DNA from: Angustibacter luteus
GTDB lineage: Bacteria > Actinomycetota > Actinomycetes > Actinomycetales > Angustibacteraceae
Reading direction: 5' to 3'
Assembly: GCF_039541115.1 (NCBI RefSeq)
Contig: NZ_BAABFP010000005.1
Span: 744,001-808,000, forward strand
Length of the DNA stretch: 64,000 nt
Shown here: piece by piece, positions 1-64,000 of the stretch
Numbering within the stretch: position 1 is the stretch's first letter
Layout of the letters: the number at the start of each line of letters is the position of its first letter
Position numbers and translations under genes: made by a program
Notes under the pieces: generated by a model
Databases searched by the model: none
Told to the model about the DNA's origin: nothing
Seen by the model: only the letters and a program-made list of their open reading frames with translations

Positions 1-7
1 CCGGGCT

Positions 8-961
8 TCAGCTGACCCGCTCCACCACGTGGCCACGCGCGGCCTGACGGGCGAGGTAGGTGTCGCGCTTGTCCTCGAACCGCGCGGCGGCGGCCTCGAG
101 CTGGTCGAGCAGGTCCGCGAGCTCGGTGCGCGCCTGCTCACCCTCGGCGCTCAGGCCCTCGCGGTCCCACACCTTCCAGGTGCGCAGGACGGGCGCGAGC
201 ACCTCGTCCTTGTGGATGCGCAGGTCGTAGATGCCGGCCATGGCGATCTGGATGGATCGGCGGCCGAAGTCCTCGATGGTGTGGCCGGGCATCTGGAAGG
301 TGGAGACCACGTCGCGCACCGCCTGGACGGTCTGGTCCGGTGCGATCTCGAAGGCCCCCGCCAGCAGGTTGCGGTAGAAGACCATGTGCAGGTTCTCGTC
401 CTGGGCGATGCGCGCCAGCATCTGCTCGCAGTACGGGTCCTGGGTGTACTTGCCGGTGTTGCGGTGCGAGATGCGGGTGGCCAGCTCCTGGAAGGAGACG
501 TAGGCGACCGAGCGCAGCATCTCGTCGTGGTCCTGCTCGAAGCCCTGGCCCATGTGGTTCATGCGCTCGCGCTCGAGCTGCTGCGGGTCGACGGCGCGGG
601 TGACCAGCAGGTAGTCGCGCAGGGCGATGCCGTGGCGACCCTCTTCCGCCGTCCAGCGGTCCACCCAGGTGCCCCAGGCGCCGTCCCGGCCGAAGGTGTC
701 CGAGATCTCGCGGTGGTAGCTCGGCAGGTTGTCCTCGGTGAGCAGGTTCACGATCAGCGCGGTGCGCGCCGTCGGGCTCATCTTGGATTGCTCCTGGGTC
801 CAGGGCTCGCCCTCGAAGATCCCGTCGTAGTTGCGGCCCTCGCTCCACGGCACGTACTCGTGCGGGAACCACTCCTTCGCGGCACCCATGTGCCGCTCGA
901 GCTCGCGCTCCACGACCGGCTCGAGCTCCTGGAGCAGCTGGAGCTGCGTGAGTTCCTTCAT
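8..961 (-). CDS. desA: Acyl-ACP desaturase (DesA1-like, ferritin-like di-iron)
   Basis: NLLTEDNLPSYH, WTAEEGRH, SFQELAT and DENLH di-iron motifs; start set at the ATG of MKELTQ. Confidence 0.9.
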   Translation of the reverse strand: MKELTQLQLLQELEPVVERELERHMGAAKEWFPHEYVPWSEGRNYDGIFEGEPWTQEQSKMSPTARTALIVNLLTEDNLPSYHREISDTFGRDGAWGTWVDRWTAEEGRHGIALRDYLLVTRAVDPQQLERERMNHMGQGFEQDHDEMLRSVAYVSFQELATRISHRNTGKYTQDPYCEQMLARIAQDENLHMVFYRNLLAGAFEIAPDQTVQAVRDVVSTFQMPGHTIEDFGRRSIQIAMAGIYDLRIHKDEVLAPVLRTWKVWDREGLSAEGEQARTELADLLDQLEAAAARFEDKRDTYLARQAARGHVVERVS

Positions 962-972
962 GGGGCACCACC

Positions 973-1029
973 CTACGTTGGCGTAACCTACGCTTCCGTA
1001 GGTTAGTGTGCCCGCTACCCGGGCGTAGG
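973..1029. promoter_or_regulatory. Palindromic operator array (CTACG-N4-CGTAG) between the desaturase and ABC-F genes
   Basis: Perfect TAACCTACG-cttc-CGTAGGTTA at 984-1005; imperfect copies CTACGttggCGTAA (~973-986) and CTACCcgggCGTAG (~1015-1028). Confidence 0.65.
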
Positions 1030-1110
1030 TCCAGCCCAACGTACTGCGACGCGCCGCTCGCAGGGGGAATTCACAGGACTCTCACGTGCCGGCTCGGTAG
1101 CGTCGCCCCC

Positions 1111-2775
1111 ATGAGCGCCACGATCGTCGCCCGCGACCTCGCCGCCGGGCACGGTGCCCGAGCGCTGTTCAGCGGCCTGGACCTCGTGGTCGCTCCCGGC
1201 GACGTCGTCGGCCTCGTCGGTGCGAACGGCGCGGGCAAGTCCACGCTGCTCCGGCTCCTGTCCGGCATCGACAAGCCTGAGGACGGCCAGCTCTCGATCA
1301 GCCCGCCCGGCGCCCTGCCGGGCTACCTCCCCCAGGAGCTGGACCGACGTCCGGGCGAGTCCGTCCGCGACCTCGTGCACCGCCGCACCGGCGTCGCGGA
1401 CGCCCAGCACCGCCTGCACGTCGCCACGCAGGCGCTCACCGAAGGGCTCGCCGGCGCGGACGACGAGTACGCCGAGGCACTCGAGGTCTGGTTGCACCTC
1501 GGCGGAGCCGACCTGGACGAGCGGGCCGAGCAGGTGGTGTCGGAGATCGGCCTCGGGGTCGGCCTGGACGCGCCGACGGCGAGCCTGTCCGGCGGCGAGG
1601 CCGCCCGGGCCGGGCTGGCGTGCCTCCTGCTGTCCCGGTACGACGCGTACCTGCTGGACGAGCCGACCAACGACCTCGACCTGGCCGGCCTGGCTCAGCT
1701 CGAGCAGTTCGTCCGCTCGGTGCGCGCGCCCGTCGTCGTGGTCAGCCACGACCGCGAGTTCCTGTCCCGCACCGTGAACCAGGTGGTCGAGCTGGACCTG
1801 GCGCAACAGCAGGTCGGCGTCTACGGCGGCAGCTACGACGACTACCTGCGCGAGCGCGAGATCGCCCGGCATCACGCGCGCGAGGCCTTCGAGCAGTTCG
1901 ACCAGACCCGCGGCCGGCTCGCCGACCGGGCGCGGATGCAGCGGGCCTGGGCCGACAAGGGCACCCGGAACGCGCTGCGCAAGGCGACCGACGGCGACAA
2001 GAACGTCATCCACCACAACCGCGAGACCGCGCAGAAGCAGGCCGCGAAGGCCAAGCAGACGGACCGGTTGATCGAACGGCTGGACGTCGTCGAGGAGCCG
2101 CGCAAGGAGTGGGCGCTCCAGCTGGACATCGCGGCGGCCGGGCGATCGGGCTCGGTGGTCGCGACCGCGCGCGGCGCCGTCGTCCGCCGCGGCGGCTTCA
2201 CGCTCGGGCCACTCGACCTGCAGCTGGACTGGGCGGACCGGGTCGTGGTCACCGGGCCCAACGGGTCGGGCAAGTCCACGCTGCTGGCCCTGCTGCTGGG
2301 CCGCCTCATCCCGGACGAGGGAAGCGCGGGCCTGGGCTCTGGCGTCCTGGTCGGCGAGGTCGACCAGGCGAGGGCGGCCTTCGACGGGCCGGACCTGCTG
2401 CTGCACCGGTTCGCGGCGCACGTCCCGGACTGGCCGACCGCCGAGGTCCGCACCCTGCTGGCCAAGTTCGGTCTCGGCTCCGAGCACGTCCTCCGCGCCT
2501 GCGAGACCCTGTCCCCCGGTGAGCGCACCCGGGCCGCGCTGGCCCTCCTGCAGGCACGCGGAGTGAACCTGCTCGTCCTCGACGAACCCACCAACCACCT
2601 CGACCTGCCCGCGATCGAGCAGCTGGAGCAGGCGCTGGACACCTTCGGCGGGACCGTGCTGCTGGTCACCCACGACCGGCGCATGCTGTCGACCGTGCGC
2701 TCCACCCGGCACTGGGCGTTGGACGGCGGGAGGTTCAGCGAGCAGCCGGCGGGGGCGAATCAGCCGAGGCCGTGA
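1111..2775 (+). CDS. ABC-F family ATP-binding protein
   Basis: Two ABC domains (GANGAGKST/LSGGE/LLDEPTN and GPNGSGKST/LSPGE/LDEPTNHLD), helical linker, no TM segments; TAGCGT 7 nt before ATG. Confidence 0.9.
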   Translation: MSATIVARDLAAGHGARALFSGLDLVVAPGDVVGLVGANGAGKSTLLRLLSGIDKPEDGQLSISPPGALPGYLPQELDRRPGESVRDLVHRRTGVADAQHRLHVATQALTEGLAGADDEYAEALEVWLHLGGADLDERAEQVVSEIGLGVGLDAPTASLSGGEAARAGLACLLLSRYDAYLLDEPTNDLDLAGLAQLEQFVRSVRAPVVVVSHDREFLSRTVNQVVELDLAQQQVGVYGGSYDDYLREREIARHHAREAFEQFDQTRGRLADRARMQRAWADKGTRNALRKATDGDKNVIHHNRETAQKQAAKAKQTDRLIERLDVVEEPRKEWALQLDIAAAGRSGSVVATARGAVVRRGGFTLGPLDLQLDWADRVVVTGPNGSGKSTLLALLLGRLIPDEGSAGLGSGVLVGEVDQARAAFDGPDLLLHRFAAHVPDWPTAEVRTLLAKFGLGSEHVLRACETLSPGERTRAALALLQARGVNLLVLDEPTNHLDLPAIEQLEQALDTFGGTVLLVTHDRRMLSTVRSTRHWALDGGRFSEQPAGANQPRP

Positions 2776-4096
2776 CGAGCGAGCCGAGCGCGCGGATCAG
2801 TGCCGCGTCCTGCTCCGGCTGAACGGATCGCAGGTCGAGCAGGAGTGCGCCGCGCTCGACCCGGCCCACCACGGACGGCGTCCCCTCGCGCAGCGGCCGG
2901 GCCCACCGCGACGGAAGCTGCACGGCCCAGCTCGGCAGTGGTTGCTCCGGCGCGCCGCCGGCCCCGACCGCCCCGGCGGACGGCACCACCACGGGCACCA
3001 CCGCCGGCTCACACCCGCTGTCCCGCACCGACTGCGCGATGCGTTCGGCCCGAGCTCGCAGCTCGTCAGCGTCGACCTCCAATGCCCGGACGACGGGAGC
3101 CACCGGCCCGCGCAGCGTCGCCTCCAGGGCGGCCAGGGTCAGCTTGTCGACCCGCAGCGCTCGGGCCAGCGGATGCCGGCGGAGCCGCTCGACGAGCTCG
3201 GCGCCGCCCAGCATCAGCCCGGCCTGCGGGCCGCCGAGCAGCTTGTCACCGCTGCCGGTGACCAGGTCCGCGCCGGCGCGCAGCGCGGTCGCGGCATCGG
3301 GCTCGTCCGGCAGCAGCGGGTGCCGGCGCAGCAACCCCGACCCGAGGTCGGCCACCAGCGGCACCCCCCGCTCGCGCAGCACCGGCGCGAGGTCCGCGAC
3401 CGGCACGCTGGCGGTGAAGCCACGCACCACGAAGTTCGACGGATGGACCTTCAGCACCAGGCCGGTGTCGGCGCCGACGGCGTCCACGTAGTCCGCCAGC
3501 GCGGTGCGGTTCGTCGTGCCGACCTCACGCAGTCGCGCGCCCGTCGACGCGAGCAGGTCGGGCAGCCGGAACCCGTCGCCAATCTCGACCATCTCGCCCC
3601 GCGAGACGACGATCTCGCGCCCCGCGGCCAGCACCGTCGCGGCCAGCACCAAGGCAGCGGCCCCGTTGTTGACCACGTGCACCCCGCCGGCCTCCGGAAC
3701 CGCCTGCGCCAGTGCGGCCAGCGCGCCGCGTCCCCGGCGGGCCCGGGTGCCGGTAGCCCGGTCGAACTCGACGTCCGTCGTCCCGGACGCCGCCACCACC
3801 GACGCCACGGCCGCGTCGGACAGCGCCGCCCGACCGAGGTTGGTGTGCAGCAGCACGCCCGTGGCGTTGATCACCGGCACCATGCCGGAGGCGTTGTGCG
3901 GCAACGCCTCCAGCACAGCCGGCACGACCTGTCCGGCGGGCAGCTCGGCACCGCGGACCCGGCCCAGCGCGGCGACCACCAGCTCCTTGACGATCCGCGG
4001 GCCGAGCTCGGCCACCGCCGCCTCGAGCCTGGGGTCCGCGAGCACAGCATCGGTGCGCGGGACGGAGCGGCGCGGATCCGTTGCGGCGGTGGACAT
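2735..4096 (-). CDS. selA: L-seryl-tRNA(Sec) selenium transferase
   Basis: VINATGVLLHTNLGRA, VSRGEMVEIGDGFRLPD, EVGTTNRT, LKVHPSNF, SGDKLLGGPQAG (PLP lysine). Confidence 0.95.
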   Translation of the reverse strand: MSTAATDPRRSVPRTDAVLADPRLEAAVAELGPRIVKELVVAALGRVRGAELPAGQVVPAVLEALPHNASGMVPVINATGVLLHTNLGRAALSDAAVASVVAASGTTDVEFDRATGTRARRGRGALAALAQAVPEAGGVHVVNNGAAALVLAATVLAAGREIVVSRGEMVEIGDGFRLPDLLASTGARLREVGTTNRTALADYVDAVGADTGLVLKVHPSNFVVRGFTASVPVADLAPVLRERGVPLVADLGSGLLRRHPLLPDEPDAATALRAGADLVTGSGDKLLGGPQAGLMLGGAELVERLRRHPLARALRVDKLTLAALEATLRGPVAPVVRALEVDADELRARAERIAQSVRDSGCEPAVVPVVVPSAGAVGAGGAPEQPLPSWAVQLPSRWARPLREGTPSVVGRVERGALLLDLRSVQPEQDAALIRALGSLVTASADSPPPAAR

Positions 4097-4105
4097 CCCG
4101 GCAGC

Positions 4106-4879
4106 CTACGAGGTCCGGTGCACCTTGTGCGGCGCCGCCTGGGCCAGCGGCTTGACGACCAGCAGGTCGATGTTCACGTGGGCGGGCCGGGTCACCACGA
4201 ACGCGATGGTGTCGGCGATGTCGTCCGCCGTCAACGGGTTCGCGACGCCCGCGTAGACGGCGTCCGCCTTGGCCTGGTCGCCACCGAAGCGCACCAGCGA
4301 GAACTCGTCCGTGGCGACCATGCCGGGCGCCACCTCGCTGACCCGGACGGGCCGGCCGTTGAGCTCGAGCCGCAGCGTCTGGGCCAGGGCGGCCTCAGCG
4401 TGCTTGGCGGCCGTGTAGCCGCCGCCGTTCTCGTAGACCAGATGGCCGGCGATGGACCCGGTGACGACCACGTGGCCGCCCGCCCCGGCCTCGAGCGCCG
4501 GGAGCAGCGCCTTCACCATGCGCACGGACCCGAGCACGTTCACGTCGTACATCCGTCGCCAGTCCTCCACGTCCGAGGTCGCGACCTCGTCCATCCCGAA
4601 CGCGCCACCCGCGTTGTTCACCAGAACAGCCACGTCCGGCAGGTCCGCGGCCAGCGCTGCCACCGACGCGTCGTCCGTGACGTCCAGGGTGACGGCCCGG
4701 ACGTGCTCGACCTCGCCGGCCAACGCGTCCAGGCGGTCCCGTCGGCGGGCCGCGGCGACGACGTCGTACCCTTCGGCCGCCAGTCGTCGGGCCGTGGCGG
4801 CACCGATCCCGCTGCTGGCTCCCGTGACGACTGCGACGGGTCGTGGGTGGGCAGACGTCGGCCCGGCCTCAGGGGTCAT
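4106..4879 (-). CDS. SDR family oxidoreductase (YdfG-like)
   Basis: TGASSGIG, NNAG, YTAAK, RPAHVNI. Confidence 0.85.
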   Translation of the reverse strand: MTPEAGPTSAHPRPVAVVTGASSGIGAATARRLAAEGYDVVAAARRRDRLDALAGEVEHVRAVTLDVTDDASVAALAADLPDVAVLVNNAGGAFGMDEVATSDVEDWRRMYDVNVLGSVRMVKALLPALEAGAGGHVVVTGSIAGHLVYENGGGYTAAKHAEAALAQTLRLELNGRPVRVSEVAPGMVATDEFSLVRFGGDQAKADAVYAGVANPLTADDIADTIAFVVTRPAHVNIDLLVVKPLAQAAPHKVHRTS

Positions 4880-4912
4880 GAGGGAACCCTACGGCCGGGC
4901 CGACGCGGACGC

Positions 4913-5188
4913 TCAGGTCGCCGGTGCGGCCAGGAAGAACGACACCTGGCCGTCGTTCACGTTGGCGTCGAGGGTCTGCTCGTCGAGCAGCGCCGAGGCC
5001 TGCTGCTCCAGGTACACCTGCACGCCGTCGGCGTCGATGACGTCGTCACCGGGGACTCCGCCGTCCACGACGCTCAGCTCGAGTCCGTTCTCGCCCGGGG
5101 CGAGCCGAAGGCCGGCGTGCTCGGGCGCCTCGGGGGTCTGGGTGAGGCCGCGCACGACGTCCACTGCCTGATCGGTCAAGGTGAGCAC
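4913..5188 (-). CDS. HesB/IscA-like protein (cysteine-less actinobacterial type)
   Basis: MLTLTDQA...GLRL...GDDVI...VYLE...LLDEQTLDA pattern; GGAG RBS before GTG. Confidence 0.7.
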   Translation of the reverse strand: MLTLTDQAVDVVRGLTQTPEAPEHAGLRLAPGENGLELSVVDGGVPGDDVIDADGVQVYLEQQASALLDEQTLDANVNDGQVSFFLAAPAT

Positions 5189-5345
5189 GTTCGCTCCTGT
5201 CGATCGGGATCATTCGGTCACGTCCACCTTGCCCACGAAGGGGCGCCGCGAGTCAAACCGACCTGCCCCGGCCCTGCTCAGTCCCGGGCGTGTCGCGCGG
5301 CGCCGCGTGGTTGACTCAACCTCCTCGGGAGAACGGAGGCCTGGC

Positions 5346-7364
5346 GTGTCCAGGATCTTCGCGAGCCTGATCCAGGGGGACTTCAGTGGCGGCGACCACC
5401 GCAACTTCGAAGCCGTGATCTGGACCGGTGACCAGCTGCAGCACTGGTTCCGGGACAACAGCGAGGGCCATGAGTGGCGGCCCGGCCAGGTAGTCGTGCC
5501 GGCTGGCGCGGCCGGGGCCGGTTGCCTGATCCAGTCCGACTTCGCCGACGGCGACCACGGCAACTTCGAGGTCGTCGTGCCGATGACCAACGGCAACGGA
5601 GGGCTCGAGCTCGTCCACTGGTTCCACGTCAACACCGACGTCACCCTCCCCTGGCAACGCGCCGGCACCATCGCCACCAACGTCGCCGGACCCGGCTGCC
5701 TCATCCAGTCCGACTTCGCCGACGGCGACCACGGCAACTTCGAAGTCGTCGTCCCCGTCAACAACGGCAACGGAGGGCTCGACCTCGTCCACTTCTTCCA
5801 CGACAACACCGACGTCACCCTCCCCTGGCAACGCGCCGGCACCATCGCCACCAACGTCGCCGGACCCGGCTGCCTCATCCAGTCCGACTTCGCCGACGGC
5901 GACCACGGCAACTTCGAAGTCGTCGTGCCGGTGCCCTGGGGCGACGGGCAGCAGCTCCGGCACTTCTTCCACGACAACACCGACGTCACCCTGCCCTGGC
6001 AACGCGGCCAGTTCGTCACCGACTCCGCGAACGGCTGGGCGAGCCTGATCAGCAGCGACTACGGCGAGGACCACCGCAACTTCGAGCTCATCGTGGAGGA
6101 GCGCGCGCAGAGCGTCATCGGCTACTTCCACCCCAACGAGGACGTCGGCGCGCCCTGGCTGCGCAACGGCGTGGTGCGGTGGGAGGAGTACCCCGTGAGC
6201 ATCACGAGCACCCGCCGGATCTGCCAGCTGACCGGCGAGCACGACCGGACCGGCTGGGACGGCGAGGGCGACCCGCCGTTCGCCCACAACCGCACCGAGT
6301 CTGCCTACCGGGTCCGGGGCACCGACCTCGGCGTCTCGTTCCCGCACCGCGGCCGCACGTACTTCCTGTTCGGCGACACGCTGCGCAACAACCAGCCCGC
6401 GGACTGGGACAACCTCGACCTCGTGGCGTATACCCAGGACACCACCCCCGAGGACGGCCTCGACCTCGCCTTCTTCTGGGAGCCACCGCGGATCAGCGAC
6501 GGCATCAGCCAGCGTGGTTTCGAGGTCCCGCTGGACGCGGTCAGTGCCGGCGACCACCTGTACGCGTTCTTCTCGACCGACCACCGCAGCTACGGCGGCA
6601 GTGAGCTCATGGGCCGCTCGGTGATCACCCGGTGTGACGACGACGGTTTCGCGTTCCGCCTGGTCCGTGAGCTGTCCCGGCACAAGCTCGTCAACGTGTC
6701 CGTCCAGCGCGGCCCGCTGGACGCGCGCGCCGCGGACGGCGTGGGGCTCCCCGCGGGCACCGACGTCCTGTGGATCTGGGGCAGCGGGCGCTACCGGTCG
6801 AGTGACGTCTACCTCGCCGTCGTGCCGTTCGCCCAGCTCGAACCCGGCCCGTTCGACGTGCGCTACTTCGCAGGGACCCGCACGTCCCCTCGCTGGAGCC
6901 GGTCCGAGGACGACGCCACGCCCCTGTTCCACGACGGCTCGGTGGGCGAGCTGTCGGTCCGCTGGCAGCCGGCCCTGCACCGCTACGTCGCGACCTACAA
7001 CTCGGACAACCTGCGCGGCATCCACCTGCGCAGCGCGCCCGCGCCGTGGGGGCCCTGGACGACGGCACCGGTCATGCTCTTCGATCCATGGGCACTGGAC
7101 GACGCGGCGGACCCGTGCTCAGGGCGCGGCCTGGGCCGCTTCATGCACCTTCCGTGGACGACCCGGGTGTGCGACCACGTCCAGGACGACATGTTCGGTC
7201 ACCGGCGCGACGACGAACCCGGCGGTGAGTACGGGCCGTACCAGATCGCCGACCTGACCCGGGCTCGCGGCGGCGGCGCCGACATCTACTTCACGCTGTC
7301 GTCCTGGAACCCGTACCAGGCGCACCTGATGACCGCGTTCATCGACCCGGCGGTGCTGGGCTGA
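5346..7364 (+). CDS. N-terminal ~58-aa repeat (putative beta-propeller) plus C-terminal DUF4185/GH183-like domain
   Basis: GGAGG RBS at 5335; five LIQSDF..GDH.NFE repeats; C-terminal GTDLG, YFLFGDT, GELSVRW, YGPY, YFTLSSWNPY motifs. Confidence 0.75.
   Translation: MSRIFASLIQGDFSGGDHRNFEAVIWTGDQLQHWFRDNSEGHEWRPGQVVVPAGAAGAGCLIQSDFADGDHGNFEVVVPMTNGNGGLELVHWFHVNTDVTLPWQRAGTIATNVAGPGCLIQSDFADGDHGNFEVVVPVNNGNGGLDLVHFFHDNTDVTLPWQRAGTIATNVAGPGCLIQSDFADGDHGNFEVVVPVPWGDGQQLRHFFHDNTDVTLPWQRGQFVTDSANGWASLISSDYGEDHRNFELIVEERAQSVIGYFHPNEDVGAPWLRNGVVRWEEYPVSITSTRRICQLTGEHDRTGWDGEGDPPFAHNRTESAYRVRGTDLGVSFPHRGRTYFLFGDTLRNNQPADWDNLDLVAYTQDTTPEDGLDLAFFWEPPRISDGISQRGFEVPLDAVSAGDHLYAFFSTDHRSYGGSELMGRSVITRCDDDGFAFRLVRELSRHKLVNVSVQRGPLDARAADGVGLPAGTDVLWIWGSGRYRSSDVYLAVVPFAQLEPGPFDVRYFAGTRTSPRWSRSEDDATPLFHDGSVGELSVRWQPALHRYVATYNSDNLRGIHLRSAPAPWGPWTTAPVMLFDPWALDDAADPCSGRGLGRFMHLPWTTRVCDHVQDDMFGHRRDDEPGGEYGPYQIADLTRARGGGADIYFTLSSWNPYQAHLMTAFIDPAVLG
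5523..6008 (+). repeat. Intragenic 174-bp tandem repeat (about 2.8 near-identical copies)
   Basis: TGCCT(G/C)ATCCAGTCCGACTTCGCCGACGGCGACCACGGCAACTTCGA starts at 5523, 5697 and 5871. Confidence 0.95.
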
Positions 7365-7385
7365 GGCCCCACGGCTCGTCGATGG

Positions 7386-7868
7386 TCAGGGCTCGTCGAT
7401 GACGTGCACGGCGGCCTCCTCGGCCGACGCGCCGGCACCGTCGATGCCGGCGTCGTAGCCGACCAGGTCCTTCTCGGTGTCCTCGCCGAAGCCCTGGTCG
7501 GGGTCGACCAGCCGGCCCGCCCGGCGGTCGCCGACCTCGTCGCCCCCGTCGAAGCCGTCGTCCAGGTCGTCCACGGCGTCCGGGTCGTCACGGTCCGGGG
7601 CGACGTCGGCGAGCGGGTCGTCGAACGCGGCGCTCGGGTCCGGCTCCTCCTGCGCGATCCGCTGGTCGAGGCTCTCCCCCTGGCGCGCCTCCTCGAACGT
7701 CGTCCCGAAGGACTCGACGCCCCGGGGCTTCTCGGGTGGGCTGTAGCCCTCGTCCAACGGGTCGACCAGCCCGCGATCGTCCAGGCCGTCCTCGGCGCCG
7801 GGCTGGTCCTCGTCGTCGACGCTGAACACGCCGCTGCTGTCGATCTCGCTGTCAGGCACGTCTGTCAT
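7386..7868 (-). CDS. DUF5709-like acidic protein
   Basis: DPLDEGYSPPEKP, GESLDQRIAQEEPD, RAGRLVDPDQG, GASAEEAAVH. Confidence 0.8.
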   Translation of the reverse strand: MTDVPDSEIDSSGVFSVDDEDQPGAEDGLDDRGLVDPLDEGYSPPEKPRGVESFGTTFEEARQGESLDQRIAQEEPDPSAAFDDPLADVAPDRDDPDAVDDLDDGFDGGDEVGDRRAGRLVDPDQGFGEDTEKDLVGYDAGIDGAGASAEEAAVHVIDEP

Positions 7869-9663
7869 GACCCGAGCCTGCCACCATCGCGCCCCCGGCG
7901 CGCAGGGACCGAAGCCCCTGGACGTCGCGGACGGTCAACCCCAGGGCGTCCAGGTGTTCCAGCAGCGGCACGGCGACCCGGCGCGAGGTCTGCCAGACGT
8001 CCCGGACCGCGCCCACCGCGAACCCGGGTTGCAGGGTGCCCAGCAGGTCCGCTGCCCGCTGCCGCGCCAGGGGTGTCAGCACGACCCCATGGCCGCAGTC
8101 CACGAGCTGGCCGGCCCGAACGGCTGCGGCGACCTCGCGGCGACCCAGCCCCAGGTCAGCCAGCCGTTCCGCCGACGCCGCCGGCACCGGCTCGCCGGCC
8201 CGGTCCAGCTCGGCGACCAGCGCCGTCACCGCCGAGCCCACGTCACCTGGCAGGCGCTGCGGGTCGTCGTCCTCGCGCCGCACCCGTCCACCGGCGATCG
8301 TCAGCGGTGGCCGGACCAGCTGGGGCAGCACCTGCACCGACGGCAGGTGCAGCTGCGCGCGCGCCACCTCCAGCGGCAGACCGCGGTCCAGGGGGTGCTG
8401 GTCGTCGTGCCGGCCGACCAGGGCGCTCAGCCGCTCGCCGAGCTCGACGCCGTACCCGTCGTGCACCAGCCACTCCCCCGGCTCACCGAACTCCCCGACC
8501 TGCCGCGCCGGCAGTCCCATCGCCACCAGGTGCGTTCGCGAGACCACCCGCCGCCGAGCGAGCTCTTGCGCGACGTCCGGCGCCCCGGTGACCGCGGTCA
8601 GGTCCGCGGCCCGGGCGCGCGCCGCCCCGCGACGGCTCAGCGCCGGCGGATCGACGTCCAGGACCGTGACGCCGCTGAGGACCAGCCCGCGCCCGGGGTC
8701 TCGCAGCAGCCCGACGTCGCCCTGGTGCAGCGGCAGGGCGCGCTCGAGCCTCAGTCGCCACAGGTCGCCGGCCAGGGGGCGCACGTGGGCGGTCACCTGC
8801 GCCGATCCCAGGTGGAGCACGGCAGTGGTCGGCGCCCGCTCCGCCATCGTGGGGCACCGGACGTCGATGGTGTCGGTGCGCCAGAACGCTTCCGGCACGG
8901 TCAAGGCGTCACCCCGGCGCACCTGGTCGCGGGTGATCCCGCGCAGGTTCACGGCGACCCGGGCGGCGGCCTCGACCGACGCGTGCGACTGCTCGAGGCT
9001 CTGCAACCCGCGGACGGTCGCCGTGGTGCCGTCCCCCAGCGCGAGCCGGTCACCCTTGCGCAGCGTGCCGGCGCCGAGGGTGCCGGTGACCACCGTCCCG
9101 GCACCCTTGATCGAGAACGAACGGTCCACCCACAGACGCACCGGCGCGGTCCGGTCCGGCGGGGGCAGGCTGCGCACGAGAGCCAGCAACGCCGACCGGA
9201 CGTCGTCCAGCCCCTGCCCGGTCCGCGCACTCGCTGCCACGACCGTCGCCCCCGCCAACCCGGTGTGCTGCAACCGTTCCCGGACATCCGTGACGACCGG
9301 TGCGGGATCGGCGAGGTCGGCGCGCGACACCACCACGAGCCCGTGCCGAACGCCGAACGCCTCGATGGCCTCCACGTGCTCCTGGGTCTGCGGCATCCAC
9401 CCCGCGTCGGCCGCGACGACGAGGACGACGGCAGGCACCGGGCCGAGCCCGGCCAGCATCGTCGGGACGAACCGCTCGTGGCCGGGCACGTCGACGAACG
9501 CCAGCGTCTCGCCGTCCAGCGTCGTCCAGACGAAGCCGAGGTCCAGCGTGAGGCCGCGGCGCTGCTCCTCGGCGTACCGGTCGGGCTCCTGGCCGGTCAC
9601 GGCGCGGACCAGCGCGGACTTGCCGTGGTCGACGTGTCCTGCGGTGGCCAGCACGTGCATCAC
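7852..9663 (-). CDS. selB: Selenocysteine-specific elongation factor
   Basis: ATAGHVDHGKS, RRGLTLDLGF, DVPGHERF, WVDRSFSIKGAGTVVTGTL; C-terminal winged-helix TSRRVAVPLLEHLD. Confidence 0.95.
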   Translation of the reverse strand: MMHVLATAGHVDHGKSALVRAVTGQEPDRYAEEQRRGLTLDLGFVWTTLDGETLAFVDVPGHERFVPTMLAGLGPVPAVVLVVAADAGWMPQTQEHVEAIEAFGVRHGLVVVSRADLADPAPVVTDVRERLQHTGLAGATVVAASARTGQGLDDVRSALLALVRSLPPPDRTAPVRLWVDRSFSIKGAGTVVTGTLGAGTLRKGDRLALGDGTTATVRGLQSLEQSHASVEAAARVAVNLRGITRDQVRRGDALTVPEAFWRTDTIDVRCPTMAERAPTTAVLHLGSAQVTAHVRPLAGDLWRLRLERALPLHQGDVGLLRDPGRGLVLSGVTVLDVDPPALSRRGAARARAADLTAVTGAPDVAQELARRRVVSRTHLVAMGLPARQVGEFGEPGEWLVHDGYGVELGERLSALVGRHDDQHPLDRGLPLEVARAQLHLPSVQVLPQLVRPPLTIAGGRVRREDDDPQRLPGDVGSAVTALVAELDRAGEPVPAASAERLADLGLGRREVAAAVRAGQLVDCGHGVVLTPLARQRAADLLGTLQPGFAVGAVRDVWQTSRRVAVPLLEHLDALGLTVRDVQGLRSLRAGGAMVAGSGHDRRA

Positions 9664-9677
9664 CGCGCCAGCCTAGG

Positions 9678-9773
9678 TGGCGGAGGCGGACGGGAATCGA
9701 ACCCGCCAGACCGAGGTGCTCGGTCTCGTCGGTGTTGAAGACCGCGGGGACCACCAGGTACCCAGACGCCTCC
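9678..9773 (-). tRNA. selC: tRNA-Sec (UCA anticodon)
   Basis: 96 nt GGAGGCG...CGGT-CTTCAAC-ACCG, long variable arm AGACCGAG-CAC-CTCGGTCT, GGTTCGATTCC, encoded CCA; directly upstream of selB. Confidence 0.95.
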
Positions 9774-9833
9774 CCGCGACCGTCGTGCTGGCGGACCGCG
9801 GCAGGCCCGAGGCTACCGGGCCACCCGCTCCAA

Positions 9834-9898
9834 CTCCCCCGTGATCATGCACGTTCGCCCTGGCGTCCGGGGCGAACGTGCATGATCACCGCGGGGAG
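9834..9898. repeat. REP-like long palindrome
   Basis: Perfect 20-bp arms GTGATCATGCACGTTCGCCC (9841-9860) / GGGCGAACGTGCATGATCAC (9870-9889), extended by CTCCCC/GGGGAG. Confidence 0.8.
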
Positions 9899-9904
9899 GT
9901 GGGG

Positions 9905-10939
9905 TCAGTGGTCGCTGGAGGTCTTCCAGAGGTTGATGCCCGCCTCGATCGCGTGCCCGTCGATGGCCTCGAGCTCGTCGTCGCTGAAGCCGAGGTTGTC
10001 GAGCGCGGCGACGTTGGCCTCGAGCTGGCCGACGCTGCTGGCCCCGACCAGGACCGACGTGACCCGGTCGTCGCGCAGCGCCCAGGCCAGCGCCATCTGG
10101 GCCAGCGACTGCCCGCGCGCCGAGGCAATCTCGTTGAGCGCCCGCACGTGCCGGAGCGACTCGTCGGTGAGCAGCTCGGTCGACAGGGACTTGCCCTGGC
10201 TGGCCCGCGAACCCTCCGGCACACCGTCCAGGTACTTGTCGGTGAGCATGCCCTGGGCCAACGGGGAGAACGCGATCGCGCCGACGCCCTCGGCCTCCAA
10301 CGTGTCCAGCAGGCTCTCCTCGACCCAGCGGTTCAGCATCGAGTACGACGGCTGGTGGATCAGCAACGGCGTGCCCATGGCCCGCAGGATCGCGGCCGCC
10401 TCGGCGGTCCGCTCCGGGGAGTACGACGAGATACCGGCGTACAGCGCCTTGCCCGACCGCACGGCGTGGTCGAGGGCGCCCATGGTCTCCTCGAGCGGGG
10501 TCTCCGGGTCGAACCGGTGGCTGTAGAAGATGTCGACGTAGTCCAGGCCCATCCGGGTCAGCGACTGGTCCAGCGAGGCCAGCAGGTACTTGCGGGAGCC
10601 CCACTCGCCGTAGGGCCCGGGCCACATGTCGTAGCCGGCCTTGGACGAGATGACCAGCTCGTCGCGGTAGGGCCGGAAGTCGGTGGCGAAGTGGCGGCCG
10701 AAGTTCGTCTCGGCGCCGCCGTAGGGCGGCCCGTAGTTGTTGGCGAGGTCGAAGTGCGTGATGCCCAGGTCGAACGCCCGGCGCAGGGTCGCCTGCTGAC
10801 GCTCGAACGGGACGTCGTCCCCGAAGTTGTGCCAGAGGCCGAGCGACACGGCGGGCAGCTGCACCCCGCTTCGCCCCGTCCGTCGGTAGGTCATCGAGTC
10901 GTAGCGGTCGTCCGCGGCGCGGAAGGGTGCAGGGATCAT
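9905..10939 (-). CDS. mgrA: Aldo/keto reductase, L-glyceraldehyde 3-phosphate reductase type (MgrA/YghZ)
   Basis: SLGLWHNFG, FDLANNYGPPYG, KAGYDMWPGPYG, HQPSYSMLNRW. Confidence 0.9.
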   Translation of the reverse strand: MIPAPFRAADDRYDSMTYRRTGRSGVQLPAVSLGLWHNFGDDVPFERQQATLRRAFDLGITHFDLANNYGPPYGGAETNFGRHFATDFRPYRDELVISSKAGYDMWPGPYGEWGSRKYLLASLDQSLTRMGLDYVDIFYSHRFDPETPLEETMGALDHAVRSGKALYAGISSYSPERTAEAAAILRAMGTPLLIHQPSYSMLNRWVEESLLDTLEAEGVGAIAFSPLAQGMLTDKYLDGVPEGSRASQGKSLSTELLTDESLRHVRALNEIASARGQSLAQMALAWALRDDRVTSVLVGASSVGQLEANVAALDNLGFSDDELEAIDGHAIEAGINLWKTSSDH

Positions 10940-10971
10940 GGCGCCAGTCTGCACCGGTCCGGCCAGGACGC

Positions 10972-11006
10972 ACGACGGCCCCCCGCAGACTGCGGGGGGC
11001 CGTCGT
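10972..11006 (-). terminator. GC-rich hairpin downstream of cspA
   Basis: ACGACGGCCCCCCGCA-gac-TGCGGGGGGCCGTCGT. Confidence 0.75.
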
Positions 11007-11020
11007 TCAGTCTGACGAGA

Positions 11021-11224
11021 TCAGATGGCGGTGACGTTCTCCGCCTGCGGGCCCTTGGGGCCCTGGGTGATCTCGAACTCGACGCGCTGGTTCTCGTCCA
11101 GCGAGCGGTAGCCCTGGCTCTGGATCGCCGAGTAGTGCACGAAGACGTCGGCGCCGCCGCCGTCCTGAGCAATGAAGCCGAAGCCCTTCTCAGCGTTGAA
11201 CCACTTCACAGAACCCTGTGCCAT
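11021..11224 (-). CDS. cspA: Cold-shock protein
   Basis: [18 protein letters not shown]...[17 protein letters not shown]. Confidence 0.95.
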
Positions 11225-11464
11225 GCCGTCTCCTCCAGGGGACGTACTGCGACCGACACTGTGCCGGTCTGGTGTGCGGTCATACATCCCCACGTTGGAG
11301 CTGTGGCCCTAGCGAGCGGAGCCCGTGAACATCAGCGCCCGGGGCGGATACGCCACCCCCAGCGCCGATCAACGCAAGAAATCTGAACTGCAGCACCGAC
11401 TATTATGCCATGCAGGGGGCTCAGCGCCAGTGTTGTCACCCGGTCGATTCGCTCGAGAACCAGG

Positions 11465-12661
11465 TCAGGACAGGACCCGCAACCGGATGGTCTCGGGCAT
11501 CTGCTCCAGGCGCTCGACGATCTCCGGCGTGTAGTCGGCGTTGACGTCCGTGACCAGGTAGCCGACGTCTCCGCGGGTGCTCAGGTTCTGCGCCTCGACG
11601 TTGACCCCGTGCTCGGCGAACAGGGCGTTCACGGTGGCCAGCACCCCCGGCACGTTGCGGTGCATGTGCGCCAGCCGGTGCGACCCGGCCAGGTCGCCGG
11701 CCCCGATCGGGGGCATGTTGACCGACAGGGACGTCGAGCCGCCCTGGGCGTAGCCGATCAGCTTGCCCGCGACGAAGCGCCCGATGTCCTGCTGCGCCTC
11801 CTGCGTGCTGCCGCCGACGTGCGGGGTGAGGATCACGTTGGGCAGGCCGCGCAGGTCGGAATCGAAGGGGTCCCCCTGGCGCTTCGGCTCGAACGGGAAG
11901 ACGTCGATCGCCGCGCCGGCGATGTGACCGGACCGGATGTGCTTGCCGAGCGCCTCGGTGTCGACCACGAAGCCGCGGGACATGTTCATGAAGAACGAGC
12001 GCGGCCGCATCGTCGCGAACTGCTGCTCGCCGAACATGTCCTGGTTGCCCGGACGTCCGTCGACGTGCAGGGAGATGACCTCGGCGGTCTCGAGCAGCTC
12101 GCCGAGGCTGCCGCAGCGGCGGGCGTTCCCCATCGCCAGCCGGTCCTCGGTGTCGTAGAAGAACACCGACATGCCGAGTGCCTCCGCGACCACGGACAGC
12201 TGAGAGCCGATGTTGCCGTAGCCGACGATGCCCAGCTTGCGGCCGCGCACCTCGTGCGAGCCCTTGGCCGACTTGTCCCAGATTCCCGCGTGCATGGCGG
12301 CGTTCTTCTCGGTCAGCCGGCGGGCGAGCGCGATGATCGCGCCGATGGTCACCTCGACCACGCTGCGGGTGTTCGAGTACGGCGCGTTGAACACGGCGAC
12401 GCCGTTCCCGGTCGCTGCGGTGAGGTCGATCTGGTTGGTGCCGATGCAGAACGCGCCGACGGCCTGCAGCTGCGGCGCGCCGGCCAGCACCTTCTCGGTC
12501 AGGAAGGTCGTCGACCGGATGCCGAGCAGGTCGATGCCGGGCAGGGCGTCGATCAGCTCGTCCTCGTCCAACGCTCCGGAGCGGGTCTCGACCTCGTGGC
12601 CGCTGGCTCGCAGCAGCTCGGCCGCGTCGGTGTGGATGTTCTCGAGCAGCAGTGCGCGCAC
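11465..12661 (-). CDS. serA: D-3-phosphoglycerate dehydrogenase with ACT domain
   Basis: FCIGTNQIDL, FNAPYSNTRSV, GYGNIG, TPHVGGSTQEAQ, HRNVPGVL. Confidence 0.93.
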   Translation of the reverse strand: MRALLLENIHTDAAELLRASGHEVETRSGALDEDELIDALPGIDLLGIRSTTFLTEKVLAGAPQLQAVGAFCIGTNQIDLTAATGNGVAVFNAPYSNTRSVVEVTIGAIIALARRLTEKNAAMHAGIWDKSAKGSHEVRGRKLGIVGYGNIGSQLSVVAEALGMSVFFYDTEDRLAMGNARRCGSLGELLETAEVISLHVDGRPGNQDMFGEQQFATMRPRSFFMNMSRGFVVDTEALGKHIRSGHIAGAAIDVFPFEPKRQGDPFDSDLRGLPNVILTPHVGGSTQEAQQDIGRFVAGKLIGYAQGGSTSLSVNMPPIGAGDLAGSHRLAHMHRNVPGVLATVNALFAEHGVNVEAQNLSTRGDVGYLVTDVNADYTPEIVERLEQMPETIRLRVLS

Positions 12662-12771
12662 GCCGTCTCTCCTGGAGCGTCGTCGGAGGTGGTACCTCAG
12701 GGTACGAGGACTGCCCGCAGGACGAGACGCCGGTCCACCTCGTGGACGCCCGTCGCCCTAGGCTGGGCCGG

Positions 12772-13554
12772 GTGAGCGAGGCAGACCAGCCGCCCAGCCG
12801 GCCCTCCGTCGTCCAGGACCCGGACGACCCGCTCGGCTACACGATGCTGGTCTCGGGGGTGCCGAGCAGCTACGTGCACCTCGGCGACCCCACCCGGCTG
12901 GAGTTCGAGTACGTGCGGTGGGCGGGCGACGTCATCGACGTCATGGCCGCCGAGGGCGAGCCCGTGCACACGGTTCACGTCGGAGGGGCAGGCTGCACCC
13001 TGGCCCGGTACGTCGCGGCGACCCGGCCGCGCTCCCGACAGATCGTGCTGGACGACGACCCCGCGGTGATCGAGCTGGCCCGGCAGACGTTCGGTTACAG
13101 CCGGCGCAGCGGCTTCCGGCTCCGCGAGGGCGACGGTCTCGAGGGACTGCGTCCGCTCGAGTCCGGGCACTTCGACCTGGTCATCCGCGACGCGTTCGCC
13201 GGCGACACGACTCCCGCGCACCTGACGACCACGGAGTTCGTCGGCCAGGCCGCGCGCGTGCTGAGCGCGGACGGCCTGTACGTGGCCAACATCGCCGACC
13301 GTCCCGGGCTCGGGCTGGTCCGGCGCGAGGTCGCGACCGCCTTGACGCTGTTCTCGCAGGTGGCGCTCGTCGGCGAGACCCAGCACCTGCGCGGCCGGCG
13401 GTACGGGAACGTGCTCCTGCTGGCCTCGCGGCGGCGGCTGCCCATCGCCGACCTGACCCGCCGGGTGGTCAGCGGTCCGGTACCGGCCCGCGTCGTGCCG
13501 CCCTCCGACGTCCGGCAGCTGGCGTCCGGCGCCGACCCGATCACCCCGCCCTAG
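12772..13554 (+). CDS. Spermidine synthase-like methyltransferase
   Basis: SYVHLGDPTRLEFEYVR, HVGGAG, IRDAF, GRRYGN; TAGGCT 7 nt before GTG. Confidence 0.8.
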   Translation: MSEADQPPSRPSVVQDPDDPLGYTMLVSGVPSSYVHLGDPTRLEFEYVRWAGDVIDVMAAEGEPVHTVHVGGAGCTLARYVAATRPRSRQIVLDDDPAVIELARQTFGYSRRSGFRLREGDGLEGLRPLESGHFDLVIRDAFAGDTTPAHLTTTEFVGQAARVLSADGLYVANIADRPGLGLVRREVATALTLFSQVALVGETQHLRGRRYGNVLLLASRRRLPIADLTRRVVSGPVPARVVPPSDVRQLASGADPITPP

Positions 13555-14300
13555 GCAGTGGCCCGCGGGGGTAGCGCCACCGGCGCCACCGGCACGACCT
13601 GCCGGCGCAGCTCGGCGCGGCGCAAGCCTTCGGCGAAGAGGCTCATGTCGAACCACGTCGGGAAGGCGCGGGCCAGCCGGCTCGGGCCGATCAGGCGGGC
13701 GTGGCCGTCCGCGACGAGCTCGCGGAACGGCACCCGCCCGTTCAGCCACCGGTGCATCTGGGCCGTGTCGGCCTGGACGGCCAGGTCCACGTCGTGGCCC
13801 TGGTCCTCGCGGCAGACGGTGGCGCCGCTCGAGTCCACCGCGAGCCAGCCCTCGGCCGCGCCGGGCCCGGTCAGGGCGAAGTGGACGACGGTGCGCGTCG
13901 CCGGGAGCTTGGCCGGGATCGCGTGCTGGTGCAGCCGCCAGATCACGGACAGACCGTCGCAGTCCTCGTCGGTGGGGTCGCCGAACACCCACTCCGCCGC
14001 CCAGTGCCCCATCGCCCAGACGATCGGGGTCAGCCCCTCACCCGCCTCGGTGAGGACGTACCGCCCGGGCCGGCCCCGCGTCGAGACCTCGCGGCGCACG
14101 AGTCCCTGCCGCGCCAGCTGCCGTAGCCGCTGGGTGAGCAAGGTCCGGCTGATCCGCGGGATGCCGCGGTGGATCTCGTTGAACCCGGTGGCGCCGACCA
14201 TGAGCTCCCGGATGACCAGCGGTGTCCACCGGTCACCGAGGACGTCGACACCCATCGCGATGGGGCAGTAGTCGGAGTAGCTCGTCCTCATGGCCTCCAT
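13551..14300 (-). CDS. HxlR-family transcriptional regulator with C-terminal SCP2-like domain
   Basis: YCPIAMGVDVLGDRWTPLVIREL, FNEIHRGIPRISRTLL; start may be 14291. Confidence 0.85.
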   Translation of the reverse strand: MEAMRTSYSDYCPIAMGVDVLGDRWTPLVIRELMVGATGFNEIHRGIPRISRTLLTQRLRQLARQGLVRREVSTRGRPGRYVLTEAGEGLTPIVWAMGHWAAEWVFGDPTDEDCDGLSVIWRLHQHAIPAKLPATRTVVHFALTGPGAAEGWLAVDSSGATVCREDQGHDVDLAVQADTAQMHRWLNGRVPFRELVADGHARLIGPSRLARAFPTWFDMSLFAEGLRRAELRRQVVPVAPVALPPRATA

Positions 14301-14324
14301 GGTCGCCCGGCCACCGAGCGCTGG

Positions 14325-14345
14325 GTAGTGCATTTTCTGTACTGC
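14325..14345. promoter_or_regulatory. Imperfect palindrome, candidate HxlR operator
   Basis: GTAGTGCA-ttttc-TGTACTGC, 25 bp upstream of the regulator start. Confidence 0.5.
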
Positions 14346-14527
14346 TTGGCAGGCGTCGGCCGGGGCGCGCAGCACCGGATATGCGGTGCTTCAGGCGGTT
14401 TCGATCGCACGACGCGGGCCGACGGCGGCGGTACGGCATCGCCACTCGTCGGGGCTACCCGGTGCGACGGACGCTACGTGCGACGGACGGGCACCGGAGC
14501 CGTCCGCACCACGACGAGAGGTCTGTC

Positions 14528-14659
14528 ATGCACTCCGCACTCACCGCCCCGTACGCCGCCGAGGTCGTCGCCAGCCGCCTGATCGAGGCGCAGCGACGTC
14601 ACCACGACACCGGACGGCGCCCCCGCCGTCGGTGGATCCGACGCGGGCTCCCCCGGTGA
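14528..14659 (+). CDS. Small Arg-rich hypothetical protein (43 aa)
   Basis: GAGAGG RBS; stop overlaps the next GTG (GTGA). Confidence 0.45.
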   Translation: MHSALTAPYAAEVVASRLIEAQRRHHDTGRRPRRRWIRRGLPR

Positions 14660-14907
14660 CCGCCGCACTGCAGCTGTTCGGTGCGACGGCCATCGGGGTC
14701 GGCCTGCTCGGGACGTACCTGGCCGCACAGCGACGCCTGGGCTGGCTGGTGTGCATCGCCTCGACGGTGATGTGGCGGCCGGCGCTCACCCAGGGGCGGC
14801 AGTGGGCGGCCGTCGCCAACTGCGGCCTGTCGATCGCGATCTGCCTGCGCAACTACCGCGCGACCAGTGGCCGGGACGCGCCGGCTCAGGCTCCGGGGTC
14901 CTCTTGA
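14656..14907 (+). CDS. Small membrane protein
   Basis: GTGA overlap; hydrophobic segments AIGVGLLGTYLA, GWLVCIASTVMW, AAVANCGLSIAICL. Confidence 0.5.
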   Translation: MTAALQLFGATAIGVGLLGTYLAAQRRLGWLVCIASTVMWRPALTQGRQWAAVANCGLSIAICLRNYRATSGRDAPAQAPGSS

Positions 14908-15818
14908 CCGCCGGGGGCCTCGGCCTTGAGGTAGCGCTCCACCTCGGCGGCCAGCTCGTCCGCGGACGGCAGCTTCGCGTCGTCGGTCGCCAGCAGGCTG
15001 CGGCGCTCCTGACCGCCCACGTAGGCGTCGTACTGCTGCTCCAGAGCGGTGACCACGCGGGCGACCTCGTCCGAGCCGGCGACCTGCTCGGCAATGGCCT
15101 CGCGGGTCTGCTCGGCGGCACTGAGCAGGTCCGAGCGCGGGACCACGAGTCCGGCGTAGTCGCTGAGCGAGTCGAGCAGCACAGCGGCCGCATCGGGGTA
15201 CGGGGTGTCGGACAGGTAGTGCGGCACCTGGACGACGAAGCCCAGTGCCGGGTGCCCGGCCTCGCCCAGCCGCAGCTCGAGGAGCGCGGCGGCCGAGCCC
15301 GGGATCTGCACGGTGCCCGGCCAGCTCTGGCCCTGCGGCACCAGGTCGGCGCGGTTGGCGTGCCCGATGACGCCGAGCGGACGGGTGTGCGGGACTGGCA
15401 TCCCGATCGCGTGCAGGCCCACCGTGGAGGACACGTCGAAGTGCTCGATGAGCTCGGTCACCGCGGCGGCGAAGCGTTCCCACTGGGTGTCCGGCTCCGG
15501 TCCGCGCAGGAGCAGGAAGACCTGCCCGTCCCGGTCCCGCACGGCGTACAGCACCAGCTCGGGGCGCTCGAACGAGGCGTAGTGGTCGTGGTCGTACACC
15601 ATGGCGGGGCGCCGCGACCGGTAGTCGACCAGCTGGTCCGCGTCGAAGGTGGCGACCGGCTCGTGCGGCAGGGAGCCGAGCAGGTGGTCCGCGACGAGGC
15701 GTGGGGCCGAGCCGGCGTCCACGAACCCGTTCAGCGCGTGCACCAGCACCGGGCCCGGGCCGGGCACGAGGTCCGGCGAGGGGTCGGCGAGCGTGTACAG
15801 GCTACGAGGGTCGAGCAC
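14886..15818 (-). CDS. PAC2 family proteasome assembly chaperone-like protein
   Basis: GFVDAG, DYRSRRP, GPEPDTQWERF, MPVPHTRP, VPHYL, LPSADELAAEVERYL. Confidence 0.88.
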   Translation of the reverse strand: MLDPRSLYTLADPSPDLVPGPGPVLVHALNGFVDAGSAPRLVADHLLGSLPHEPVATFDADQLVDYRSRRPAMVYDHDHYASFERPELVLYAVRDRDGQVFLLLRGPEPDTQWERFAAAVTELIEHFDVSSTVGLHAIGMPVPHTRPLGVIGHANRADLVPQGQSWPGTVQIPGSAAALLELRLGEAGHPALGFVVQVPHYLSDTPYPDAAAVLLDSLSDYAGLVVPRSDLLSAAEQTREAIAEQVAGSDEVARVVTALEQQYDAYVGGQERRSLLATDDAKLPSADELAAEVERYLKAEAPGGQEDPGA

Positions 15819-15915
15819 GTGGTCCTCCGTCAGCGGCGACGTCGAAGGTGACCGGGTGGTCGCGGGTGCCGCCTGCCGTGGTCAACGCCGACGGCGGCCA
15901 GAACCATCCCTGCCG

Positions 15916-16065
15916 TCAGGCCGGGCGGCAGTCCTCGTCGCGCGACGTCACGGGCAGCGGGCGACCGGCGTGGTCGAGCCGGAGGCGACGGGGGTTGGCG
16001 ACGCTCTGGCTGGTCCGGGGACGCTCGCCACCAGACGCGGCGACGATGGTGGTGTCCTGGCTCAC
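15916..16065 (-). CDS. Small hypothetical protein (49 aa)
   Basis: GGGAGG RBS before GTG; AT-rich leader with a CAGAAT -10-like box. Confidence 0.4.
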   Translation of the reverse strand: MSQDTTIVAASGGERPRTSQSVANPRRLRLDHAGRPLPVTSRDEDCRPA

Positions 16066-16215
16066 GAGTGCCTCCCAGCGGTTTTCTGTTGAAGACTTGA
16101 CCATTCTGGCAGACGCGGAGACTGCCTCCGCATCCGGGGCCCTCCCCGACCCTGTGGACAACGTCGGCGGCGACCCGCGCACCTTCTCTACGGTCGGTGA
16201 CATGAGGACCCCACG

Positions 16216-16518
16216 ATGAACGGTGCCAGCTTCAGCGTCGTGCCCGCCGTGCTCGAGGCGGAGGCATCGCGGCTCGAGGCCGCCGCGCACGCCGTCCGCG
16301 ACCTGCGTGAGCACCCCGGCGTGCTCCGCGGGCGCGCCCTGGACAGCGGCGACGACGAGCTCGCTGCCGCACTGGTGGGTTTCGCCTCGGCCTGGCAGGA
16401 CGGGCTGGACCGGGTGGCGTCGCAGGCCACCCGGTGGGCGCTGGTGATGCGTACGGCGCGCGACACCTACCTGCGAACCGAGCACGCGGTCGCGTCCATG
16501 TCCTGGACGGGCCGATGA
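16216..16518 (+). CDS. WXG100/ESX-like small helical protein
   Basis: 100 aa; FSVVPAVLEAEA start, central LAAALVGFASAWQDG, C-terminal ARDTYLRTE (Y-x-x-x-E type VII signal-like). Confidence 0.65.
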   Translation: MNGASFSVVPAVLEAEASRLEAAAHAVRDLREHPGVLRGRALDSGDDELAAALVGFASAWQDGLDRVASQATRWALVMRTARDTYLRTEHAVASMSWTGR

Positions 16519-16531
16519 GCGGGCCGGCCCG

Positions 16532-18262
16532 ATGAGCGGGGCGCCGACCCTGGCCGAGGCTCCGCCGCGGGCGTTCCCCGGTGCCTCCTGCGGGGCGGAC
16601 GTCGTCCCCGGGCGGGTGTCGAGGGTGCTGGACGTCGCGACCGAGCTGGAGCAGGTCTGCGACGGCCTGCTGCGGCTGTCCGCGTTGATGCAGCGGATCG
16701 CCGTCCCCGGCTGGCAGGGCCGGGCTGCGCGCTGGTGCCAGCACGCGATCTCGTTCGACTCGCGCCCGGTGGGTCGAGCCGGGTCCGTGATGGCCCAGGC
16801 CGCCGACCACCTCCGCCAGCACGCCGCCGTCCTGGCCCGGGCGCAGCAGGTCGCGCAGGACGCGGTGACCGCCGACCTGCAGGCCGCGCGGGTGACCGCC
16901 GACTGGGCGCGCGCGGGCGCCGCCGGCCGCGACCCGATGGCGGACACCCGGATGATGCTGACGGAACAGGTCGACCGCGCCCGGACCCAGGTCCGCGCCA
17001 GCGGGGCCGATGCGGCGGCCGCGCTCAGGTCGGCCCGTGACCTCGCTCCACAGCACTCGACGCTCCAGCGTCAGCTCAGCCGCGCGCTGGACTCCGCCGA
17101 GGACATCGACGTCGGACTGGTCAAGGGAACCGCCGACCTCCTGGCGCCTCTGCTGCTCACCTCCGTGCAGCAGACGGTGAACCCCACCGGCTACCGGGGT
17201 GACGATGCGGCCCAGGCGCTCCGGGGAGCCGCGACTCATCCGGGCAGGACCACCCGCGCGCTGCTCGACCTCGACACCTGGGACGAGAGCAAGACGGTGT
17301 GGGGCGCGAGCCTGGTCCCGGCCACGCTCGTCACCGTGGCGACTGCCGGCACCGGGTCGGCGGCTCGGCTGTCCACGTTCGCGGCGCGGGTGCACTCGAT
17401 GGCGCCGGGCGCCGAAGGACTCGCACTGCGCACGGCGATCCGCGAGCAACGGCTGTACGGCCGCGAAGGGCTGAGGGTGCGGGACCTGACGCCGTACGCG
17501 AGCGAGCCCAGCCGGATCGGCACGGTGACCCGGCTGGCACCGCTGGACCACGCGGTGGCGAAGGCGGTCGCCCGAGACGCTGCGCACGCCGAGCCGGGCG
17601 TGACGCCACGGATCGAGCGGGTGGCCGACCGCCTGGGCGGCACCCGGGAGTACCCCGACACCGTGCTCAAGGGCGGGGCGTCGCTGAACCGGAAGCTCGC
17701 CGGTGACCTGGCCGGGGCCAGCGGGCGCCCGGCCCCGGTGGCCGGGCGGGTCAACGACGCCGTGCGGTACACGATCGTGTACCCCGACGACGTCTACGTC
17801 GCCCGATCGGTGCAGACCGTCGAACAGCTGCGGCACGAGGGGTTTCAGGTCGTCGAAGCCAAGTCGTTCTGGGGCAAGGAGCGCTACCAGGGGCTCAACA
17901 TCACGGTGCGCGACCCGGTCAGCGGCCGGCTGCTGGAGGTGCAGACGCACACCGCGGACAGCTTCCGCGCCGGCGGCGAGACGCACGCCGACTACGACCT
18001 CTACCGGGACGTCGGTATCGACCCCGAGCGCAAGGCAGCGCTCGAGCGGGTGATCGGCGACCGCTACCGGCTGGTGCCACCCCCGCCGGGCATCGGTGAC
18101 CTGCCGGCTGCACTCGCCCGGCTCGGCCAGGACGCACCGGCCACCTCGACCGCACCCGGACTGCTCAGCCACGACCCGCGCGCGGTCGCGCAGAACGCGG
18201 CGGCGACGCTCGGCGCCACCGGGGCGACGCGGGCGAGCGCGACACCCGCCGACGAACCGTGA
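16532..18262 (+). CDS. Putative type VII-secreted polymorphic toxin: N-terminal WXG-like region plus C-terminal RelA/SpoT-like (small alarmone synthetase) domain
   Basis: N-terminal GWQGRAA and helical repeats; C-terminal LKGGASLNRKL, NDAVRYTIV, KSFW..YQGLN, LEVQTHT, H.DY..YR. Confidence 0.7.
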   Translation: MSGAPTLAEAPPRAFPGASCGADVVPGRVSRVLDVATELEQVCDGLLRLSALMQRIAVPGWQGRAARWCQHAISFDSRPVGRAGSVMAQAADHLRQHAAVLARAQQVAQDAVTADLQAARVTADWARAGAAGRDPMADTRMMLTEQVDRARTQVRASGADAAAALRSARDLAPQHSTLQRQLSRALDSAEDIDVGLVKGTADLLAPLLLTSVQQTVNPTGYRGDDAAQALRGAATHPGRTTRALLDLDTWDESKTVWGASLVPATLVTVATAGTGSAARLSTFAARVHSMAPGAEGLALRTAIREQRLYGREGLRVRDLTPYASEPSRIGTVTRLAPLDHAVAKAVARDAAHAEPGVTPRIERVADRLGGTREYPDTVLKGGASLNRKLAGDLAGASGRPAPVAGRVNDAVRYTIVYPDDVYVARSVQTVEQLRHEGFQVVEAKSFWGKERYQGLNITVRDPVSGRLLEVQTHTADSFRAGGETHADYDLYRDVGIDPERKAALERVIGDRYRLVPPPPGIGDLPAALARLGQDAPATSTAPGLLSHDPRAVAQNAAATLGATGATRASATPADEP

Positions 18263-18354
18263 CCCGGTCCCCCAGCGGCGGGACCCGCGGGCGGGCCACG
18301 AGCCTCCCGCTCTGACAGGATCATCCGGGTCGAGTCGAGCGAGGGAGCGGACGA

Positions 18355-19119
18355 ATGGGTGCACTGGACGGACGCGTGGCACTGGTCACCGGGGCGGCAC
18401 GAGGTATCGGCGCCGCAACGGCACGTCGACTGGCGGCGGACGGCGCGAAGGTCGCCCTGCTGGACCTCGACGAGTCGGCTGCAGCCGCCACCGCCAAGGA
18501 CATTGCGTCGGAGGTCTCCGCGGACGCGATCGGGGTCGGTGCGGACGTGCGGGACCCCGAGGCGGTCCAGCGCGCGGTCGACACGGTCGTCGAGCGACTG
18601 GGGGGTCTGCACATCCTGGTCAACAACGCCGGCGTGACCAGGGACAACCTGCTGTTCAAGCTCAGCGAGGAGGACTGGGACACCGTCATCGGCGTGCACC
18701 TGAAGGGCGCGTACCTGATGAGCAAGGCCGCTCAGCAGCACTTCGTGGCGCAGAAGCACGGCCGGATCGTGAACCTGTCGAGCGTCTCGGCGCTGGGCAA
18801 CCGGGGTCAGGCCAACTACTCGGCGGCGAAGATGGGCCTGCAGGGGTTCACCCGCACCCTCGCGATCGAGCTCGGCCCGTTCGGGGTGACGGTGAACGCG
18901 GTGGCACCCGGCTTCGTGGTCACCGAGATGACCGATGCGACTGCGGCCCGGTTGGGCATCACCCCGGACCAGCTGCGGGAGGTGAGCGCGCAGGCGGCGC
19001 CGGTGCGGCGGGTGGGGTACCCCGATGACATCGCGAACGCCATCGCGTTCTTCGCCAGTGACGCCGCGTCGTTCGTCACCGGGCAGACGCTGTACGTCGA
19101 CGGAGGCGCCAAGCTCTGA
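18355..19119 (+). CDS. fabG: 3-oxoacyl-ACP reductase-like SDR
   Basis: TGAARGIG, NNAGVTRDNL, GNRGQANYSAAK. Confidence 0.85.
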   Translation: MGALDGRVALVTGAARGIGAATARRLAADGAKVALLDLDESAAAATAKDIASEVSADAIGVGADVRDPEAVQRAVDTVVERLGGLHILVNNAGVTRDNLLFKLSEEDWDTVIGVHLKGAYLMSKAAQQHFVAQKHGRIVNLSSVSALGNRGQANYSAAKMGLQGFTRTLAIELGPFGVTVNAVAPGFVVTEMTDATAARLGITPDQLREVSAQAAPVRRVGYPDDIANAIAFFASDAASFVTGQTLYVDGGAKL

Positions 19120-19120
19120 C

Positions 19121-20170
19121 CTACGGACGCAGGGTCTCGTCCCGGGTGAGGCCCTGCTGGCGCAGCGACTCCACGATCCCGTGGCCGTTGGACGCCTGCA
19201 CCCAGGGCACGTCGGCTGTCGTCGCGGAGACGCGCTGACCCACCCGGGGTGTCGGCGTCCCGTGCGTGAGGACCTGCTCGGTGAGGCCGAGCTGGCGGAT
19301 GGCGACCAGGCGGATGTGGTCGGGCCGCGCCCAGGCGAGCTCCTCGTACAGGGCGGGGTCGTGCTGGCCGTCGTCGCCGACCAGCACCCAACGCATCTGT
19401 GGGAACTCGTCGACGAGCCGGCGCAGGGTCCGGCGCTTGTGGTCCTGCCCGGACCGGAACCAGCCGTCGGGGGTCGGACCCCAGTCGGTCAGCAGCAGCG
19501 GTCCGTCCGGGAACCCGCGCCGCCGCAGGAAGCGTTGCAGCGCAGGGGCCAGGTTCCAGGCACCGGTCGAGACGTAGACCACGAAGGCTCCGGGGTGGTG
19601 CCGGGTGAGGGTGCGGTACAGCTCGGCCATCCCGGGGACCGGCCGCCGCGACTCCTCGTGCCGGACGAAGGTGTTCCAGAAGGCCAGGAACGGTCGCGGC
19701 AGCGCGGTCACCAGGACCGTGTCGTCGATGTCGCTGATGATCCCGAGCCGCTCGTCCGTCCCGACGATGCGGATGGGCGCCTCCGCCACACCTGCTCCGC
19801 TGATCCGCATCTCGGCCGTGGTCCAGCCCGGTTCGAGCGCGACCTCGACCACGACGTCGATGTACCCGCCGCGGCCGGACTCGACGACCTGCCGCCGTCC
19901 GCCGACGTCCACGACGACCGGCACCCCGCCCAGCTTGGCGCTGACGAAGTGCCGCCAACCGCGGACCGCCACGTCGCTGCGCTGGCCCACCCCGGGCGGG
20001 GACAGGAGCACCCGGCCGAGCACGCGGGCGTTGGACGGCGTGCCGTAGCCGACGTAGGGGATGACCCGGGGACGCCAGCCGCGACGGAACAGGAGCCGGG
20101 CGAGAGCCCGCTCGAACGCGTCCTCGGTGCGGGCCGCACGGTGCATCTGCTCGTCCGCTGGCGTGCTCAC
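19121..20170 (-). CDS. App1 family (DUF2183) phosphatase-like protein
   Basis: GIISDIDDTV, YVSTGAWNL, GPLLLTDWG, LVGDDGQHDP. Confidence 0.85.
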   Translation of the reverse strand: MSTPADEQMHRAARTEDAFERALARLLFRRGWRPRVIPYVGYGTPSNARVLGRVLLSPPGVGQRSDVAVRGWRHFVSAKLGGVPVVVDVGGRRQVVESGRGGYIDVVVEVALEPGWTTAEMRISGAGVAEAPIRIVGTDERLGIISDIDDTVLVTALPRPFLAFWNTFVRHEESRRPVPGMAELYRTLTRHHPGAFVVYVSTGAWNLAPALQRFLRRRGFPDGPLLLTDWGPTPDGWFRSGQDHKRRTLRRLVDEFPQMRWVLVGDDGQHDPALYEELAWARPDHIRLVAIRQLGLTEQVLTHGTPTPRVGQRVSATTADVPWVQASNGHGIVESLRQQGLTRDETLRP

Positions 20171-20232
20171 GGCCCCACTCTAGAAGGGTCGCCGGGCGCG
20201 CACCGGGGAAGGACGGCCCGTACGGTGAGGCG

Positions 20233-20862
20233 GTGAGCGAGCGACTCGAGCTGGACGTGGCGGACCTGGACCGGTGGGCCACCTACCCGTGGCTGACGGC
20301 GGTGGTGGTCCCCCGGCCGATCGCCTGGGTGTCCACCCGGTCGGCCGCCGGGGTGACCAACCTGGCGCCGCACTCCTTCTTCACGGTCGCGTCCGCGGAA
20401 CCACCGGTGGTCTCGTTCACGTCGGTACGCACCAAGGACTCGCTCACCAACATCCGTGAGACCGGGGAGTTCGTCGTGAACTTCGCCCCGCGGACCCTGG
20501 CCGAGCAGGTCAACCGGACCGGCACGGACTTCCCGCCGGACGTCGACGAGCTGGCGGCCGCCGGCCTCACCGCCGAGTCGAGCCGGTTGGTTCGACCCGT
20601 CCGGGTGGCCGAGTCGCCCGTGTCGCTGGAGTGCGTCTTGGCCGGCGAGCACTCGTTCCGCGACGAGCGGGACCACGGCAGCACCGTCGTGTTCGGGCGC
20701 GTCGTGCACCTGTCCGTGTCGCGTGAGGTGCTGGCCGCGGACGGCCTGCCCGACGTGCGCGCGCTGCACCCGGCCAGCCGGCTCGGTCGTGACCAGTGGG
20801 GAGCCCTGGGTGAGGTCTTCGAGCTGGCCCGCGAGCCGTACCACGAACCGGCCGAGAGGTGA
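20233..20862 (+). CDS. Flavin reductase family protein
   Basis: VVPRPIAWVST, NLAPHSFF, KDSLTNIRETGEFVVN. Confidence 0.88.
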   Translation: MSERLELDVADLDRWATYPWLTAVVVPRPIAWVSTRSAAGVTNLAPHSFFTVASAEPPVVSFTSVRTKDSLTNIRETGEFVVNFAPRTLAEQVNRTGTDFPPDVDELAAAGLTAESSRLVRPVRVAESPVSLECVLAGEHSFRDERDHGSTVVFGRVVHLSVSREVLAADGLPDVRALHPASRLGRDQWGALGEVFELAREPYHEPAER

Positions 20863-20868
20863 CCCGTG

Positions 20869-20897
20869 CTCAAGCCGACGGCCCGCCGTGCCGACAA
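20869..20897 (+). promoter_or_regulatory. Sigma-28 (FliA/WhiG)-like promoter
   Basis: CTCAAG-N15-GCCGACAA, 6 nt upstream of ATG 20904. Confidence 0.5.
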
Positions 20898-20903
20898 CTC
20901 AGC

Positions 20904-22196
20904 ATGAGTTCTGCACTGCGCCATGCCCTGCGCGTTGGCCTGCGCCCTGGCCTGCTGCTGCTCGCCCTCGTCGGCGTGCTGGCGGGGCTGCAGTCCGCCA
21001 CCACCACCGCGACGGCGACCGCGACGGCGTCGTCCTCGGCCGCCACGTCGGCCGCGGCTCCCAGCGCGCTGCACCCCTACAGCGACCCGACGGTGTTCCC
21101 GCTGCGCAAGCCGGCCTCGGTGTCCTGCGTGCTGTCGAACTGCCCTGGGCCGTACCACGGCCACTGGGCCATCGACTTCGGCGGCACCAAGGGTGACCCC
21201 GTGCACGCGGCCGGCGCCGGCGTGTTCCACGTCGGCGCGATCGACCGGTCCTGCCCGGACGCGGGCGTGACGGCCGGCACCTGGGCCTGGGTGGACCACG
21301 GTGCCGCCGGAGTCACGCGGTACAACCACCTGGACTCGATCGTGGCGAAGGACGGTGCGCTCGTCACCCCCGACACCGTGATCGGCACCATGGGGAACTG
21401 GGGCAACACCAAGCCCTGCCGGGTCAGCTACCTGCACCTGGAGTTCCGCGCGGAGCGGCTCAGCGGACCGTTCCGACCGATCCCGTCGATGAACGCCTGC
21501 CTGTCGGGCGTGCCGGTCGCCTTCCCGTCCGAGTTCGGGTACTCGTCCTGGAACTCCATCCCGGTGGACCAGGTCCACACACCAGCGGTGACCAGTGACT
21601 GCCTGGCGCCGGCGGCGACCCCGAACCGGCCCACGCTGAGTGCGCAGCGGGGTTCCCGGTCAGTGCTGGTGGTCCCCTCGGCGCGCCCGGCGGGGGTCGG
21701 GCTCGTGCGGATCAAGGCGGAGATGTACCACCCGAGCCTGCACGCGTACACGCTGCTCAAGTACCGGGACCTGCCGCCCACCCAGCGCGCGACGACGTTC
21801 GGTGGCCTGCTGGACGGGCGGACCTACCGGTTCAGCGCGGCGTACCACAACGCCTCGGGATGGAGTGCCTGGTCGACGACGCACTCCGCCATTCCCGCTT
21901 CGGTGCCGACCACCCCGCGGTACCGCGGTCTGTCGGCATCGAGCACCACGGTGAGCCACCTCTGGTACCGCAGCACCAGCCTGGGCACCTCGGCCGCCAC
22001 CTACCAGGCAGCTCGGCGCTGCACGGTCGGCGGCACGTTGCGCCCGTGGTCGTACGCGACCGTGCCGACGCCTGCCATCAGCTACCAGTGGCGCAACCTG
22101 CCCCGCGGCACCGTCTGCCAGGTCACCGTGCGCGCGCACAACCCGGTCGGGTGGAGCGGCTGGTCCCCCCGGCACTCGATCCGCACCAAGCGCTGA
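20904..22196 (+). CDS. Secreted M23 peptidase-family protein with C-terminal fibronectin type III-like domains
   Basis: Signal peptide; HWAIDF (HxxxD), TRYNHL, IGTMGNWG, YLHLEF; FN3-like YRFSAAYHNASGWSAWS and QVTVRAHNPVGWSGWS. Confidence 0.75.
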   Translation: MSSALRHALRVGLRPGLLLLALVGVLAGLQSATTTATATATASSSAATSAAAPSALHPYSDPTVFPLRKPASVSCVLSNCPGPYHGHWAIDFGGTKGDPVHAAGAGVFHVGAIDRSCPDAGVTAGTWAWVDHGAAGVTRYNHLDSIVAKDGALVTPDTVIGTMGNWGNTKPCRVSYLHLEFRAERLSGPFRPIPSMNACLSGVPVAFPSEFGYSSWNSIPVDQVHTPAVTSDCLAPAATPNRPTLSAQRGSRSVLVVPSARPAGVGLVRIKAEMYHPSLHAYTLLKYRDLPPTQRATTFGGLLDGRTYRFSAAYHNASGWSAWSTTHSAIPASVPTTPRYRGLSASSTTVSHLWYRSTSLGTSAATYQAARRCTVGGTLRPWSYATVPTPAISYQWRNLPRGTVCQVTVRAHNPVGWSGWSPRHSIRTKR

Positions 22197-22213
22197 ACCG
22201 GACCGCGGGAACG

Positions 22214-22250
22214 CCGACGCCGGACGACGCGGTGCGTCGTCCGGCGTCGG
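22214..22250. terminator. 17-bp stem hairpin between convergent genes
   Basis: CCGACGCCGGACGACGC-ggt-GCGTCGTCCGGCGTCGG. Confidence 0.75.
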
Positions 22251-22279
22251 GTCGTGCCGAGCCTCGGTGCTGAGGCCCG

Positions 22280-22417
22280 TCAGGCGATCTTGAGGAGCGC
22301 GAGCTCGTCGTCGTACTCGGCGGCCAGTCGCTGGATCAGGGCGGTGTCGTCGTCGGCCACAGCCTGGTTGACCCGCTCGATGAACGTGATCTCGAGGGCA
22401 GTCTTGGTGCTGGACAT
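22280..22417 (-). CDS. Small hypothetical protein (45 aa)
   Basis: GAAGGGG RBS; GC3-rich codons; MSSTKTALEITFIERVNQAV. Confidence 0.6.
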   Translation of the reverse strand: MSSTKTALEITFIERVNQAVADDDTALIQRLAAEYDDELALLKIA

Positions 22418-22582
22418 GGGATCGTCCCCTTCTGGTGGGGCCCCGTCGTCGCCGGACATCGTCGTCGTGATCAGCGCCTCGTGCGCTACGGCAGGACTGG
22501 TGGCCCACGACCCAGCGTACGGGCCGTCACCACGGCGGGGCGTGGAAGACAACGGTGTCAGACGGTGAGTCGCCTCACACGC

Positions 22583-23365
22583 TCAGATTCCTTGCCAGTC
22601 GGGCTTTCCGTCCCAGACCTGCTCGTAGTACCCGCGCAGGGTGAGCAGGCCGGCCGCCTCCGGGTCGAGCAGCACTGTGACGTGCGGGTGCAGCTGCAGC
22701 ACGGACGCCGGGCAGGAGGCGCTCACCGGACCCTCCACCATCGCTGCGACGGCGGCTGCCTTGGCCGCCCCCGAAGCCAGCAGCACCAGGTGCCGAGCCT
22801 CGCTGATGGTGCCCAGGCCCTGGGTGATCACGTGGTGCGGCACGTCGTCGACGCGGTCGAAGAACCTGGCGTTGTCCTGCCGGGTCTGCGCGGTCAAGGT
22901 CTTCACCCGCGTGCGCGAGGCGAGCGAGGAACCGGGCTCGTTGAACGCCAGGTGCCCGTCGGTGCCGATCCCGAGCAGCTGCAGGTCCACTCCCCCGGCG
23001 GCGGCGATGGCCTGCTCGTACTGCCCGCACGCGGCCGGGACGTCGTCCGTGTCACCGTTGGGCCCGTGCACGGCCCCGTCCGCGAAGTCGACCCGGCCCA
23101 CCAGCTCGCGGTCGATGACCTGGCGGTAGGCCTCGGGGTGCCCCGCCGGCAGCCCGACGTACTCGTCGAGCGTGAACGCGCGCGCCGCGGCGAACGACAC
23201 CTGGCCCGCCTGGTGCGCGTCCACCAGCGCGTCGTACACGGGCAGCGGACTCGACCCGGTGGCCAGGCCGAGCACCGCAGAAGGCTTGCGGCGCAACAGG
23301 TCCGTGATCGCCGCGGCGGCGAGCCCGGCCCGGGCGGCCGTTGTCGGCAGGATGACGACCTCCAC
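22583..23365 (-). CDS. nagB: Glucosamine-6-phosphate deaminase
   Basis: LGLATGSSP, LDEYVGL, GIGTDGHLAFNEPGS. Confidence 0.93.
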   Translation of the reverse strand: MEVVILPTTAARAGLAAAAITDLLRRKPSAVLGLATGSSPLPVYDALVDAHQAGQVSFAAARAFTLDEYVGLPAGHPEAYRQVIDRELVGRVDFADGAVHGPNGDTDDVPAACGQYEQAIAAAGGVDLQLLGIGTDGHLAFNEPGSSLASRTRVKTLTAQTRQDNARFFDRVDDVPHHVITQGLGTISEARHLVLLASGAAKAAAVAAMVEGPVSASCPASVLQLHPHVTVLLDPEAAGLLTLRGYYEQVWDGKPDWQGI

Positions 23366-23367
23366 GG

Positions 23368-24516
23368 TCAGACCACCTCCACGCCGTCGGTCAGGACTCG
23401 GCCGACCTCCAGTGCGTCGTCCAGCACGACGAGGTCCGCAGGGTCGCCGGGCCGCAGCCGACCCAGCTCAACTCCTCGCTGCTCGCAGCCCAGCAGGCGC
23501 GCCGGTCCGGTGGTCGCGGCCCGGATCGCGGTGAGCTCGTCGGCGCCGACCCGGACGGCCTCGCGGATCGACCCAGCCAACGTCGTGATGCTGCCGGCGA
23601 TCACCCCGTCCGCGTCCCGGGCCACTCCCGCCCGCACGGTCACGGTGCGTCCGCCCAGCTCGTAGTCCCCGTCACCCTGACCCGCTGCGGCCATCGCGTC
23701 GGTCACCAGGATCCAGCCACCGCAGGCGGCTGCCAGTGCCACCCGCAACGTCTCGTCGGCCAGGTGCACGCCGTCGCAGATCAGCTGGACGACGACGTCC
23801 GGGCGGCTCAGCGCAGCACCGGCCAGGCCGGGCTCACGGGCGGCCAACGGGGCCATCGCGTTGAAGAGGTGGGTCACGGTGCGGGCGCCGGCGTCGAACG
23901 CCGCGTGGGCGTCGGCCGCACTGCAGGCGCTGTGCCCCAACGAGACCAGCAGACCGTGCGCGGCCGCCCAGCGGACCACGTCGACGGCATCCGGCAGGTC
24001 GGGCGCGAGGGTGAGCCCCACCACCGCGGACTCCCCCACCAGGGCACGCAGCTCGTCCACCGCGGGCGCGCGGAGGTGCTCGGGCGCGTGCACCCCGGCC
24101 CGCTGCGGTGAGAGGAACGGCCCCTCGAGAGCGGCGCCGAGCAGTCGTGCCGTCGCCGGAGCGTCCGGCCGCTGCCTCGGGGTCGCGGCCTCGCCCCGGG
24201 CCCGGACGTCCACGTGCCGCAGGGCCGCGGCAGTGCGCTCCGGTGCGGCCGTGACGAGGTTCGCCACGAACGCGGTGACGCCGTCGCGAGCCAGCGCCTG
24301 AGCGGCGCGCGCCCAGCCGTCCTCGTCGGCGTCCAGCAGGTCCACGCCGCCGTACCCGTTGACCTGCAGGTCGACCAACCCGGGAACCGCGGTGCCGGTG
24401 GCCGCCGGCGGCAGACCGACGGCAGTCACCCGGCCGTCCGTCACCTCGACGTCACCGGGCACCAGGACGTCGTCCACGACGGCGCGCGCGACGCCCAGCC
24501 GGCGGGCGCCGCTCAC
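23368..24516 (-). CDS. nagA: N-acetylglucosamine-6-phosphate deacetylase
   Basis: PGLVDLQVNG, LEGPFLS, GHS, THLFNAM, DGVH, VTDAM; GTGA overlap with the upstream gene. Confidence 0.9.
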   Translation of the reverse strand: MSGARRLGVARAVVDDVLVPGDVEVTDGRVTAVGLPPAATGTAVPGLVDLQVNGYGGVDLLDADEDGWARAAQALARDGVTAFVANLVTAAPERTAAALRHVDVRARGEAATPRQRPDAPATARLLGAALEGPFLSPQRAGVHAPEHLRAPAVDELRALVGESAVVGLTLAPDLPDAVDVVRWAAAHGLLVSLGHSACSAADAHAAFDAGARTVTHLFNAMAPLAAREPGLAGAALSRPDVVVQLICDGVHLADETLRVALAAACGGWILVTDAMAAAGQGDGDYELGGRTVTVRAGVARDADGVIAGSITTLAGSIREAVRVGADELTAIRAATTGPARLLGCEQRGVELGRLRPGDPADLVVLDDALEVGRVLTDGVEVV

Positions 24517-25520
24517 GACACCTCCTGGGCCGTCGTCTCCGACACGGCGACCGACGAGGCGGCGACCGCGGAACCGGCGACGGGGGGCGAGACCAGGCTC
24601 TCGCGGGCCAGCACCGCCGCCCCGACCGCAGCCACCGGCGACTGCGTGGGCAGCAGCGACACCCGCTCCGACAGGCGCATCGCGGCGAGCAGGGGCGACT
24701 GCTTCTCGGCGGCCACGAGCTCGCGGCGCACGGCCGCCAGCAACGGCTGACCCACCTCGGTCACCCCACCGGCCAGCAGCACGCTCTCGACGTCCCAGGC
24801 CAGGACGAGCAACCGGACCGCGGCGGCGACACCACCACCAAATGTCCGGACCGCCTCGACGGCCTGCGCGTTCCCGGCGGCCGCTGCCGACCACACCGAC
24901 CCGCCGCTGGCCGCGGGTGTGCCGGTGGCACGCCAGGCCGCGGACAGCGCAGAGCCCGACGCCACCGTCTCGAGGCAGCCGCGCTGCCCGCAGGAGCACC
25001 AGGCGCCGGCCGGGTCCACCGGGATGTGCCCGATCTCCCCCGCCGCCCCCCGCGACCCGCGGTGCAGCTGGCCGTCCACCACGATGCCGGCCGCGAGGCC
25101 GGTGCCGATGCTGAGCACGGCCAGGTCGGCGTGCGCCGAGCCGGCCAGCCGGTGCGCGCCGACCGCAACCGCGTTCACGTCGTTCTCGACGGCCACGGGT
25201 ACGGCCAGCCGGTGCTCCAGCGCCGCGGCGAGGTGCACCGGGTCGGCGCCGAGGTCGAGGTTGACCGCGTGCGAGACCGAGCCGTTGGTCGGGTGCACCA
25301 GGCCCGGGATGCCGACGCCGACGCCGCGCAGCTGGGACGGCGCGGTGCCGGCCATGGCAGCGGCCTGGCGCACCGCCTCGACGGCGGTCGTGACGACGCC
25401 CTCGGCGCCGCGCCGGGTGGGCAGCCGGACCTGCCCGACCACCCGGTTCGCGGCGTCCACGACCACCGCGAGCGCCTTGGATCCCCCGATGTCGACCCCG
25501 GCGTAGAGGTCTGCGGTCAC
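24513..25520 (-). CDS. ROK family sugar kinase (GlcNAc kinase-like)
   Basis: GVDIGGSK, ENDVNA, GEIGH, CSCGQRGCLE; no HTH. Confidence 0.85.
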   Translation of the reverse strand: MTADLYAGVDIGGSKALAVVVDAANRVVGQVRLPTRRGAEGVVTTAVEAVRQAAAMAGTAPSQLRGVGVGIPGLVHPTNGSVSHAVNLDLGADPVHLAAALEHRLAVPVAVENDVNAVAVGAHRLAGSAHADLAVLSIGTGLAAGIVVDGQLHRGSRGAAGEIGHIPVDPAGAWCSCGQRGCLETVASGSALSAAWRATGTPAASGGSVWSAAAAGNAQAVEAVRTFGGGVAAAVRLLVLAWDVESVLLAGGVTEVGQPLLAAVRRELVAAEKQSPLLAAMRLSERVSLLPTQSPVAAVGAAVLARESLVSPPVAGSAVAASSVAVSETTAQEVS

Positions 25521-26959
25521 GGAGCGACCCCCGCGAGCAGCTCGTCGAGCGCAGCCGAGCTGGCCGCGCTCGCACCCCAGGTGCGCAACCGGCCCTGCTC
25601 GCTGGGGTCCTGCGCCGGCCAGCCCATCTCGACCACGACGGCGTCCGGTCGGCGGCGCAGGACCTGCTCGATGACCTGCTCGGCCCAGGCGTGCCGGTGC
25701 CCGTCGCGGACCAGGACCACGACCGGCTCGGGGCCGAGGTCGTGCCACGGCTCGTCGCCGCGGACGACGTCGCGGACCGGCGTCCCGCCCAGGACCAGGC
25801 CCGCGGCGGGTAGCCCCCAGGGGGCGTGCCCGACCGCCTCGTTCGTGCCGGTGACCAAGCGCAGGACCTGCGCACCGCGCAGCGAGCGGTCGAGCCCCAG
25901 CGCGCCGTCGACGGCCTCGAGGGCCGCCCGCCGGCTCGCCTCGGGCTGCGGAGCGGAAGTCGACGCCGCCCGCAGCGCGGCCACCTGCTCGACCGCCCGG
26001 TCCACCCGCCCGGCCGCCTCGACGAGCCGCTCGCGGGGCAGGTCACCCGCGTCCACGGCAGCGACGATCGCGTCCTGCACGTCCTGGACCCGCTCGTCGG
26101 TGAAGGACGAGCCGAGGCAGAGCAGGTCGACGCCGGCCTTCAGCGCGAGCACCGCGGCAGCGGGGATGCCCCGACCACCGCTCGCGCCGACCATGTCGAG
26201 CGCATCGCTGACCAGCAACCCGTCGAAGCCGAGCTCGTCGCGGAGCAGCCGGGTCGCGGCGGCGCTGAACGTCGCGGGGACGTCTGGCTCGACGGCCGGC
26301 AGCACGACGTGCGAGGTCATCACGGCCAGCGCACCGGCCCGGATGCCGCTGGCGAACGGGGCGAGCTCGCGGGCGCGCAGGACCGACATGGGCTGGTCGA
26401 CCGTGGGCAGCGCCAGGTGCGAGTCGGCGGTGGTGTCGCCGTGCCCGGGGAAGTGCTTCAGGCAGGCCCCCGACCCGGCGCTCTGCACGCCCTCGACCCA
26501 GGCTGCGACGTGCCGTCCGACCAGGACGGGGTCCGCGCCGAAGCTGCGCACGCCGATGACCGGGTTGTCCGGGGTCGAGTTCACGTCGGCGACAGGACCG
26601 AGGTCGAGGTCGACGCCGTGCTCGAGCAGCTGCGTGCCGACGTCCGCGGCCACCGCGCGGGTGAGGTCGACGTCGTCCACCCGGCCGAGCACGGCGTGCC
26701 CGGCGTGCGGGCTGCCCTCGAGGTAGTAGAGCCGGGTGACGTCGCCGCCCTCCTCGTCCAGCGAGGTGATCGCGCGCGGGTTCGCCTCGTGCACCGCGCG
26801 GTTCAGCGCGGCGATCTGCGGGCGGTCCACGATGTTGGTGCCGTACAGGCAGATCCCACCGAGGCCCTGCTCGAGCCGCCGCCGCGCCCAGCCGGGCAGC
26901 GTCGGACCGTCGAACGAGGCCAGCAGGACCCGGGCCGCGATCCCTCTCACGTCGTCCAC
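25517..26959 (-). CDS. GH3 beta-N-acetylhexosaminidase (DasD/NagZ-like)
   Basis: DEEGGDVTRL, IGVRSFG, KHFPGHGDTTADSH, SDALDM. Confidence 0.9.
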   Translation of the reverse strand: MDDVRGIAARVLLASFDGPTLPGWARRRLEQGLGGICLYGTNIVDRPQIAALNRAVHEANPRAITSLDEEGGDVTRLYYLEGSPHAGHAVLGRVDDVDLTRAVAADVGTQLLEHGVDLDLGPVADVNSTPDNPVIGVRSFGADPVLVGRHVAAWVEGVQSAGSGACLKHFPGHGDTTADSHLALPTVDQPMSVLRARELAPFASGIRAGALAVMTSHVVLPAVEPDVPATFSAAATRLLRDELGFDGLLVSDALDMVGASGGRGIPAAAVLALKAGVDLLCLGSSFTDERVQDVQDAIVAAVDAGDLPRERLVEAAGRVDRAVEQVAALRAASTSAPQPEASRRAALEAVDGALGLDRSLRGAQVLRLVTGTNEAVGHAPWGLPAAGLVLGGTPVRDVVRGDEPWHDLGPEPVVVLVRDGHRHAWAEQVIEQVLRRRPDAVVVEMGWPAQDPSEQGRLRTWGASAASSAALDELLAGVAP

Positions 26960-26960
26960 G

Positions 26961-27887
26961 TCAGCCCTTCACCGCGCCGGAGACCAGCCCCGAGGCCATC
27001 CGTCCCTGGACGAACAGGAAGAACACGATGACCGGGATCGTCATCAGCGTCGAGCCGGCCATGATCGCCCCCCAGTCGGTGCCGCTGTTGACCTGGCGGA
27101 AGGAGCGCAGCCACACCGGCAGCGTGAGGTGGTCCGGGCGGTTCATCAGCACCAGGGCCAGGACGAACTCGTTCCACGCCTGGATGAACGCGAACACGCC
27201 CGTCGCGACGAGGCCCGGCCCGATCAGCGGCAGCGTGATGGAACGGAACGAGCGCAGCCGCGAGCAGCCGTCGATCATGGCGGCCTCCTCCAGCTCGACC
27301 GGGATGCCTGCCACGAAGCCTCGCAGGGTCCAGATGGTGAAGGGAAGGACCGCCGCCACGTAGACGGCGGACAGGCCAAGCACCGTGTTCGTCAGGTGCC
27401 AGCCGTCGAGCAGGCGGAAGAGCGAGATGATCATCGCCTCGCCGGGCAGCATCTGGATGGCGATGATCAGGAAGATGAAGCCACGCCGGCCGAGGAACGT
27501 GAACCGGGTGATGGCCAGCGCGGCGAGCAGTCCGATCACCAGGGCCACGGCCACCGCGACGGTCGTCACCGACAGGCTCACCCGCAGGGCGTCCAGGAAC
27601 GGGAACTGGGTGTCGCGCTTGAGCACCGTGCGGAAGTTGTCCAGCGTCGGCGAGATCGGGGCGAACGTCGGGTCGACGCTGCGGATCTTGCGGTTGGGCA
27701 GCAGGGCCGTGCTGACCATCCAGTACACCGGGAAGACCGAGACGACGAAGACCACGAGACCGGCCACCGTGAACAGCACCCGCTGCACACGCTTGCGGGT
27801 CCGGCCCCGACCAGCGGCCACCGAGCGCTGCGAGGCGCGGGCGACACCCTCCAGCGGGCTCGCCGGGAAGTCGAGCGCGGCACTCAT
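26961..27887 (-). CDS. Carbohydrate ABC transporter permease (DasC-like)
   Basis: EEAAMIDG EAA loop; AWNEF; TM helices. Confidence 0.9.
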   Translation of the reverse strand: MSAALDFPASPLEGVARASQRSVAAGRGRTRKRVQRVLFTVAGLVVFVVSVFPVYWMVSTALLPNRKIRSVDPTFAPISPTLDNFRTVLKRDTQFPFLDALRVSLSVTTVAVAVALVIGLLAALAITRFTFLGRRGFIFLIIAIQMLPGEAMIISLFRLLDGWHLTNTVLGLSAVYVAAVLPFTIWTLRGFVAGIPVELEEAAMIDGCSRLRSFRSITLPLIGPGLVATGVFAFIQAWNEFVLALVLMNRPDHLTLPVWLRSFRQVNSGTDWGAIMAGSTLMTIPVIVFFLFVQGRMASGLVSGAVKG

Positions 27888-28846
27888 GACACGTCCTCCT
27901 GGATGACCTGTCGCACGTAGACGAACGAGACGGCCAGCATGATGACCACGAGGATCACGGCGATGGCGCTGCCGGTGTCGAACCGGCCCTGCGCGACACC
28001 GAGCTGGTAGATGTACACGCCGATCGTGCTGGTCTTGGCCGTGATGCCGCCGGCGTCCTGCAGGGCGAAGATCTGGGTGAAGACCCGTAGGTCCCAGATC
28101 ACCGACAGCATCGTCAGCAGCATGATGACGGGGCGCAGCAGCGGGTAGGTGATGAGCCGGAAGCGCTGGAACGCCGAGGCGCCGTCTAGCTCAGCGGCCT
28201 CGATCAGCTCCTCGGGCACCTGGGTCAGACCCGCGTAGAGCGTGAAGGCCACGAACGGGATCGACTGCCAGGTGATGACCACCGTGGCCACGAAGAAGAA
28301 GGAGATGGGCTGGATCAGCCACGAGTGGCCGAGCATGTTCATCCCGGCGGCGCTGAGCAGCCAGTTCAGGACGCCGTACTGGGTGTCGAACATCCAGCCC
28401 CAGATGACGATCGCCGTCAGGGCGGGCATGGCCCAGGCCAGCAGCAGACCGACCGTGACGGTGAGCCGCATGAACTTGCCGAGCTTGGTGAGCAGCAGGG
28501 CGACCAGCATGCCCAGTGCCATCGTGATCGCCACGTTGACCACGCAGAACACGGCGCTGCGGGCCAGGACCGTCCAGAAGGTGGGGTCCGTCAGCACCGC
28601 GCGGTAGTTGGCGAGCCCCACGAACTCCGGTGGGGCGCCGAACACCTGCGCCCGTCCGTACTTTTGCGTCGACATCACCAGCAGCCGCACCAGCGGGTAG
28701 CCGGTGAGGACGACCAGCAGGACGAAGGTCGGCGCGAGGAACAGGTAGGGCAAGGGTGAACGGCGCTTGATGCGAGCTGCGACGGCGCCGCTCACCCTTG
28801 CCTCCCTGGTGCGATGGATGGTGTCTCCTCGGTCGGAGCCCATCAT
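27884..28846 (-). CDS. Carbohydrate ABC transporter permease (DasB-like)
   Basis: IEAAELDGAS EAA loop; TM helices; start uncertain. Confidence 0.9.
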   Translation of the reverse strand: MMGSDRGDTIHRTREARVSGAVAARIKRRSPLPYLFLAPTFVLLVVLTGYPLVRLLVMSTQKYGRAQVFGAPPEFVGLANYRAVLTDPTFWTVLARSAVFCVVNVAITMALGMLVALLLTKLGKFMRLTVTVGLLLAWAMPALTAIVIWGWMFDTQYGVLNWLLSAAGMNMLGHSWLIQPISFFFVATVVITWQSIPFVAFTLYAGLTQVPEELIEAAELDGASAFQRFRLITYPLLRPVIMLLTMLSVIWDLRVFTQIFALQDAGGITAKTSTIGVYIYQLGVAQGRFDTGSAIAVILVVIMLAVSFVYVRQVIQEDVS

Positions 28847-28903
28847 CGCGAAGGGCTCGTGCTGTTCAGGTCGTGCTGTTCAGGTGGAGCTGCCGGACGA
28901 CGG

Positions 28904-30178
28904 TCAGCGGTTCAGCGCCGCCGTGATCTTGGCGTCCGCCGCGGTCGCCAGCTGCTGCACGTCGCCACCCTTGGCGATCTGGACGAACAGGTCCTCGAGG
29001 ATCTTGTCGGACTCGACGTTCGCCCAGCCCGGAGCGGCCGGGGTGCTCTTGGTGTTGCTGGCGGCCTGGCCGATGGCCTTGGCGACGTCGTCCGTGCCCA
29101 GGGCGGGGAACAGCGACTTCTTGGCCGGGATCAGGCCGGCCTTGGCCATCTCGGTCTGGTAGCCGTCGCTCAGCAGCACCTTCATCAGGCCGTAGGCCAG
29201 GTCCTGGTGCTTGGACTTCGCGGCGATCGCGATGTTCGAGCCACCGAGGAAGACCGGAGCGGTCTGACCGGCACTGGCACCCGGGAGCGCGAAGACGCCC
29301 AGGTTCGCCTCGGCCTTGGGGCAGCCGGCCTTCGGGTCCAGGATCGAGCCCTTGACCCAGCCCGGCGCGGACAGCATGCCGATCTGGTTGGCGCAGTAAG
29401 GAACCTGCGGGTCCGTCTCGTTGCCGTCCTTGGCCGCACCGGACGCGTTCGCCATGACCTGCTGGACCTGCTTGAGGCCGGCCACGGACTCCGGCGTGGA
29501 CAGGGAGCCCTGCCACTTGCCGTCCTTCTGCACGGCGAGGTCGCCGCCCGCGGACCAGATGTAGGGCAGCGCGTTGCGCCAGTCCTGACCCGGGAAGTAG
29601 ATGCCCGAGAACGGCTTCTTCGTGCTCTGGGCCTTGAGCTTGGTGCCGGCCGCGATGTAGTCGTTCAGCGTGGTGGGCACCTCGAGGCCGGCCTTCTTCA
29701 GCAGGTCCTTGCGGTAGAACACCAGGCGCGAGCCGGCGTAGTAGGGCGCGGCGTAGAGCTTGCCGTCGTAGCTGCCCGCGTCGACGAAGCCCGAGAGCAG
29801 GTCGTCGCCGCCGAGCTCGGCCTTCTTGTCACTGATGTCCTTGAAGGCGCCGGCCGACGTGAACGCGACCGCCTGGGTGTTGCCGACCTCGACGACGTCC
29901 GGGCTGTCGCTGCCCGACAGCGAGGTGGTCAGCTTGTCGACGAGACCGTCCCAGACCTGCTGCTCGATGACGAGCTCGGCCTTGGGGTTCTCCTTCTCGA
30001 ACGTGGCCTTGGCGTAGTCCCGAGCCGCCTGGGGCGTGTCGGTACCGACGAGCCAGAGCCGGACCTTCGTCTTGCCTCCCGCGGTGGCCGCGTCGTCGGA
30101 CGAGTCCGTCGAGCTGCCACAGGCGGTCAGGGCCACCGCCGCAGCCAGAACGACTGCGGCAGACCGGATGTGCTTCAC
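28904..30178 (-). CDS. Sugar ABC transporter solute-binding lipoprotein (DasA-like)
   Basis: LTAC lipobox; PDVVEVGNTQ, PVFLGGS; AGGAGG RBS. Confidence 0.88.
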   Translation of the reverse strand: MKHIRSAAVVLAAAVALTACGSSTDSSDDAATAGGKTKVRLWLVGTDTPQAARDYAKATFEKENPKAELVIEQQVWDGLVDKLTTSLSGSDSPDVVEVGNTQAVAFTSAGAFKDISDKKAELGGDDLLSGFVDAGSYDGKLYAAPYYAGSRLVFYRKDLLKKAGLEVPTTLNDYIAAGTKLKAQSTKKPFSGIYFPGQDWRNALPYIWSAGGDLAVQKDGKWQGSLSTPESVAGLKQVQQVMANASGAAKDGNETDPQVPYCANQIGMLSAPGWVKGSILDPKAGCPKAEANLGVFALPGASAGQTAPVFLGGSNIAIAAKSKHQDLAYGLMKVLLSDGYQTEMAKAGLIPAKKSLFPALGTDDVAKAIGQAASNTKSTPAAPGWANVESDKILEDLFVQIAKGGDVQQLATAADAKITAALNR

Positions 30179-30266
30179 GTGGATCCTCCTGCACTGATGT
30201 GAGCGAACGCCGGACGGCGATCGCCTGGGCACTGCTGGCGCCTTACCTGGTGGTGCACAGCGCGGG

Positions 30267-31412
30267 TCAGGAAACCCCGAGCTGACCGGACAACACGAGA
30301 ACCGCGGCACCGGTGAGGACGACGTCCTCGCCGAGCGCGGGGAGACGGAGGTCGACGTCCTCGCCGACCACGGGCATGCACCGGCGTCGCAGGACGCCGA
30401 GCGCGGTGTCGAGCAGCGGGCCGCCGAGGAGCTCGGCCGGACCACTGAGCACGACCTCGCGCAGATCGAGGGCGCTGATGATCGGGGCGATGGTCGTCCC
30501 GAGGTACCGACCGGCGCGGGTCAGCACCTTGCGCGCGGCCGCGTCGTCCAGGCCCTCGAGCGCGTGCCGCAGGGCGGGGGCGGACAGGATCGTCTCGAGG
30601 CAGCCCGTGCGCCCGCAGGCGCACTGCTCGCCGCGCTCGTCGATGGTCATGTGGCCGATCTCGCCGGCCGCCAGGTGCTGACCGGCGAGCAGCATCCCCT
30701 CGATGAGCAGGCCGGCGCCGACACCCTTGCCGACCCGGACCAGCATCAGGCCGTGCTCCCCGGCGTCCCCGAAGGTGAACTCCCCCAACGCCGCGGTGTT
30801 CGCGTCGTTCGCCACGTGCACGGGCAGGTTCAGGGCGTTTCCCAGGACCTGTGCGAGCGGCAGCGCCGTCCAGCCGAGGTTGGGTGCCTGCAGGACGACG
30901 CCGTCCTCGTCGACCAGGCCGGGGGTGGCGACGCCGACCCCGAGCAGGGGACGGTCCGTCAGCGCGAGCAGGTCGCGGCACAGGTCCACGACCAGCGCGA
31001 CGGCGGCGTCGCCGGTACGGCCCTCCAGGGCCACGTCCCGACGCTCCAGGATGGCGCCGCTGAGATCCACCACCGCTCCGCAGAGCCGATCCTCGTCGGA
31101 CAGGTCGACGGCCAGGATGTGGTTCGCCTCGCTGCGCAGCCCCACGAGGGTGGCCGGCTTGCCGACCCGGCTTCCCGGCTTCGCCCCGAGCTCGCTGAGC
31201 AGCCCGTCGGACATGAGCTCGGAGACCAGGTCGCTGATCGTGACCCGGGTCAGCCCCGTCTCACGGCTGAGGTCGGCCCGCGAGGACGGCCCGGCGTGGA
31301 ACAGCGACTGCAGGACCAGCGACCGGTTGTGACTGCGGGCGTGCTCGGGCAGCACCTTCGCCGTCGGGCGCAGGTTCCGGCGCAGTCCGGACCGCGTGCT
31401 GGGGAGCGTCAC
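30267..31412 (-). CDS. ROK family transcriptional regulator
   Basis: N-terminal HTH SRADLSRETGLTRVTISDLV; NDAN, GEIGH, CACGRTGCLE. Confidence 0.9.
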   Translation of the reverse strand: MTLPSTRSGLRRNLRPTAKVLPEHARSHNRSLVLQSLFHAGPSSRADLSRETGLTRVTISDLVSELMSDGLLSELGAKPGSRVGKPATLVGLRSEANHILAVDLSDEDRLCGAVVDLSGAILERRDVALEGRTGDAAVALVVDLCRDLLALTDRPLLGVGVATPGLVDEDGVVLQAPNLGWTALPLAQVLGNALNLPVHVANDANTAALGEFTFGDAGEHGLMLVRVGKGVGAGLLIEGMLLAGQHLAAGEIGHMTIDERGEQCACGRTGCLETILSAPALRHALEGLDDAAARKVLTRAGRYLGTTIAPIISALDLREVVLSGPAELLGGPLLDTALGVLRRRCMPVVGEDVDLRLPALGEDVVLTGAAVLVLSGQLGVS

Positions 31413-31417
31413 GGGGG

Positions 31418-31463
31418 TTAGTAAAGACTCCTCGCAAATAATCTGTCAAGGGGTCTAACAAAT
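31418..31463 (-). promoter_or_regulatory. Sigma-70-type promoter with overlapping AT-rich candidate ROK operator
   Basis: Minus strand TTGACA (31449-31444)-N18-TTTACT, 7 nt before GTG 31412; TTAGTA...AAATAA imperfect dyad. Confidence 0.55.
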
Positions 31464-31471
31464 TCTGTGGA

Positions 31472-33973
31472 TCACGAGAGGGACACGTTCCGCAGAGTGA
31501 CCACGGCGGTGCCCGCCTCGTCGGACGCCGCGAGGTCGACGTCCGCCTCGATGCTCCAGTCGTGGTCCCCCGCCGGGTCGTCCAGGACCTGCCGGACCCG
31601 CCAGGTCGCCGACGTCTTCTCGACCTGGAGCAGCTGCGGACCGCGCGCGTCGGGCCCGGTGCCGATGTCGTCATGGTCGTCGAAGTACGGGTCGAGGGCC
31701 GCGCGCCAGCGCTCGGCGTCCCAGCCGGCCCCCTCGTCGAGGGCGCCCAGGTCGCCCCAGCGGCGCAGGGCAGCCAGCTCGACCCGCCGGAAGAGCGCGT
31801 TGCGCACCAGCACCGTGAAGGCTCGGGTGTTGGCGGTCAGCGGTCGGGGCGCGGCGTCCACCTGGGCCGGCGCGTCCGGGCGGTTCGGGTCGACGAGCTG
31901 CTCCCACTCGTCGAGCAGGCTCGAGTCGGTCTGCCGGACGATCTCGCCCAGCCACTCGGTCAGGTCGACGATCGCCTCGCTGCGCATGGCCTCGGGCACG
32001 GTGCGGCGCAACGCCTTGTAGGCGTCGGCCAGGTAGCGCAGCACCAGCCCCTCGGACCGGGACAGGCCGTAGAGGTTGATCAGCTCGCCGAAGCCGAGGG
32101 CGCGCTCGTGCATGTCCCGGACGACGGACTTCGGGGACAGCTCGTAGTCCGCGACCCACGGGTGCCCGGCGCTGTACGTCGCGAACGCGTGCTCCAGGAG
32201 CTCGGCGAGCGGCTTGGGCCAGGTGACCTCCTCCAGGAGGTCCATCCGCTCCTCGTACTCGATGCCGTCGGCCTTCATCTGGGCGACGGCCTCGCCGCGA
32301 GCCTGGAACTGCTGCGCGAGCAGGACCTGCCGCGGGTCGTCCAGCGTCGCCTCCAGCACCGAGAGCACATCGAGCGCGTACGTCGGCGCCTCGACGTCCA
32401 GCAGCTCCAAGGCGGCCAGGGCGAAGGTGGACAACGGCTGGTTGAGGGCGAAGTCGACCTGCAGGTCGACGGTCAGGCGGGCCCGTCGCCCGGTCTCGTC
32501 CGGCTGCGCGAGCTGCTCCACCACCCCCGCCGCCAGCAGCGCCCGGTAGATCGCCACGGTCTGCCGCACGTGCCGCAGCTGCTGCGGGCCGGCCTCGTGG
32601 TTGTCCCGCAGCAGGTGCCGGAAGTGCGACAGGGTGTCCCCCGGGCGGCTGATCACGTTCAGGACCAACGAGTGCGTGATCCGCAGCCGGCTCTTCAGCG
32701 GCTCCGGCTCGGCCTCCACCAGGCGCTCGAACGTCTCCTGCGACCAGGTGACCTGGCCCTCCGGTGCCTTCTTGCGCTGCACCTTGCGGCGCTTCTTCGG
32801 GTCGTCGCCCGCCTTGGCCAGGGCGCGCTCGTTCTCGATGACGTGCTCGGGTGCCTCGACGATCACGTACCCGCTGGTGTCGTAGCCGGCCCGGCCGGCG
32901 CGGCCGGCGATCTGGTGGAACTCGCGGGCGTTCAACCGGCGCTGGCGGTGACCGTCGTACTTCGTCAGGCCGGTCAGGACCACCGTCCGGATCGGCACGT
33001 TGATGCCGACGCCCAACGTGTCCGTACCGCAGATGACCTTGAGCAGACCCGCCTGGGCGAGCTGCTCGACGAGCCGGCGGTACCGCGGCAGCATCCCGGC
33101 GTGGTGAACCCCGATCCCGTGCCGCACCAGCCGCGACAGCGTCTTGCCGAAGCCGGAGGTGAACCGGAACGCCCCGATGTGCGCGGCGATCGCGTCCTTC
33201 TGCTCACGGGTCGCCACGTTGGTGCTCATCAGCGCCTGCGCCCGCTCCAGCGCGGCAGCCTGGGTGAAGTGCACGACGTAGACCGGGCTCTGCCGGGTGG
33301 TCAGCAGCTCGTCCAGGGTCTCGTGCAGGGGCGTCAGGACGTAGCTGTGGCTGAGTGGGACCGGGCGCTCGGTGCCCGACACCACGGACGTCGCCAGGCC
33401 GGTCCGGCGGGTCAGGTCGCCGGCAAAGAACGTGACGTCGCCCAAGGTCGCCGACATGAGCACGAACTGCACCTGCGGGAGCTCGATGATCGGCACCTGC
33501 CAGGCCCAGCCGCGCTGCGGGTCGCCGTAGAAGTGGAACTCGTCCATCACGACCTGGCCGATGTTCGCGTACTCGCCCTCGCGCAGCGCGAGGTTGGCGA
33601 GCACCTCGGCGGTGCAGGCGATGATGGGAGCGCCGGCGTTGACGGCTGCGTCACCGGTCACCATGCCCACGTTGGCGGAGCCGAACTGCTGGCACAGGGC
33701 GAAGAACTTCTCGCTGACCAGCGCCTTGATGGGCGCCGTGTAGTAGCTGCGCCGACCGGTGGCCAGCGCCGCGAAGTGCGCGCCCGTAGCCACCAGCGAC
33801 TTCCCGGAGCCGGTCGGGGTCGACAGGATCACGTGGCTGCCGCTGAGGATCTCGATCAGGGCCTCGTCCTGCGCCGGGTACAGCTCGATCCCTTGCTCCG
33901 ACGTCCAGGTGGTGAAGGCGTCGTAGAGGGAGTCGGCGTCGGGCGCCTCGGGAACCAGGTCGGTGAGCAGCAT
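31472..33973 (-). CDS. DEAD/DEAH-box (Ski2/HelY-like) helicase with DUF3516-type C-terminus
   Basis: PTGSGKS, APIKAL, DEFH, MSAT, GVHHAG, QIAGRAGR; C-terminal QVLDDPAGDHDW. Confidence 0.9.
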   Translation of the reverse strand: MLLTDLVPEAPDADSLYDAFTTWTSEQGIELYPAQDEALIEILSGSHVILSTPTGSGKSLVATGAHFAALATGRRSYYTAPIKALVSEKFFALCQQFGSANVGMVTGDAAVNAGAPIIACTAEVLANLALREGEYANIGQVVMDEFHFYGDPQRGWAWQVPIIELPQVQFVLMSATLGDVTFFAGDLTRRTGLATSVVSGTERPVPLSHSYVLTPLHETLDELLTTRQSPVYVVHFTQAAALERAQALMSTNVATREQKDAIAAHIGAFRFTSGFGKTLSRLVRHGIGVHHAGMLPRYRRLVEQLAQAGLLKVICGTDTLGVGINVPIRTVVLTGLTKYDGHRQRRLNAREFHQIAGRAGRAGYDTSGYVIVEAPEHVIENERALAKAGDDPKKRRKVQRKKAPEGQVTWSQETFERLVEAEPEPLKSRLRITHSLVLNVISRPGDTLSHFRHLLRDNHEAGPQQLRHVRQTVAIYRALLAAGVVEQLAQPDETGRRARLTVDLQVDFALNQPLSTFALAALELLDVEAPTYALDVLSVLEATLDDPRQVLLAQQFQARGEAVAQMKADGIEYEERMDLLEEVTWPKPLAELLEHAFATYSAGHPWVADYELSPKSVVRDMHERALGFGELINLYGLSRSEGLVLRYLADAYKALRRTVPEAMRSEAIVDLTEWLGEIVRQTDSSLLDEWEQLVDPNRPDAPAQVDAAPRPLTANTRAFTVLVRNALFRRVELAALRRWGDLGALDEGAGWDAERWRAALDPYFDDHDDIGTGPDARGPQLLQVEKTSATWRVRQVLDDPAGDHDWSIEADVDLAASDEAGTAVVTLRNVSLS

Positions 33974-34156
33974 CGGTCCCCCATCGTGCCCGGTCCGCGA
34001 GCGGGAGTATTCGGCGGGCGGCCGGTCGCCCTAGTCTGACCCGCACGGGTGACGTTTCGGCCATTCGTGGGACAACGGTCAAGTTCGGGTCACCGCTGGA
34101 CGACGGACCGTCAGGATCTCGGCTCGCGACCGCGGCCGTGCGAGGGGTGGACACCC

Positions 34157-35731
34157 GTGACCGACGACGTCGTGCTCGAGCTTGACCAGAACCCGGTGGG
34201 CCGGCGTGCCCTGCTGCTCGCGGTCGCCGGTGCCGGCGCCGCGGCGAGCGCGGTCGGCACCCTAGCCACCGCCGCACCGGCCCAGGCCGCGCCGCCGACC
34301 ACCGGTAGCTACTACGTGAACCGGACCCAGGCCACCCTGCTCGCCCAGCGGACCACCGGGGGTGCGACACCAGCCCTGGTCGCGTCGATCACCCGGCTGG
34401 GCGCCGCGAAGTGGCTCGACTACCAGCTCAACCCCGCGCGGCTCAACGACGCCACGTTCGAGCGCATCGCGACCCGGTTCGCCAAGCAGTCCATGCCGAT
34501 CTGGCAGGTCCGCAGCCTGCTGGAGGAGGGCGGCCTCAAGGGCTGGGAGCACAAGTTCCAGATCCAGTGCGAGCACGTGGCCCGGCTGTGCTGGTCCTCG
34601 CGCCAGCTGCAGGCGGTGATGACGGACTTCTGGACCAACCACCTCAACGTGGCCGTCATGTCCGACGGGGTCGACGAGTCCCGGGCCCACTACCAGTACA
34701 CGATCCGCACCAAGGCCCTCGGCAAGTACTCCGACCTGCTGCTGGCGGCGAGCCAGCACCCCGCCATGCTCACGTTCTTGGACAACCGGTCCAGCCGGAA
34801 GGCGCACCCCAACGAGAACCAGGGCCGTGAGCTGCTCGAGTTGCACACGCTCGGCGTCGGGAACTACACCGAGACCGACGTCCTGAACAGCACCCGGGTG
34901 CTCACCGGGCTCAGCGTGGAGAACGAGTCCGGCGAGTTCGAGTACAAGCCCTGGTACCACTGGACCGGGGCGGTCAAGGTCCTCGGCTGGAAGAGCGTGA
35001 ACAACAGCCGCCCGGCCGGGCTGGCCGTGGCCCGGTCGATGCTCACCTACCTCGCGCACCACCCGGCGACCGCGCGCCGGGTGTGCACGAAGCTGGCCCA
35101 GTACTTCGTCGCCGAGACCCCGCCGCCGGCGCTGGTCTCACGCATGGTGACCACCTACCTCAAGAACGACACGGCCATCGCCCCGGTGCTGCGGATGATG
35201 TTCCTGTCCGCGGAGTTCCGGGCCAGCTGGGGCGCGGTCACCCGGCGCCCGCTGGAGGCCACCGTCGCCAACGTGCGCAGCCTCGGTCTCGGCATCGACG
35301 CCACCGGCTACGAGGGCGTGAAGGCGCTGGTCTACGCGATGGGCGAGGCCGGGCAGTCGCCGATGAACTGGCCGACGCCGGACGGCTATCCGCTGGCCTC
35401 GGCCGCCTGGGGCTCGACCTCGGCAACGCTCGAGCGCTGGAACTTCACCAGGTCGCTGACCGCCGGCTGGTGGCCGACGACCCTGACGCGGCCGAACCTG
35501 CTGACCTTCGTGCACCCGGCGGCGCTGCCCACGACCCACGGCCCCCTGGTGGACGCCGTGGCCACGAAGCTGTTCGGCCGGACGCTGGCCGCCGCGGACC
35601 GCACGGCCGTGCTCACCTTCCTCGGGGTCACCGCGACCAGCCCGCTGCGGGCGGACTCCGCCGCCGTCACCTGGCGCCTGGCCGAGTGGGTCAGCCTGCT
35701 CCTCGACTCCCCGTACCAGCTCTACCGATGA
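34157..35731 (+). CDS. DUF1800 family protein with Tat-like signal
   Basis: GRRALL; QLQAVMTDFWTNH, HPAMLTFLDN, PNENQGRELLELHTLG, HPATA, PDGYP. Confidence 0.85.
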   Translation: MTDDVVLELDQNPVGRRALLLAVAGAGAAASAVGTLATAAPAQAAPPTTGSYYVNRTQATLLAQRTTGGATPALVASITRLGAAKWLDYQLNPARLNDATFERIATRFAKQSMPIWQVRSLLEEGGLKGWEHKFQIQCEHVARLCWSSRQLQAVMTDFWTNHLNVAVMSDGVDESRAHYQYTIRTKALGKYSDLLLAASQHPAMLTFLDNRSSRKAHPNENQGRELLELHTLGVGNYTETDVLNSTRVLTGLSVENESGEFEYKPWYHWTGAVKVLGWKSVNNSRPAGLAVARSMLTYLAHHPATARRVCTKLAQYFVAETPPPALVSRMVTTYLKNDTAIAPVLRMMFLSAEFRASWGAVTRRPLEATVANVRSLGLGIDATGYEGVKALVYAMGEAGQSPMNWPTPDGYPLASAAWGSTSATLERWNFTRSLTAGWWPTTLTRPNLLTFVHPAALPTTHGPLVDAVATKLFGRTLAAADRTAVLTFLGVTATSPLRADSAAVTWRLAEWVSLLLDSPYQLYR

Positions 35732-37050
35732 CCACGAGGGACGCCATGAACCAGTCCGAACTGCCGAGCACCGACTGCAGCGGCTGCGAGGAGGGCCGTC
35801 GAGCGCACCGGCTCTCGCGCCGCAGCCTGCTCACCGGCGTGCTCGGGGTGGGCGCGGCACTGGCTGTCTCGGAGCACCTCACCGTGCGCTACGCCGACGC
35901 GTCCACGTCGGCCGGCACCGACGTGCTGCTGGTGATGTTCCTGCGCGGCGGCTTCGACGGGCTGAGTGCTGTCGTGCCGGTCGGTGACCCGGACTACTAC
36001 AAGGCCCGGCCGAGCATCGCCGTCCCGCAGGCCAGCACCATCGCCCTGGACTCGCGGTTCGGGCTGCACCCCGCGCTGTCCGCACTGAAGCCGTTCTGGG
36101 ACAACGGGACCTTCGGGGTGGTGCACGCCGCGGGGATGACCAGCCCCAACCGATCGCACTTCTCGGCCATGGAGGAGATCGAGCGTGCCGCAGCCGGTTC
36201 GAGCATCCGCACGGGGTGGCTGGACCGCACGCTCGGCCTGCATCCGGAGCCGGTCGCCCAGGCCCCGTTCCGGGCCACCACCATCGGGGGCCGCTCACCC
36301 CGCTCGCTGGCCGGCCCGAACCCCGAGGTGAGCATGCGCTCGATCGCGGACTTCGCCCTGAGCGGTGCCTCCAGCAGCGCCGACCGGGCGCGGTGGAGCG
36401 CCGCGCTGACCCAGCTGCACGCCTCCGCCACCCCGACGGTCGGGGACCCGGCCCGATCGACGGTCGCCGGCCTGGCCAGCGCCGCCGACCTCGCGAACGA
36501 CGGCTACCAGCCCGCCAACGGGGCGAGCTACCCGAACAGCGACCTCGGCAAGGCCTTCAAGGACGCGGCCCACCTGATCAAGTCGCCGCAGGCCGTGGCC
36601 GTGCTGACCATCGACGAGGGCGACTGGGACATGCACGCCGGCCTGGGCACCGTCGGCAAGGGCTGGATGCACGACAAGCTCGCCGACCTCGGCGGCTCGC
36701 TCGCGGCGTTCGGCACCGACCTGGGTGACGACCTCGCGCGGGTCACCCTGGTCACCATGAGCGAGTTCGGTCGGCGCACCAGCGAGAACGCGTCCAACGG
36801 CGTGGACCACGGCTGGGGCAACGCGATGCTGATGTTCGGCGGCGGGGTCCAGGGTGGCCAGGTGCACGGCACCTGGCCGGGGTTGTCCGCGGACAACCTG
36901 GTGCAGGGTGACCTGCGGGCCACCACGGACTACCGGGCCGTGCTGGCCGACGTCCTGGTGAACCGTTGCGGCGCGACCCTCGACGAGGCGCGGACCGTGT
37001 TCCCCGGTTGGACCGGCACGCCGCTCGGCACCACCAAGCCAGCCGGCTGA
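35728..37050 (+). CDS. DUF1501 family protein with Tat-like signal
   Basis: SRRSLL; FLRGGFDGL, FGLHP, RSHF, WDMH, SEFGR, GVDHGWG, TTDYR; ATGA overlap (alternative start 35746). Confidence 0.85.
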   Translation: MTTRDAMNQSELPSTDCSGCEEGRRAHRLSRRSLLTGVLGVGAALAVSEHLTVRYADASTSAGTDVLLVMFLRGGFDGLSAVVPVGDPDYYKARPSIAVPQASTIALDSRFGLHPALSALKPFWDNGTFGVVHAAGMTSPNRSHFSAMEEIERAAAGSSIRTGWLDRTLGLHPEPVAQAPFRATTIGGRSPRSLAGPNPEVSMRSIADFALSGASSSADRARWSAALTQLHASATPTVGDPARSTVAGLASAADLANDGYQPANGASYPNSDLGKAFKDAAHLIKSPQAVAVLTIDEGDWDMHAGLGTVGKGWMHDKLADLGGSLAAFGTDLGDDLARVTLVTMSEFGRRTSENASNGVDHGWGNAMLMFGGGVQGGQVHGTWPGLSADNLVQGDLRATTDYRAVLADVLVNRCGATLDEARTVFPGWTGTPLGTTKPAG

Positions 37051-37115
37051 CCGGCGCGCTCCACCACCAGCTCGTCCGGCGCGCTGGGCGCCAGCCACGG
37101 CGGCACACTGGGCGG

Positions 37116-37520
37116 ATGCTGACGCTCGAGCTGGCCCGACGCCTGCAAACGGCTGGACTGACCTGGACGCCGTGCCCCGGCGACCGGTTCGCCATCCCGG
37201 ACCGCGACATGGACGACGACGTGTTCGTCCTCAGCGACATGACGGTGGAGGTGCACGACCTGCCGTCCGGTCGGGTGATCGGGTTCAACGGCACCACCGA
37301 GTGGGCGCTGGACGAGGTGGCCCAGCGGGACGCGCTGTGGATCCCGCGCGAGGACCAGCTCCGCGAGCTGCTCGGCGACCGGTTCGTGCGGTTGGAGTCC
37401 GTCGGCGCCGGCTTCGCCGTCGTGGTGAGCGCCGGGGCGGGCGACGGGACCCTTCGCGAGGTCGACGTCGACGCCGAGCGCGCCTACGCCCGTGCGCTGC
37501 TCATGGTGCTGGCGGACTGA
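37116..37520 (+). CDS. Conserved actinobacterial hypothetical protein
   Basis: W.P..GDRF, FVLSDMTVE, GFNGTTEWALD, WIPREDQLRELLG. Confidence 0.7.
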   Translation: MLTLELARRLQTAGLTWTPCPGDRFAIPDRDMDDDVFVLSDMTVEVHDLPSGRVIGFNGTTEWALDEVAQRDALWIPREDQLRELLGDRFVRLESVGAGFAVVVSAGAGDGTLREVDVDAERAYARALLMVLAD

Positions 37521-37539
37521 CCGGGACGCGACCGGCGGA

Positions 37540-37701
37540 TCAGGAGGCGCGACGCAGCGGGTGCGTCACCCGCGCCTGCACGGTGCGGCGGGCCTGCTCG
37601 CGGGCAGCGCGCGCCACCTCGGCGAAGTACTCGTCGGGACTGATCCGGCCGCGCAGCCAGCTGAGGCCACGCTCGTCCACGACCTTGTCGCGCTTCACCA
37701 C
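37540..37701 (-). CDS. Small hypothetical protein (53 aa)
   Basis: AAGGAGG RBS 6 nt before GTG; follows the GAF gene. Confidence 0.55.
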   Translation of the reverse strand: MVKRDKVVDERGLSWLRGRISPDEYFAEVARAAREQARRTVQARVTHPLRRAS

Positions 37702-37747
37702 GATGGGCCTCCTTCGTCCAGGTCGATGATACGCCCCGCCACGCCTG

Positions 37748-38533
37748 TCACAGCTGACCTTGGGCCGCGCCGAGCAGGTTGGCGAGCACCCGCACCAGCT
37801 CGACGTCGTCCTCACTGAGGTCGCCCAGCCCCGGAGCGTCCACCGTGAGCAGGCCGAGCGGCACCGGCCCCGCCGTGACGGCGACGGCCACCACGGTGCG
37901 GTAGCCGGACCCCGTCGTCGGGGTGACCATCGGGCTGGCCGCGACGTCGTCCACGAAGACGAAGTCGCCCTGGCGCACGATGTCCAGCACCGCATCACCG
38001 TCGGGCGTGCCGCCGCTGAACCGCGGCCGCGGCTGCATGGACCGCCCGCCCCAGCTCTCCCGGGTCAGGCCCAGCCCGTCGCCGTCCAGCCGGTAGAACG
38101 CGCTGCGCGCCTCCGCGGCCGTCAGCGTGACGGCGGCGTCGACGACGGCCTGGGACACCTGGCCGGCAACGTGCGCGCGGTCGGCGTCCGAGCTGGTGCT
38201 CACCAGCTCACCCAAGTAGCTCGTGATGGGAGCGAAGACACCGTTGATCGTCAGGGTCAGCGCCGCCTCGGCGTCCACGGCGACCTGCTCGAGGGTCTGC
38301 CGCTGGCGGCGGAAACGCTGCTGCTGCAGCAGGTTCGTCAGGACGGCGATGCCGGCGAGGACCGCCCCGACGGCGAGCAGCCAGGTACGCGTCTGCCCGC
38401 GGGTCAGGGCCGCCTGGGCCGACACGAGGAAGGTGGCCATGGCCGCGACCACCGCGGTCGAGGTCAGCGCTAGCCCGCTCGCGCGCCTGGTCCACCAGGG
38501 CTCGCGCGACTGGCGAACGTCGGATCCAGGCAC
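37748..38533 (-). CDS. Two-TM protein with C-terminal GAF domain
   Basis: Two hydrophobic helices, then YRTVVAVAV...LGLLTVDA...LSEDDVELVRVLA; TAGGGT 6 nt before GTG. Confidence 0.7.
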   Translation of the reverse strand: MPGSDVRQSREPWWTRRASGLALTSTAVVAAMATFLVSAQAALTRGQTRTWLLAVGAVLAGIAVLTNLLQQQRFRRQRQTLEQVAVDAEAALTLTINGVFAPITSYLGELVSTSSDADRAHVAGQVSQAVVDAAVTLTAAEARSAFYRLDGDGLGLTRESWGGRSMQPRPRFSGGTPDGDAVLDIVRQGDFVFVDDVAASPMVTPTTGSGYRTVVAVAVTAGPVPLGLLTVDAPGLGDLSEDDVELVRVLANLLGAAQGQL

Positions 38534-38603
38534 CCGCCGACCCTAGCGGGACGGTGCGACAGAACGGACGTATGGGCGACGTCCCCGTCCGTCCTCACGG
38601 TCG

Positions 38604-39791
38604 CTAGCGGCCGAGGACGTGCTTCCCGGCCGGCTCCGCGGAGGCGGCGAACCGACCGGCGCCGAACGTCGCGACGTCGGGGTCCGGCGCCTGGCCCTCC
38701 GCGAGGTCGGCCAGCACGATGCCCATGAGCGCGGAGAACTTGAACCCCTCGCCGCTGTCGCCGCACGCGACGACGACCCCGCCGGGCAGCGTGTCGATGA
38801 TGAAACGGCGGTCCGGCGAGTCCGTCCAGCTGCAGACCTGCGCGTCCAGGACGCGGGCCGGGACGCCGGTCAGGTCGCGGGCCACCCGGTCGCGCGTCGC
38901 CGCCACCACGGCCTCGTCCGGGGTCCGGTCGAGGTCGCCCTCCACGTAGTCCCGCAGCGGACGGTCCAGACCGACCTTGTAGCCACGGCCCGGGGTCGGC
39001 ATCGCGTACAGGCCGGGCTCGACGCCGTCCCGTCCGTCGGGGCCGTGCCCGTCGAGACGTGGACCGTCGAGGCGTGGACCGTCGAAGAGGCAGGGCAGGT
39101 CGTCCGTGGCGGTCCCGCCGCTCGGCTCACCGAAGTGCACGACCTGCTCCAGGTGCGGACCCAACGGGATCGACAGGCCCACCATCTCGAGCAGCGGGGC
39201 TGCACCCGGCCCCGGGGCGAGGACCACCACGTCGGCATCCAGGGCGCTGCCGTCGTCGAAGGACAGCCGCACTCCCCCGCTGGTCGTGCGGACGTCGACC
39301 ACGACCTGCCCGGTCCGGACGGTCCCGCCGGCGGCCGCCAGCAGTCCGGCCTGGGCCGCCATCGACTCGGCCGCGAGGACCGGGCCGGCGTCCTCCTGCC
39401 ACACGGCGTCCCGGCCGTCCGGGCGCAGGCCGCGGAACAGCGTCGCCACGTCCGCCGCGGCCACCACGCGGTGACCGACCCCCACCTCGTCGAGGGCGGC
39501 CCGCACGGCCGGCAGGGACACGTCGTCGCGCCACAGCAGCCCACGGCGCAGGTGCACGGTCCGGCCGCTGCGGCTCGCCAACCGCTCCATCGCCTCCACG
39601 CTGCGCTGCGCCAGGCGCACCCGCACGGCGTCGGGGTGGGTGAGCCGCCACAGCCGGGTCGGGCCGGGCGACGACGACAGCGGGTTGGCGATCCCGTGCC
39701 GGTCGACCAGCACGACCTCGTGCCCTCGACCGGCCAGCTCCGCCGCGGCGGGCAGACCCCAGGCACCCGCCCCGACCACGACGCACTTCAC
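38604..39791 (-). CDS. FAD-dependent oxidoreductase (monomeric sarcosine oxidase/SolA-like)
   Basis: VVGAGAWG, CSWTDSPDRRFIID, SGEGFKFSA. Confidence 0.8.
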   Translation of the reverse strand: MKCVVVGAGAWGLPAAAELAGRGHEVVLVDRHGIANPLSSSPGPTRLWRLTHPDAVRVRLAQRSVEAMERLASRSGRTVHLRRGLLWRDDVSLPAVRAALDEVGVGHRVVAAADVATLFRGLRPDGRDAVWQEDAGPVLAAESMAAQAGLLAAAGGTVRTGQVVVDVRTTSGGVRLSFDDGSALDADVVVLAPGPGAAPLLEMVGLSIPLGPHLEQVVHFGEPSGGTATDDLPCLFDGPRLDGPRLDGHGPDGRDGVEPGLYAMPTPGRGYKVGLDRPLRDYVEGDLDRTPDEAVVAATRDRVARDLTGVPARVLDAQVCSWTDSPDRRFIIDTLPGGVVVACGDSGEGFKFSALMGIVLADLAEGQAPDPDVATFGAGRFAASAEPAGKHVLGR

Positions 39792-39822
39792 GCGGGCGAG
39801 TCTAGGCAGCCGTGCCGCCCGT

Positions 39823-40764
39823 TCAGGCGACGGGCAGCGCCTCGTTCACGGTGACCGCGATCTGGCGCAGCACGTGGTCGGCCTGCTCGTGGCCCACCTG
39901 GCAGGTGCCGGCCGCGTGGTGGCCGCCGCCACCGTTCTCCAGGCAGATCGCACCCAGGTCGACCGGCGAGGTGCGGTCCAGGATCGACTTGCCCAGGGCG
40001 AGCACGGTGTTCTGCTTGTTGCGTCCCCAGATCACGTGCGCGGAGACCCGGCACTGCGGGAAGAGCGCGTAGACCATGAACCGGTTGCCGGCGTGGATGA
40101 CCTCCTCGTCGCGCAGGTCCACGACCACCAGGTCGCCCATGACGGTGCTGACCCGGTGCAGCTGCTCGACGAACTTCTCGGTCTGCTCGTGGAACAGCTC
40201 GACGCGCTCGGCGACGTCGGGGGTGGCCAGGATCTGCTCGACCGAGTCCTGGTGCAGCACCTCGTCGATGAGCTGCATCATGAGCTGGTAGTTGGAGATG
40301 CGGAAGTCGCGGAAGCGGCCCAGTCCGGTGCGGCTGTCCATCAGGAAGTTCATCAGCGTCCAGCCGGACGGGTTCAGGATGTCGTCCAGCTCGTACTGCG
40401 CCGAGTCGGCCTGGTCGACGGCGCGCATCAGCTCGTCGGAGATGTTCGTGAACACCTCGGCGCCGCCGTAGAAGTCGTAGACCACGCGGGCCGCCGACGG
40501 CGCCTCGGCGTCGATCACGTGGTTCGCCCGCTGGCCCGCGTTGCGCAGGGTCTCGCTGTGGTGGTGGTCGAACACGATGTGTGCGTCCGCGGCGTAGGGC
40601 AGGTTGGTCAGGATGTCCCGGTCGGTGACCTCGACGACGCCGTCCTGCACGTCCTTGGGGTGCACGAAGGTGATGTCGTCGATCAGGTCCAGCGAACGCA
40701 GCAGCACCGCGCACACCAGCCCGTCGAAGTCGCTTCGGGTGACCAGCCGGTACTTGCCACTCAT
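39823..40764 (-). CDS. DHH-family phosphoesterase (exopolyphosphatase/nanoRNase-like)
   Basis: LVTRSDFDG, FVHPKD, FDHH, GGGGH. Confidence 0.8.
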   Translation of the reverse strand: MSGKYRLVTRSDFDGLVCAVLLRSLDLIDDITFVHPKDVQDGVVEVTDRDILTNLPYAADAHIVFDHHHSETLRNAGQRANHVIDAEAPSAARVVYDFYGGAEVFTNISDELMRAVDQADSAQYELDDILNPSGWTLMNFLMDSRTGLGRFRDFRISNYQLMMQLIDEVLHQDSVEQILATPDVAERVELFHEQTEKFVEQLHRVSTVMGDLVVVDLRDEEVIHAGNRFMVYALFPQCRVSAHVIWGRNKQNTVLALGKSILDRTSPVDLGAICLENGGGGHHAAGTCQVGHEQADHVLRQIAVTVNEALPVA

Positions 40765-40911
40765 CGGTGTCCTCAGTGTCCTGTGCGTCGCTCGGATAGG
40801 GGCTGTCTGCGCCCGCACCCTCTCAATCGGCGGACCCGCACACCCTGTCGATCCACCGAACGGGTGACGTCGAGGGTCGCGCCCGGCCGCCGGGGGCGGC
40901 AGTCTGGGCTG

Positions 40912-41352
40912 GTGAGGTCACCGGACGAGCGCAGCACGCCGCGGGTCCTGGTGGTCGGCGCGGCGATCGTGGACGACCTGGCTCGTCCTGGCCGGCTCCT
41001 GGCCGCCCGTCGGACCCGGCCGGTCGAGACCCAGGGGCTCTGGGAGCTGCCCGGCGGCAAGGTCGAGCCGGGCGAGGCCCCGCAGCAGGCGCTGCACCGT
41101 GAGCTGGTCGAGGAGCTGGGGGTCGAGCTGCGCCTCGGCGACGAGCTCCCCGGCCCGGACGACGGCTGCTGGCCGATCTCCGCCCGGCTCACGATGCGCG
41201 TGTGGCTGGCCGAGCTGTCCGGTGGTGCGCCCACGCCGGACGACGCGCACGACGCCGTCCGCTGGCTCACCGCGGCGTCCTTGGACGACGTTCCCTGGGT
41301 GCCCGCGGACGTGCCCGTCGTGGACGTGCTGCGGACCCTGCTGCTCAGGTAG
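40912..41352 (+). CDS. NUDIX hydrolase (MutT-like)
   Basis: WELPGGKVEPGEAPQQALHRELVEELG Nudix box. Confidence 0.88.
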   Translation: MRSPDERSTPRVLVVGAAIVDDLARPGRLLAARRTRPVETQGLWELPGGKVEPGEAPQQALHRELVEELGVELRLGDELPGPDDGCWPISARLTMRVWLAELSGGAPTPDDAHDAVRWLTAASLDDVPWVPADVPVVDVLRTLLLR

Positions 41353-42331
41353 CCGTCATCGGGATCCCGAAGAGCGGGAAGACCCGCTCGGTGTCCAGGA
41401 ACATCGTGAACTCGACGATCCGCCCGTCGCGGATCTCCAGCACGTGAAGCGACCACGGCTCGAACGCGCCGCCCGGCCCGCTGGGCCGGTACTGGGCGAA
41501 CGCCGGCTTGCCGTTCGCTCGCGTCGGCACCAGCCGCGACCCCTTGCACTCGATCCCGGGGCCGGTCCACCAGGTGAGGATGTCGTCGCGGCCGGACAGC
41601 CACATCTCGTACGGCGGCATCGACTGGGTGGCGTCCTCCTTGATCAGGGCGGTGAGCGCGGGGATGTCGTAGCGCTCGAAGGCGTCCAGGTAGCGGGCCA
41701 GCAGCTCCGTGTCCTCGTCGTCCAGCTCGGGGAGCACGTCGGTATCTGTCGGCTCGCGCTCGGCCATCGTGGCGCGCGCTCGCTGCAGGGCGCTGTTGAC
41801 CGACGCCGTCGTCGTCTCGAGCAGCTCGGCCACGTCGGCGGCGGGCACCGCGAGCACCTCGCGCAGGATGAGGACCGCCCGCTGGCGCGGAGGCAGGTGC
41901 TGCAGCGCCGCGATGAAGGCGAGCCGTACGGAGTCACGCGCCACCGCCAGGTCGGCCGGATCGCTGGAGGACGGCAGCACGCGGTCGTCCGGGATCGGGG
42001 TGATCCAGGTGGCCTCGGGCAGGGTCCCACCGGCCGGCGCGGAGGCCGAGACGGCGGGCCCGAGGTCCATCGGGCGGGCTCGGCGCTGGCGGCCGTCGAG
42101 GGCGTCGAAGCAGACGTTGGTCGCGATCCGGTACAGCCAGGAGCGCAGGCTCGAGCGTCCCTCGAACTTCGCCAGGGCCCGCCAGGCCCGGATCATCGTG
42201 TCCTGCACCGCGTCCTCGGCCTCGAACGCCGAGCCCAGCATGCGATAGCAGTACCCGGTGAGCTCGAGCCGGTACTGCTCGAGCTGCTCCTCGGCGGGCG
42301 CGCCGGTCCGGTCGAACGCCAGGTCGGTCAT
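41345..42331 (-). CDS. ECF sigma-70 factor with C-terminal SnoaL-like domain (SigG-like)
   Basis: YCYRMLGSAFEAEDAVQ, WLYRIATN, LPPRQRAVL, SVNSALQRAR, SMPP, ANGKPA. Confidence 0.88.
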   Translation of the reverse strand: MTDLAFDRTGAPAEEQLEQYRLELTGYCYRMLGSAFEAEDAVQDTMIRAWRALAKFEGRSSLRSWLYRIATNVCFDALDGRQRRARPMDLGPAVSASAPAGGTLPEATWITPIPDDRVLPSSSDPADLAVARDSVRLAFIAALQHLPPRQRAVLILREVLAVPAADVAELLETTTASVNSALQRARATMAEREPTDTDVLPELDDEDTELLARYLDAFERYDIPALTALIKEDATQSMPPYEMWLSGRDDILTWWTGPGIECKGSRLVPTRANGKPAFAQYRPSGPGGAFEPWSLHVLEIRDGRIVEFTMFLDTERVFPLFGIPMTAT

Positions 42332-42918
42332 CGGGTTCCCTCCCCTGCCGCGGCCTTCGCGGCTCGTTTGGCCTCCTGCTTGGTCGAGCGCACCTTGAGC
42401 AGCGACGCGGCGTCCACCACATCGGCCACCGACCGGTAGCTGCCCTCCTCGCCGTAGGACCCGGCGGCCTCGCGCCAGCCGGCCGGCTGCACGCCGTACC
42501 GCTTGCCCAGCAGCGCGACGAAGATCTTCGCCTTCTGCGCACCGAAGCCGGGCAGCGCGGCCACGCGCGCCAGCAGCTCCTCGCCGGTGTCGACGTCCGC
42601 CCACACCGCCTCGGCGCGACCGCCGTACTCCCGGACCAGGACCTGGCACAGCTCCTGCACGCGGGCCGCCATCGAGCCGGGGAACCGGTGCAGGGCCGGG
42701 GGCGTGCGGAACAGCTCGACCAGCGCGTCCGGGTCGAGCGCGGCGATCTGCGCGGCGTCCAGGGCGTCGGCGTCCCCGCCCAGCCGCTCGAGCAGCACGG
42801 ACGGGGAGGTGAAGGCCTTCTCCATCGGGATCTGCTGGTCGAGCAGCATCCCGGTGAGCAGGGCGAGCGGGTCCCGGTCGAGCAGGTCGTTCCCGGCGTC
42901 GGTGGTCGCGAGGTGCAT
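42328..42918 (-). CDS. HhH-GPD-type base-excision repair-like protein
   Basis: GMLLDQQIPMEKAF, HRFPGSMA, LPGFGAQKAKIF, RSVADV. Confidence 0.82.
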   Translation of the reverse strand: MHLATTDAGNDLLDRDPLALLTGMLLDQQIPMEKAFTSPSVLLERLGGDADALDAAQIAALDPDALVELFRTPPALHRFPGSMAARVQELCQVLVREYGGRAEAVWADVDTGEELLARVAALPGFGAQKAKIFVALLGKRYGVQPAGWREAAGSYGEEGSYRSVADVVDAASLLKVRSTKQEAKRAAKAAAGEGTR

Positions 42919-42998
42919 CCGCCCATCCTGTACCCGACCACCGACAACGACTAGCCCGAGCGCGACCTCGGGTGCGCGCAGCCTCCTAGACTCGGCAG

Positions 42999-43883
42999 GT
43001 GCCCTCGCCCTCCCTGCCGCTGCCGACCGCGGAGGGCGCCCAGGTGGTGGTGGCCGCGCCCGCACCCGGGCCGGGCAACTGGGCGGGCGCCGCGAGCGCC
43101 GTCCTGGTGGACGGCACCACGTACCTGACCTACCGGGTCCGTCGGCCGCTCACGGACGGTCGCGGTGTCGCAGTGGTGGTCGCCCGCTCGGACGACGGCG
43201 TGCACTTCGAGCCGGTCTGCGCCGTGCGCCGTACGGAGTTCGGCGCCGAGTCGTTCGAGCGACCGGCCCTGGTGCCGCTGCCGGACGGCGGGTGGCGGCT
43301 CTACCTGTCCTGCGCCACGCCGGGTTCCAAGCACTGGTGGATCGACTCGTTGACCGCGCCGACGGTCGAGGAGCTGCCCCGGGGCGAGCGTCGCCTGGTG
43401 CTGCCCGGGGACGAGCGGACGGCGGTCAAGGACCCCGTCATCGAGGTGGGCCCGGATGGCTGGCACCTGTGGCTCTGCTGCCACCCGCTGACCGAGCTCG
43501 GCGAGGAGGACCGGATGAGCACCCGGTACCTGACCAGTGCCGACGGGCTGGAGTGGCAGGACCGGGGCGAGGTGCTGACCGGCCGGGCGAACGAGTGGGA
43601 CGAGCGGGGCGCTCGAGTCACGACCGTGCTGTGCCGCGACCCGTTGGCGGTGCTGTACGACGGGCGGCGCGATGCGGCGTCCAACTGGTACGAGCGCACC
43701 GGGGTCGCCGTCCAGCGGGACGGACGGCTGGAGGCGCTGGACGGCGTCCGGCTCGGTTCGCCGCACGGCGACGGCGCGCTGCGCTACGCCTGCGCTGTAC
43801 GGCAGCCCGACGGCCGCACCCGGTTCTACTTCGAGGCCGCCCGCGAGGACGGCGCGCACGACCTGATGACGAGCCTGGCCTGA
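42999..43883 (+). CDS. Putative five-bladed beta-propeller glycoside hydrolase-like protein
   Basis: GNWAGA, ARSDDGVHF, SFERPA, KDPV, SADGLEW, WYERTG; TAGACT 6 nt before GTG. Confidence 0.6.
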   Translation: MPSPSLPLPTAEGAQVVVAAPAPGPGNWAGAASAVLVDGTTYLTYRVRRPLTDGRGVAVVVARSDDGVHFEPVCAVRRTEFGAESFERPALVPLPDGGWRLYLSCATPGSKHWWIDSLTAPTVEELPRGERRLVLPGDERTAVKDPVIEVGPDGWHLWLCCHPLTELGEEDRMSTRYLTSADGLEWQDRGEVLTGRANEWDERGARVTTVLCRDPLAVLYDGRRDAASNWYERTGVAVQRDGRLEALDGVRLGSPHGDGALRYACAVRQPDGRTRFYFEAAREDGAHDLMTSLA

Positions 43884-43909
43884 TGACGAGCCTGGCCTGA
43901 TGAGGAGCC
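43862..43909 (+). repeat. 17-bp tandem repeat across the stop codon
   Basis: CCTGATGACGAGCCTGG x2 plus partial CCTGATGAGGAGCC. Confidence 0.85.
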
Positions 43910-43913
43910 GCGC

Positions 43914-44897
43914 CTAGGGCTGCCGCCGCAGGGCGAAGGAGCCGCGGTCCTCGACCGAGCGCCAGTCCGCGTAGCTCTGCCCGCTCACCTGCTCGAGCAG
44001 GTCGATGTCGTCGGCGAAGGCGGGCAGCAGCGCGGCGCGCTCCCCGGGCTGCAGCCGCGGCCGCGGGGTGTGCGCGTCCCCGTGCAGCGCACGGATCAAC
44101 GGCCGGCTCAGGTCGCGCCAGCGCTGGGGGTGGGTGAACGCGCCGAGGGTGGCCCCGGTCCGGACGGCGCGCCCCAGCAGGGCGGCCCGCGCCCCGGGGG
44201 TCACGTAGGGCCGCTGGTTGTCACGCGGCACCTGGGTCACGACCCCCGGTGTGATGCCGACGAAGGCGCTCACCCGGTCGAGCGTGGCGGCCGGCGCGTC
44301 GACGACGTCCCGGTACCGCAGCAGGAGGATCCGCTCCCGGTCCACCCGGGCGTGCAGGTCGGCCAGCTGACGGCCGTAGAGGCCGAGGTCGCGGTAGCGC
44401 CAGAAGGGCGCCCAGCCGACGTGGATGCGCTGCGGCTCACGGGCGAACGCGGACAGGAAGTCCGGGTCCGGTTCCAGTCCGTCGGACCACAGGTGCATCC
44501 AGTTGGAGTACGCGCGGTCGATCGGGTCGCGGAGCACGACCACCAGGCGCACGTCAGGCAGCTCCTCGGCGATCCGCCGCCGGGCAGTCGGGCTCCACAG
44601 GTAGAACGGTGTGCTCTCACCCCGGACTGCACCCTCGGGGGCAGCCGCGAACAGTGCCTCGTAGTCGGCCCGGCGCCAGACCCACTCGCGGTTGCTGTGC
44701 GCGTCCCCGGGCCCGGTGTAGGTAGGCGGTGGCGCGTCGTCGCACAGGTAGTACTTGGGCTCCTTGAGGTGCGGGGCGGCCGGCGAGGTCAGGTGCACCT
44801 CGGGGTGCCGGGCCAGGGCGGCGTGCAGGGCGGAGGTGCCGGCCTTGGGGGCGCCGACCAGGAGGAAGTCCGGCTGCGGCGGGCGGGGCTGGCTCAC
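43914..44897 (-). CDS. PAPS-dependent sulfotransferase
   Basis: GAPKAGTS (5'-PSB), KEP, GESTP, LRDPIDRAYS (3'-PB). Confidence 0.88.
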   Translation of the reverse strand: MSQPRPPQPDFLLVGAPKAGTSALHAALARHPEVHLTSPAAPHLKEPKYYLCDDAPPPTYTGPGDAHSNREWVWRRADYEALFAAAPEGAVRGESTPFYLWSPTARRRIAEELPDVRLVVVLRDPIDRAYSNWMHLWSDGLEPDPDFLSAFAREPQRIHVGWAPFWRYRDLGLYGRQLADLHARVDRERILLLRYRDVVDAPAATLDRVSAFVGITPGVVTQVPRDNQRPYVTPGARAALLGRAVRTGATLGAFTHPQRWRDLSRPLIRALHGDAHTPRPRLQPGERAALLPAFADDIDLLEQVSGQSYADWRSVEDRGSFALRRQP

Positions 44898-44940
44898 CCT
44901 GGCGAGCGTATTGTCTAGTGCTGCAGGTGACTTCGGCTTC

Positions 44941-45735
44941 TCACGATGCGGATACCGGAGCGGGCCGCAGCCACGTGAGGACGTCCTGGATCACCGTGTC
45001 CCAGTAGCCCCACTCGTGCTCGCCCGGCCGCAGGTCCGCCGTCACGTCGACGCCAGCACGCCGCGCCGCGTCCAGGAAGCGCTCGTTGTCCGGCAGCAGC
45101 CTGTCCTCGGTCCCACAGGTGACGTACAGCCGTGGCAGGGCCGCGCGGGCGTCGTCGTCCAGGCCATTCAGCCGGGTGAGCAGGTCGGCGTCCGTGCCGG
45201 TGACGTCCGCCCCCGCGAACACCGCGTCGTTGATGTCGGCGTGCATCCCGCCGCCCCCGACCCAGGCCGCCAGGTCGAGCGCCCCGGACAGGCTCGCGGC
45301 AGCGGCGAACCGCTCCGGTGCGGTCAGCGCCCAGCGCATCGCGCCGTAGCCGCCCATCGAGAGCCCGGCGACGAACGTGTCCTCACGGCGGTCCGAGACG
45401 CGGAAGAACGCCTGCACCACCTCCGGCAGCTCCTCGGTGAGGAACGTCCAGTAGCGGCCGCCGTGCGCCTGGTCCTGGTAGAAGCTGCGCTGCACCTGCG
45501 GCATGACGACGGCGATGCCGTGCGCCGTCGCGTACCGCTCGATCGACGTGTACCTGGTCCACGCGGTCGCGTCGTCACTGAGCCCGTGCAGCAGGTAGAG
45601 CACCGGGAACGGGCCACCCTGCGAGTCGGCGGCGTCGACCCCGATCTGGCTGGCGGCGTTCTGCGGCAGCACCACCGACATCGAGGTACCGACCTCCAGG
45701 ACGTCGGACGAGAAGCTGCACTGGATGAGAGCCAT
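44941..45735 (-). CDS. Alpha/beta-hydrolase esterase (tributyrin/feruloyl esterase-like)
   Basis: LYLLHG, GLSMGG, CGTED, GEHEWGYW. Confidence 0.87.
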   Translation of the reverse strand: MALIQCSFSSDVLEVGTSMSVVLPQNAASQIGVDAADSQGGPFPVLYLLHGLSDDATAWTRYTSIERYATAHGIAVVMPQVQRSFYQDQAHGGRYWTFLTEELPEVVQAFFRVSDRREDTFVAGLSMGGYGAMRWALTAPERFAAAASLSGALDLAAWVGGGGMHADINDAVFAGADVTGTDADLLTRLNGLDDDARAALPRLYVTCGTEDRLLPDNERFLDAARRAGVDVTADLRPGEHEWGYWDTVIQDVLTWLRPAPVSAS

Positions 45736-45745
45736 GGTCGCCGCC

Positions 45746-46618
45746 TCAGCTCCGGTCGTACGCGCGGTAGGCGGCGGCGAGGTCCTCGTCGCCGTGGCCG
45801 GCCTCGACGACCTGACGCTGCAACCCGCGCAGCGCGTCGATCAGCGCCGGGTCCAGGCCGACGTCGCGGGCCGCCGCCGCGATCAGGTCCGCGTCCTTGA
45901 GGCCGCCGTCGATGCCGAACGACGGCGTGAAGTCGCGGGCGATCATCGCCTTGCCCTTGAGCTGCACGTACGGCGCGTCCATCGCGCCGCCACCGATGGC
46001 TGCCAGGAACAGGGCCGGGTCCAGGCCCAGCTCGCGGGTGAGTGCCACCGACTGGGCGATGCCACCGACGAGCGAGATGACGAACGCGTTGGCGGCGAGC
46101 TTGAGCCGCGACCCCTCCCCCGCGGCGCCGAGCCAGACGACGCGGGAGCCGACCGCGTCCAGCACCCGGCCGATCCGTTCCCGCACCTCGTCGGCGGCCC
46201 CGGAGGCCAGCACCACCAGGGCGCCCTGCTCCGCGGGCTGCTTGGTGCCGAGCACTGGTGCGTCCACATGCACGAGCCCGAGCTCGTCGCACACCCGGCC
46301 GAGCCGGTCCGCACCCTCGACGCCGACGGTGCTCATCTGCAGCAGCACGGTGCCGGGAGCGAGCGCCGCACCGGCCTCACGGAGCACCCGCTCGACCGAG
46401 TCCGCGTCCCACAGCATCGTGACGACAATGTCGGCGCCCTCGACCGCGTCCGCGACACTCGCGCACACCTTCGCACCGTCAGCGGCCAGCGGCCGCGCTC
46501 GTTCCGGCGTCCGGTTCCAGACCCGGAGGTCGATCCCGGCGCGGGCGATGTTGCGCGCCATGCCCGCACCCATCGTGCCGGTTCCCAGCAGCGCCACGGC
46601 CTCGGTGTTCTCGCTCAT
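45746..46618 (-). CDS. NAD(P)-dependent oxidoreductase, 3-hydroxyisobutyrate dehydrogenase family
   Basis: GTGTMG, WNRT, DAPVLG, LKLAAN, KD. Confidence 0.85.
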   Translation of the reverse strand: MSENTEAVALLGTGTMGAGMARNIARAGIDLRVWNRTPERARPLAADGAKVCASVADAVEGADIVVTMLWDADSVERVLREAGAALAPGTVLLQMSTVGVEGADRLGRVCDELGLVHVDAPVLGTKQPAEQGALVVLASGAADEVRERIGRVLDAVGSRVVWLGAAGEGSRLKLAANAFVISLVGGIAQSVALTRELGLDPALFLAAIGGGAMDAPYVQLKGKAMIARDFTPSFGIDGGLKDADLIAAAARDVGLDPALIDALRGLQRQVVEAGHGDEDLAAAYRAYDRS

Positions 46619-46699
46619 GGTCCACTCCTACCGGGTCCCGTGCCGTCGCGCACCCGCGGGGGTCTGGTCGTGGGGCCAGCGGAGTGGGACCGTCAGGGC

Positions 46700-47512
46700 A
46701 TGAGCGGCGACGACACGTACGTGTACCGCCAGTCCTGGGAACAGGAACGAGCGCGGCTCGAAGGCCTGTCGGAGCAGTTCGACGCCGGGACGTTCCGCCA
46801 CCTCCAGGACCTCGGCGTCACCGCAGGCTGGCGCTGCTGGGAGGTCGGGGCGGGGGGCGGCAGCGTCGCGACGTGGCTCGCGGACGTCGTCGGGCCGTCC
46901 GGGCACGTCCTGGTGACCGACATCGACACCCGATTCGTCGACGAGCTGGCGGACGACCACGTCGAGGTGCGCCGGCACGACGTCAGCGAGGACGACGTCC
47001 CGCACGCGGAGTTCGACCTGGTGCACGCGCGGGCGGTCCTCGAGCACGTCCCGCAGCGCGAGCGCACGCTACGCCGGTTGGTGACGGCGCTGCGCCCCGG
47101 CGGTGTCCTGCTGCTGGAGGACGTGGTGTTCGGCGGCACCCACCTGGCGCTCGTCCAGCCCCTGTTCGTCCCCGCCGCCTCGGCCGGGGTCCTGTCCCGC
47201 GCGATGGCGGCGGTGGCCGGTGCGTTCCGGGCGGCCGGGGCCGACCCGGAGTACGGCCTGCTGCTGCCGGAGCGGCTCACGGACGCGGGCCTGGTGGACG
47301 TTCAGGCCGAGCTGAGCACCCTGCTCATCCGCGGCGGCAGCCTGGACGCGCAGTTCTACCGGCTGAGCCTGGCCCAGCTGAGCGACCGGATGATCGCCTC
47401 CGGCCTGCTGGACCCCGTCGAGGCGTCGGCCCTGGACGAGATGCTGAGCGACCAGGACACGCACTGGCCGTCGATCGGCATGCTGAGCGCGTGGGGCCGA
47501 CGGCCGGACTGA
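46700..47512 (+). CDS. Class I SAM-dependent methyltransferase
   Basis: WEVGAGGGS, TDID, FDLVHARAVL, LRPGG. Confidence 0.85.
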   Translation: MSGDDTYVYRQSWEQERARLEGLSEQFDAGTFRHLQDLGVTAGWRCWEVGAGGGSVATWLADVVGPSGHVLVTDIDTRFVDELADDHVEVRRHDVSEDDVPHAEFDLVHARAVLEHVPQRERTLRRLVTALRPGGVLLLEDVVFGGTHLALVQPLFVPAASAGVLSRAMAAVAGAFRAAGADPEYGLLLPERLTDAGLVDVQAELSTLLIRGGSLDAQFYRLSLAQLSDRMIASGLLDPVEASALDEMLSDQDTHWPSIGMLSAWGRRPD

Positions 47513-47521
47513 ACCGGTCGG

Positions 47522-47944
47522 TCAGCTGGCCGTCCAACCGGTCCACCGGTCGACGTCGACGACCAGCACCGGGCCGTCCGGCCGCTGCTCGACGTACTGC
47601 GGGTAGCGAGAGGCGAGCCGGTCGAGGGCGTCGCCGGCCTCGACGTCGTCCGGCGCCAGGACGCGCGCCCGACCGTCCGCCCGCACCCACCACAACGTCG
47701 TCCAGTCGTCTGCGTAGTGGTCCACGAGGAGCGCGACGGCCGGGTTGGCCGCGATGTTGGCGAGCCGGCGAAGGTCGTTGCTGCGCTTGGGCTTGTGGTC
47801 GACGGCGCTGACCACGCGGTCGCCGTCGACGGCGAAGACCAGGGGGACGACGTGCGGTCGTCCCTGCGCGTCGACCGTGGCCAACCGCGCGACCCGGGCG
47901 TCGGCGAAGCGGGCACGGGCCTGCTCGCCGTCCAGCGTGCTCAC
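47522..47944 (-). CDS. PPOX-class F420-dependent oxidoreductase (Rv0121-like)
   Basis: VARLAT, PHVVP, AVDHKPK, LRRLANI, DHYADDW..LWWVRADG; GTGA overlap. Confidence 0.85.
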   Translation of the reverse strand: MSTLDGEQARARFADARVARLATVDAQGRPHVVPLVFAVDGDRVVSAVDHKPKRSNDLRRLANIAANPAVALLVDHYADDWTTLWWVRADGRARVLAPDDVEAGDALDRLASRYPQYVEQRPDGPVLVVDVDRWTGWTAS

Positions 47945-48768
47945 GTGCCCTGGAGGTCGGCGATGGCGTCCTCCCAGGCGGCCAGCTCGCGCTCGACGGG
48001 ACCGCGGCCGTTCGACGGCAACCAGTGCACCACCCGGCTCATCCCGGCCTTCTCGTACTCCTCCAGCACCTTCGGGTCGGCCGGCACACCCATCACCGAG
48101 ACGGCGACCGGGCGGTCGGCCCGGGCCCACAGCTCACGGGACCGCTCGAGCACCTCGGGCCGGTGGTTCGGGAACCAGGCGTCGCCGAACGCCAGCACCC
48201 GGTCCAGCACGGTCGGTCCGAGGCCGCCGACCAGCACCGGCGGGTGCGGTCGCTGGGCCGGCTTCGGCCACGACCAGATCCGGTCGAAGTCGACGAACTC
48301 GCCGTGGTAGGTCGCCTCGTCCTGGGTCCAGATGGCCTTCATCGCCTCGACCCGCTCCTTGAGCACCGTCATCCGGCGACGCGGATCGGTGCCGTGGTTC
48401 TCCATCTCCTCGCGGTTCCACCCCGCACCGACTCCGAACTCAAGCCGTCCACCGCTGAGCGCGTCGACGCTCGCGACCTCCTTGGCGGTCGTGATCGGGT
48501 CGCGCTCGATCACCAGGCAGACGCCGCTGCCGACCCGTAGCCGGCTGGTGGCCAGGGCGGCCGCCGTCAGCGTCACGAACAGGTCGTAGGTGTGCCAGTA
48601 CTTGCGCGGCAGCTCACCTCCACCGCCGTACGGCGTCCGGCGTTCGGCGGGGATGTGGGTGTGCTCGGCGAAGAACAGCGACTCCTGACCGTGCTCCTCC
48701 ACCATCACCGCCAGCGCGTCCGGGCCCATGGCGTCGTGCGTCGCGAAGTACCCCACACCGAAGTCCAT
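47941..48768 (-). CDS. LLM-class F420-dependent oxidoreductase
   Basis: AEHTHIP, RDPITTAKEVASVD.LSGGR..FGVGAGWNREE. Confidence 0.88.
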   Translation of the reverse strand: MDFGVGYFATHDAMGPDALAVMVEEHGQESLFFAEHTHIPAERRTPYGGGGELPRKYWHTYDLFVTLTAAALATSRLRVGSGVCLVIERDPITTAKEVASVDALSGGRLEFGVGAGWNREEMENHGTDPRRRMTVLKERVEAMKAIWTQDEATYHGEFVDFDRIWSWPKPAQRPHPPVLVGGLGPTVLDRVLAFGDAWFPNHRPEVLERSRELWARADRPVAVSVMGVPADPKVLEEYEKAGMSRVVHWLPSNGRGPVERELAAWEDAIADLQGT

Positions 48769-48815
48769 GACGTCACCGTAGGCACGGTGGTCGGGGAATG
48801 CGAGGGGGCACACGA

Positions 48816-48851
48816 GAGCCCGGGCCCGGCGCGATGGCCGGACCCGGGCTC
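48816..48851 (-). terminator. Hairpin downstream of the SHOCT gene
   Basis: GAGCCCGGG.CCGGC-loop-GCCGG.CCCGGGCTC. Confidence 0.55.
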
Positions 48852-48902
48852 CTCGGGCTCATACCGTGTTCGAGCGGTGTTCGGGCGGTGGTCAGGCAGT
48901 GC

Positions 48903-49280
48903 TCAGGCGAGCGCCTTGGCCTTCAGGCTGGCGAACTCGTCCTGGGTGATCGCACCCGAGTCCAGCAGGTCCTTGGCGTGCTTGATCTGCTCGGCCGGCG
49001 AGGTCGATCCGGCGACGCTCTTGATGTACGCGTCCTGCTGTTCGACCGCGCCCTTGACCGCTGCTGCCTGCCGCTCCGCCATGCCGCTGCCACGGGCGAT
49101 CAGGTACACCAACGAGGTGAGCAACGGGAGCACGATCAGCAGCACGATCCAGATCGCCTTGACCACGCCCGAGGTCTCCCGGTCGCGGAACAGGTCTCCG
49201 ATGATCGCGAACAGCACCATGAGGTAGGCGATGAACGCGAACGAGATGATGATGAACCAGACGACATCCCAGAAGGACAT
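48903..49280 (-). CDS. PLDc_N/SHOCT domain membrane protein
   Basis: DLFRD..SG..KAIW, YLIARG, LLDSGAITQDEF; GAAAGGA RBS. Confidence 0.85.
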   Translation of the reverse strand: MSFWDVVWFIIISFAFIAYLMVLFAIIGDLFRDRETSGVVKAIWIVLLIVLPLLTSLVYLIARGSGMAERQAAAVKGAVEQQDAYIKSVAGSTSPAEQIKHAKDLLDSGAITQDEFASLKAKALA

Positions 49281-49420
49281 GACCCATTCCTTTCGTCACG
49301 CGCCGGCGGACCGGACGCGCAAAAAGACCTTCGACCGTCGAAGGTCCCAGCGCCAACGGTGACGAGTAACAGGCGGCTCGGCATCACCCGTGACGGGTGA
49401 TGCCCAGCCGAGCAGGAAGG

Positions 49421-49930
49421 TCACCGGTCCTCGAGGACCCCCTTGAGGAAGGCCGCCTGACCCAGGTGCTCCAGGTCGTCGTCGATGACGCTGACCAGCC
49501 GCACGCCCAAGGTCACCGGCGGGTCCCAGCCCTCGTCGACGACCCGGTCCAGGTCGGTGTCGGTGAGTCCGTCGACCGCTTGCCGGGTCACCTCGATGAC
49601 GTCGTCCAGGTAGCCGGTGAGCAGCGACGCGTCGTTCACCTGCACCTGACCGACCTGCTCGCTGGTGTGCCCGTAGCCGGTGTCGTCGGACCCCAGCGCC
49701 AACCCGAACCGCTCGTGCCACCCCCGGGTCCGCCAGACGTCGTCCGCACCGAGCGCGTCACCGACGTGGGTGTCCGCGACCCGGGCCGCGTGCCAGACCA
49801 GCCAGGCGATCGAGTTCGACCGACCGTCGAGCCGCTCGTTCGCCAGCTCGGGGCTGAGCCCGTCGCAGACCTCGTGCCCGCGCTCGGTGATCCGCCCGAT
49901 GGCGTCCTGGAGCACCCCGATCGCGTCCAT
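49421..49930 (-). CDS. Mycothiol transferase / DinB-family protein
   Basis: NSIAWLVWH, TGYGH, WDPPVTLGVRLVSV..D.LEHLGQA. Confidence 0.82.
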   Translation of the reverse strand: MDAIGVLQDAIGRITERGHEVCDGLSPELANERLDGRSNSIAWLVWHAARVADTHVGDALGADDVWRTRGWHERFGLALGSDDTGYGHTSEQVGQVQVNDASLLTGYLDDVIEVTRQAVDGLTDTDLDRVVDEGWDPPVTLGVRLVSVIDDDLEHLGQAAFLKGVLEDR

Positions 49931-51054
49931 CAGCCCCACACCTCCTGCGCCGTCTCGACGACGAGCCGCAGCTTGGCCAGCTGGTCGTCCCGGGTGAGCG
50001 CGTTGCCCTCGACGGTGGAGGAGAAGCCGCACTGCGGGGACAGGCTCAGCTGCTCGAGCGGGACGAACCTCGCGGCGTCCTCGATCCGTCGCTTGAGGTC
50101 GTCCTTGCTCTCCAGCTTCGGGTTCTTCGTGGTGACCAGGCCGAGGACGACCTGCTTGCCCGGCGGGACGAACCGCAGCGGCTCGAACCCGCCGGAGCGC
50201 TCGTCGTCGTACTCGAGGAAGAAGCCGTCCACGTCCAACCCCCCGAACAGGGCCTCGGCGACGAAGTCGTAGCCCCCGGACGCCGCCCAGGACGATCGGA
50301 AGTTGCCCCGGCACAGGTGGGTCGTGACGTGCAGACCCTCGGGGCGGCCGGCGATCGCCGCGTTGATCGTGCGGATGTAGCGCTCGTGCTGGTGCTCGGC
50401 GTCCTCGCCGAGGCCGCTCATCCGCTCACGCTCGTGCGGGTCGTTGAGGTAGGCCAGGCTCGTGTCGTCGAGCTGCAGGTAGGTGCAGCCCAGCTCAGCG
50501 ACGGCGCGCAGCTGCGCCGCGTAGGCCCCCGCCAGGTCGGACCAGAACTGCTCGAGGTCGGGGTAGACCGAGCGGTCGATGGACGCCGCACCGCCGCGGT
50601 AGTGCACCATGCTCGGCGACGGGATGGTCAGCTTGGCCGTCGCGCCGGTCTGCTCGGTCTGCTTCGCCAGGAACCGGAACGCGTCCTCGAAGATGGTGCG
50701 CGGCAACGAGATCGGCTCGTCGACCCGGAGCCCGGCCGAGGTGAAGTCCAGGTCGCCCTGCGCGTTGTGGAAGTGCACCTGGAGCTCCTCGTCGGTGCGG
50801 TGCACGCCGCCGAGCTGGTAGATGAAGTCCATGTGCCAGGACGTCCGGCGGAACTCGCCGTCCGTCGCGGACCGCAGGCCGAGGTCGGCCTGCTGCCGGA
50901 CCACCTCGGTGATGCACTCGTCCTCGACCGCGCGGAGGCCCTCGTCGTCCAGGTCGTTGGTGCCGCGCGCGGCCCGGGCGTCGAGCAGCCGCTGCGGTCG
51001 GAGCAGGCTGCCGACGTGGTCGGCGCGGAACGGCGGTGTGCTGCGTTCTGTCAT
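49930..51054 (-). CDS. Single-domain cobalamin-independent methionine synthase-like protein
   Basis: RADHVGSLLRP, TDGEFRR, HLCRGN, FLEYD, LSPQCGF (Zn ligands H, C, C). Confidence 0.87.
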   Translation of the reverse strand: MTERSTPPFRADHVGSLLRPQRLLDARAARGTNDLDDEGLRAVEDECITEVVRQQADLGLRSATDGEFRRTSWHMDFIYQLGGVHRTDEELQVHFHNAQGDLDFTSAGLRVDEPISLPRTIFEDAFRFLAKQTEQTGATAKLTIPSPSMVHYRGGAASIDRSVYPDLEQFWSDLAGAYAAQLRAVAELGCTYLQLDDTSLAYLNDPHERERMSGLGEDAEHQHERYIRTINAAIAGRPEGLHVTTHLCRGNFRSSWAASGGYDFVAEALFGGLDVDGFFLEYDDERSGGFEPLRFVPPGKQVVLGLVTTKNPKLESKDDLKRRIEDAARFVPLEQLSLSPQCGFSSTVEGNALTRDDQLAKLRLVVETAQEVWG

Positions 51055-51127
51055 GGTCCGTGCCTACCACTGAACCGGCTGATCCGCGCTGGCGACGGAC
51101 AGGACGGCGTCCGTGGGCTAGCGTGCG

Positions 51128-52081
51128 ATGGTGACACCCGCGCAGCTACGCGCCTTCTCGGCAGTGGTGCGACAAGGATCGGTCAAGGCGGCGGGCGTGG
51201 AGCTGGGGGTGTCCGACGCCGCCGTCTCGCTGCACGTCGCCCAGCTGCGCAAGGAGCTCGGTGACCAGCTCTTCGTGCGGACGTCGTCCGGGCTGGCGTT
51301 CACGCCGGGCGGGCTCCGGTTGGCCAGCCGGGCGGCCGAGATGCTCGGGCTGCAGGACCGCACCATCCTCGAGGTGAGCCAGGCCGCCGGTGGACGGCGG
51401 ATGCTCCGGGTGGCTGCGTCGAGCCTGTTCGCCGAGCACGGCGCGCCGGGCCTGATCCAGCTGTTCACCAGCCGGGCGGACGACCTGGACGTCGAGCTCA
51501 GCGTGAGCCGGCCCGAGGACTTCGAGCGGCTGCTGCTGACCCGCTCCGCCGACGTGGCAATCGGCCCGGTGGCCGGCCCGGTCGACGCCGCGTTGCAGCG
51601 CACCGAGTTCCTGAAGTACCAGAGCGTCGTCGTCGTCGGCGCCACGCATCCGCTGGCCGGTGGCCACGCCTCGATGGACCAGCTGCGCGAGCAGACCTGG
51701 ATGCTCGGACCCTCAGCGGCGCAGGGACTCGGCTCGATCGCGGCCATGCTGCGTCGCATCCGGGTCCCGGAGCAGAACCAGCGGATCTTCCAGAGCGACG
51801 CCGCCGCGCTCGAGGAGACGTCGCGCGGGCGCGGGGTCGCCCTCACCGTGTCCTTCGTGGTGGCCCGGGACGTCGCCCAGGGCCGGCTCGTGCGGGTGTC
51901 CGGTCAGGGGCTGCAGGCGGATGCGGTGTGGAGCATCATGACGCTGCGCCAACCGGCGGATGCGGTGGCAGAGCTGACCCGGTTCGTCACCACCCCCCGG
52001 GCGACCCAGGCGATGCTGCGCGGGTCCGGGGTGAACATCAGCCACTTCAAGCCGTCGGTGCACGTCACGCTCTGGAGCTGA
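51128..52081 (+). CDS. LysR regulator, CutR-like (CO dehydrogenase-associated)
   Basis: TPAQLRAF...HTH; C-terminal RATQAML..G.....FKPSVHVTLWS; true start may be GTG 51131. Confidence 0.8.
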   Translation: MVTPAQLRAFSAVVRQGSVKAAGVELGVSDAAVSLHVAQLRKELGDQLFVRTSSGLAFTPGGLRLASRAAEMLGLQDRTILEVSQAAGGRRMLRVAASSLFAEHGAPGLIQLFTSRADDLDVELSVSRPEDFERLLLTRSADVAIGPVAGPVDAALQRTEFLKYQSVVVVGATHPLAGGHASMDQLREQTWMLGPSAAQGLGSIAAMLRRIRVPEQNQRIFQSDAAALEETSRGRGVALTVSFVVARDVAQGRLVRVSGQGLQADAVWSIMTLRQPADAVAELTRFVTTPRATQAMLRGSGVNISHFKPSVHVTLWS

Positions 52082-53276
52082 GGCTCCCGAGCTCGGCGAC
52101 GACCGCGGCGAGCGAGTCGAACGTGTCGGCCGCGAGCAGGTCGTCACAGTAGGGCAGCGCCGCCGCCATCGTGCCCACCAACGGCTCGAAGCCCGGGGCG
52201 GCGGCCCGCGGGTTGATCCACACGACCCGGTAGGCGCGACGGCGAAGCCGGGCCATCGCCCGGGCCAGGTCCTGCGGCGGTTCGCTGTCCCACCCGTCCG
52301 AGCCGATCACCACGACCCCACCGCGCACCGCCTCGGCGTGGTGCGAGGCGAGCAGGGCCTGCACGCTGGCCGCGATCCGGGTGCCGCCGTAGCGGTCGCT
52401 GACCTGCGCGGTGGCCTGCTCGACCGCGACGACGGCCGACCGGTGCCGCAGCACCGTGGTGAGCCGGGTCAGCGAGGTGGCGAACGCGAACGCCTCGCCC
52501 CCGACGCCCAGCACCAGGGCTCGCATCAGGTGCACGTAGGGCGTCACCTGCGGCTGCATGGACTGGCTGACGTCGCACAGCACGACCACCCGGCGCGGCT
52601 TGCGGACCGGTCGGACCCGGACCAGCTCGACGGGGTCCCAGCCGGTGCGACGCGACCGCGCGATCGTGGGGCGCAGCGCGACCTCCCGGCCGCCGGGGCC
52701 AGGGCGGCGGCGGCGGGTGCGCCTGGTCGGCCACCCGGCCAGCTGCTGCTCGAGCCACCGGCCCAGCAGCTGCGTCTGCGCCTCGCTGAGCTGCTCGAAA
52801 GGCAGCCGCGAGAGGGCCTCCAGCTCGCTGACGACCCGGAGGGGGACGGCCTGGTCGGCGTCAGTCGCCGAGGGGTCGTCCGGCAGGGCCACCACGGAGG
52901 GCAGCGTCACCCACGGCAGCCCGGCGCCGTCCGCCTCGTCCTGGTTGGCCCGCGGGACCGGCATCAGCGCGTCGCCGGGGGACGCGTCGGGCGGGCGCTG
53001 CGGGGTCCGGTTGGCCCGCCCGATCGCGATCACCGCGTCGTCGAACACGGCAGCGAAGACCGCGTCGAAGGCGGCGAGCTCAGACTGCCGGCGCACCAGC
53101 GTGACCCGCGCTACCCAGTACAGCCGGCTCGGCGAGGTGGGCAGGCTCGCGGCCAGGGCCCGGGTGAGGTCCTCGGTCGCGGTCAGCCCCACGGCGACCC
53201 CACCAGCGCGCAGCTTCGCGGTGAGCGAGGCGGCGAAGGCGGCGCGGTCGACCCCGCGCAGCAGCGGCTGGCTCAT
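52065..53276 (-). CDS. coxE: CoxE-like VWA protein
   Basis: DVSQSM, AFATSLT, GGTRI, SDGWD, WINP. Confidence 0.85.
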   Translation of the reverse strand: MSQPLLRGVDRAAFAASLTAKLRAGGVAVGLTATEDLTRALAASLPTSPSRLYWVARVTLVRRQSELAAFDAVFAAVFDDAVIAIGRANRTPQRPPDASPGDALMPVPRANQDEADGAGLPWVTLPSVVALPDDPSATDADQAVPLRVVSELEALSRLPFEQLSEAQTQLLGRWLEQQLAGWPTRRTRRRRPGPGGREVALRPTIARSRRTGWDPVELVRVRPVRKPRRVVVLCDVSQSMQPQVTPYVHLMRALVLGVGGEAFAFATSLTRLTTVLRHRSAVVAVEQATAQVSDRYGGTRIAASVQALLASHHAEAVRGGVVVIGSDGWDSEPPQDLARAMARLRRRAYRVVWINPRAAAPGFEPLVGTMAAALPYCDDLLAADTFDSLAAVVAELGSLSSRA

Positions 53277-54166
53277 CCCGTGCTGCCGGGCTGCCCCAGC
53301 GTCGCCCCCTCGACCGCCGCGATGATGCTCGCCCGGTCGTCGGGAGTCTTGGCCAGGGCACTCAGGCTGCGGACGACGTCCTGCGGCACCAGCTCCGCCG
53401 CGCCGAGTGCCGCCAGGGCCGACACCCAGTCGATGGTCTCGGCCATCCCGGGTGGCTTGTCCAGGTCCAGGCCGCGCACCCGTCCGACGAACTCGGTGGC
53501 CGACCCGATCAGCGGTTCGGTCGCCGCCGGCACGGCGCGGCGCAGGATGTCGGCGGCCCGGGTCGGTTCGGGGAAGTCGATCCAGTGGTAGAGGCAGCGC
53601 CGGCGGAGCGCGTCGTGCAGCTCGCGGCTGCGGTTCGACGTCAGGACGACGACGGGACGCCGCTGCGCTACGAAGGTGCCGATCTCCGGGATCGTCACCG
53701 AGGCCTCGCCGAGGAACTCGAACAGCAACGCCTCGAACTCGTCGTCCGCCCGGTCGATCTCGTCGATCAGCAGTACCGGCGCGACCGGCCCCTTGGCCCG
53801 GATCGCCTGCAGGATGGGGCGTTCCTGCAGGAACTCCTCGGTGAACAGGTCGGCGTCCGACAAGGTCTCGTGCCGTGACTCGGCCAGCCGGATGGCCAGC
53901 AGCTGGCGCTGATAGTTCCACTCGTACAGGGCCTCCGAGGCGGTCAGCCCCTCGTAGCACTGCAGCCGGATCAGGTCGGCGCCGAGCGCGCGGGCAAGGG
54001 CCTTGGCGGCGGCCGTCTTGCCGACGCCAGGCTCACCCTCGAGCAGCAGCGGCTGCTCGAGGGTCAGGGCCAGGTGCAGCGCGGTCGCCATGCCGTCGTC
54101 CACCAGGTAGTCGACGGCGTCGAGCTCACGGCGGACGTCGTCCGCGCTGGTCCACGGCTGGGTCAT
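53273..54166 (-). CDS. coxD: CoxD-like MoxR AAA+ ATPase
   Basis: GEPGVGKT, RLQCYEG, LLIDEIDRAD, LRRRCLY. Confidence 0.88.
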   Translation of the reverse strand: MTQPWTSADDVRRELDAVDYLVDDGMATALHLALTLEQPLLLEGEPGVGKTAAAKALARALGADLIRLQCYEGLTASEALYEWNYQRQLLAIRLAESRHETLSDADLFTEEFLQERPILQAIRAKGPVAPVLLIDEIDRADDEFEALLFEFLGEASVTIPEIGTFVAQRRPVVVLTSNRSRELHDALRRRCLYHWIDFPEPTRAADILRRAVPAATEPLIGSATEFVGRVRGLDLDKPPGMAETIDWVSALAALGAAELVPQDVVRSLSALAKTPDDRASIIAAVEGATLGQPGSTG

Positions 54167-54771
54167 GAGGCCGCCCCGGCGTCGGGTTCGGCCCGCAGCA
54201 GGGCCTGGTAGTCCTCCCAGGTGTCGACGTCGACCGGTACCGGGCCGGGCACGGGCACCTCGCGCACGTCGTAGCGGCCGGAGTGCAGCAGCCGCCAGAC
54301 TCCCTTGTCTCCGTGCAGGTCGGTGAGGTCGCCGAACACCGTGCGCGCGAACCACATGGGGTGCCCCCAGCCGTCGTCGTACCGGCAGACTGCCACGTCG
54401 GGGAGGGTGCTGTCGCCGGCCGCACCGAGCAGGTCGGCGACGGATGACGGCTGGACGCCGGGCTGGTCACCGAGCATCAGCACGAGCCCGTCCGAGGCGG
54501 CCTCGACCACGACCAGGCTGGAGGCGATCGACGAGCTGCAGCCCGCGCCGTGGGCCTCGTTGCGGACGACCACCGCGTCGCTCAGGTCCACCTCGGCGCG
54601 CACCTGGTCGTAGCTGCCGCCCAGGACGACGACCAGCTGGTCGAACCCGCAGGACCGGGCGGTGGTCAGCGCCGACTCCAGCAGCGGCGCACCGCGGTAG
54701 GGCAGGAGCTGCTTGGGCTGCCCCAGCCGGGTCGACGAGCCGGCGGCCAGCACGAGGCCGGTGACCTGCAC
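54163..54771 (-). CDS. mocA: Molybdenum cofactor cytidylyltransferase-like NTP transferase
   Basis: LAAGSSTRLGQPKQLL, LGDQP, GHP, DVDTWEDY. Confidence 0.8.
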   Translation of the reverse strand: MQVTGLVLAAGSSTRLGQPKQLLPYRGAPLLESALTTARSCGFDQLVVVLGGSYDQVRAEVDLSDAVVVRNEAHGAGCSSSIASSLVVVEAASDGLVLMLGDQPGVQPSSVADLLGAAGDSTLPDVAVCRYDDGWGHPMWFARTVFGDLTDLHGDKGVWRLLHSGRYDVREVPVPGPVPVDVDTWEDYQALLRAEPDAGAAS

Positions 54772-54774
54772 CGG

Positions 54775-55671
54775 TCAGGGCCTGACCTGGGCGGAGTACC
54801 GGTCCCGGCATCCGGTGGCGCAGAAGTAGTGGTCCCCGTCGCCGTCGTGCAGGTGGATGGCGTCGGCCCCGACCACGACGGTCATCCCGCACACCGGGTC
54901 GATGGCGACGTCGGCGACGGGGGCGGGGATCGGGTCGGCGGCGCCCACACCGTCCACCCGGACCGCGCGGACCACGTCGGCCAGGATCGACAGCGCGATC
55001 TCCTCGGCGGTGCGCGCCCCGATGTCCAGCCCGACCGGGGTCCGGACCCGGGCGCGCTCGGCGTCGGACAGCCCCATCTCGTCGAGGACCGCTGCCCCCC
55101 GGCGCCGGCTGGCCACCAGCCCGATGAAGGGCACGCCGCCGTCGAGCGCCGAGCGGATCGCCTCGACCTCACCACTGCCATGCGAGGCGACGACGACCGC
55201 CGTCGCCCCTGGGGTAGAGGTGGTGGAGGCGCCGGTCGGCGCCGTTCGGCCGACGAAGCCGAGCTGCGCGGTCAGCGCCAACAGCGCCGTGGTGATCGGG
55301 GTGTCCCCCACCACGCAGACCAGGGGCGCGGGCAGCTGCGGCTCCAGGAAGATCTCGAGCGCGCCGCCGGACAGGCACGGGTTCACCACCACCCGGGCGC
55401 TCGGCGAGTCCGGGAAGTGCTCGGCGTCGTCGGGCAGGACGCGCAGCAGCACGGGGTCGCCGTCCGCCAGCGCCTGCAGGGCCGCGGTGCGCACCGAGCC
55501 CTGGGCGCAGTGCCCGCCGACGAACCCCTCGATGGTGCCGTCCGCGTGGACGACCGCGTCGTCCCCGGGGCGGGCCGACGTCGGCTCCTGGGCGCGCACG
55601 ACGGTCGCGTGCACGAACGGCACCCGCGCCGAGGTGAGCTCGGCGACACGAGCGCTCATCCGATGCGTCAC
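54775..55671 (-). CDS. coxF: XdhC/CoxF family protein with C-terminal YHS domain
   Basis: GFVGGHC, NPCLSGG, PVGLDIGA, EIALSILA; DPVCGM...YFCATGC. Confidence 0.82.
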   Translation of the reverse strand: MTHRMSARVAELTSARVPFVHATVVRAQEPTSARPGDDAVVHADGTIEGFVGGHCAQGSVRTAALQALADGDPVLLRVLPDDAEHFPDSPSARVVVNPCLSGGALEIFLEPQLPAPLVCVVGDTPITTALLALTAQLGFVGRTAPTGASTTSTPGATAVVVASHGSGEVEAIRSALDGGVPFIGLVASRRRGAAVLDEMGLSDAERARVRTPVGLDIGARTAEEIALSILADVVRAVRVDGVGAADPIPAPVADVAIDPVCGMTVVVGADAIHLHDGDGDHYFCATGCRDRYSAQVRP

Positions 55672-55677
55672 GTCACC

Positions 55678-58067
<2,390 letters not shown>

Positions 58068-58071
<4 letters not shown>

Positions 58072-58655
58072 GACTCGCTCCCGGCGCCGACGGTCTGCGG
58101 GGTCTCGCTGCCACCGGAGGGGTCGGCCTCTTCCAGGACCCGTTCGACGACCTCGTCGCCGGTGAGGGCGCCGGAGGCGGCGGCAGCCGCTGCGGCTCGT
58201 TCGTGGTCGGCGGCCCAGTGGATGGAGCGCACGATGGTCGCGTAGCCGGTGCAGCGGCAGATCTGACCGGAGATGGCCTCGCGGATCTCGCCGTCGGTGG
58301 GGTCGGGGTTGCGGTCGAGCAGGGCGCGGGCGGTCATCATCATGCCGGGGGTGCAGAAGCCGCACTGCAGTCCGTGGCAGTTCATGAAGCCCTGCTGCAC
58401 CGGGTCCAGCTCGGTGCCCTTCTCGAGCCCCTCGACGGTGCGGACCTCGTGTCCGCCGGCCATCGCGGCCAGCACGGTGCAGGACTTGACCGGCTCGTCG
58501 TCCAGCCAGACGACGCAGGTGCCGCAGTTGCTGGTGTCGCAGCCCCAGTGGGTGCCGGTCAGGCCGAGGTGGTCGCGCAGGTAGTGCACGAGGAGCAGGC
58601 GCCCCTCGATCTCGCTGGTGACCTCGTCGCCGTTGACGCTCATCGTGACCTGCAT
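58068..58655 (-). CDS. coxS: CO dehydrogenase small (2Fe-2S) subunit
   Basis: GCDTSNCGTC, QCGFCTPG, CRCTGY. Confidence 0.93.
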
Positions 58656-58657
58656 GC

Positions 58658-59536
58658 TCAGGACTCCTCACCGGTGGCGCGGGCGACGGCGCGGCGCAGG
58701 GCCCGTCGGGTCAGCTCGTCGGCGAGATGACGCTTGTACTCGACGCTGCCGCGTCCGTCCGCCGTCGGCCGGCAGCTCTGCGCGGCGATGGCACCGGCGC
58801 TGGCGTAGGCCTCCTCGCTGGGGACCTGGCCGCGCAGGGCCTGCGAGACGGCTGCGATGCCGGTGGTGTTGGGCCCGACGGCGGCCAGTCCGACCCGGGC
58901 GTCGCTGATCACGCCGCCGTCCAGCCAGACGGCCGCGCCGGCGGAGACCACGGCCCAGTCCCCGGCCCGGCGCTCGACCTTCTCGTAGGCGCTGGAGCCG
59001 CCCGGGCGGATCGGTAGCCGGACCTCGACGAGCATCTCGTCGTCCGCCACGGCGGTCTCGTAGGGGCCGCGGTGGAACTCGTCCATCGTGACCACCCGCT
59101 CCCCGGAGCTGCTGCGGATCACGCACTCGGCGGCCAGCGTGGTGCAGACCGCCGACAGGTCCTCGGACGGGTCCGCCTGGCACAGCGAGCCACCGAGCGT
59201 CCCGCGGTTGCGGACGATCGGGTCGGCGATCACCCGCTCCGCGTCGCGGACGATCGGGAAGTGCGCCGCGAGGTCGTCCGACTCGAGGAGCTCGCGGTGC
59301 CGGGCCATCGCACCGATCCTGATCCGGGTCGGCTCGACCGTGATGTAGCCGAGCTCGTCGTGCAGGTCGTTGATGTCGATCAGGTACTCGAGGTTGGCCA
59401 GCCGCAGCTTCATCATCGGCAGCAGGCTGTGCCCACCGGCGACGAGCCGGGATCCGCTGCCGAGCCGTTCCAGCAGTCCGATCGCGTGGTCGACGCTGGT
59501 GGCGCGCTCGTAGTCGAAGGGGGCGGGAACCTGCAT
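58658..59536 (-). CDS. coxM: CO dehydrogenase medium (FAD) subunit
   Basis: AGGHSLLPMMKLR, RNRGTLGGS; GAGGAG RBS. Confidence 0.93.
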   Translation of the reverse strand: MQVPAPFDYERATSVDHAIGLLERLGSGSRLVAGGHSLLPMMKLRLANLEYLIDINDLHDELGYITVEPTRIRIGAMARHRELLESDDLAAHFPIVRDAERVIADPIVRNRGTLGGSLCQADPSEDLSAVCTTLAAECVIRSSSGERVVTMDEFHRGPYETAVADDEMLVEVRLPIRPGGSSAYEKVERRAGDWAVVSAGAAVWLDGGVISDARVGLAAVGPNTTGIAAVSQALRGQVPSEEAYASAGAIAAQSCRPTADGRGSVEYKRHLADELTRRALRRAVARATGEES

Positions 59537-59609
59537 GGCGGTGCTCCTCGCTGCCGGAGGGCGTCATCGACCTCGACGTGGCCGAAGTATGCGCCCCTAC
59601 CCGACTCCG

Positions 59610-59653
59610 CTGTCAACGGTCACCTAAGCGATTACTTAGGTGGCCGTTGACAG
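59610..59653. promoter_or_regulatory. 44-bp palindrome with a CutR-type core and back-to-back TTGACA boxes
   Basis: CTGTCAACGG-T-CACCTAAG-cgatta-CTTAGGTG-G-CCGTTGACAG. Confidence 0.75.
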
Positions 59654-59707
59654 TCGGTCCTGAGGGGCCGACGCTGCCGGTCCGTACGTGCAGGCGAAGG
59701 AGCCGTC

Positions 59708-60328
59708 GTGGCGGGACCGAGGTGGCTGGATGCGGTGCTCGCTGCCGTGATGGTCTTGTCCGCCCTGGTGCACGGTGGACGGCTGCTGCGCGCGTCCCGC
59801 ACGCGGGAGACGGCGCCGGCGCGCATGGACGTCGACGTCGCGCACGTGGCGATGAGCACCGCGATGGCGACCATGCTGACGGTCGGGCTGGGCGCCGGCG
59901 CGTCGCTCGTGTGCGCTGCCGCCTTCGTCCCGTTGACCTGCTACTTCGTGGCGCGGGCGAGCCAGTCGCTGACCGCGCCACAGGCCGCGGCGCGCTCGCG
60001 CCTGGCCGGTGCCGCGGCGCCCGTGCGGCACGCGACCGGCGGGTTCGCGATGGTCTTCATGCTGGTGACGGGCGCCGGCCTGGCGGTCACGGCGGGGTCT
60101 GTGCCCTCCGGCCACGTGCACACCGCCCTCGCGGCGTCGACGTCCCTGACGTCCGCCGGTCCGGTTGCGAGCTCGTCGACGCCCGGCCCGGTGAGCGTCG
60201 TCCTGGTCGGTCTGCTGCTGGGGACGGCGCTGTGGCAGCTCGCCGGAGCCCGCCGGCCCTCGCTGCGGGAGGGCTGCCAGGTGACGATGGGCCTCACCAT
60301 GGCCTACATGCTGGTGGTCATGGCCTGA
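59708..60328 (+). CDS. DUF5134-like membrane protein
   Basis: AAGGAG RBS; HVAMSTAMATM, H..GGFAMVFM, CQVTMGLTMAYML. Confidence 0.7.
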   Translation: MAGPRWLDAVLAAVMVLSALVHGGRLLRASRTRETAPARMDVDVAHVAMSTAMATMLTVGLGAGASLVCAAAFVPLTCYFVARASQSLTAPQAAARSRLAGAAAPVRHATGGFAMVFMLVTGAGLAVTAGSVPSGHVHTALAASTSLTSAGPVASSSTPGPVSVVLVGLLLGTALWQLAGARRPSLREGCQVTMGLTMAYMLVVMA

Positions 60329-60358
60329 CGCTGTGGAGCCACTGGGTAGCGTGGCGGC

Positions 60359-61027
60359 ATGCGCATCGCCATCGCGGGAGCCCACGGTCAGATCGGTCTT
60401 CGACTCGGCAGCCTGCTGGCCGGCCGTGGCGACCTGGTGGTCGGGCTGCACCGCAAGCCGGAGCAGGAGCAGGCCCTGCGGGCCGCGGGGGTGAGTCCGT
60501 CCCTGCTGGACCTCGAGGCGACGACGGTGGACGAGCTGGGCGATGCGATCGACGGGTGCGACGCCGTGGTCTTCGCCGCCGGCGCCGGGCCGGGCAGCGG
60601 TCTGGCGCGCAAGGACACGGTCGACCGGGCGGCGGCGCTGCTGCTGGCGGACGCGGCCGAGCGGGCAGGCGTGCGCCGGTACGTCCTGGTGTCGTCCACG
60701 GGGGTTGACCGGGTCCGGGACGGCGCCACGCCCGACGGGATGGACGACGTGTTCGTCGCCTACCTGCGGGCCAAGCTGGCCGCGGAGGACGACGTGCGCG
60801 GGCGTGACCTCGACTGGACCGTCCTGCGTCCCGGCCGGCTCACCGACGAGCCAGGGACCGGGTCGGTGACGCTGTCGGACGCGGTGCAGTACGGCGACGT
60901 CCCCCGCGACGACGTCGCCGCGGTGGTCGTGGCGCTGCTTGACGAGCCGCGGTCCGCGGGACTGGTGCTTGAGCTGGTCCGCGGTGACGTGCCGATCCGG
61001 CAGGCGGTCGCGGACGCCGTCCGCTGA
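60359..61027 (+). CDS. NAD(P)H-binding atypical SDR
   Basis: AGAHGQIG, FAAGAG, YLRAK, WTVLRPG, RDDVA. Confidence 0.85.
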   Translation: MRIAIAGAHGQIGLRLGSLLAGRGDLVVGLHRKPEQEQALRAAGVSPSLLDLEATTVDELGDAIDGCDAVVFAAGAGPGSGLARKDTVDRAAALLLADAAERAGVRRYVLVSSTGVDRVRDGATPDGMDDVFVAYLRAKLAAEDDVRGRDLDWTVLRPGRLTDEPGTGSVTLSDAVQYGDVPRDDVAAVVVALLDEPRSAGLVLELVRGDVPIRQAVADAVR

Positions 61028-61030
61028 CGA

Positions 61031-61432
61031 TCAGGAGGCAGCCGCCTCCGGGACGCCGTGGTCGGCCACCCAGGCCCAGACCAGCAACGCCTCGGCCCTC
61101 CTCGAGCGACCCTCGTCGCCCGCGGTGCCACCCCGGCACGCGCAGCGGCCCTCGAGGTGGGCCAGCGACCCGACCTGCTGGCGCAGTGCGCACTCCCGGT
61201 GCTCGTAGTGCAGCTCGGCGCCGGAGGCCGTCAGGACCGGGATCGCGGTACCGCTGTCGCCGGCGACGAAGGCCTCGCCGCACCCCAGGCACTCCTGCCC
61301 GACGGGGACGTCGATCTGCAGCGCAGTGAGCAGCTGCCCCTCGTCGTCGTAGCAGTCGGCCGACCTCCACGGATCACCGAACCAGCCGTGCAGCTCCTTC
61401 CTTATCGCCAGATCGTCACCTGCAGTCTCCAT
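61031..61432 (-). CDS. Hypothetical Cys/His-rich protein
   Basis: CLGC, HREC, HLEGRCAC; start uncertain. Confidence 0.5.
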   Translation of the reverse strand: METAGDDLAIRKELHGWFGDPWRSADCYDDEGQLLTALQIDVPVGQECLGCGEAFVAGDSGTAIPVLTASGAELHYEHRECALRQQVGSLAHLEGRCACRGGTAGDEGRSRRAEALLVWAWVADHGVPEAAAS

Positions 61433-61526
61433 CGCGGTGTCATGGCTCATACCCGTCGATGCTGCCACCGTGCACGACCCCTGACCAGAGGGCAGCACCA
61501 CGTAACGTGGGAGCCGGGAGGAACTC

Positions 61527-62105
61527 ATGGCCAAGCTCATCTACTCGGCGATCGCCTCGCTGGACGGCTACGTGGCGGATGCCGACGGCGGCTTCGACTG
61601 GGCCGCCCCCGACGAGGAGGTGCACCGGTTCGTCAACGACCTCGAGCGGCCGATCGGCACCTACCTGTACGGCCGTCGGATGTACGACGTGATGGCGGTC
61701 TGGGACAACGACCCGTTCCTAGCGGGGCAGCCGGAGGTCATCCTCGACTACGCACGGATCTGGCGAGCCGCGGACAAGGTGGTCTTCTCCCGCACCCTCG
61801 ACGGCGTGACGGGCTCGCGGATCCGGATAGAACGCGACTTCGACCCGGCCGCCGTCCGCCGACTGAAGGAGTCCGCCACGGCCGACCTCAGCATCGGTGG
61901 TCCGGAGCTCGCCGGCCAGGCGCTCGGCGCCGGGCTGGTGGACGAGGTGCACCTGATCCTGTGCCCGGTCCTGGTCGGCGGCGGGAACGCCGCTCTGCCG
62001 GCTGACGTCCGACTGCCGCTGAGGCTGGTGTCATCCCAGCGGTTCGGCAGCGGCGTCGTCCACCTGCACTACGAGGTCGTGGCCGGTGGAGCCGGTCCGT
62101 CCTGA
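61527..62105 (+). CDS. Dihydrofolate reductase/RibD C-terminal family protein
   Basis: SLDGY, GRRMY, KVVFSRT, GG..LA, GLVDE; GGAGG RBS. Confidence 0.87.
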   Translation: MAKLIYSAIASLDGYVADADGGFDWAAPDEEVHRFVNDLERPIGTYLYGRRMYDVMAVWDNDPFLAGQPEVILDYARIWRAADKVVFSRTLDGVTGSRIRIERDFDPAAVRRLKESATADLSIGGPELAGQALGAGLVDEVHLILCPVLVGGGNAALPADVRLPLRLVSSQRFGSGVVHLHYEVVAGGAGPS

Positions 62106-62425
62106 GTCGCACCGTCCTTGCGGCTGAACACGAAGGCGATGAAGGCCAGGGCCGTCGCGGGCAGCAGCAGGATCCCGATCGAGAGCAGGCCGAGCAGCAT
62201 GCACAGGGTGAACAGGATGGCGGCGACGAGGATCATCCAGCTCCGGCCGGTCATCGCCCCGCCGACGCTGAGCGCGCACGCGATGACCACCGCGGCGGCG
62301 TAGCCCCACGCCACGCCGACGTCGTCCTGCTGGGAGAGCACGAGGCCGTAGACCACGAGGAAGAGCACGCCGAACACCGCGGCGACCACGGCCGGCCTCC
62401 CGGCGCGGGCGGAGGTCGGGTTCAA
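62069..62425 (-). CDS. Small membrane protein
   Basis: Several TM helices; TTG overlaps the upstream TGA; start uncertain. Confidence 0.55.
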   Translation of the reverse strand: MNPTSARAGRPAVVAAVFGVLFLVVYGLVLSQQDDVGVAWGYAAAVVIACALSVGGAMTGRSWMILVAAILFTLCMLLGLLSIGILLLPATALAFIAFVFSRKDGATQDGPAPPATTS

Positions 62426-62817
62426 GCGCGACGCTCCCCGACGGCCTTCTTGACCAGGAAGAAGGGCAGCACGAACGCGGCGATGGCACCCGCGAGCCAG
62501 ATGATCAACGCGGCCAGGATCCAGGTCGTGAGGCCGTCGATCGTGATGCCGTCCGAGATCAGCACCGTGACGATCAGCGCGACGAGCGTCGAGACGATGC
62601 CGACGCCACCACTGAAGGCAGAAGCGTTCTTCTGCACCATGTTGGTCATCATGGGCGACAGGATCGCCTGGACGAGAGCGAAGATCACGGCCACCAGGAT
62701 GTAGTCCCGCGCGTCCACGGTCAGGTCGGTCAGCAGCAGGTTGGCCACGATGATGCCGATCAGGGCCGACAGGAAGTACACCAGGATGCGGATCAGGAAT
62801 CGGATCACACGGGTCAC
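62422..62817 (-). CDS. 4-TM phage-holin-like (YvlD/DUF360-type) membrane protein
   Basis: Four hydrophobic helices, GITIDGLTTWILAALIIW; start 62817 or 62808. Confidence 0.6.
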   Translation of the reverse strand: MTRVIRFLIRILVYFLSALIGIIVANLLLTDLTVDARDYILVAVIFALVQAILSPMMTNMVQKNASAFSGGVGIVSTLVALIVTVLISDGITIDGLTTWILAALIIWLAGAIAAFVLPFFLVKKAVGERRA

Positions 62818-62862
62818 GGTAGTCCCGTTGATCACCGACGTCGATAGCGACAGGCTGGGGCG

Positions 62863-63213
62863 ATGGGCAAACCACCAGAGGACGTCGACGCGTACCTCGA
62901 GACGTTCCCCGACGACGTCCGGGATGTCCTCGGGCGGATCCGCCGGACCGCGCACGACGCGGTGCCAGGGGCGACCGAGAAGATCAGCTACGGCATACCG
63001 ACGCTGGTCCTGGACGGGCGCAGCCTCGTGCACTTCGCCGGCTGGAAGCAGCACGTCAGCCTCTACCCCGCGCCCGACGATCACGCTCTGGCGCAACGGA
63101 TCGAGCCGTACCACAACGGCAAGGGCACGCTGCGCTTCCCGCTGGACCGACCGGTCCCCTACGACCTCGTGGCGGACGTGGTGCGCGCGCTGGCCGCGTC
63201 CCGGGCGGACTAG
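62863..63213 (+). CDS. DUF1801 / iron-chaperone (YdhG-like) protein
   Basis: VDAYL, EKISYGIP, FAGWKQHVSLYP, KGTLRFPLD.P.PYDL. Confidence 0.82.
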   Translation: MGKPPEDVDAYLETFPDDVRDVLGRIRRTAHDAVPGATEKISYGIPTLVLDGRSLVHFAGWKQHVSLYPAPDDHALAQRIEPYHNGKGTLRFPLDRPVPYDLVADVVRALAASRAD

Positions 63214-63633
63214 CTAGCCCTGCGGGCGGCCGGCGATGTTGACCAGCCAGGCGACCCCGAACCGGTCCGTGCACATCCCGAAGCTGTCACCCCACGGCGC
63301 CTGCTCGAGCGGGACGGCGACCGTCCCGCCGGCCGAGAGCCCGTCCCAGTAGCGGCGCAGCTCGGCGTCGTCGTCCCCGCTGAGCGACACGGAGATCGCC
63401 GTGCCCGGGGTGTACTCCATGTGGTTCGGCGTGTCCGCAGCCATCAGGGTCAGCCCGGCCGGCGTCTCCAGCATCGAGTGCATGACCTTGTCCTGCTCGG
63501 CCGGGTCCTCGCTCGCCTGCATCTCGCCGAAGGTGCTCAGCGTGAGCTCGCCGCCGAGCACGGACTGGTAGAACTCCATGGCCTCACGGGCGTTGTCGCG
63601 GAATCCGAGGTACGGGTTCAGACGGTGGCTCAT
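63214..63633 (-). CDS. VOC family protein (PhnB-like)
   Basis: LNPYLGF..NAREAMEFY, VMHS.L, PWGDSFG..TDRFGVAW; reads on the minus strand (CAT at 63631-63633) despite the track label. Confidence 0.88.
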   Translation of the reverse strand: MSHRLNPYLGFRDNAREAMEFYQSVLGGELTLSTFGEMQASEDPAEQDKVMHSMLETPAGLTLMAADTPNHMEYTPGTAISVSLSGDDDAELRRYWDGLSAGGTVAVPLEQAPWGDSFGMCTDRFGVAWLVNIAGRPQG

Positions 63634-63663
63634 GGGCGGTCTCCTCCGGTCGACGTCGTCTCG

Positions 63664-64000
63664 CTACCTCACATCCTGCCCATCCTGGCTGCCCAGCAGA
63701 AGGGCCACGTGGTCCGGCACGTAGCGCAGCTGGTCGCGGGGCGGACGCTGGTAGCCCTCCGGCTCAGGACGCTCGGGCAGGTCGATCGGCGCCCCCTGCA
63801 CGGGCCGGTACGGAATCGTCGAGAGCAGGTGGGCGATCATGTTCAACCGTGCACTGCGCTTGTCGTCGCTCTCGACCACGAACCACGGGCTGCGCTCGGT
63901 GTCGGTGTGCTCGAACATCTCGTCCTTGGCCCGCGAGTAGTCCTCCCACCGGGTGATCGACTCGAGGTCCATCGGGGACAGCTTCCACTGCCGCAAGGGG
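63664..64000 (-). CDS. ppk2: Polyphosphate kinase 2, 3' portion (truncated by the window edge)
   Basis: PLRQWKLSPMD...WEDYSRAKD.MF..TDT...PWFVVESDDKRSARLN; minus strand in the sequence. Confidence 0.9.
   Translation of the reverse strand, partial: PLRQWKLSPMDLESITRWEDYSRAKDEMFEHTDTERSPWFVVESDDKRSARLNMIAHLLSTIPYRPVQGAPIDLPERPEPEGYQRPPRDQLRYVPDHVALLLGSQDGQDVR

Follow-up and report, generated by a model that had tools for sequence, protein, structure and literature searches.

The window analysed here, a 64,000-nt stretch of the Angustibacter luteus genome, contains a two-gene cassette between a PAC2-family gene and a fabG-like gene. The features of this locus are as follows, with positions counted along the window.

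14886..15818, minus strand: PAC2-family gene (PF09754, E 1e-66), the fixed left flank
15916..16065, minus strand: conserved 49-aa small ORF with an ANPRRLRL motif, flanking and divergent from the cassette
16216..16518, plus strand: 100-aa helical hairpin, WXG100/EspC-like, probable secretion partner (targeting factor) of the synthetase
16532..18262, plus strand: 576-aa WXG/LXG-type exported alarmone synthetase (EAS)
16571..17056, plus strand: PPE/LXG-like helical export domain with W61-x-G63, aa 14-175 (PF21725, fold comparison)
17105..17347, plus strand: linker with two moderately hydrophobic helices, low confidence, aa 192-272 (Kyte-Doolittle, pLDDT)
17360..17539, plus strand: ordered N-terminal extension of the synthetase, aa 277-336 (pLDDT 83-97)
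17540..18088, plus strand: synthetase domain with Syn1-Syn4 intact, aa 337-519 (invariant catalytic residues)
18089..18259, plus strand: C-terminal tail, aa 520-576 (AF2 model, SaEAS alignment)
18263..18354, no strand: 92-nt spacer, the expected place of an immunity gene, with no gene (gene calling, profile scores)
18355..19119, plus strand: fabG-like short-chain dehydrogenase (SDR; PF13561, E 1e-67), the right flank in Angustibacter

Two ORFs of 100 and 576 aa had been described in the first-pass annotation, and a codon model trained on the A. luteus genome likewise scored both as real genes. The start of the smaller ORF had been placed at 16202; the ATG at this position is out of frame, and the true start is at 16216. 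The 92-nt gap to the fabG-like SDR was as described, with no gene call inside, and it showed no significant RNA fold (z-score of -0.42); a consensus scan revealed neither a terminator nor a promoter at the cassette. Pfam and NCBIfam searches with the 49-aa ORF were blank, and its sole Atlas result was an unnamed cluster (0.80). This ORF was rejected as dedicated immunity because it occurs without the cassette in genome G006 and was not found beside the cassette in G008.

The solved structure closest to the synthetase domain is that of SaEAS, the secreted enzyme of Streptomyces albidoflavus (8VX3). Residues 337-523 matched SaEAS with an E-value of 8e-16, and superposition of the AF2 model of the 576-aa protein onto 8VX3 showed a Z-score of 20.4 and an rmsd of 3.0 Å over 204 aligned residues, with ~30% identity. 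This match bears out the RelA/SpoT-type synthetase fold that had been suggested for residues ~340-525 from the order of the Syn1-Syn4 motifs. The motifs were present in that order, as K380..S384 L..R387 K388, D409..R412 Y T, Y452.G.N456 and E469 V Q471.H473 T, downstream of W61-Q-G63; the motif set is far beyond chance, and K380, S384, R387, K388, D409, R412, Y452, G454, N456, E469, Q471 and H473 were invariant in 45 of 45 clade rows. In the alignment with SaEAS, D409, R412, N456, E469 and Q471 corresponded to D121 (the position of D121A), R124, N169, E182 and Q184, and K154 was aligned with E442; the family-consensus Lys is K444. Residues R311, R315 and D318 of the N-terminal extension were also invariant in the family. 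The synthetase is very probably active. The likeness of the D..RYT/EVQxHT motifs to the secreted Streptomyces enzyme held up. The product is not readable from the motifs because, among similar enzymes, some make only (p)ppGpp, some only (p)ppApp and some both. An excerpt of PMC12226406 reports that motif swaps neither predict nor change the product of such synthetases.

The N-terminal region, noted earlier as helical with WQG, contains W61-Q-G63 and is supported as a T7-type N-terminus by both a profile match and its fold, in line with the export signal or recognition domain expected of an EAS. In particular, residues 23-122 matched Pfam T7SS_signal (PF21725) above the cut-off (E 8e-7), and the export domain was PPE-like, with a Z-score of 10.9 and an rmsd of 2.8 over 155 aligned residues of PPE15 (5xfs_B), although BAR domains score alike. 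W61 and G63 were invariant in 13 of 13 rows. The synthetase gene is single-copy and holds the only PF21725 match in the genome. The linker showed Kyte-Doolittle 19-mer maxima of 1.42 and 1.30 and a pLDDT of 45-66.

The gene of the 100-aa protein lies upstream of the synthetase in all 10 related loci with an assembled 5' end. The protein was modelled by AF2 as a hairpin (pLDDT 90.9), and its top structural matches (VIA) were EsxA (3zbh, Z-score of 9.9, rmsd of 1.9, 89 aligned residues), with generic helical hairpins within 1 Z; Foldseek revealed no match at E below 0.001. An hhalign comparison with the A. luteus EsxA gave a probability of 74% and an E-value of 3e-5, and weak Pfam matches to WXG100 and EspC were found in 8 and 10, respectively, of 20 members of the partner family. 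Of the WXG100 partner that had been annotated, the helical upstream partner stood and the WXG signature did not, as W60 is present with no WxG and no Pfam match of its own. T7SS LXG/WXG toxins have a small helical targeting factor encoded upstream, and such a gene is found here by lines that are weak singly and consistent together. The 100-aa hairpin probably serves the synthetase as its secretion partner, or targeting factor.

The search for eccC and a T7SS that had been suggested yielded an Esx ATPase. The genome has a minimal Esx, consisting of one FHA-EccC and one EsxA, which is an Esx system in the broad sense (an EccC/EssC-type ATPase with a WXG100 protein). The FHA-FtsK protein matched EssC at E 4e-99, below the NCBIfam equivalog cut-offs, and EsxA matched WXG100 above the cut-off. 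Canonical T7SSa (ESX) systems have EccB and EccD beside eccC; in this 100%-complete genome there was no match to TIGR03919 or TIGR03920, for which the Corynebacterium controls were positive. The eccC gene adjoins a Tad cluster. An Esr cluster was not evident from the four FHA matches (the fhaA/fhaB pair, eccC and one other) or from the MoxR genes, which have no kinase neighbours in the region viewed. In the family genome G006, where the empty cassette site is assembled, another gene occupies the place of eccC by cpaF, and there is no WXG100 match; this co-absence of cassette, eccC and esxA comes from one genome that is 80% complete. We consider it likely that the pair is exported by this EccC. 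In G084, the cassette and eccC are both in frameshifted pieces, possibly through assembly noise, and this genome was left out of the evidence.

A Tyr-rich immunity-like gene adjoins the short-tailed relatives of the synthetase. An immunity profile built from only 9 sequences gave scores of 36-52 bits at 3 of 5 short-tailed loci taken without selection, and it also marked a CT-immunity array. Downstream of all 23 long-tailed loci the profile reached at most 3 bits, and the Tyr-rich gene was present in none of them. The same profile had no match in any of the 15 family genomes, and a 5-sequence profile gave a best E-value of 1.2 on the six-frame translation of G000. The Tyr-rich family had no PDB match that would place it with Tis1 or IapK. 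This survey, together with the spacer, confirmed the earlier remark that no immunity gene is adjacent. Protection in trans had also been proposed; no known immunity family that could provide it was found in the 15 family genomes, and no known hydrolase family in this genome. The A. luteus genome has no stand-alone, Mesh1-like hydrolase, and its only HD_4 match is the long Rel, whose HD motif is intact. It is quite likely that there is no dedicated immunity protein.

The cassette had been viewed as an insertion between housekeeping genes, but it proved to be an old, vertically inherited locus. It was found in 5 of 5 congeners, in 11 of 14 family genomes and, class-wide, in 8 of 400 genomes; it is syntenic, its tree is congruent with the PAC2 tree and the genus labels, and relatives carry other genes before fabG. 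A recent insertion or island was rejected on the same grounds and because the GC content of the cassette (0.71-0.78) is like that of its flanks. At least two families keep the clade as a core locus. Polymorphic toxins are recognized by patchy spread, swappable CTs and orphan CT-immunity cassettes, and here the same domain sits at the same site in every congener. The dN/dS of the synthetase was 0.12-0.35 in 4 close pairs, which indicates purifying selection, and the gene has a rate of evolution about tenfold that of PAC2. Viral contigs gave 11 pattern matches, none confirmed, and 172 plasmid records matched the synthetase domain only, none of them over 80% of the protein length.

The last ~50 residues had been called a low-complexity tail, which is correct for the distal, Ala/Gly-rich, disordered end. 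The proximal part is confidently ordered: residues 521-540 were modelled at a pLDDT of 97-98, and residues 521-533 belong to the SaEAS fold in the alignment to 8VX3. The tail, which contains no Tyr, was modelled as helix, coil and helix, with a clade-specific segment (aa 534-544) predicted to dock on the synthetase domain. The tail-core complex model scored 0.73, and the best of three controls scored 0.35; the score mark was reached by 116 of 157 solved pairs and 2 of 215 mismatched pairs, and the model runs had at least 75% of contacts in common, and the partner pLDDT was at least 63. Confident contacts of the tail in this model involved residues 404-408, 439-447, 458-460, 462-467, 307-311 and 349. 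D409, R412, Y452, N456, E469 and Q471 were absent from these contacts, and the tail is predicted to dock at the rim of the catalytic sheet. The tail-core pass may reflect ordinary folding, as the chains are pieces of one protein and residues 520-533 resemble SaEAS.

Tails of 38-110 aa were found in 29 of 32 in-clade proteins compared with 9 of 114 outside the clade; in the one clade that includes the cassette, the tail measures 47-98 residues. Both tail length and immunity loss mark this single clade and thus count as one evolutionary event, not many. The mean identity was 36% in the tail compared with 53% in the synthetase, and the dN/dS of the tail was 0.45-0.88 on about 31 codons. From the models a tail lock is plausible; that the tail would act as part of a lock on the synthetase seems to us possible, with a chance somewhat below even. 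Outside the clade, L091 has a 65-aa tail plus an immunity-like gene, with degenerate motifs.

The first-pass annotation had singled out this cassette as an undescribed system. However, Ahmad et al. 2025 described the exported alarmone synthetases, including 85 WXG/LXG-EAS, and characterised the T7SS-linked AaEAS of Amycolatopsis azurea, which has a probable immunity ORF beside its gene (PMC12691689). The EAS family, including T7-linked forms, is thus known. Titles and abstracts in the literature revealed this EAS paper and otherwise nothing relevant. Among its six supplements only files 2 and 6 give names, and none of the strings Angustibacter, Kineospori-, Quadrisphaera, Kineococcus and Actinomycetales was present; its sequence lists may hold unnamed members of the clade.

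The architecture is similar to that of AaEAS and the WXG/LXG-EAS, with a small targeting-factor gene upstream, an N-terminal WXG/LXG domain and a synthetase with an upstream extension. In contrast, AaEAS (compared by description) and Streptomyces T7 cluster B adjoin putative immunity genes, as the T7-linked EAS of Ahmad et al. do (PMC12691689), and cluster B also adjoins T7SS structural genes; the present clade has neither, lacks the cognate immunity gene directly downstream that marks T7SS toxins such as AaEAS, has an added tail of 47-98 aa and is itself fixed in its lineages. SaEAS also has no immunity gene. Ahmad et al. attributed the lack of immunity in EAS of this kind to Sec export that is co-translational and unfolded, and argued that export in folded form (Tat) is avoided since the folded enzyme would be toxic to the producer (PMC12691689). 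SaEAS is guarded in this way through its signal peptide, whereas the 576-aa protein has an Esx-type domain, and part of PMC6986878 describes ESX systems as moving folded dimers. Apk1/Tas1-Tis1 and the MuF system Apk2-IapK-Aph1 belong to the same synthetase subfamily (6OX6, Z-score of 10.9, rmsd of 3.5, 165 aligned residues). However, they are T6SS or phage polymorphic toxins with a separate acceptor-site-blocking protein and, for Apk2, a hydrolase, and neither kind of gene was found here; the MuF N-terminus, prophage location and downstream iapK and aph1 are likewise lacking.

A core locus that has a T7-type tag and an intact active site but no immunity gene implies that one assumption fails, and the choice lies between a lock in cis, a tamed enzyme and an unrecognised protector. 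We give about an even chance to an Esx-exported EAS that is protected in cis and by export and aimed at non-kin or outside the cell. The 100-aa hairpin would pair with the PPE/LXG-like N-terminus, and the stand-alone FHA-EccC ATPase would export the pair. The cargo would move pyrophosphate from ATP to a purine nucleotide, yielding (p)ppGpp and/or (p)ppApp, and would drain GTP/ATP where it acts. The producer may be kept safe in cis by the tail, the N-terminal extension and the bound partner, plus prompt export. With no strain-specific antidote needed, the synthetase could have become fixed and vertically inherited, which would suit kin competition less than a weapon against non-kin or a source of alarmone outside the cell. 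This reading gains from the co-absence in G006, which points to export. Counting against it are the single-event origin of tail length and immunity loss, the lower conservation of the tail, its contacts away from the catalytic residues, the short-tailed G338 (described below), L091, the missing EccB and EccD, and the EccC score below the cut-offs.

A less probable reading, to which we give roughly a fifth of our belief, is a tamed synthetase of low activity or tight transcription that signals at or outside the envelope, with the long Rel mopping up and no lock or immunity. The intact HD motif of Rel and the core-gene-like inheritance agree with this, as does G338, where an in-frame deletion removes the export domain and cuts the tail to 29 aa, with the four motifs intact and no immunity gene. 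In addition, position 460 holds Arg in 14 of 21 rows from mostly short EAS, and most clade members have Ala, His or Leu there, although the 576-aa protein and SaEAS keep Arg. However, the catalytic motifs are invariant, the roughly tenfold faster evolution than PAC2 fits conflict better than housekeeping signalling, and SaEAS, VpEAS and AaEAS are all lethal in the cytoplasm, with poor Mesh1 rescue of SaEAS and VpEAS (PMC12691689). Ahmad et al. stated the physiological role of EAS as open (PMC12691689). An ordinary antibacterial T7 toxin is rather unlikely; its unrecognised immunity would lie in an SRPBCC gene, a CAAX-protease gene, the upstream partner or an unlinked gene. An SRPBCC gene is next in G007, G008, G010, G011, G014, L098 and L100 and overlaps the synthetase stop codon in G007, G008, G014 and L098, an Rce1-like gene follows most family-f12 copies, and the probable immunity ORF of AaEAS and the small profile set point the same way. 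Against this, the next gene differs between lineages (fabG-like in 6 loci, SRPBCC, CAAX protease, or convergent genes in L077, L080 and L084), and the two SRPBCC paralogues of A. luteus sit elsewhere, beside alcohol-dehydrogenase-like genes. The single fixed allele without CT-immunity arrays is also unlike kin-directed polymorphic toxins such as L131.

We also doubt, to a similar degree, a latent cytoplasmic defence enzyme whose WXG parts act as a lock and a sensor instead of an export tag and which, once triggered by a phage or an epibiont, makes alarmone in the host itself. CapRel, a fused toxSAS toxin-antitoxin, is an earlier example of a synthetase that its C-terminus restrains, a passage of PMC11782079 reports cis-inhibited toxSAS, and the missing immunity gene and the predicted clamping by tail and extension would agree. 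However, CapRel, which acts on tRNA, has its donor site blocked by a folded pZFD, whereas the segment that forms the present tail is short and extended; neither a pZFD with YXXY nor a Tis1-like domain was evident, and CapRel aligned to the model only over residues 311-522. The G006 co-absence points to export, and a fixed core locus lacking viral-contig or full-length plasmid matches is unlike mobile defence genes.

A bolder form of the Esx-exported reading, which we think improbable, is an alarmone weapon with a built-in lock replacing immunity, in which residues 534-544 and the N-terminal extension would clamp the domain until export or cleavage. Its fixation in several lineages of the Actinomycetales would follow from its aim at non-kin attackers, e.g. 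Patescibacteria epibionts, which an Actinomycetales Esx was recently shown to restrain. If true, the minimal Esx pathway would gain its first class of enzymatic effectors, and the lock would be a new way of controlling toxic SAS. With a single-copy synthetase, one EccC and one EsxA, export, control and target are directly testable. In the Actinomycetales Esx of Schaalia odontolytica (Wang et al. 2026, preprint, PMC13622651), the effector AesB has a disordered C-terminus and is not an enzyme, and the text mentions no alarmone or ppGpp. As at the present locus, its substrates lie away from the apparatus, beside a small helical hairpin gene, and FHA modules fused to EccC occur (PMC13622651).

The two genes claimed by the first-pass annotation, which have PAC2 and a fabG-like SDR gene as flanks, proved to be real:
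16216-16518, forward strand, partner ORF, 100 aa
16532-18262, forward strand, exported alarmone synthetase (EAS) ORF, 576 aa
The partner begins at 16216 and not at 16202, where the ATG is out of frame, and the 92-nt gap between the EAS stop and fabG was gene-free, as had been stated. A 17-nt tandem duplication at window 16510-16540 generates a 6-codon bridging ORF (ATG at 16515) that overlaps the partner stop and synthetase start; in most congeners, the two genes instead overlap directly by 4 nt. A sequence search matched EAS residues 337-523 to SaEAS, the Streptomyces albidoflavus EAS (PDB 8VX3; E 8e-16). The AlphaFold2 model of the 576-aa protein had a mean pLDDT of 83.8, and Foldseek of this model placed 8VX3 first and Tas1 next, which supported the suggested RelA/SpoT fold. 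Upon superposition, model residues 321-533 and 8VX3 showed a Z-score of 20.4 and an rmsd of 3.0 Å, with aligned pairs (SaEAS/EAS) D121/D409, R124/R412, N169/N456, E182/E469 and Q184/Q471; SaEAS K154 was paired with E442, and the family-consensus Lys is K444. The product class, (p)ppGpp or (p)ppApp, is not readable from the motifs. The EAS N-terminus gave a Pfam T7SS_signal match above the cut-off and was PPE-domain-like (Z-score of 10.9, similar to scores reached by BAR domains). For the partner, a helical hairpin, the top structural rows were EsxA proteins, with scores inside the generic-hairpin range. The closest named homologue was from Angustibacter (53% identity).

Ahmad et al. (2025, PMC12691689) defined EAS and described SaEAS and VpEAS as Sec-exported, without immunity genes and lethal if retained in the cytoplasm. 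Because they also reported a WXG/LXG domain in 85 EAS sequences and the T7-linked Amycolatopsis azurea AaEAS, which produces (p)ppGpp and whose gene has a targeting-factor gene on one side and a probable immunity ORF on the other, the WXG/LXG-EAS architecture was already described. A T7-type EAS clade without an immunity gene was not found in print, including term searches of the supplements of that paper, whose sequence lists may contain clade members without names. T7 polymorphic toxins are defined in part by an adjacent immunity gene and polymorphism; in contrast, the window EAS is a family member with neither.

Distant short-tailed EAS loci contained an adjoining Tyr-rich gene (85-182 aa), whose position suggests that it acts as immunity. 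A Tyr-rich family of 85-110 aa follows the short-tailed EAS genes of L045, L047, L101-L104, L108, L111 and L131 (doubled in L101); three members scanned had no Pfam match, the family had no PDB match, and it is likely an undescribed EAS immunity family of actinomycetes. A profile was built from nine Tyr-rich proteins, six of them taken from loci and three being database homologues; its scores were 36-52 bits at three of five short-tailed control loci (L108, L111 and L131; not L048 or L112), none of which was part of the profile or had been chosen by it. The profile located one more gene, adjoining a second EAS of genome G374, and in L131/L136 it picked out CT-plus-immunity cassettes present in repeated copies, as would be expected if the immunity is cognate. 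There (G786 C2:393000-398000), a short-tailed EAS is followed by an array of 512-bp repeats of orphan C-terminus plus immunity gene, with divergent immunity copies.

The first-pass annotation had noted no visible immunity gene at this locus, and no gene of the Tyr-rich kind was found beside the long-tailed loci: the profile scored ≤3 bits downstream of all 23 for which 500 nt or more could be scanned (L027 and L099, too short in sequence, were left out). It was also negative at in-clade L086 and L087, in 15/15 family genomes and at loci outside both classes (L085, L106, L113, L114; signal-peptide-type L046 and L109). The training locus L091, with degenerate motifs, has a 65-aa tail together with a Tyr-rich gene. 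The Mesh1-like hydrolase proposed for a genome-wide search was not found; the sole HD_4 protein of this genome was the long Rel, with its HD motif intact.

A FastTree built from 181 domains placed both fixed lineages in one clade of 58 rows (support 0.92); on this tree, tail gain and immunity loss are a single event. The domain was followed by 38-110 residues in 29 of 32 in-clade database proteins versus 9 of 114 outside. Residues 521-533 lie within the SaEAS fold, and the sequence is clade-specific from 534 on; conservation of the tail is weak. When tail 520-566 was modelled as one chain and core 281-519 as another, the pair scored 0.73 versus 0.35 for the best control, passing a mark reached by 116/157 solved and 2/215 mismatched pairs; the runs shared at least 75% of contacts, with a partner pLDDT of at least 63. 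This pass may reflect plain folding, because both chains are pieces of one protein. In the model, the lowest-error contacts placed 534-541 across 405-407, 439-441, 458-460 and 465-467; the interface also took in 307-311 and 349, and K444 was the sole catalytic residue contacted. Strand topology suggests that the tail sits at the catalytic-sheet end that is farther from the Y452 loop, at a distance of two residues from N456 and from E469. Tis1-type proteins block the acceptor site of nucleotide-making toxSAS (PMC11782079, PMC12226406), whereas the tail is predicted to bind the rim, so it does not appear to be an obvious plug, although it could restrict access. Genome G338, with an export-domain deletion, a 29-aa tail and intact motifs, argues against a tail lock, as do the weak conservation of the tail and the chance that the pass is plain folding. 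At its locus (L086), the in-frame deletion joins 27 partner codons to the synthetase domain, the tail is shortened and no immunity gene is present; G338 has no full-length EccC match, which its six congeners have.

The cassette had been regarded as inserted, but shared synteny and a PAC2-congruent tree mark the gene as fixed rather than as part of an island. The EAS domain was found in 5/5 congeners by domain search, in 11/14 family genomes (one match each, except two in G014), in 1/46 other genomes of the order and in 8/400 class-wide. All five congeners have the order PAC2, small ORF, partner, EAS, fabG-like, with spacers of 54-76 nt. Because SRPBCC and oxidoreductase genes separate EAS from fabG in other genera, the adjacency here probably reflects their loss. 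The tree of 11 EAS orthologues agreed with that of PAC2 and with genus labels. The EAS gene evolved approximately ten times faster than PAC2; the synthetase was its best-conserved region (mean identity 53%), with a dN/dS of 0.12-0.35 in four close pairs, and 12 catalytic-motif residues were invariant in 45/45 clade rows. In a second family, f12, the same gene pair occupies a different fixed site, following a DinB gene (domain matched in 12/49 genomes; 7/7 within one genus). The two near-identical loci of G014 (L025, L026) belong to one MAG with 7% contamination and may reflect binning rather than duplication.

The genome search for eccC/T7SS revealed one canonical WXG100 gene at another site and one EccC-like ATPase, with no match to EccB or EccD:
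L030:12958-17187 (G000, this genome, C7:217958-222184), stand-alone FHA-EccC ATPase, adjoining and divergent from the Tad/cpaF cluster; eccB and eccD not found
The window EAS was the sole PF21725 match in the genome. FHA-bearing T7SS ATPases occur in Actinomycetota (Garrett et al., PMC11217815). An EccC-like match (E 2e-151 or better) was present in 13/14 family genomes. The exception, G006 (80% complete, one case), lacks the cassette at an assembled site, carries another gene beside cpaF and gave no WXG100 match; G009 and G013 have EccC and no cassette. At L045, a WXG-EAS-immunity-hydrolase locus occupies the FHA-EccC position beside cpaF. Wang et al. (PMC13622651) showed Saccharibacteria to be kept in check by an Esx of Actinomycetales, and noted that genes for its substrates lie next to genes for small hairpins. 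In this genome, no Esr cluster was apparent among the FHA and MoxR genes viewed.

We propose that the partner and N-terminal bundle would assemble as an Esx substrate, that EccC would export it, and that the synthetase would act outside the producer or within a non-kin cell, making (p)ppGpp and/or (p)ppApp there, the producer being spared through cis restraint plus export and not by an antidote. We give this reading, taken as a whole, an even chance. The synthetase could instead be a tamed or silent signalling enzyme, which we consider unlikely.

Somewhat less probable still is an ordinary toxin with an unrecognised immunity. A latent cytoplasmic defence enzyme is given the same low standing. 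Esx export with cis restraint is our preferred reading.

Three further features were found in the window:
15916-16065, reverse strand, conserved unannotated 49-aa ORF upstream of PAC2, with ANPRRLRL..DGRPLP and a GGAGG ribosome site
20904-22196, forward strand, secreted-looking protein in some congeners only, which we take to be peptidase-M23-like with fibronectin-like C-terminal repeats
22280-22417, reverse strand, conserved 45-aa ORF with an IERVNQAV motif, also in several relatives
The 49-aa ORF had strong matches in 10/14 family genomes; it was not found beside the cassette in G008 and was present in G006 without a cassette, which led to its rejection as a dedicated immunity gene. In two f12 genomes, a weaker motif resembling it occurs between sensor-kinase and htrA-like genes.
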